Notes under the pieces: model-generated
Seen by the model: only the letters and a program-made list of their open reading frames with translations
The model's database searches: none
What the model was told of the DNA's origin: nothing
Shown: positions 1-13,218 of the stretch, in pieces
How positions within the stretch are numbered: position 1 is the first letter of the stretch
How the letters are laid out: each line of letters starts with the position of its first letter
Translations under genes and position numbers: made by a program
DNA from: Promethearchaeota archaeon
GTDB lineage: Archaea > Asgardarchaeota > Hermodarchaeia > Hermodarchaeales > Hermodarchaeaceae
Length of the DNA stretch: 13,218 nt
Reading direction: 5' to 3'
NCBI GenBank assembly: GCA_048939245.1
Contig: JBHLPR010000062.1
Coordinates: forward strand, 1 to 13,218

Positions 1-750
1 ATCTTGTTTTGCGAAGAGCGCGTAAGCTGCAGAGTCGAACATATCACAGCCCATTGCTACAATTAGTGGGAAAAGAACCGGGTGCCCAGCACCAAAGAGA
101 TGAACCGGTTTATCAAGAGGGAGATTGTTTTTTGCGCTTAGGACTAAATCGACTAGTTTATCGAATTGGTACTGTTCCATAAGCTGGGTTGGGCTTCCTA
201 TTGCGTAAATAGAAAAATCAAGTTTACTTATAGCATGAGCTGATTGCTCTACCAATTTCGGGTAAGTCCCTCCTTGAATTGGACCAACCCATAAAATGTT
301 GGATTTTTGGCGTTGTGAAATTGAAGCCTTCGCTCTTCGCAGAGTTTCTTCTACGGTTAATTGAGCTTCATTATAGGTCGCCTTACCACCTGTAGGAACA
401 TCTAGTATGACTGCAATGTCAGTTTCAATCTTTTCTTGAAATTGAATGATTTGTTCAGGAGTGGTTTGAACATCTCCGTAAATTAATAACTGGTATGCCC
501 CCGAATCAGTCATAATTGATCCAGGAAAATTAAGTATGTCATGGATTGAACCTTTACATTCGGCTTTTGAAAGTAAGTAAGCATTTGTTATGATGATTTG
601 ACAATCGAAATCTTGAAACATTTTTTGTGGTGGTATAAGCTCATTCGTTGGATGAACTACCGGAATGAATGTGGGTGTTTCAACCAAACTGCTCTTAGTC
701 CGAAACCTACCAATTCGTGCAAGTAAGTCTTTTTGAATGGTTTCAATCAT
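1..750 (-). CDS. tgtA: Archaeosine tRNA-guanine(15) transglycosylase, N-terminal 250 codons (runs off the window start)
   Basis: Not in the ORF track. Manual translation from ATG at 750 gives MIETIQKDLLARIGRFRTKSSLVETPTFIPVVHP...IIITNAYLL...IMTDSGAYQLLIYG...ILDVPTGG...GPIQGG...PVHLFGAGHP...GCDMFDSAAYALFAK, which carries the archaeal TGT motifs. Confidence 0.95.
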   Translation of the reverse strand, partial: MIETIQKDLLARIGRFRTKSSLVETPTFIPVVHPTNELIPPQKMFQDFDCQIIITNAYLLSKAECKGSIHDILNFPGSIMTDSGAYQLLIYGDVQTTPEQIIQFQEKIETDIAVILDVPTGGKATYNEAQLTVEETLRRAKASISQRQKSNILWVGPIQGGTYPKLVEQSAHAISKLDFSIYAIGSPTQLMEQYQFDKLVDLVLSAKNNLPLDKPVHLFGAGHPVLFPLIVAMGCDMFDSAAYALFAKQD

Positions 751-764
751 TGCAAACGCGACTT

Positions 765-1211
765 TTAGGAAGGCTCTTCTTCTTTTGCTTCTTGTTCTTC
801 AACAAATCGTGTGTATACTTTCCGAATTCGGTCTGCAAGTGGTCCTGTACCTTCTACTCCTTGTTCGGTCACGCGAACCTTATTAAGCACGACAATGACT
901 CGTGCGTCTTCAAGGAACCGAACCTCCCCAGGAGGAAATAATGTTTCAAGCTGCTCAGCTAATCCTTTCAAATCAAACGGGTCCTCGGTCTTTACAAGCT
1001 CAAGAATCGTATGACCTGTAATTAAAATCCGATGAAAAAGATTTCCTTTCTTATCGCGTGCTTCACCTAAGACAATACTTAGAGTGGAAGGATCATACCC
1101 ACGCATTTTTCCTGTAAGGGATTTTCCAGTATTGGTTCTCACTATAACTGTGGCTCCTATCAAAGAGGCCAATTCTTTGAAAAAGTGTCGAGCCCCTGTA
1201 CTTTGTGACAT
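765..1211 (-). CDS. Lsm/Sm-like RNA-binding protein with C-terminal domain (SmAP3 type)
   Basis: Sm1 motif (LIGATVIVRTNTGKSLTGKMRGYDPSTLSIVLGEA), Sm2-like RILITGHTI and a ~70 aa C-terminal domain (FDLKGLAEQLETLFPPGEV...GVEGTGPLADRI). GGAGG lies 7 nt upstream of the ATG, and the gene is directly upstream of tgtA. Confidence 0.88.
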   Translation of the reverse strand: MSQSTGARHFFKELASLIGATVIVRTNTGKSLTGKMRGYDPSTLSIVLGEARDKKGNLFHRILITGHTILELVKTEDPFDLKGLAEQLETLFPPGEVRFLEDARVIVVLNKVRVTEQGVEGTGPLADRIRKVYTRFVEEQEAKEEEPS

Positions 1212-1258
1212 TTGGTGTCCTCCAGATATTCTTGTTTTGAGTAGTGATTATCCATCCG

Positions 1259-1268
1259 TTTTTATATG
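1259..1268. promoter_or_regulatory. Candidate TATA box in the divergent Lsm/rpo8 intergenic region
   Basis: TTTTTATATG, which is TATA-like on both strands, within a 95-bp divergent gap. Confidence 0.4.
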
Positions 1269-1306
1269 TTGTTAAGTCACATTATGAGGTGTTTAGTTTA
1301 GGTTAG

Positions 1307-1660
1307 GTGATGTATTTGGTTTCCGGAAATGGTACTATTGATAAACGTGAAACTCCGCTGACCCAAGTATCTCAATATTCTATCAAAGTTGGTAAAAGAC
1401 TTCAGATTGATTTTGAGTTACCAAATAGTATAAACTCCCTTCAGAACGGACAGAAGGTCAATGTGTCAATCACAACTAGTAAACCAAAGAAAGCACAGAA
1501 GCTTCTTACGCTTCGAGGCGAAGTCTATGAAATAGAGAAGACAAAATCAGGTACGAACTATGTGATTTTCTTTTCAGGTCTACAGGGTAGTATTATTGCG
1601 AAACGACGAATCCCAGGAATAAAGGTGAAAAAACCAATATACCTCTCAATAACTAAGTGA
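1307..1660 (+). CDS. rpo8: Probable RNA polymerase subunit Rpo8 (RpoG / RPB8 homolog)
   Basis: 117 aa, beta-rich OB-fold-like pattern: IDFELP...GQKVNVSIT...LRGEVYEIE...VIFFSGLQG...PIYLSI, compared with RPB8 'G.vY...SfGGLL...vYl.i'. The tgtA-Lsm-rpoG-tfb neighbourhood resembles that of Sulfolobales. Confidence 0.7.
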   Translation: MMYLVSGNGTIDKRETPLTQVSQYSIKVGKRLQIDFELPNSINSLQNGQKVNVSITTSKPKKAQKLLTLRGEVYEIEKTKSGTNYVIFFSGLQGSIIAKRRIPGIKVKKPIYLSITK

Positions 1661-1827
1661 TAGTGACATCAGATCAAAGCCTTACTTTCTCTATTACCGC
1701 TTGAATAGTTTCGGTGATGTGTCTCCCTGTGTAAGATAAGCTATTGAGCGGACAAAACGTCCTGTGTGTACAAATTTAGTCGTTGTTGGAAGGGATAGTA
1801 GTTCCCCAAAAGTTTGGTTAAGAACAG

Positions 1828-1863
1828 CATCACTTTGAGAATACGAATCGGCTCAAAGTGATG
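1828..1863. repeat. Perfect 12-bp inverted repeat just upstream of the TFB-like gene
   Basis: CATCACTTTGAG (1828-1839), a 12-nt spacer, then CTCAAAGTGATG (1852-1863). It ends 5 nt before ATG 1869. Confidence 0.85.
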
Positions 1864-1868
1864 ATTAG

Positions 1869-2870
1869 ATGGATAATCTACACTGTTCTGAATGTTCAGG
1901 TCACACCATACTTACAAATGGGGAATATGTGTGTGCAACCTGTGGATTGGTAGTGGCGCGCCAGATAGTTAGTTCACCTTACCAGATGCATAAGGAGGAG
2001 GGGGGTTCTTCTTCGCATTCTAAGTCATACGTTGCTTTGGGAAAACGCTCTGTCATGGTAGGGGGATTGGGAAGCTTCATTGATTACCAAGCTAGTCGCT
2101 TCTTCTATGACCAAACGGGTCGGCCTTTAACTCCGCGGAGACAGCGATTGTTTCGAAGGCTCAAGTATGATTATAATCTTCGTGTTCGAATCGCTAAACG
2201 AGAAACAACTTATCGTGCATTAAGATCCCTAAGTCGAGTAGCGGATTTGCTCTCTTTAACAGAGGGGATCAAGGATAGGGCGGCCTACTACTATCAGAAG
2301 ATGGATAAGAAGCTTGACAATAGTGATATCACAAGCCATCTAACACTAATGGCTTATGGTTTAATGTTGGCAGTACGCGAGTCCAAAGAAAATGCCCCTA
2401 TTACGCTCCAAGAAATTGCGGAGGCTTTTCGGAAGCTTGGTCATCGAGTAACAAGTCGCTCTATTATTCGTCAAGCCCTTTCAGTAAAGAAGAAGATTCC
2501 ACTTGCACCAGTAAAGAGATCAAGCGAGGATTATCTACAACGTATCGTGTCACAGACGGTGAACCATCCTATGATAAGTCTAAGGCTACGACGCGCCGGC
2601 TTGACAGCACAGAAATATCAAGCGCAGTTAATTAAATTCGCTAACCAGTTGTTCGGTAGAATCAGCGTCCCTGAGCGCGGAGGAAGGAATCCATTCATCT
2701 TTGCTGTTGCAGTTGTTTATAGTGCAGATTTATTGATTGCAAAAATGGCAAAACGCCGCCCAATTCTCACTCAACGGTTGGTCTCCAAGGCCACAGAAGC
2801 CGCGGAGTACAGTGTACGAGATCATTATGCCAAATTGTTAAAACCGCACATTCTCAAGATGCTACCCTAG
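1869..2870 (+). CDS. tfb: Divergent transcription initiation factor IIB (TFB) family paralog
   Basis: N-terminal Zn ribbon (CSEC...GEYVCATCGLVV) and two cyclin-like repeats (LSRVADLLSLTEGIKDRAAYYY...ITLQEIAEAF; GRNPFIFAVAVVYSA...LTQRLVSKATEAAEYSVRDHY). Confidence 0.85.
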   Translation: MDNLHCSECSGHTILTNGEYVCATCGLVVARQIVSSPYQMHKEEGGSSSHSKSYVALGKRSVMVGGLGSFIDYQASRFFYDQTGRPLTPRRQRLFRRLKYDYNLRVRIAKRETTYRALRSLSRVADLLSLTEGIKDRAAYYYQKMDKKLDNSDITSHLTLMAYGLMLAVRESKENAPITLQEIAEAFRKLGHRVTSRSIIRQALSVKKKIPLAPVKRSSEDYLQRIVSQTVNHPMISLRLRRAGLTAQKYQAQLIKFANQLFGRISVPERGGRNPFIFAVAVVYSADLLIAKMAKRRPILTQRLVSKATEAAEYSVRDHYAKLLKPHILKMLP

Positions 2871-3104
2871 TACAAGCTGTGTTATGTGGAGCATTATTAC
2901 AACAATAGTAAATAGAGAGAAAAGTAAGACTGGCTGAAAAGTCGATATACCAGCAATCCAAGCGAGATAGATGACGAACGGCATTGATGTGATTATTGTC
3001 CCTGAAATCAATGCCAGAGTAGTAAAGTCATTAGTTACTGACTGGATGATTAACAGAAGAAACCAACTATAAAGAACAAGCCTAAGTATCTGGAAGAGAA
3101 GCAT
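2862..3104 (-). CDS. Small hydrophobic membrane protein (about 3 TM), probable pilus accessory
   Basis: 80 aa, almost entirely hydrophobic. A strong SD (GGAGGT) lies 6 nt before the ATG and overlaps the stop of the upstream 3116..3511 gene. Confidence 0.65.
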   Translation of the reverse strand: MLLFQILRLVLYSWFLLLIIQSVTNDFTTLALISGTIITSMPFVIYLAWIAGISTFQPVLLFSLFTIVVIMLHITQLVLG

Positions 3105-3115
3105 TCGATAACCTC

Positions 3116-3511
3116 CTATAGTGGCTGAAAAGTCAATTGAATTGCTGATTGAGTTGCATTGATTAAAAGTAGATAATACCCTGACTGATTCAATCCAGAT
3201 ATCATTAGTGACGATCTATAAGTTCGTGTTATTATGTGCCAGCTATCAAGATAAACTTTGAAGATGAGTTGATTATTAACAGCTTCAAGTGTTAAGTTAG
3301 CCGGAACGAAAATCTGTGTTGTTAGACAAGTTTGTTCATGATCAGCTGAAAGAATCAATTCGTCAAGATTCTGAACAAATTGTTGAAAAGCAATTGCTTG
3401 TTCAGACTGGTGAAGTAACTGACCTGTATTGAAAAGCAGAGGCACCCCTATTGTAACTAGAAGGCTAAGGTTTAATCCAATGATTACGATTTTTTCTAAA
3501 CTCTGATTCAA
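3116..3511 (-). CDS. Single-pass membrane protein, minor-pilin-like
   Basis: TTG start, N-terminal QSLE followed by a hydrophobic helix (IVIIGLNLSLLVTIGVPLLF), an amphipathic helix and a beta-rich C-terminal domain. Divergent from the pilus ATPase. Confidence 0.6.
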   Translation of the reverse strand: MNQSLEKIVIIGLNLSLLVTIGVPLLFNTGQLLHQSEQAIAFQQFVQNLDELILSADHEQTCLTTQIFVPANLTLEAVNNQLIFKVYLDSWHIITRTYRSSLMISGLNQSGYYLLLINATQSAIQLTFQPL

Positions 3512-3541
3512 TTTACTCTCATATGTTTCCAGGTTAAAAGA

Positions 3542-3581
3542 AATTTAAAGTCCTATTTCTGAGATTTTTTTGCTTTAAATA
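3542..3581. promoter_or_regulatory. Back-to-back divergent TATA boxes of the pilus locus
   Basis: ATTTAAAG (3543-3550) and CTTTAAAT (3573-3580) form an inverted pair. Each lies about 30 nt upstream of a start codon (TTG 3511 on -, ATG 3611 on +). Confidence 0.6.
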
Positions 3582-3595
3582 GAATTCTCTGAATT

Positions 3596-5671
3596 ATGTC
3601 CACGGTAATAATGGTTTGTCCTTTCCAAATTATCAAAGACGAAAAGGGTTCGAAAATATTAGCATTCAGTTGTGAAATATGTTCATGTCAAGACCCACAA
3701 AAAGGTGATATCATTGATAACGAGTATTGCCGCCAGCAGTTTCTTAAGATACTACCATTTTTAGAAGAGATTTTTACTTGTCAATTTACTTCCAGTACCA
3801 GAACGGTTAGTCTCCCCCGTCGATCAACAGAACTTCTGAAAGAGTATGTTTTGGTTGTTGAAAAATTAGAACCACATATTCAAAAAATCGTTTATCATTT
3901 CCCTGAGATAAGAGAGAAATTATTTACGGAGCCATTCTCAACCTTCAAAATTCTTGAACAGACCTACAAATCCTCAAAGGAGCGATCAATCCTAGAAATT
4001 ATTTCAGCATTAGTAAAAACGAGGTTAATTTCAAATGCAAAGAATCAGATTAGAGATGATGGTTTAACAGATCAAAAGCTCTTTCTTGAAAATTATTTAC
4101 AAATTCAGAAAAGCCCCCTAAAATATTCGAGCGATAAACTCTTCGAAGAGCCTTTTGAGCTTCTTAGCACATATGAAGTGGGACCATTTAGAGCTAGTAT
4201 TTTTGAATTTGCTCAATTCCCTCTAGAAAAATTCTATCAAGTTGTATTATCATTAGATGAAATTCACTCTCAAGGTTTATTACAAACCCTGTTATCGCAC
4301 CGAAGACAATTTTCCTTAGAAGAAGCTGAGCTTCAAAAATTGGATGCCCTCATATCCTCTAAGATTACTGATTTTACACAAAACCTTATGACAACTTTCA
4401 AAGAATTATCCAGCACTGAACAAAAGAATTTCTCAATCTATGCCATTGCACAGATTCTAAATTTAACCAAGACCTTACCACTTTTACTTGATGATGAGGT
4501 TCAGGAAATTTTCCTTGATAAACCGGGGACAGCATATTATATTGATCATGCTATCTGGGGTCGGTGTAAAACAAATCTTATCCCATCACAATCGGAGTTA
4601 TCACATATTATTACAAGATTGCGTCTTGAAAGCAGAAGACCTCTGGATGAAAAGAATCCCTCGTTAAAAACTGAACTAAAAACTGCGCTATTTCATGTTC
4701 GTGCAGCGATTGACATTCCCCCTCTCGCTTATGAAGGAGCGCACCTCAATATCAGAAAAATCCGATTACGTACCTTGACTCTACCAGAATTGGTTGCCAA
4801 TGGCACCATTTCCCTTTCAGCAGCCGCATTCCTCGTTTTATGTATGAATTTACGAATAAACATCACAATTTGTGGTGAACCGGCAACTGGTAAGACAACT
4901 CTAGCAAATGCAATTAACCTTATAGCTCCTCCCAATTGGAGGAAAATTGCTATTGAAGATACACTCGAAAGTATTTCTTTTGATGAAGGAAATAGACACA
5001 AAGTAACCTTTCAAGTTGCGCCCTTTGATTCATTCGACCAAACGCAATCAACAAAATCTAATGAAATAATCAGGTTACTGCACCGATCTCCTGATTGGGT
5101 ATTTTTAGGAGAAATTCAAACTGCAGAGCATAGTTCAGCAATGTTTCATGCGATTAGCGCAGGTATCAGAGGAATTCAGACCTGCCATGCAAATTCTAAT
5201 CAAGAGCTTTTATTGCGTTGGCAAGTCCATCACGATATACCCGAAGTGTGTTTTCAATCTCTTGGTTTACTTGTTCATATGGTGAAAGAAGTAATTCGGG
5301 GCCAAGTTAATCGTAAAGTTGCTCAGATTAGTGAGGTCCAATTTGATTCAGGCAATGTTACTTTAAAACCCATTTTCGAATGGAATAACACGTCAGGACA
5401 GCTCGAACAAATAGTGTCTGATTTATATTCACAGCTTATTTCTCGAACATGTAAGTTTCAACGGTTGAAACAAGTAGATATTCGAAAACAGCTTTGCCTT
5501 TATCAAGAAACGTTAGCGAAACTTGTATCCAAACATATCTATGATCCTGAATTAATTGTAAAGACCTTTGATGAGACATATGCGTCCAAAAGCCCATCGG
5601 TATCAGATATTGTGAAAATACATAAAGAGCGAAAAGAAGGTGAAAAATCTTCGATTATATCAGTTCACTAG
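3596..5671 (+). CDS. Type II/IV secretion / type IV pilus assembly ATPase (VirB11/TadA/ArlI superfamily); true start may be ATG 3611
   Basis: LLLDDEVQEIFLD, LNIRK, Walker A GEPATGKTT, Asp box IAIEDTLE, Walker B region LHRSPDWVFLGEIQ, His box IQTCHA, and a Cys-rich N-terminus (CEICSC...C). Confidence 0.93.
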   Translation: MSTVIMVCPFQIIKDEKGSKILAFSCEICSCQDPQKGDIIDNEYCRQQFLKILPFLEEIFTCQFTSSTRTVSLPRRSTELLKEYVLVVEKLEPHIQKIVYHFPEIREKLFTEPFSTFKILEQTYKSSKERSILEIISALVKTRLISNAKNQIRDDGLTDQKLFLENYLQIQKSPLKYSSDKLFEEPFELLSTYEVGPFRASIFEFAQFPLEKFYQVVLSLDEIHSQGLLQTLLSHRRQFSLEEAELQKLDALISSKITDFTQNLMTTFKELSSTEQKNFSIYAIAQILNLTKTLPLLLDDEVQEIFLDKPGTAYYIDHAIWGRCKTNLIPSQSELSHIITRLRLESRRPLDEKNPSLKTELKTALFHVRAAIDIPPLAYEGAHLNIRKIRLRTLTLPELVANGTISLSAAAFLVLCMNLRINITICGEPATGKTTLANAINLIAPPNWRKIAIEDTLESISFDEGNRHKVTFQVAPFDSFDQTQSTKSNEIIRLLHRSPDWVFLGEIQTAEHSSAMFHAISAGIRGIQTCHANSNQELLLRWQVHHDIPEVCFQSLGLLVHMVKEVIRGQVNRKVAQISEVQFDSGNVTLKPIFEWNNTSGQLEQIVSDLYSQLISRTCKFQRLKQVDIRKQLCLYQETLAKLVSKHIYDPELIVKTFDETYASKSPSVSDIVKIHKERKEGEKSSIISVH

Positions 5672-6474
5672 CTTATCTAGGAAAACGAGTTCCAGGAAGC
5701 CGATACATATTAGCACGCTTTTCTTCTTCTGAATTTTGTGAAGCCATTGAAATCCTCTACCAGGGTTCCGTTAATCCCTTCCACATTCAGAGTGGTATAA
5801 TGATTCTTAGTGTGACAAGTAGCGGTATCCTCACACTTCTTCTTAGTCTGTTTCTTCCTATTCTTAGCGCTTTGGTGTTAGGTATTACAATTGGCTTGGT
5901 GATCTGGTTAATTCTCTTGAACAAGATTCTTGTCAAATATCATAAGCAGTTGGTACAAATAGAAAGAGCAACACCATATGTTTTGGAAGAATTGGTCACG
6001 CTCTTTACAATTACAGGTTCTGTTTTTGAATCGATAGAATATGTATCGAAAGGAGAGCATGGTGCTATTTCATCTGCATTTGCAGAGATGATAGAACCAT
6101 TAAACTTGGGCGTCCCCCCAGAACAACTGCTCCGAAAGTATGCTATCACTCAACCGTCAATAACACTTCGAAGAGGACTTCTCACCTTTATCCAGTTCAT
6201 CGAGTCTTCGGTTGCGAATCTTGAGGCTGTAATAAGCGATGCCCATGAAAATCTCCAAAGAAAATATGAAAGAAGAACATTGCAATGGGAAAGTCGGATG
6301 ATGATAATTGTAGGCGTACTTGTATTTTTACCGATTATTTTCATTTTAGGCATAGCTATCCGAGGGTTAGCAAATCAGCCATTGATTCTGGTTCTTCCGA
6401 TTTTTCAGTTTATACTCTCAAAGATAATGATATCAGCGCTTCTACCAAAAGAAATGATATTATTGGGGGAATAA
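5647..6474 (+). CDS. T2SSF/TadB-TadC-like pilus membrane platform protein, part 1 (first ATG 5800; frame open from 5644)
   Basis: Two TMs, then a T2SSF-like cytoplasmic domain (PYVLEELVTLFTITGSVFESIEYVSKGEHGAISSAFAEMIEPLNLGVPPEQLL...RRGLLTF), then two TMs. Directly downstream of the ATPase. The start is uncertain. Confidence 0.8.
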   Translation: MFDYISSLAYLGKRVPGSRYILARFSSSEFCEAIEILYQGSVNPFHIQSGIMILSVTSSGILTLLLSLFLPILSALVLGITIGLVIWLILLNKILVKYHKQLVQIERATPYVLEELVTLFTITGSVFESIEYVSKGEHGAISSAFAEMIEPLNLGVPPEQLLRKYAITQPSITLRRGLLTFIQFIESSVANLEAVISDAHENLQRKYERRTLQWESRMMIIVGVLVFLPIIFILGIAIRGLANQPLILVLPIFQFILSKIMISALLPKEMILLGE

Positions 6475-6477
6475 AAA

Positions 6478-7137
6478 ACGCAACCGCCAGACGATGAATT
6501 TGATCAATTTCTTGATTTTCTTACACACCTTTCAACAGAACTTGCCTTTGGAACTAGTCCGGAATACGCATTAGTTAGAACTTCGCAATACTTTGGGACC
6601 CAAACACCCTGTTATATACTTGAAGCGTTGAATTCAATTATCAAGGGTACAAAAACATTTCAGGCGGCATGGTCGGAGTTAGTAACAAAATACAATCATA
6701 ACCGAAATTCGCGTTTACTTGAATTACTTGGTCGTTTTGTGAAGAAAGGGTCAGTTACTGGTGGAGAAAGAATGCTAGAAGTCCTTAAACAGATTCGGAA
6801 AAATAGCGCAATGACGAAAGATAGGAAGAACTTGATTAACAGCCAAAAGGTAAAGGTATTTGCACTTTCTTTCGTCTCCTCAATCGTTATTGGTTTAATT
6901 ACTGCTATAGCCCCCTTACTAGACTTCACATTTTATCAAGACCTATGGACCACCTCGTATGTCCACTCCAACTCGATTTCATTTTATATTCTAATCGCAT
7001 CATTTCTAACTGTTATTATCACAGGATACCGTCTCAACCAAACCGTCAGCGGATCTATTAGAACAGTATCGATTAACTTGATCGCGTTTGGGTGTACCTT
7101 CATTCTTATATCCCATCTTTTATTATCCTTCATCTAG
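6478..7137 (+). CDS. T2SSF/TadC-like pilus membrane platform protein, part 2 (track start TTG 6628 truncates the domain)
   Basis: Same frame as part 1 and open from 6475: KTQPPDDEFDQFLDFLTHLSTELAFGTSPEYALVRTSQYFG...IIKGTKTFQAAW...LLELLGRFVKKG, followed by three TMs. Confidence 0.78.
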   Translation, partial: TQPPDDEFDQFLDFLTHLSTELAFGTSPEYALVRTSQYFGTQTPCYILEALNSIIKGTKTFQAAWSELVTKYNHNRNSRLLELLGRFVKKGSVTGGERMLEVLKQIRKNSAMTKDRKNLINSQKVKVFALSFVSSIVIGLITAIAPLLDFTFYQDLWTTSYVHSNSISFYILIASFLTVIITGYRLNQTVSGSIRTVSINLIAFGCTFILISHLLLSFI

Positions 7138-7144
7138 TGTGGGG

Positions 7145-7152
7145 CTTAAATA
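7145..7152 (+). promoter_or_regulatory. Candidate TATA box of the pilin gene
   Basis: CTTAAATA ends 31 nt upstream of ATG 7184 and resembles the CTTTAAATA box upstream of the ATPase. Confidence 0.5.
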
Positions 7153-7183
7153 TCTCAAAACAGACTGATTCTTGGGACCCATT

Positions 7184-7399
7184 ATGAGATTATTAGATTT
7201 GTTAAAAAAATTCGTCCATAATAAAAGAGGATCGCCACTTGTCGAGCAGGGACTTCTTTTGGGATTAGCTATCCTAACCATTACGATTTTGATTACAGTG
7301 GTCCTTGATGTCATGGGATGGTCCCAAGGACTCTTTCAGTCGATTGTCATTCAACTAGACCAATTGAAACAGGCCTTTCTCAGTGGCTTTGGTGGATAA
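7184..7399 (+). CDS. Short Flp-like type IV pilin with class III signal peptide
   Basis: MRLLDLLKKFVHNKRG|SPLVEQGLLLGLAILTITILITVV: basic leader, Gly at -1, Glu at +5, hydrophobic helix, about 55 aa mature length. Confidence 0.85.
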   Translation: MRLLDLLKKFVHNKRGSPLVEQGLLLGLAILTITILITVVLDVMGWSQGLFQSIVIQLDQLKQAFLSGFGG

Positions 7400-7426
7400 A
7401 ACACAGGCAATTTACCATATACTGAT

Positions 7427-8752
7427 TCAGGAACTTGAAGCTGATTCGATCTTTTTTAGACCCAAGCCGCGTAAGGGTTCATTGCTGGAAATACTTGGAT
7501 TAATTAATGTAATTGATGGTTCTGGTTCACTTTCTGTCTTAACCTGTGCTGAATCAAGTTGTGTCCCAGATATCTTGTCAAGATTCACCGAATTAGCTGT
7601 TTGAGACTCGAGAGATATATTCCCTTCAATGTGCACAGCATCACTTGCAATTGAGTCTAAACGATAGAGTTGAAGAGCATTCCAATCGACATCCTCAAAG
7701 ATCTCTATGTTTCCTCGAAAACCAGGAAGGACGGAGGAATTGCCTTCTAGCCCTGTCACAATTAGAAGAACCCTAACGTACCCAGCAAAATCGGGTATGA
7801 TTCTTGCACCCCAAATTATTCTCGCATCGTGTCTCATTTGCCTAGTCACAACATCAGCCACACGTGTGGCCTCTTCAAGGCTTAAATCAGGACCGCCAAT
7901 TACATGAATTAGCGCACCAGTAGCCCCCTTCACACTTAAATCGCCGAGTAGAGGAGAATGGAGCGAATTCTTCACAGCTTCGGAAATCCGATCGTAATCC
8001 TTATTTTCTGACTCGGATGCTTCTCCTAATCCCACTAAAGCCACTCCTCCTCCTGCCAATACGCTTCGAACGTCTGCAAAATCAAGATTGATTAAACTTG
8101 GCAGACTAATCGTTTCAGTAACTCCTTTCACCATACTCGCAAGAATTTCATCTGCAACACTAAATGCTTCATCGATTGGAAGATCACGAGCAATTTCGAG
8201 TAGCTTGTTATTATCAATAACAATAACTGTATCTGCGTATCTTCGTAGGCGTTGAAGACCTCGATGAGCTTTATCAATCCTAGCACCTTCAATTGTAAAA
8301 GGTGTGGTCACTGTACAAACAACAATTGCGCCATTTTGCTTTGCAATTTCAGCTATGACGGGAGCAGCCCCGGTACCTGTCCCTCCTCCAAGACCTGCTG
8401 CAATGAAAAGGAGGTCAACTCCGCGTAACAAATTTGTTAAATCTTGACGTGATTCTTCAGCGGCCGCAGCCCCTAACTCTGGAAATCCGCCTGTACCCAA
8501 TCCTCTTGTAATCGTTTTTCCAATTAGCATTTTTTTATGGGCTTGTACGTAATCAAGATGCTGTTGATCTGTATTAACGGCGATGCATTCAGCACCTTGA
8601 ATTCCAATTTGAACTAGCCTGTTTATCGTGTTGTTACCACCACCGCCAATGCCTGCCACCATTATCCGAGCACCGGGTTTTGAATAATGTGGAGTTGATT
8701 TTGCTGGACGTTGAGCGGCATCACGTACAAGTTTCGATAATCCACTATTCAT
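7427..8752 (-). CDS. ftsZ: Cell division GTPase FtsZ (FtsZ2-like by cdrS synteny)
   Basis: [13 protein letters not shown], tubulin signature [22 protein letters not shown]7 loop [23 protein letters not shown] lies 6 nt upstream and includes the cdrS stop. Confidence 0.97.
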
Positions 8753-8758
8753 ACTTAT

Positions 8759-8926
8759 TCACCTTATTGTTGGTTTTGGCGAAATTTGCTCCCAGAGTTC
8801 CTTTTTCAGAAGATCTCTTACTGCAATTCGAATCGCTTCACTGCGATTGGGGTATAACTTCTCAACAATCAAACGCTCGATTCCACTTACATACGCTTCA
8901 GGAAGATTTACAGTAATTAGCTTCAT
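8759..8926 (-). CDS. cdrS: Ribbon-helix-helix regulator, CdrS-like cell division regulator
   Basis: MKLITVNLPEAYVSGIERLIVEKLYPNRSEAIRIAVRDLL contains the YPNRSEAIR.AVR RHH signature. It lies immediately upstream of ftsZ, as in the conserved archaeal cdrS-ftsZ2 operon. Confidence 0.87.
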   Translation of the reverse strand: MKLITVNLPEAYVSGIERLIVEKLYPNRSEAIRIAVRDLLKKELWEQISPKPTIR

Positions 8927-8947
8927 GTCTATCGGAGTCACTACTAG

Positions 8948-9334
8948 ATATTATCCTGAAAAGCTCCTAGTATTATCGGGGTATTACCGCATAGTAAAAG
9001 TATAGTGTACAATAGGCGGATTGAAATTAATCAACGATGCTATCGGGTTTATTTGCCAAATGACCGGAAAATAGCTAGTATTACCTTCTTTGAGAGGCTA
9101 TTGAACGGAGTATCAGTTATTTCCAGTCCTGAAAAGCGAGTATAAAATGAGTCCAAGTGAACGGACCTTTCTTCTAATGGATTGGCGCCAATTGGTTGCC
9201 TTAAGCACATCAAAAGATCCCCACTTTTAAGGCATGTTTGATCTAAAAATTTCTATTCTAACTCTATTACACAAATCGTTTACTATATTCTCAATGGAAT
9301 TTCTTTTAATACAGAGGCTTGTTATGATATTATC
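8948..9334. repeat. Recurrent RTATTAYC direct repeats in the cdrS/tRNA intergenic region
   Basis: ATATTATC 8948, GTATTATC 8970, GTATTACC 8981, GTATTACC 9078, ATATTATC 9327. Confidence 0.55.
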
Positions 9335-9338
9335 CGCT

Positions 9339-9353
9339 GATAAAGTTTAAAAA
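9339..9353 (+). promoter_or_regulatory. BRE/TATA promoter of tRNA-Leu
   Basis: Purine-rich GATAAAG followed by TTTAAAAA (9346-9353), ending 33 nt before the tRNA 5' end. Confidence 0.6.
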
Positions 9354-9386
9354 GCGAGGAGAGCACCAGGGAATGAATTCTCCGCT

Positions 9387-9502
9387 GCGGGGGTACCCGA
9401 GCATGGTCTAAGGAACATGGGTTTCATGTTCCGATTAAAGGGGCAGGACTGAGGCTCCTGTGGTGTAGACCTTCGTGGGTTCGAATCCCACCCCCCGCAC
9501 CA
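9387..9502 (+). tRNA. tRNA-Leu(GAG) with D-loop intron and encoded CCA
   Basis: Acceptor GCGGGGG/CCCCCGC + A + CCA; anticodon arm CAGGA-CTGAGGC-TCCTG (GAG at 9451-9453); long variable arm; T arm GTGGG-TTCGAAT-CCCAC. The D arm CCC...GGG is restored after removing 9411-9438. Confidence 0.95.
9411..9438 (+). other. 28-nt tRNA intron at non-canonical position 21/22
   Basis: Central helix GGTC(9405-9408)/GATT(9433-9436), 3-nt bulges TAA(9409-9411) and AAA(9437-9439), and an 8-bp intron stem GGAACATG/CATGTTCC. Confidence 0.85.
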
Positions 9503-9512
9503 CTCGCAAAAA

Positions 9513-9537
9513 TTTGAGTTTTGTTGGTTTTTATAGA
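9513..9537 (+). terminator. T-rich tRNA terminator overlapping a candidate TATA box for the roadblock operon
   Basis: TTTGAGTTTTGTTGGTTTTTATAGA directly after the tRNA, with TTTATAGA at 9530-9537. Confidence 0.45.
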
Positions 9538-9542
9538 GTAAA

Positions 9543-9563
9543 ATGCTCCAACTGGTGGAGCAT
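9543..9563. promoter_or_regulatory. 8-bp inverted repeat, candidate operator or SD-masking hairpin
   Basis: ATGCTCCA-ACTGG-TGGAGCAT lies between the TATA-like box and ATG 9571. Confidence 0.55.
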
Positions 9564-9570
9564 AAAGAGA

Positions 9571-10497
9571 ATGCCAGGTAGTATGATAGATCAATTCAAT
9601 TTACATTTACGAAATATCAAAGCTGTTCCTGGCGTGGAAAACTCGGTTTTAGTTCAAAGAGATGGATACCCTATTACAAGTAGTGGTGTTTGGTTATCAG
9701 AAAATGAGATTTTTGGCTTATCTTCATCCTCTGCTGCAATTCTATCAGTGGCACAACGACTTCACGATGATTTATCATATATTCTAATTGAAGGTGAACG
9801 GAGTAAATTCCTTTTAGCTACGCTTCCTCGGTCAGCAAATTATTTTATTACCGTAACCACGCAAAGTCAAAGTAATCTGGGAGCTCTGTTATTACAACTG
9901 GAAAAAGCAATCAGACAATTAGATGAGACACTTTGGAATGAACAGTTTATTCCACCTTTAAGATCCTTTGAAACCTCTCAACGTAATAAGATACGGAATG
10001 CATTCAATGTTCGAGAAGGCACTCAACGTAGTTGGTCTACTGGGACTCTAAATTTGAGTATCACTGAAAATGCTGCGCATCAAATAACTGCAATTGTCAG
10101 CGATTTTCTTCAGGCCTTACCATCTGCTCAAACAGGTGAAGTATGTCTCGAAGGAGGTTACTTAATTCCTACACAGAGATATAACGAAGGAATGCGACTT
10201 CGCAATTCCACATTAACTTACACTCTCTTTGATACTTCTAGAAAAGTTGCGCAGCTAGTCAAACGGACAGAGCTAATTCAGGTTTTATGTGATTGTGGAT
10301 CGACACAGCACTTCATTTATCGATTAGCTGGTGGTCTTTTTAGTACGCTAATTCGGAAAGATGACACTCGTCTAGGTTTGCTGAGATTAATAATACCTAA
10401 TTTCATCGCAGAAATCGAATCAGTATTGCAAAAGGCACCAGCAAAAGAAAAGCCTACCTTAGATGTGGATGGTTTTTTGGAGGCAATCGCTCGATGA
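9571..10497 (+). CDS. Tandem roadblock/LC7 (MglB-like) domain protein (start ATG 9571 or 9583)
   Basis: Domain 1: VPGVENSVLVQRDGYPITS...SAAILSVAQRL...ILIEGERSKFLL...NLGALLLQLEKAIRQL. Domain 2 is degenerate: LPSAQTGEVCLEGGYLI...LFDTSRKVAQ...QVLCDCGSTQHFIYRL...RLGLLRLII. The track start GTG 9475 lies inside the tRNA. Confidence 0.85.
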   Translation: MPGSMIDQFNLHLRNIKAVPGVENSVLVQRDGYPITSSGVWLSENEIFGLSSSSAAILSVAQRLHDDLSYILIEGERSKFLLATLPRSANYFITVTTQSQSNLGALLLQLEKAIRQLDETLWNEQFIPPLRSFETSQRNKIRNAFNVREGTQRSWSTGTLNLSITENAAHQITAIVSDFLQALPSAQTGEVCLEGGYLIPTQRYNEGMRLRNSTLTYTLFDTSRKVAQLVKRTELIQVLCDCGSTQHFIYRLAGGLFSTLIRKDDTRLGLLRLIIPNFIAEIESVLQKAPAKEKPTLDVDGFLEAIAR

Positions 10498-11384
10498 GTA
10501 CATTTCTAGATAATGGTTTGTACACCTTAGGACGAAGGCAACTCGCAATCGTATTACGTTCAGTATTGGATAGATATCCGATAGTCATATTCAGTGAATC
10601 ACAAGAGCCAATAGATGCCATTTCTGAGTCTTTAGTAAAATTAGTGCCACACCGTCGTGAGATGGTATTTGGATCGGATTTTGTTTCATCTTCAGAACAT
10701 GAGCAGTTAGTCCTTCATGAAAAAAGTGACTATAACGGAGAACGAATAATTTATCGTGCTCCATCATCCGCTGCACAACTAGTATCGAACCAGATAATTG
10801 ATTTCAGAGGATGGATCATTGCTACCAGTGAAAGAAATTTGCACGAAATCGAGAATGCTTGTATCCAAACCTCAGCTTCTCCATTGATTTTACGATGTAA
10901 AGAAGGAAAACTCACAATAGAATCTAATGGAAACTCGGACTTATTTTCCGATACCAGCTTTGAATTAAAGCTATTAGAAAAAGTCACATCCGAAACCCGA
11001 ACAAGGATTGAAAGAATAACTCGAATCCTAAAACGAGCTGCAAAAGGAAAAGTAAGTGAACGACTTGAAAGAAGTCTTGTCGACCTTAATCATGAGGAGG
11101 ATAGAGTTCGACAAAGTCTATACAGGGAACATATTCAGACTTTTGTTGAAGCAGCATGGAGAGTTATGATTATTCTAATGCGTCTTCGTTTATTACAAGG
11201 AGTTGGAGTTAAGTCAGTGTTATCTGATAAAATGCTACGCCAAGCTGTTGATTACAAGGGAGCTTCAATCGATCGATTGATGGAATTCATTAAAGCGGAA
11301 TGGGGCGAGGACTTCCAAACTTCTGTAGAAGACGGGGTAGGACAAACCTTTGGGGATCGATTAGAAGGATTTTGGACAATTTAG
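10494..11384 (+). CDS. Hypothetical protein, alpha/beta N-domain plus helical C-domain, possibly DENN/folliculin-C-like
   Basis: 296 aa, ATGA overlap with the roadblock gene, no TM segment. The N-terminal pattern LAIVLRSVLDRYPIVIFSES...IDAISESLVKLVP is reminiscent of the cDENN core start. The gene call is firm; the family call is tentative. Confidence 0.75.
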   Translation: MSTFLDNGLYTLGRRQLAIVLRSVLDRYPIVIFSESQEPIDAISESLVKLVPHRREMVFGSDFVSSSEHEQLVLHEKSDYNGERIIYRAPSSAAQLVSNQIIDFRGWIIATSERNLHEIENACIQTSASPLILRCKEGKLTIESNGNSDLFSDTSFELKLLEKVTSETRTRIERITRILKRAAKGKVSERLERSLVDLNHEEDRVRQSLYREHIQTFVEAAWRVMIILMRLRLLQGVGVKSVLSDKMLRQAVDYKGASIDRLMEFIKAEWGEDFQTSVEDGVGQTFGDRLEGFWTI

Positions 11385-11405
11385 TGATCTCAGAAGGAAA
11401 GATAT

Positions 11406-11996
11406 ATGCTGATTGATTGGAGTCAACGCATTATTCAAACGAAACTGGTCTATTACGGTCCTGCAATGAGTGGAAAAACCGCTAGTATTCGAGCCTTATT
11501 TCACCGCCTCAATATTCTATCACGATTAGAATCAATAGAAACAACTTCAGGAAGAACTCTCTTTTTTGATTATGGTCCAATTGAACTATCCCATGGTGAA
11601 TGGATCATTCAGATCCATATTTGGTCAGCCACTGGACAAGATTATTATGCAGAGACTCGTTCGACAGTTCTCGCAGGAACTGATGGAATCGTTTTTGTGG
11701 CAGACTCGAATCCACAGTTAATAAGTGAGAATCAACGTTGTTGGGAAGAACTCAGGGGGTTCTTCGGAGATAGACTTACAGAAGAAGTTCCTGTCGTGTT
11801 TGCATTGAATAAGCGAGACATCTGGCCTGCAATAAGCCGGATTGATTTCATTAATACACTGGGGTTGAATGGAACGTCACAAATCTTTGAAACCGTTGCG
11901 ATCCAAGGTTCATTTACTCTCGAGATTTTACAAACCATTTTGAGAAAAATATTACTGGGATCGAATCTTGCACAACCCAAAAAGATAGGAACCTAG
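11406..11996 (+). CDS. mglA: MglA-type small Ras-like GTPase
   Basis: KLVYYGPAMSGKT (G1), RTLFFD (switch I with intrinsic Arg), SATGQDYY (G3 lacking Asp, as MglA TVPGQ), GTDGIVFVADS, NKRD (G4), ETVA (G5). Confidence 0.88.
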   Translation: MLIDWSQRIIQTKLVYYGPAMSGKTASIRALFHRLNILSRLESIETTSGRTLFFDYGPIELSHGEWIIQIHIWSATGQDYYAETRSTVLAGTDGIVFVADSNPQLISENQRCWEELRGFFGDRLTEEVPVVFALNKRDIWPAISRIDFINTLGLNGTSQIFETVAIQGSFTLEILQTILRKILLGSNLAQPKKIGT

Positions 11997-12036
11997 GTTC
12001 ACATCTCCAATTACTATAATATTGGAGAATAGGAAC

Positions 12037-12915
12037 ATGCAGATTTCTTTCTTAGAGGACATAGTAGTAACACTTCTACGTTTGGCAGTGACAGATTTAC
12101 CGCAAGATGTAACTGAAAGTCTCGAACACGCTTTTAAAAAAGAGAGAAATATGACCGCAAAAAGCCAATTGAAAGCGATTTTAGACAATATCAGCCTTGC
12201 TAGAACACAATCAATTCCAATGTGCCAAGATACGGGGATTCAGATATTCTACTTAACTGTCGGGTCCAAATTTCCTTTGATAGACCATCTCCCAACGATT
12301 CTCGAACGCGCGGTTCAAAGAGGAACGCAGGAAATTCCCTTACGCCCTAATACTGTCAATCCTATTTTGCATAAGAATCCTGGAAACAATACTGGTCTTT
12401 ATATTCCTTGGATTAATTGGAAAATCGTCAAGGGAACTGAACTGAAGATTACTACATTTCCTAAGGGGGGTGGTTCAGAAAATGTCTGTCGATTAGGAAT
12501 GCTAACCCCAGGGCAAGGAATGAAAGGGATGAAGCAATTTGTCATCGATTCAATAATAGAAGCAGGGGCTAAACCTTGCCCACCCACAATTCTTGGAATA
12601 GGTATAGGTGGCGGTGCCGATATCTGTATGAAGATTGCTAAGGAACAACTGATTCGACCCGTGGGAGAACGTCACCCAAATCAAAAAATTGCTGCAATGG
12701 AAGAAGAACTGCTTTCCGCCATTAACCAAACAGGTATTGGTCCAATGGGACTTGGGGGAGATACAACAGCCTTAGATGTACACATCGATATCGCAATGAG
12801 ACATCCTGCATCCTTTCCTGTTGGTCTTGCTGTTCAATGTTGGGCTGCAAGACGCGCCTCCGCCCTGATTACAGAAGATGGAAACGTTCAATTTACTTCT
12901 CATAAGGTAGAATAA
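12037..12915 (+). CDS. Class I Fe-S fumarate hydratase / L-tartrate dehydratase, alpha subunit
   Basis: PMCQDTG, LRPNTV, PKGGGSEN, KPCPP, GIGGG, GIGPMGLGG, RHPAS, VQCWAARR. ATG 12037 is preferred over TTG 12022 because GGAG/AGGA lie upstream. Confidence 0.95.
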   Translation: MQISFLEDIVVTLLRLAVTDLPQDVTESLEHAFKKERNMTAKSQLKAILDNISLARTQSIPMCQDTGIQIFYLTVGSKFPLIDHLPTILERAVQRGTQEIPLRPNTVNPILHKNPGNNTGLYIPWINWKIVKGTELKITTFPKGGGSENVCRLGMLTPGQGMKGMKQFVIDSIIEAGAKPCPPTILGIGIGGGADICMKIAKEQLIRPVGERHPNQKIAAMEEELLSAINQTGIGPMGLGGDTTALDVHIDIAMRHPASFPVGLAVQCWAARRASALITEDGNVQFTSHKVE

Positions 12916-12916
12916 G

Positions 12917-13218
12917 ATGGTAACCTATAATCTAACTACCCCAATCTCAGAAGAAGACATAAGAAAAGTACGTGTAAATGACATTGTATACATCACTGGC
13001 ACAATATTTACTGCTCGTGATGAAGCACATGAAAGGGCTTTGGAATGGTTCAAAAATGAAAAACAGCTCCCAATTGATCCCAATGGATTAGCTGTTTTTC
13101 ACTGTGGACCCATCGTTCGAAAAACAGAATCCGGTTGGGAGATTGTAGCAGCAGGTCCGACGACAAGCACACGAATGGAAATGTTTGAAGACAAATTCAT
13201 CGAAGCCTATAGAGTACG
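12917..13218 (+). CDS. Class I fumarate hydratase / tartrate dehydratase, beta subunit (runs off the window end)
   Basis: Manual translation: MVTYNLTTPISEEDIRKVRVNDIVYITGTIFTARDEAHERAL...VFHCGPIV...AAGPTTSTRME. Confidence 0.93.
   Translation, partial: MVTYNLTTPISEEDIRKVRVNDIVYITGTIFTARDEAHERALEWFKNEKQLPIDPNGLAVFHCGPIVRKTESGWEIVAAGPTTSTRMEMFEDKFIEAYRV

Follow-up and report, generated by a model that had tools for sequence, protein, structure and literature searches.

The question raised by positions 9571–11996 of this archaeal contig is whether three adjacent genes, for a tandem-roadblock protein, a DENN/folliculin-like protein and an MglA GTPase, encode a self-contained GTPase switch. A first-pass annotation, made from the sequence alone, proposed such a switch and called the module undescribed. 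The three genes are considered here within the window, that is, the whole stretch of 13,218 nucleotides that was analysed.

Operon layout, promoter and conservation

All three ORFs lie on the + strand. Gene 1 (9571–10497, 308 aa) encodes the tandem-roadblock protein, gene 2 (10494–11384, 296 aa) a protein with a predicted DENN fold and no longin domain, and gene 3 (11406–11996, 196 aa) a small GTPase assigned to the MglA family (group-1-type). Genes 1 and 2 meet in the junction ctcgATGAgt at 10491–10500, where the start codon ATG at 10494 and the stop codon TGA at 10495–10497 share bases, while genes 2 and 3 are separated by 21 nt (11385–11405) containing the purine-rich AGAAGGAAAG. ORF coordinates and junction sequence therefore bear out the co-orientation, the ATGA overlap and the 21-nt gap that had been noted.

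The claim that the operon has its own promoter was also upheld, as a putative assignment. A TATA-box-like element, TTTTTATAGAG, which is kept within the genus, is located at 9528–9538 on the + strand, about 35–40 nt upstream of the gene 1 start codon and after a conserved TTTTGTTGG. Its core, TTTTTATA, is identical in 10 of 12 aligned upstream regions from the same family, with the last three bases varying. Judged by consensus and conservation, the position of this putative element is compatible with an archaeal promoter. Between it and the start codon lies an inverted repeat, GCTCCA-N5-TGGAGC (9545–9561, + strand), the right arm of which includes a Shine-Dalgarno-like GGAG (9557–9560) 10 nt 5' of the start codon. 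The GGAG is invariant (12/12 aligned loci), and the left arm, CTCCAA/GTCCAA, is kept within the genus. The repeat could be an operator, or a hairpin that occludes the Shine-Dalgarno sequence. A search for sequencing runs with this DNA returned 20 DNA runs, which are metagenomes of sediment, marsh and mangrove; none of RNA was listed.

The order and orientation roadblock–DENN–GTPase were the same in all 52 fetched loci that span the three positions; two further loci, cut by a contig end, are outside this count. The 52 loci represent 12 or more families of the phylum, with identity down to about 25–30%, and this invariance is far beyond chance. Among 15 long loci (the present window and 14 loci of 5.5–7 kb), the only ORF clusters common to all were those of the trio, and no flanking gene was conserved with it. 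The first-pass annotation had named a middle gene not conserved with its two neighbours as the first of its grounds for abandoning its reading; strict conservation of gene 2 alongside genes 1 and 3 means that this ground does not arise. The conservation of the three-gene order across Asgard genomes, which it had proposed to check, is likewise what the 52 loci display. Of 301 genomes in the phylum, 183 carry the DENN-like family of gene 2, as do 47 of 76 genera, with an all-or-none distribution by family (e.g. 71/71, 74/92 and 0/27), and the source genome has one detectable DENN-like gene. Some matches to this family carried a '1 TGA' flag. Recoding was rejected as the cause because the ORF in locus L018 is uninterrupted; the alignment runs as far as the terminal stop, and this is the codon that was flagged.

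The genomic surroundings of the trio differ between groups. It adjoins the 16S rRNA gene in one large family, and in the genus of this genome it sits between tRNA-Leu and fumarate hydratase. In the unedited window, ARAGORN and Rfam (at the gathering threshold) detected no RNA gene, and a tRNA became recognisable there only once a 28-nt insert was taken out. The neighbours in the 13-kb window include FtsZ (7427–8752, minus strand) and a T2SSE/T2SSF locus (3596–7137). Bacterial MglA controls pilus polarity, and the presence of both FtsZ and a pilus-like ATPase/platform locus on the same contig, together with this precedent, would suit a trio that serves cell division or the polarity of type-IV pili, in the way of Myxococcus MglAB. 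We regard such a role as highly improbable, since neither FtsZ nor T2SSE/T2SSF is conserved beside the trio in other families, and the rRNA, tRNA-Leu and fumarate hydratase neighbours described above also argue against it.

Assignment of the three proteins

The N-terminal part of the gene 1 protein (aa 1–125, nt 9571–9945, + strand) is assigned by Pfam, PDB matches and an AF2 model as an MglB/LAMTOR-like roadblock domain. The Pfam family Robl_LC7 (PF03259) matched aa 10–85 with 25.1 bits against a cut-off of 23, and a weak signal was seen in the protein for MAPKK1_Int (LAMTOR3; E 0.044). The PDB sequence match was 7f8m, a Thorarchaeota roadblock protein (E 3.5e-6). In structure comparison with VIA-align, the top matches of this domain were MglB and Asgard roadblock crystal structures at Z 13 (9jue_D, Z 13.4; MglB 6hjm_A, Z 13.1, with rmsd 1.9 over 122 residues), and LAMTOR2/3 structures were among the top Foldseek matches. 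The Pfam search gave no match for the C-terminal domain, a divergent second roadblock/LC7-like domain (aa 161–295, nt 10051–10455, + strand) assigned from the AF2 model and VIA-align. Its matches to Mon1/Ccz1 domains, dynein LC7 and Loki profilin had Z values of 6.8–7.5, and a Z of about 7 is a level at which chance arrangements occur. A conserved C-terminal helix (aa 297–308, + strand) ends the protein.

The AF2 model (pLDDT 80.6, pTM 0.79) contains the alpha-beta-beta-alpha-beta-beta-beta-alpha unit twice, and the protein is thus predicted to be two roadblock folds in one chain. The first-pass description of a tandem roadblock agrees with this model and with the structure matches. The pTM suggests a defined packing between the two domains, from which we infer that the pair has a pseudo-dimer geometry; the beta-sheet-edge dimerisation of roadblock proteins would then take place within one chain. 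By sequence, the tandem is asymmetric: D31-G32 is invariant in the N-terminal domain only, and the MglB-like signature is kept solely by that half.

For gene 2, the AF2 model (pLDDT 86.1, pTM 0.84) has an alpha/beta domain that is cDENN-like (aa 1–145) and a helical domain that is dDENN-like (aa 148–280). When compared with 48,161 chains by VIA-align, the model matched the folliculin C-terminal domain best (3v42_B, Z 12.3, rmsd 3.5), with 186 of 199 residues aligned across both domains to model residues 2–271. Other Z values were 12.3 for FLCN 6nzd_H, 12.2 for DENND10, 9.9 for C9orf72, 9.7 for DENND1A and 9.4 for SMCR8. DENN-clan chains held ranks 1–4, 6 and 7 of the 48,161, covering both domains, with a lead of 2.4 Z units over the best non-DENN row. 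The top Foldseek matches were DENND1B/1A. In an independent language-model search, the nearest named ESM-Atlas clusters were C9orf72-like, Folliculin_C/SMCR8_C and SPA/Avl9/DENND11, neighbours that serve as a lead rather than as a profile match. HMMER searches found no Pfam or NCBIfam family for gene 2, and no DENN-clan Pfam family at E <= 1 in 23 members of its family. A family profile searched against PDB sequences returned no DENN protein, only chance-level GGDEF and KaiC rows. With the HMMER link absent, the DENN assignment draws on predicted structure and language-model features, and on these the protein is predicted to share its cDENN+dDENN fold with folliculin, C9orf72 and DENND proteins.

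A longin (uDENN) domain is missing from this protein. The alpha/beta domain starts at about residue 10, and the matches begin past the longin domains of FLCN, DENND10, C9orf72 and DENND1A (from chain positions 347, 159, 200 and 172, respectively). Neither the model nor the structure matches include an arginine-finger-bearing domain. The earlier description of a DENN/folliculin-like core lacking a longin domain is therefore supported by the AF2 model, VIA-align, Foldseek and language-model features together. No fused longer form of the DENN-like family (528–2000 aa) was found, which is weak evidence. Members of 370–434 aa do exist by exhaustive search; none of them has a Pfam domain, so that no roadblock–DENN fusion was seen.

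The same structure search raised another reading of gene 2. GspE/FlaI-type P-loop ATPases align over both domains with Z 9.4–9.8, and the similarity is therefore partly one of common alpha/beta architecture. The protein could then be non-homologous to DENN, namely a P-loop/AAA+-like alpha/beta domain, degenerate and capped by a helical lid, in which nucleotide binding has been lost, its DENN likeness reflecting convergence or a very old shared fold. GspE, FlaI, clamp-loader and RarA-type ATPases do fill most of the structure-search rows, at Z 7–9.8, and the lack of a DENN family by HMMER would be expected on this reading. Nevertheless we consider it very unlikely. DENN-clan chains come first (Z 12.2–12.3) with nearly the whole folliculin DENN chain aligned over both domains, whereas the ATPase matches are mostly confined to aa 1–150. 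A Walker A motif is absent from gene 2: none follows strand 1, and the loop there is variable in the alignment. The language-model neighbours are DENN-clan families and not ATPases. An independent group also assigned DENN by sensitive profile methods, according to the available text of its preprint (10.1101/2020.10.19.343400).

Gene 3 was matched by phmmer against the PDB to T. thermophilus MglA (3t12_A, E 1.3e-26, aa 3–183) and M. xanthus MglA (E 1.5e-23); outside MglA the best match was Arf1 (3e-5), so that MglA leads Arf/Rab by >20 orders of magnitude. The invariant motifs are a GPAMSGKT P-loop, G49-R50-T51-LFFD, A75-T76-G77-Q78 after S/T74, and N135-K136-x-D138. The segment G49-R50-T51-L-F-F-D aligns to ..D/E-R-T-L-F-F-D in both MglA structures, which places R50, beside the G2 threonine, under the MglA intrinsic arginine finger. 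R50, T51 and Q78 do not vary across 11 orthologues. The G3 motif, S-A-T-G-Q (T-A-T-G-Q in one orthologue), aligns under T-V-P-G-Q, with a hydroxyl residue in place of Asp, as in MglA, and A-T in place of V-P. In every fetched locus covering that position, the gene is coupled to a roadblock gene in the same operon. MglA group 1 is recognised by full-length similarity to characterised MglA, by an intrinsic arginine beside the G2 threonine together with a catalytic Gln in G3, by a TVPGQ G3 motif that has no Asp at its first position, and by genomic coupling to a roadblock/MglB gene (Wuichet & Sogaard-Andersen 2014, PMC4316618). Gene 3 agrees with the TVPGQ motif in part; by the other features it is a group-1-type MglA with its own predicted arginine finger, R50, and catalytic glutamine, Q78. 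The phmmer matches and invariant motifs confirm the MglA GTPase that had been proposed.

Relation to described systems

The description of the module as undescribed did not hold. [quoted passage not shown] As described there, its three components match the trio, and the distribution found here (183/301 genomes, 47/76 genera) fits that wording. A version of the operon work reportedly appeared in Nature in 2021. The trio is very likely the same operon, as judged from the description in the text. That text calls the GTPase 'Rab-like' and the roadblock protein 'LAMTOR1-like', whereas here they are assigned as MglA group-1-type and as a two-domain asymmetric tandem; the available text makes no mention of MglA, of a tandem roadblock or of the missing longin domain of the operon's DENN protein.

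Compared with MglA–MglB of Thermus thermophilus and Myxococcus xanthus (PDB 3t12, 6h5b, 6izw), the trio has a GTPase that belongs to the MglA family and shares its intrinsic Arg and Gln, and an adjacent roadblock partner in which a C-terminal helix follows the roadblock core. However, MglB is a homodimer of single-domain chains, whereas gene 1 fuses two diverged roadblock folds; G3 reads T-V-P-G-Q in MglA and S-A-T-G-Q in gene 3; and the trio has a third obligatory gene, that of the DENN fold, placed between the roadblock and GTPase genes.

The eukaryotic longin-DENN regulators (FLCN-FNIP, C9orf72-SMCR8, DENND1-Rab35, DENND10) share the cDENN+dDENN fold predicted for gene 2 and, like the trio, combine roadblock/longin-type platforms with a small GTPase. 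The gene 2 chain differs from them in having no uDENN/longin domain, the roadblock-type domains being on a separate protein, and in a sequence similarity that HMMER does not detect. The two kinds of domain are circular permutations of each other (PMC3521125). The arginine finger of FLCN and SMCR8 is in the longin domain, the part missing from gene 2, and the partner GTPase here is MglA, not Rag, Arf or Rab. Longin-type GAPs (FLCN-FNIP, C9orf72-SMCR8, GATOR1) have an arginine finger and a GP motif in the longin domain and a Rag or Arf client (PMC12290439); the trio differs on both counts, with no longin domain in gene 2 and an MglA-type client. As in Ragulator (LAMTOR2/3, 4/5), two different roadblock folds are paired heterodimer-like in gene 1, but in a single chain rather than as separate subunits. 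No LAMTOR1-like wrapping subunit was seen with the trio, and, unlike the Rag GTPases, gene 3 has no C-terminal roadblock domain of its own.

A proposed switch and its meaning

We think it probable, with some reserve, that the trio is a self-contained small-GTPase switch. In the proposed mechanism, the tandem roadblock folds would act as an intramolecular pseudo-heterodimer in place of the MglB homodimer. This would dock on MglA-GTP and stimulate hydrolysis by positioning R50 and Q78, contributing no catalytic residue itself. The single C-terminal helix of gene 1 may touch the GTPase asymmetrically, comparable to the C-terminal helix of one MglB protomer. The DENN-fold protein would bind the roadblock platform, the GTPase or both, such that roadblock and DENN proteins would amount to a longin-DENN module divided between two genes, and the DENN part would tune nucleotide exchange or connect the switch with a target, a membrane being the most likely site. 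Of the first-pass proposal, the physical complex and the GAP/GEF/effector roles were not supported and stand as hypotheses. Complex prediction on the trio alignments, with the DENN protein as partner, gave no answer, scoring 0.00 where the mark was 0.32, and is uninformative either way.

A more specific form of this mechanism, which we put forward only tentatively, is a working 'split DENN module': the roadblock pseudo-heterodimer would supply the GTPase-docking platform in trans, the longin-less cDENN-dDENN protein would complete the regulator, and the module would act on an MglA-type GTPase still using its own arginine finger. For the longin domains found in DENN modules, an origin from roadblock GAPs of the MglB type, which act on MglA GTPases, has been proposed (Zhang, Iyer, He & Aravind 2012, PMC3521125).

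The products of genes 1 and 3 might instead form an ordinary MglAB-type switch, with the DENN-fold protein as an effector or adaptor recruited by MglA-GTP in the manner of RomRX, which we judge rather unlikely. The MglA here already has intrinsic catalytic residues, as this reading would have it. In the solved FLCN-FNIP and C9orf72-SMCR8 complexes, moreover, the DENN domains are mainly engaged in dimerisation at the distal end, rather than in contact with the GTPase. Also in its favour, gene 2 lacks the longin domain, which bears the catalytic arginine in FLCN, SMCR8 and Nprl2 and contributes to GTPase binding in DENND1 (PMC3521125, PMC12290439), and a recent study offers a precedent, in that RomRX is reinterpreted there as an effector of MglA-GTP and not a GEF (PMC13408092). 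However, the strict 1:1:1 co-inheritance and translational coupling of the trio are more typical of the subunits of one complex than of a switch and its target, and in DENND1B-Rab35 the main contacts with the GTPase are those of the cDENN domain (PMC3521125).

In eukaryotes, membrane traffic and nutrient signalling are both organised by DENN and longin/roadblock proteins that regulate small GTPases, and the genes for folliculin and C9orf72 are linked to human disease. The trio is a further copy of a known module, predicted by comparative genomics in 2020–21. Its significance was recognised at that time, and the window therefore adds a further orthologue and a sharper annotation rather than a discovery. 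The refinement made here lies in the assignment of the GTPase as MglA-type, in the prediction of a tandem roadblock protein with asymmetric halves, and in the invariant gene order. No experimental study of a roadblock–DENN–MglA module was found in the literature searched, and the module is a good biochemical target. The idea of an intermediate has been published in general terms (Zhang et al. 2012; Liu et al. 2020/21); new elements would be MglA as the client, a tandem roadblock with asymmetric halves, and experimental proof of any kind. An operon in which a single putative promoter serves the genes for a roadblock platform, a DENN fold and an MglA GTPase is the simplest known setting in which to study DENN function and the origin of the eukaryotic DENN/longin regulators. 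Were the split DENN module demonstrated biochemically, it would stand as a living intermediate, with the prokaryotic MglAB switch on one side and the eukaryotic longin-DENN regulators (FLCN-FNIP, C9orf72-SMCR8, DENND) on the other.

Operon layout and upstream signals

The genome holding the window is metagenome-assembled (2.5 Mb, 88% complete), and the window is an entire contig. It encodes a TFIIB-like factor, FtsZ and an archaeal-type secretion ATPase, which identify it as archaeal, and close homologues carry names (Promethearchaeota, Thor-, Hod- and Hermodarchaeota) that put it within the Asgard archaea. The operon consists of three genes arranged head to tail on the + strand: a roadblock protein (gene 1, 9571–10497, 308 aa), a middle, DENN-fold protein (gene 2, 10494–11384, 296 aa) and a GTPase (gene 3, 11406–11996, 196 aa). 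Genes 1 and 2 are joined by an ATGA overlap (ctcgATGAgt), while 21 nt separate genes 2 and 3, with a purine-rich run 5' of the gene 3 ATG. The first-pass annotation had described this arrangement of co-oriented ORFs, overlap and gap, and the sequence reading bore it out. The start of gene 1 was retained at 9571, since ATG, GTG or TTG occupies this position in 12/12 loci.

The earlier claim that the operon has its own promoter is consistent with a predicted TATA-like element, TTTTTATAGAG, at 9528–9538 (+ strand), present in 10/12 aligned upstream loci of the same family. Its core, TTTTTATA, is identical in these 10 of 12, and the final three bases differ; the predicted promoter upstream of 9571 rests on conservation. 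Between this element and the start codon lies an inverted repeat, GCTCCA-N5-TGGAGC (9545–9561, + strand), which is kept in the genus. Its right arm contains a Shine–Dalgarno-like GGAG, invariant and 10 nt 5' of the start codon. The repeat may serve as an operator, or it may form a hairpin that hides the ribosome-binding site.

Folds of the three proteins

The assignments made in the first pass (tandem roadblock, DENN/folliculin-like protein, MglA GTPase) proved right when models and matches were examined. For gene 1, Pfam reports one Roadblock/LC7 domain (residues 10–85), slightly over the curated cut-off, and the nearest solved sequence is 7f8m, a Thorarchaeota roadblock (E 3.5e-6). An AlphaFold2 model built from a 22-sequence alignment (pLDDT 80.6, pTM 0.79) contains the order alpha-beta-beta-alpha-beta-beta-beta-alpha twice, at residues 1–123 and 166–288, with a disordered linker between the units and a short terminal helix at 299–307. 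The N-terminal unit matched MK-D1 Roadblock3 (Z 13.4, rmsd 1.3, 114 residues) and M. xanthus MglB (Z 13.1, rmsd 1.9, 122 residues). For the second unit, matches to Mon1/Ccz1 domains, dynein LC7 and Loki profilin reached just Z 6.8–7.5; its modelled fold class is right, although these matches are not strong evidence on their own. An invariant D31-G32 in the N-domain corresponds to the Asp-Gly pair conserved in MglB sequences (PMC4316618), and the second domain lacks that Asp. The two modelled units, the stronger N-domain matches and the N-only Asp support a predicted tandem roadblock with two unequal halves.

Gene 2 gave no Pfam or NCBIfam family as a single protein, nor when all 23 aligned members were scanned, and its family profile found no family match among PDB sequences. 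The family is small, with 98 clusters at the 50% identity level in a set of 1.84 billion representatives, and almost every one is about 300 aa in length. A confident model was obtained (pLDDT 86.1, pTM 0.84); it comprises an alpha/beta domain of five parallel beta-alpha units plus a hairpin (residues ~10–145), followed by a helical domain to ~280. When it was compared exhaustively with 48,161 PDB representatives, the top match was the crystal structure of the folliculin C-terminal DENN region (Z 12.3, 186/199 residues, rmsd 3.5), followed by folliculin in the lysosomal complex (Z 12.3) and DENND10 (Z 12.2). Further matches to C9orf72 (9.9), DENND1A (9.7), SMCR8 (9.4) and FNIP2 (6.9) each start past the target's longin domain. 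Foldseek independently ranked DENND1B and DENND1A first, weakly (E 2.8e-3). Searching the ESM Atlas by language-model features returned first the archaeal clusters to which the protein itself belongs and then C9orf72-like, Folliculin_C/SMCR8_C, SPA, Avl9 and DENND11 clusters, all of the DENN clan.

The nearest non-DENN structures were the secretion ATPases GspE and FlaI (Z 9.4–9.8), with many P-loop and AAA+ proteins after them (Z 7–8.6), which raises the alternative of a degenerate ATPase fold merely resembling DENN. Most of these matches cover the first domain only, and the alignment shows a variable loop, lacking a Walker A motif, after strand 1; we regard this alternative as very improbable. 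We conclude that gene 2 encodes a predicted cDENN+dDENN protein without a longin domain.

Pfam alone was misleading for the GTPase, because it returned just weak Arf/Roc/Ras matches. A phmmer search of all PDB sequences matched residues 3–183 to Thermus thermophilus MglA (E 1.3e-26) and also found Myxococcus xanthus MglA (E 1.5e-23), the next family being Arf1 at just 3e-5. The segment G-R50-T-L-F-F-D aligns with the MglA segment holding the intrinsic arginine finger, and S74-A-T-G-Q78 with MglA T-V-P-G-Q. Invariant in 11 orthologues (down to 39% identity) are R50, T51, Q78, the P-loop GPAMSGKT and NKxD. Group-1 MglA is defined by an arginine beside the G2 threonine, a position at which groups 2–5 have threonine (Wuichet and Sogaard-Andersen, PMC4316618). 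Because R50 lies beside the G2 threonine, the GTPase is classed by its sequence as an MglA of the group-1 type, whose G3 differs slightly.

Conservation and neighbourhood

A single-protein search with gene 2 found matches in 25/41 related genomes. In a profile survey of phylum genomes at least 80% complete, the family was matched in 183/301, in 67/90 high-quality genomes and in 47/76 genera. Its presence is nearly all-or-none by taxonomic family (71/71, 74/92, 4/4 and 7/9 versus 0/27, 0/9 and 0/9). In 54 loci, retrieved from at least 12 families, the ORFs of all six frames were scored against a profile for each protein of the trio. Leaving out two loci interrupted by a contig end, the order roadblock, DENN, GTPase on one strand was found in 52/52 loci spanning all three positions, with intergenic distances from overlap up to a few tens of bases. 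When ORFs of the window and 14 long loci (5.5–7 kb) were clustered, just the three trio clusters were common to all 15, the next best occurring in 3; the module is therefore self-contained.

The trio's neighbours in the window, namely tRNA-Leu, fumarate hydratase, ftsZ and a pilus-like locus, are lineage-specific. Upstream, FtsZ (7427–8752, − strand) with a small upstream ORF (8759–8941) and T2SSE ATPase and T2SSF platform-like genes (3596–7137, + strand) are not kept beside the trio elsewhere among the 15 loci. Downstream, the fumarate hydratase alpha subunit (within 11997–12915, + strand; Pfam Fumerase, E 1.6e-95) begins just 25–40 nt past the GTPase stop. The gap holds a TATA-like CTATAATATT, and the beta subunit follows at 12917. 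Fumarate hydratase is downstream of the trio in every same-family locus reaching far enough, but not in other families, so read-through co-transcription is possible in this lineage.

The tRNA-Leu(GAG) gene (9387–9502, + strand) carries a 28-nt insert in the D-arm region (9411–9438), and ARAGORN and Rfam missed it in the window as it stands. With the insert taken out, ARAGORN returned a clean 88-nt tRNA-Leu(GAG) whose variable arm is long and whose CCA is encoded. Most loci of the genus keep the tRNA 3' half directly 5' of the operon, and the insert sequence varies. In f9, one large family of the phylum, the roadblock gene is preceded at ~350 nt by the 5' end of a divergent 16S rRNA gene, which occupies bases 1–130 (minus strand) of the fetched loci L024, L027, L029 and L038. 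A stable-RNA gene adjoins the trio in both lineages, 16S rRNA in f9 and tRNA in the window's genus. Dozens of f9 contigs start 1.2–2.3 kb before the DENN gene, probably because the 16S rRNA gene adjoins. Among the loci fetched, f9 alone has a second MglA-like GTPase gene after the trio (L020, L024, L026–L040, L054), ~700 nt past the operon's own GTPase gene, on the opposite strand and convergent, with profile E values of ~1e-17 to 1e-29 on the portion fetched.

Proposed mechanism and earlier prediction

The firm parts of the picture are the three fold identities, the GTPase's own catalytic residues and a trio of genes that is strictly inherited together and translationally coupled. Mechanistically, the two roadblock folds would pair inside a single chain and bind MglA-GTP as an MglB dimer does, stimulating hydrolysis through positioning of R50 and Q78. 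The fusion would hard-wire the asymmetry of the 2:1 MglB:MglA complex, single C-terminal helix included. The DENN protein may join the roadblock platform and/or the GTPase, the roadblock and DENN proteins then being a functional equivalent of the longin-DENN module that would tune exchange or connect the switch to a target. Zhang et al. 2012 (PMC3521125) proposed that roadblock GAPs of the MglB type, which act on MglA GTPases, gave rise to the longin domain found in DENN modules. That the DENN protein is an effector instead of a regulator seems rather unlikely to us. A roadblock pair acting on MglA, with DENN joining as a regulator, is the picture we favour with some reserve.

The first-pass annotation had called the module undescribed, but it is already in the literature: a preprint by Liu, Makarova, Koonin, Li et al. 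(10.1101/2020.10.19.343400) predicts a roadblock/GTPase/DENN module as a conserved Asgard operon and places its GTPase in a family distinct from Rag GTPases. Because composition, distribution and interpretation match, and the window's genome has a single detectable DENN-like gene, the trio is very probably the same operon. In later papers, DENN domains appear among the eukaryotic signature proteins of Asgard archaea. Tran et al. 2024 state that Asgard genomes contain MglA-like GTPases and that MK-D1 GTPase genes generally lie outside operons with roadblock or longin genes. Within the literature searched, just one paper, an Arf preprint, mentions Asgard, DENN and MglA together, and it names DENN a single time, when listing Asgard homologues. 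The literature searched yielded no experimental study of the roadblock-DENN-GTPase operon. Our refinements are modest: a putative group-1-type MglA client, a predicted asymmetric tandem roadblock, a longin-less predicted DENN protein, and an invariant order in 52 loci without conserved neighbours. The operon is of moderate interest, being experimentally tractable and still uncharacterised.
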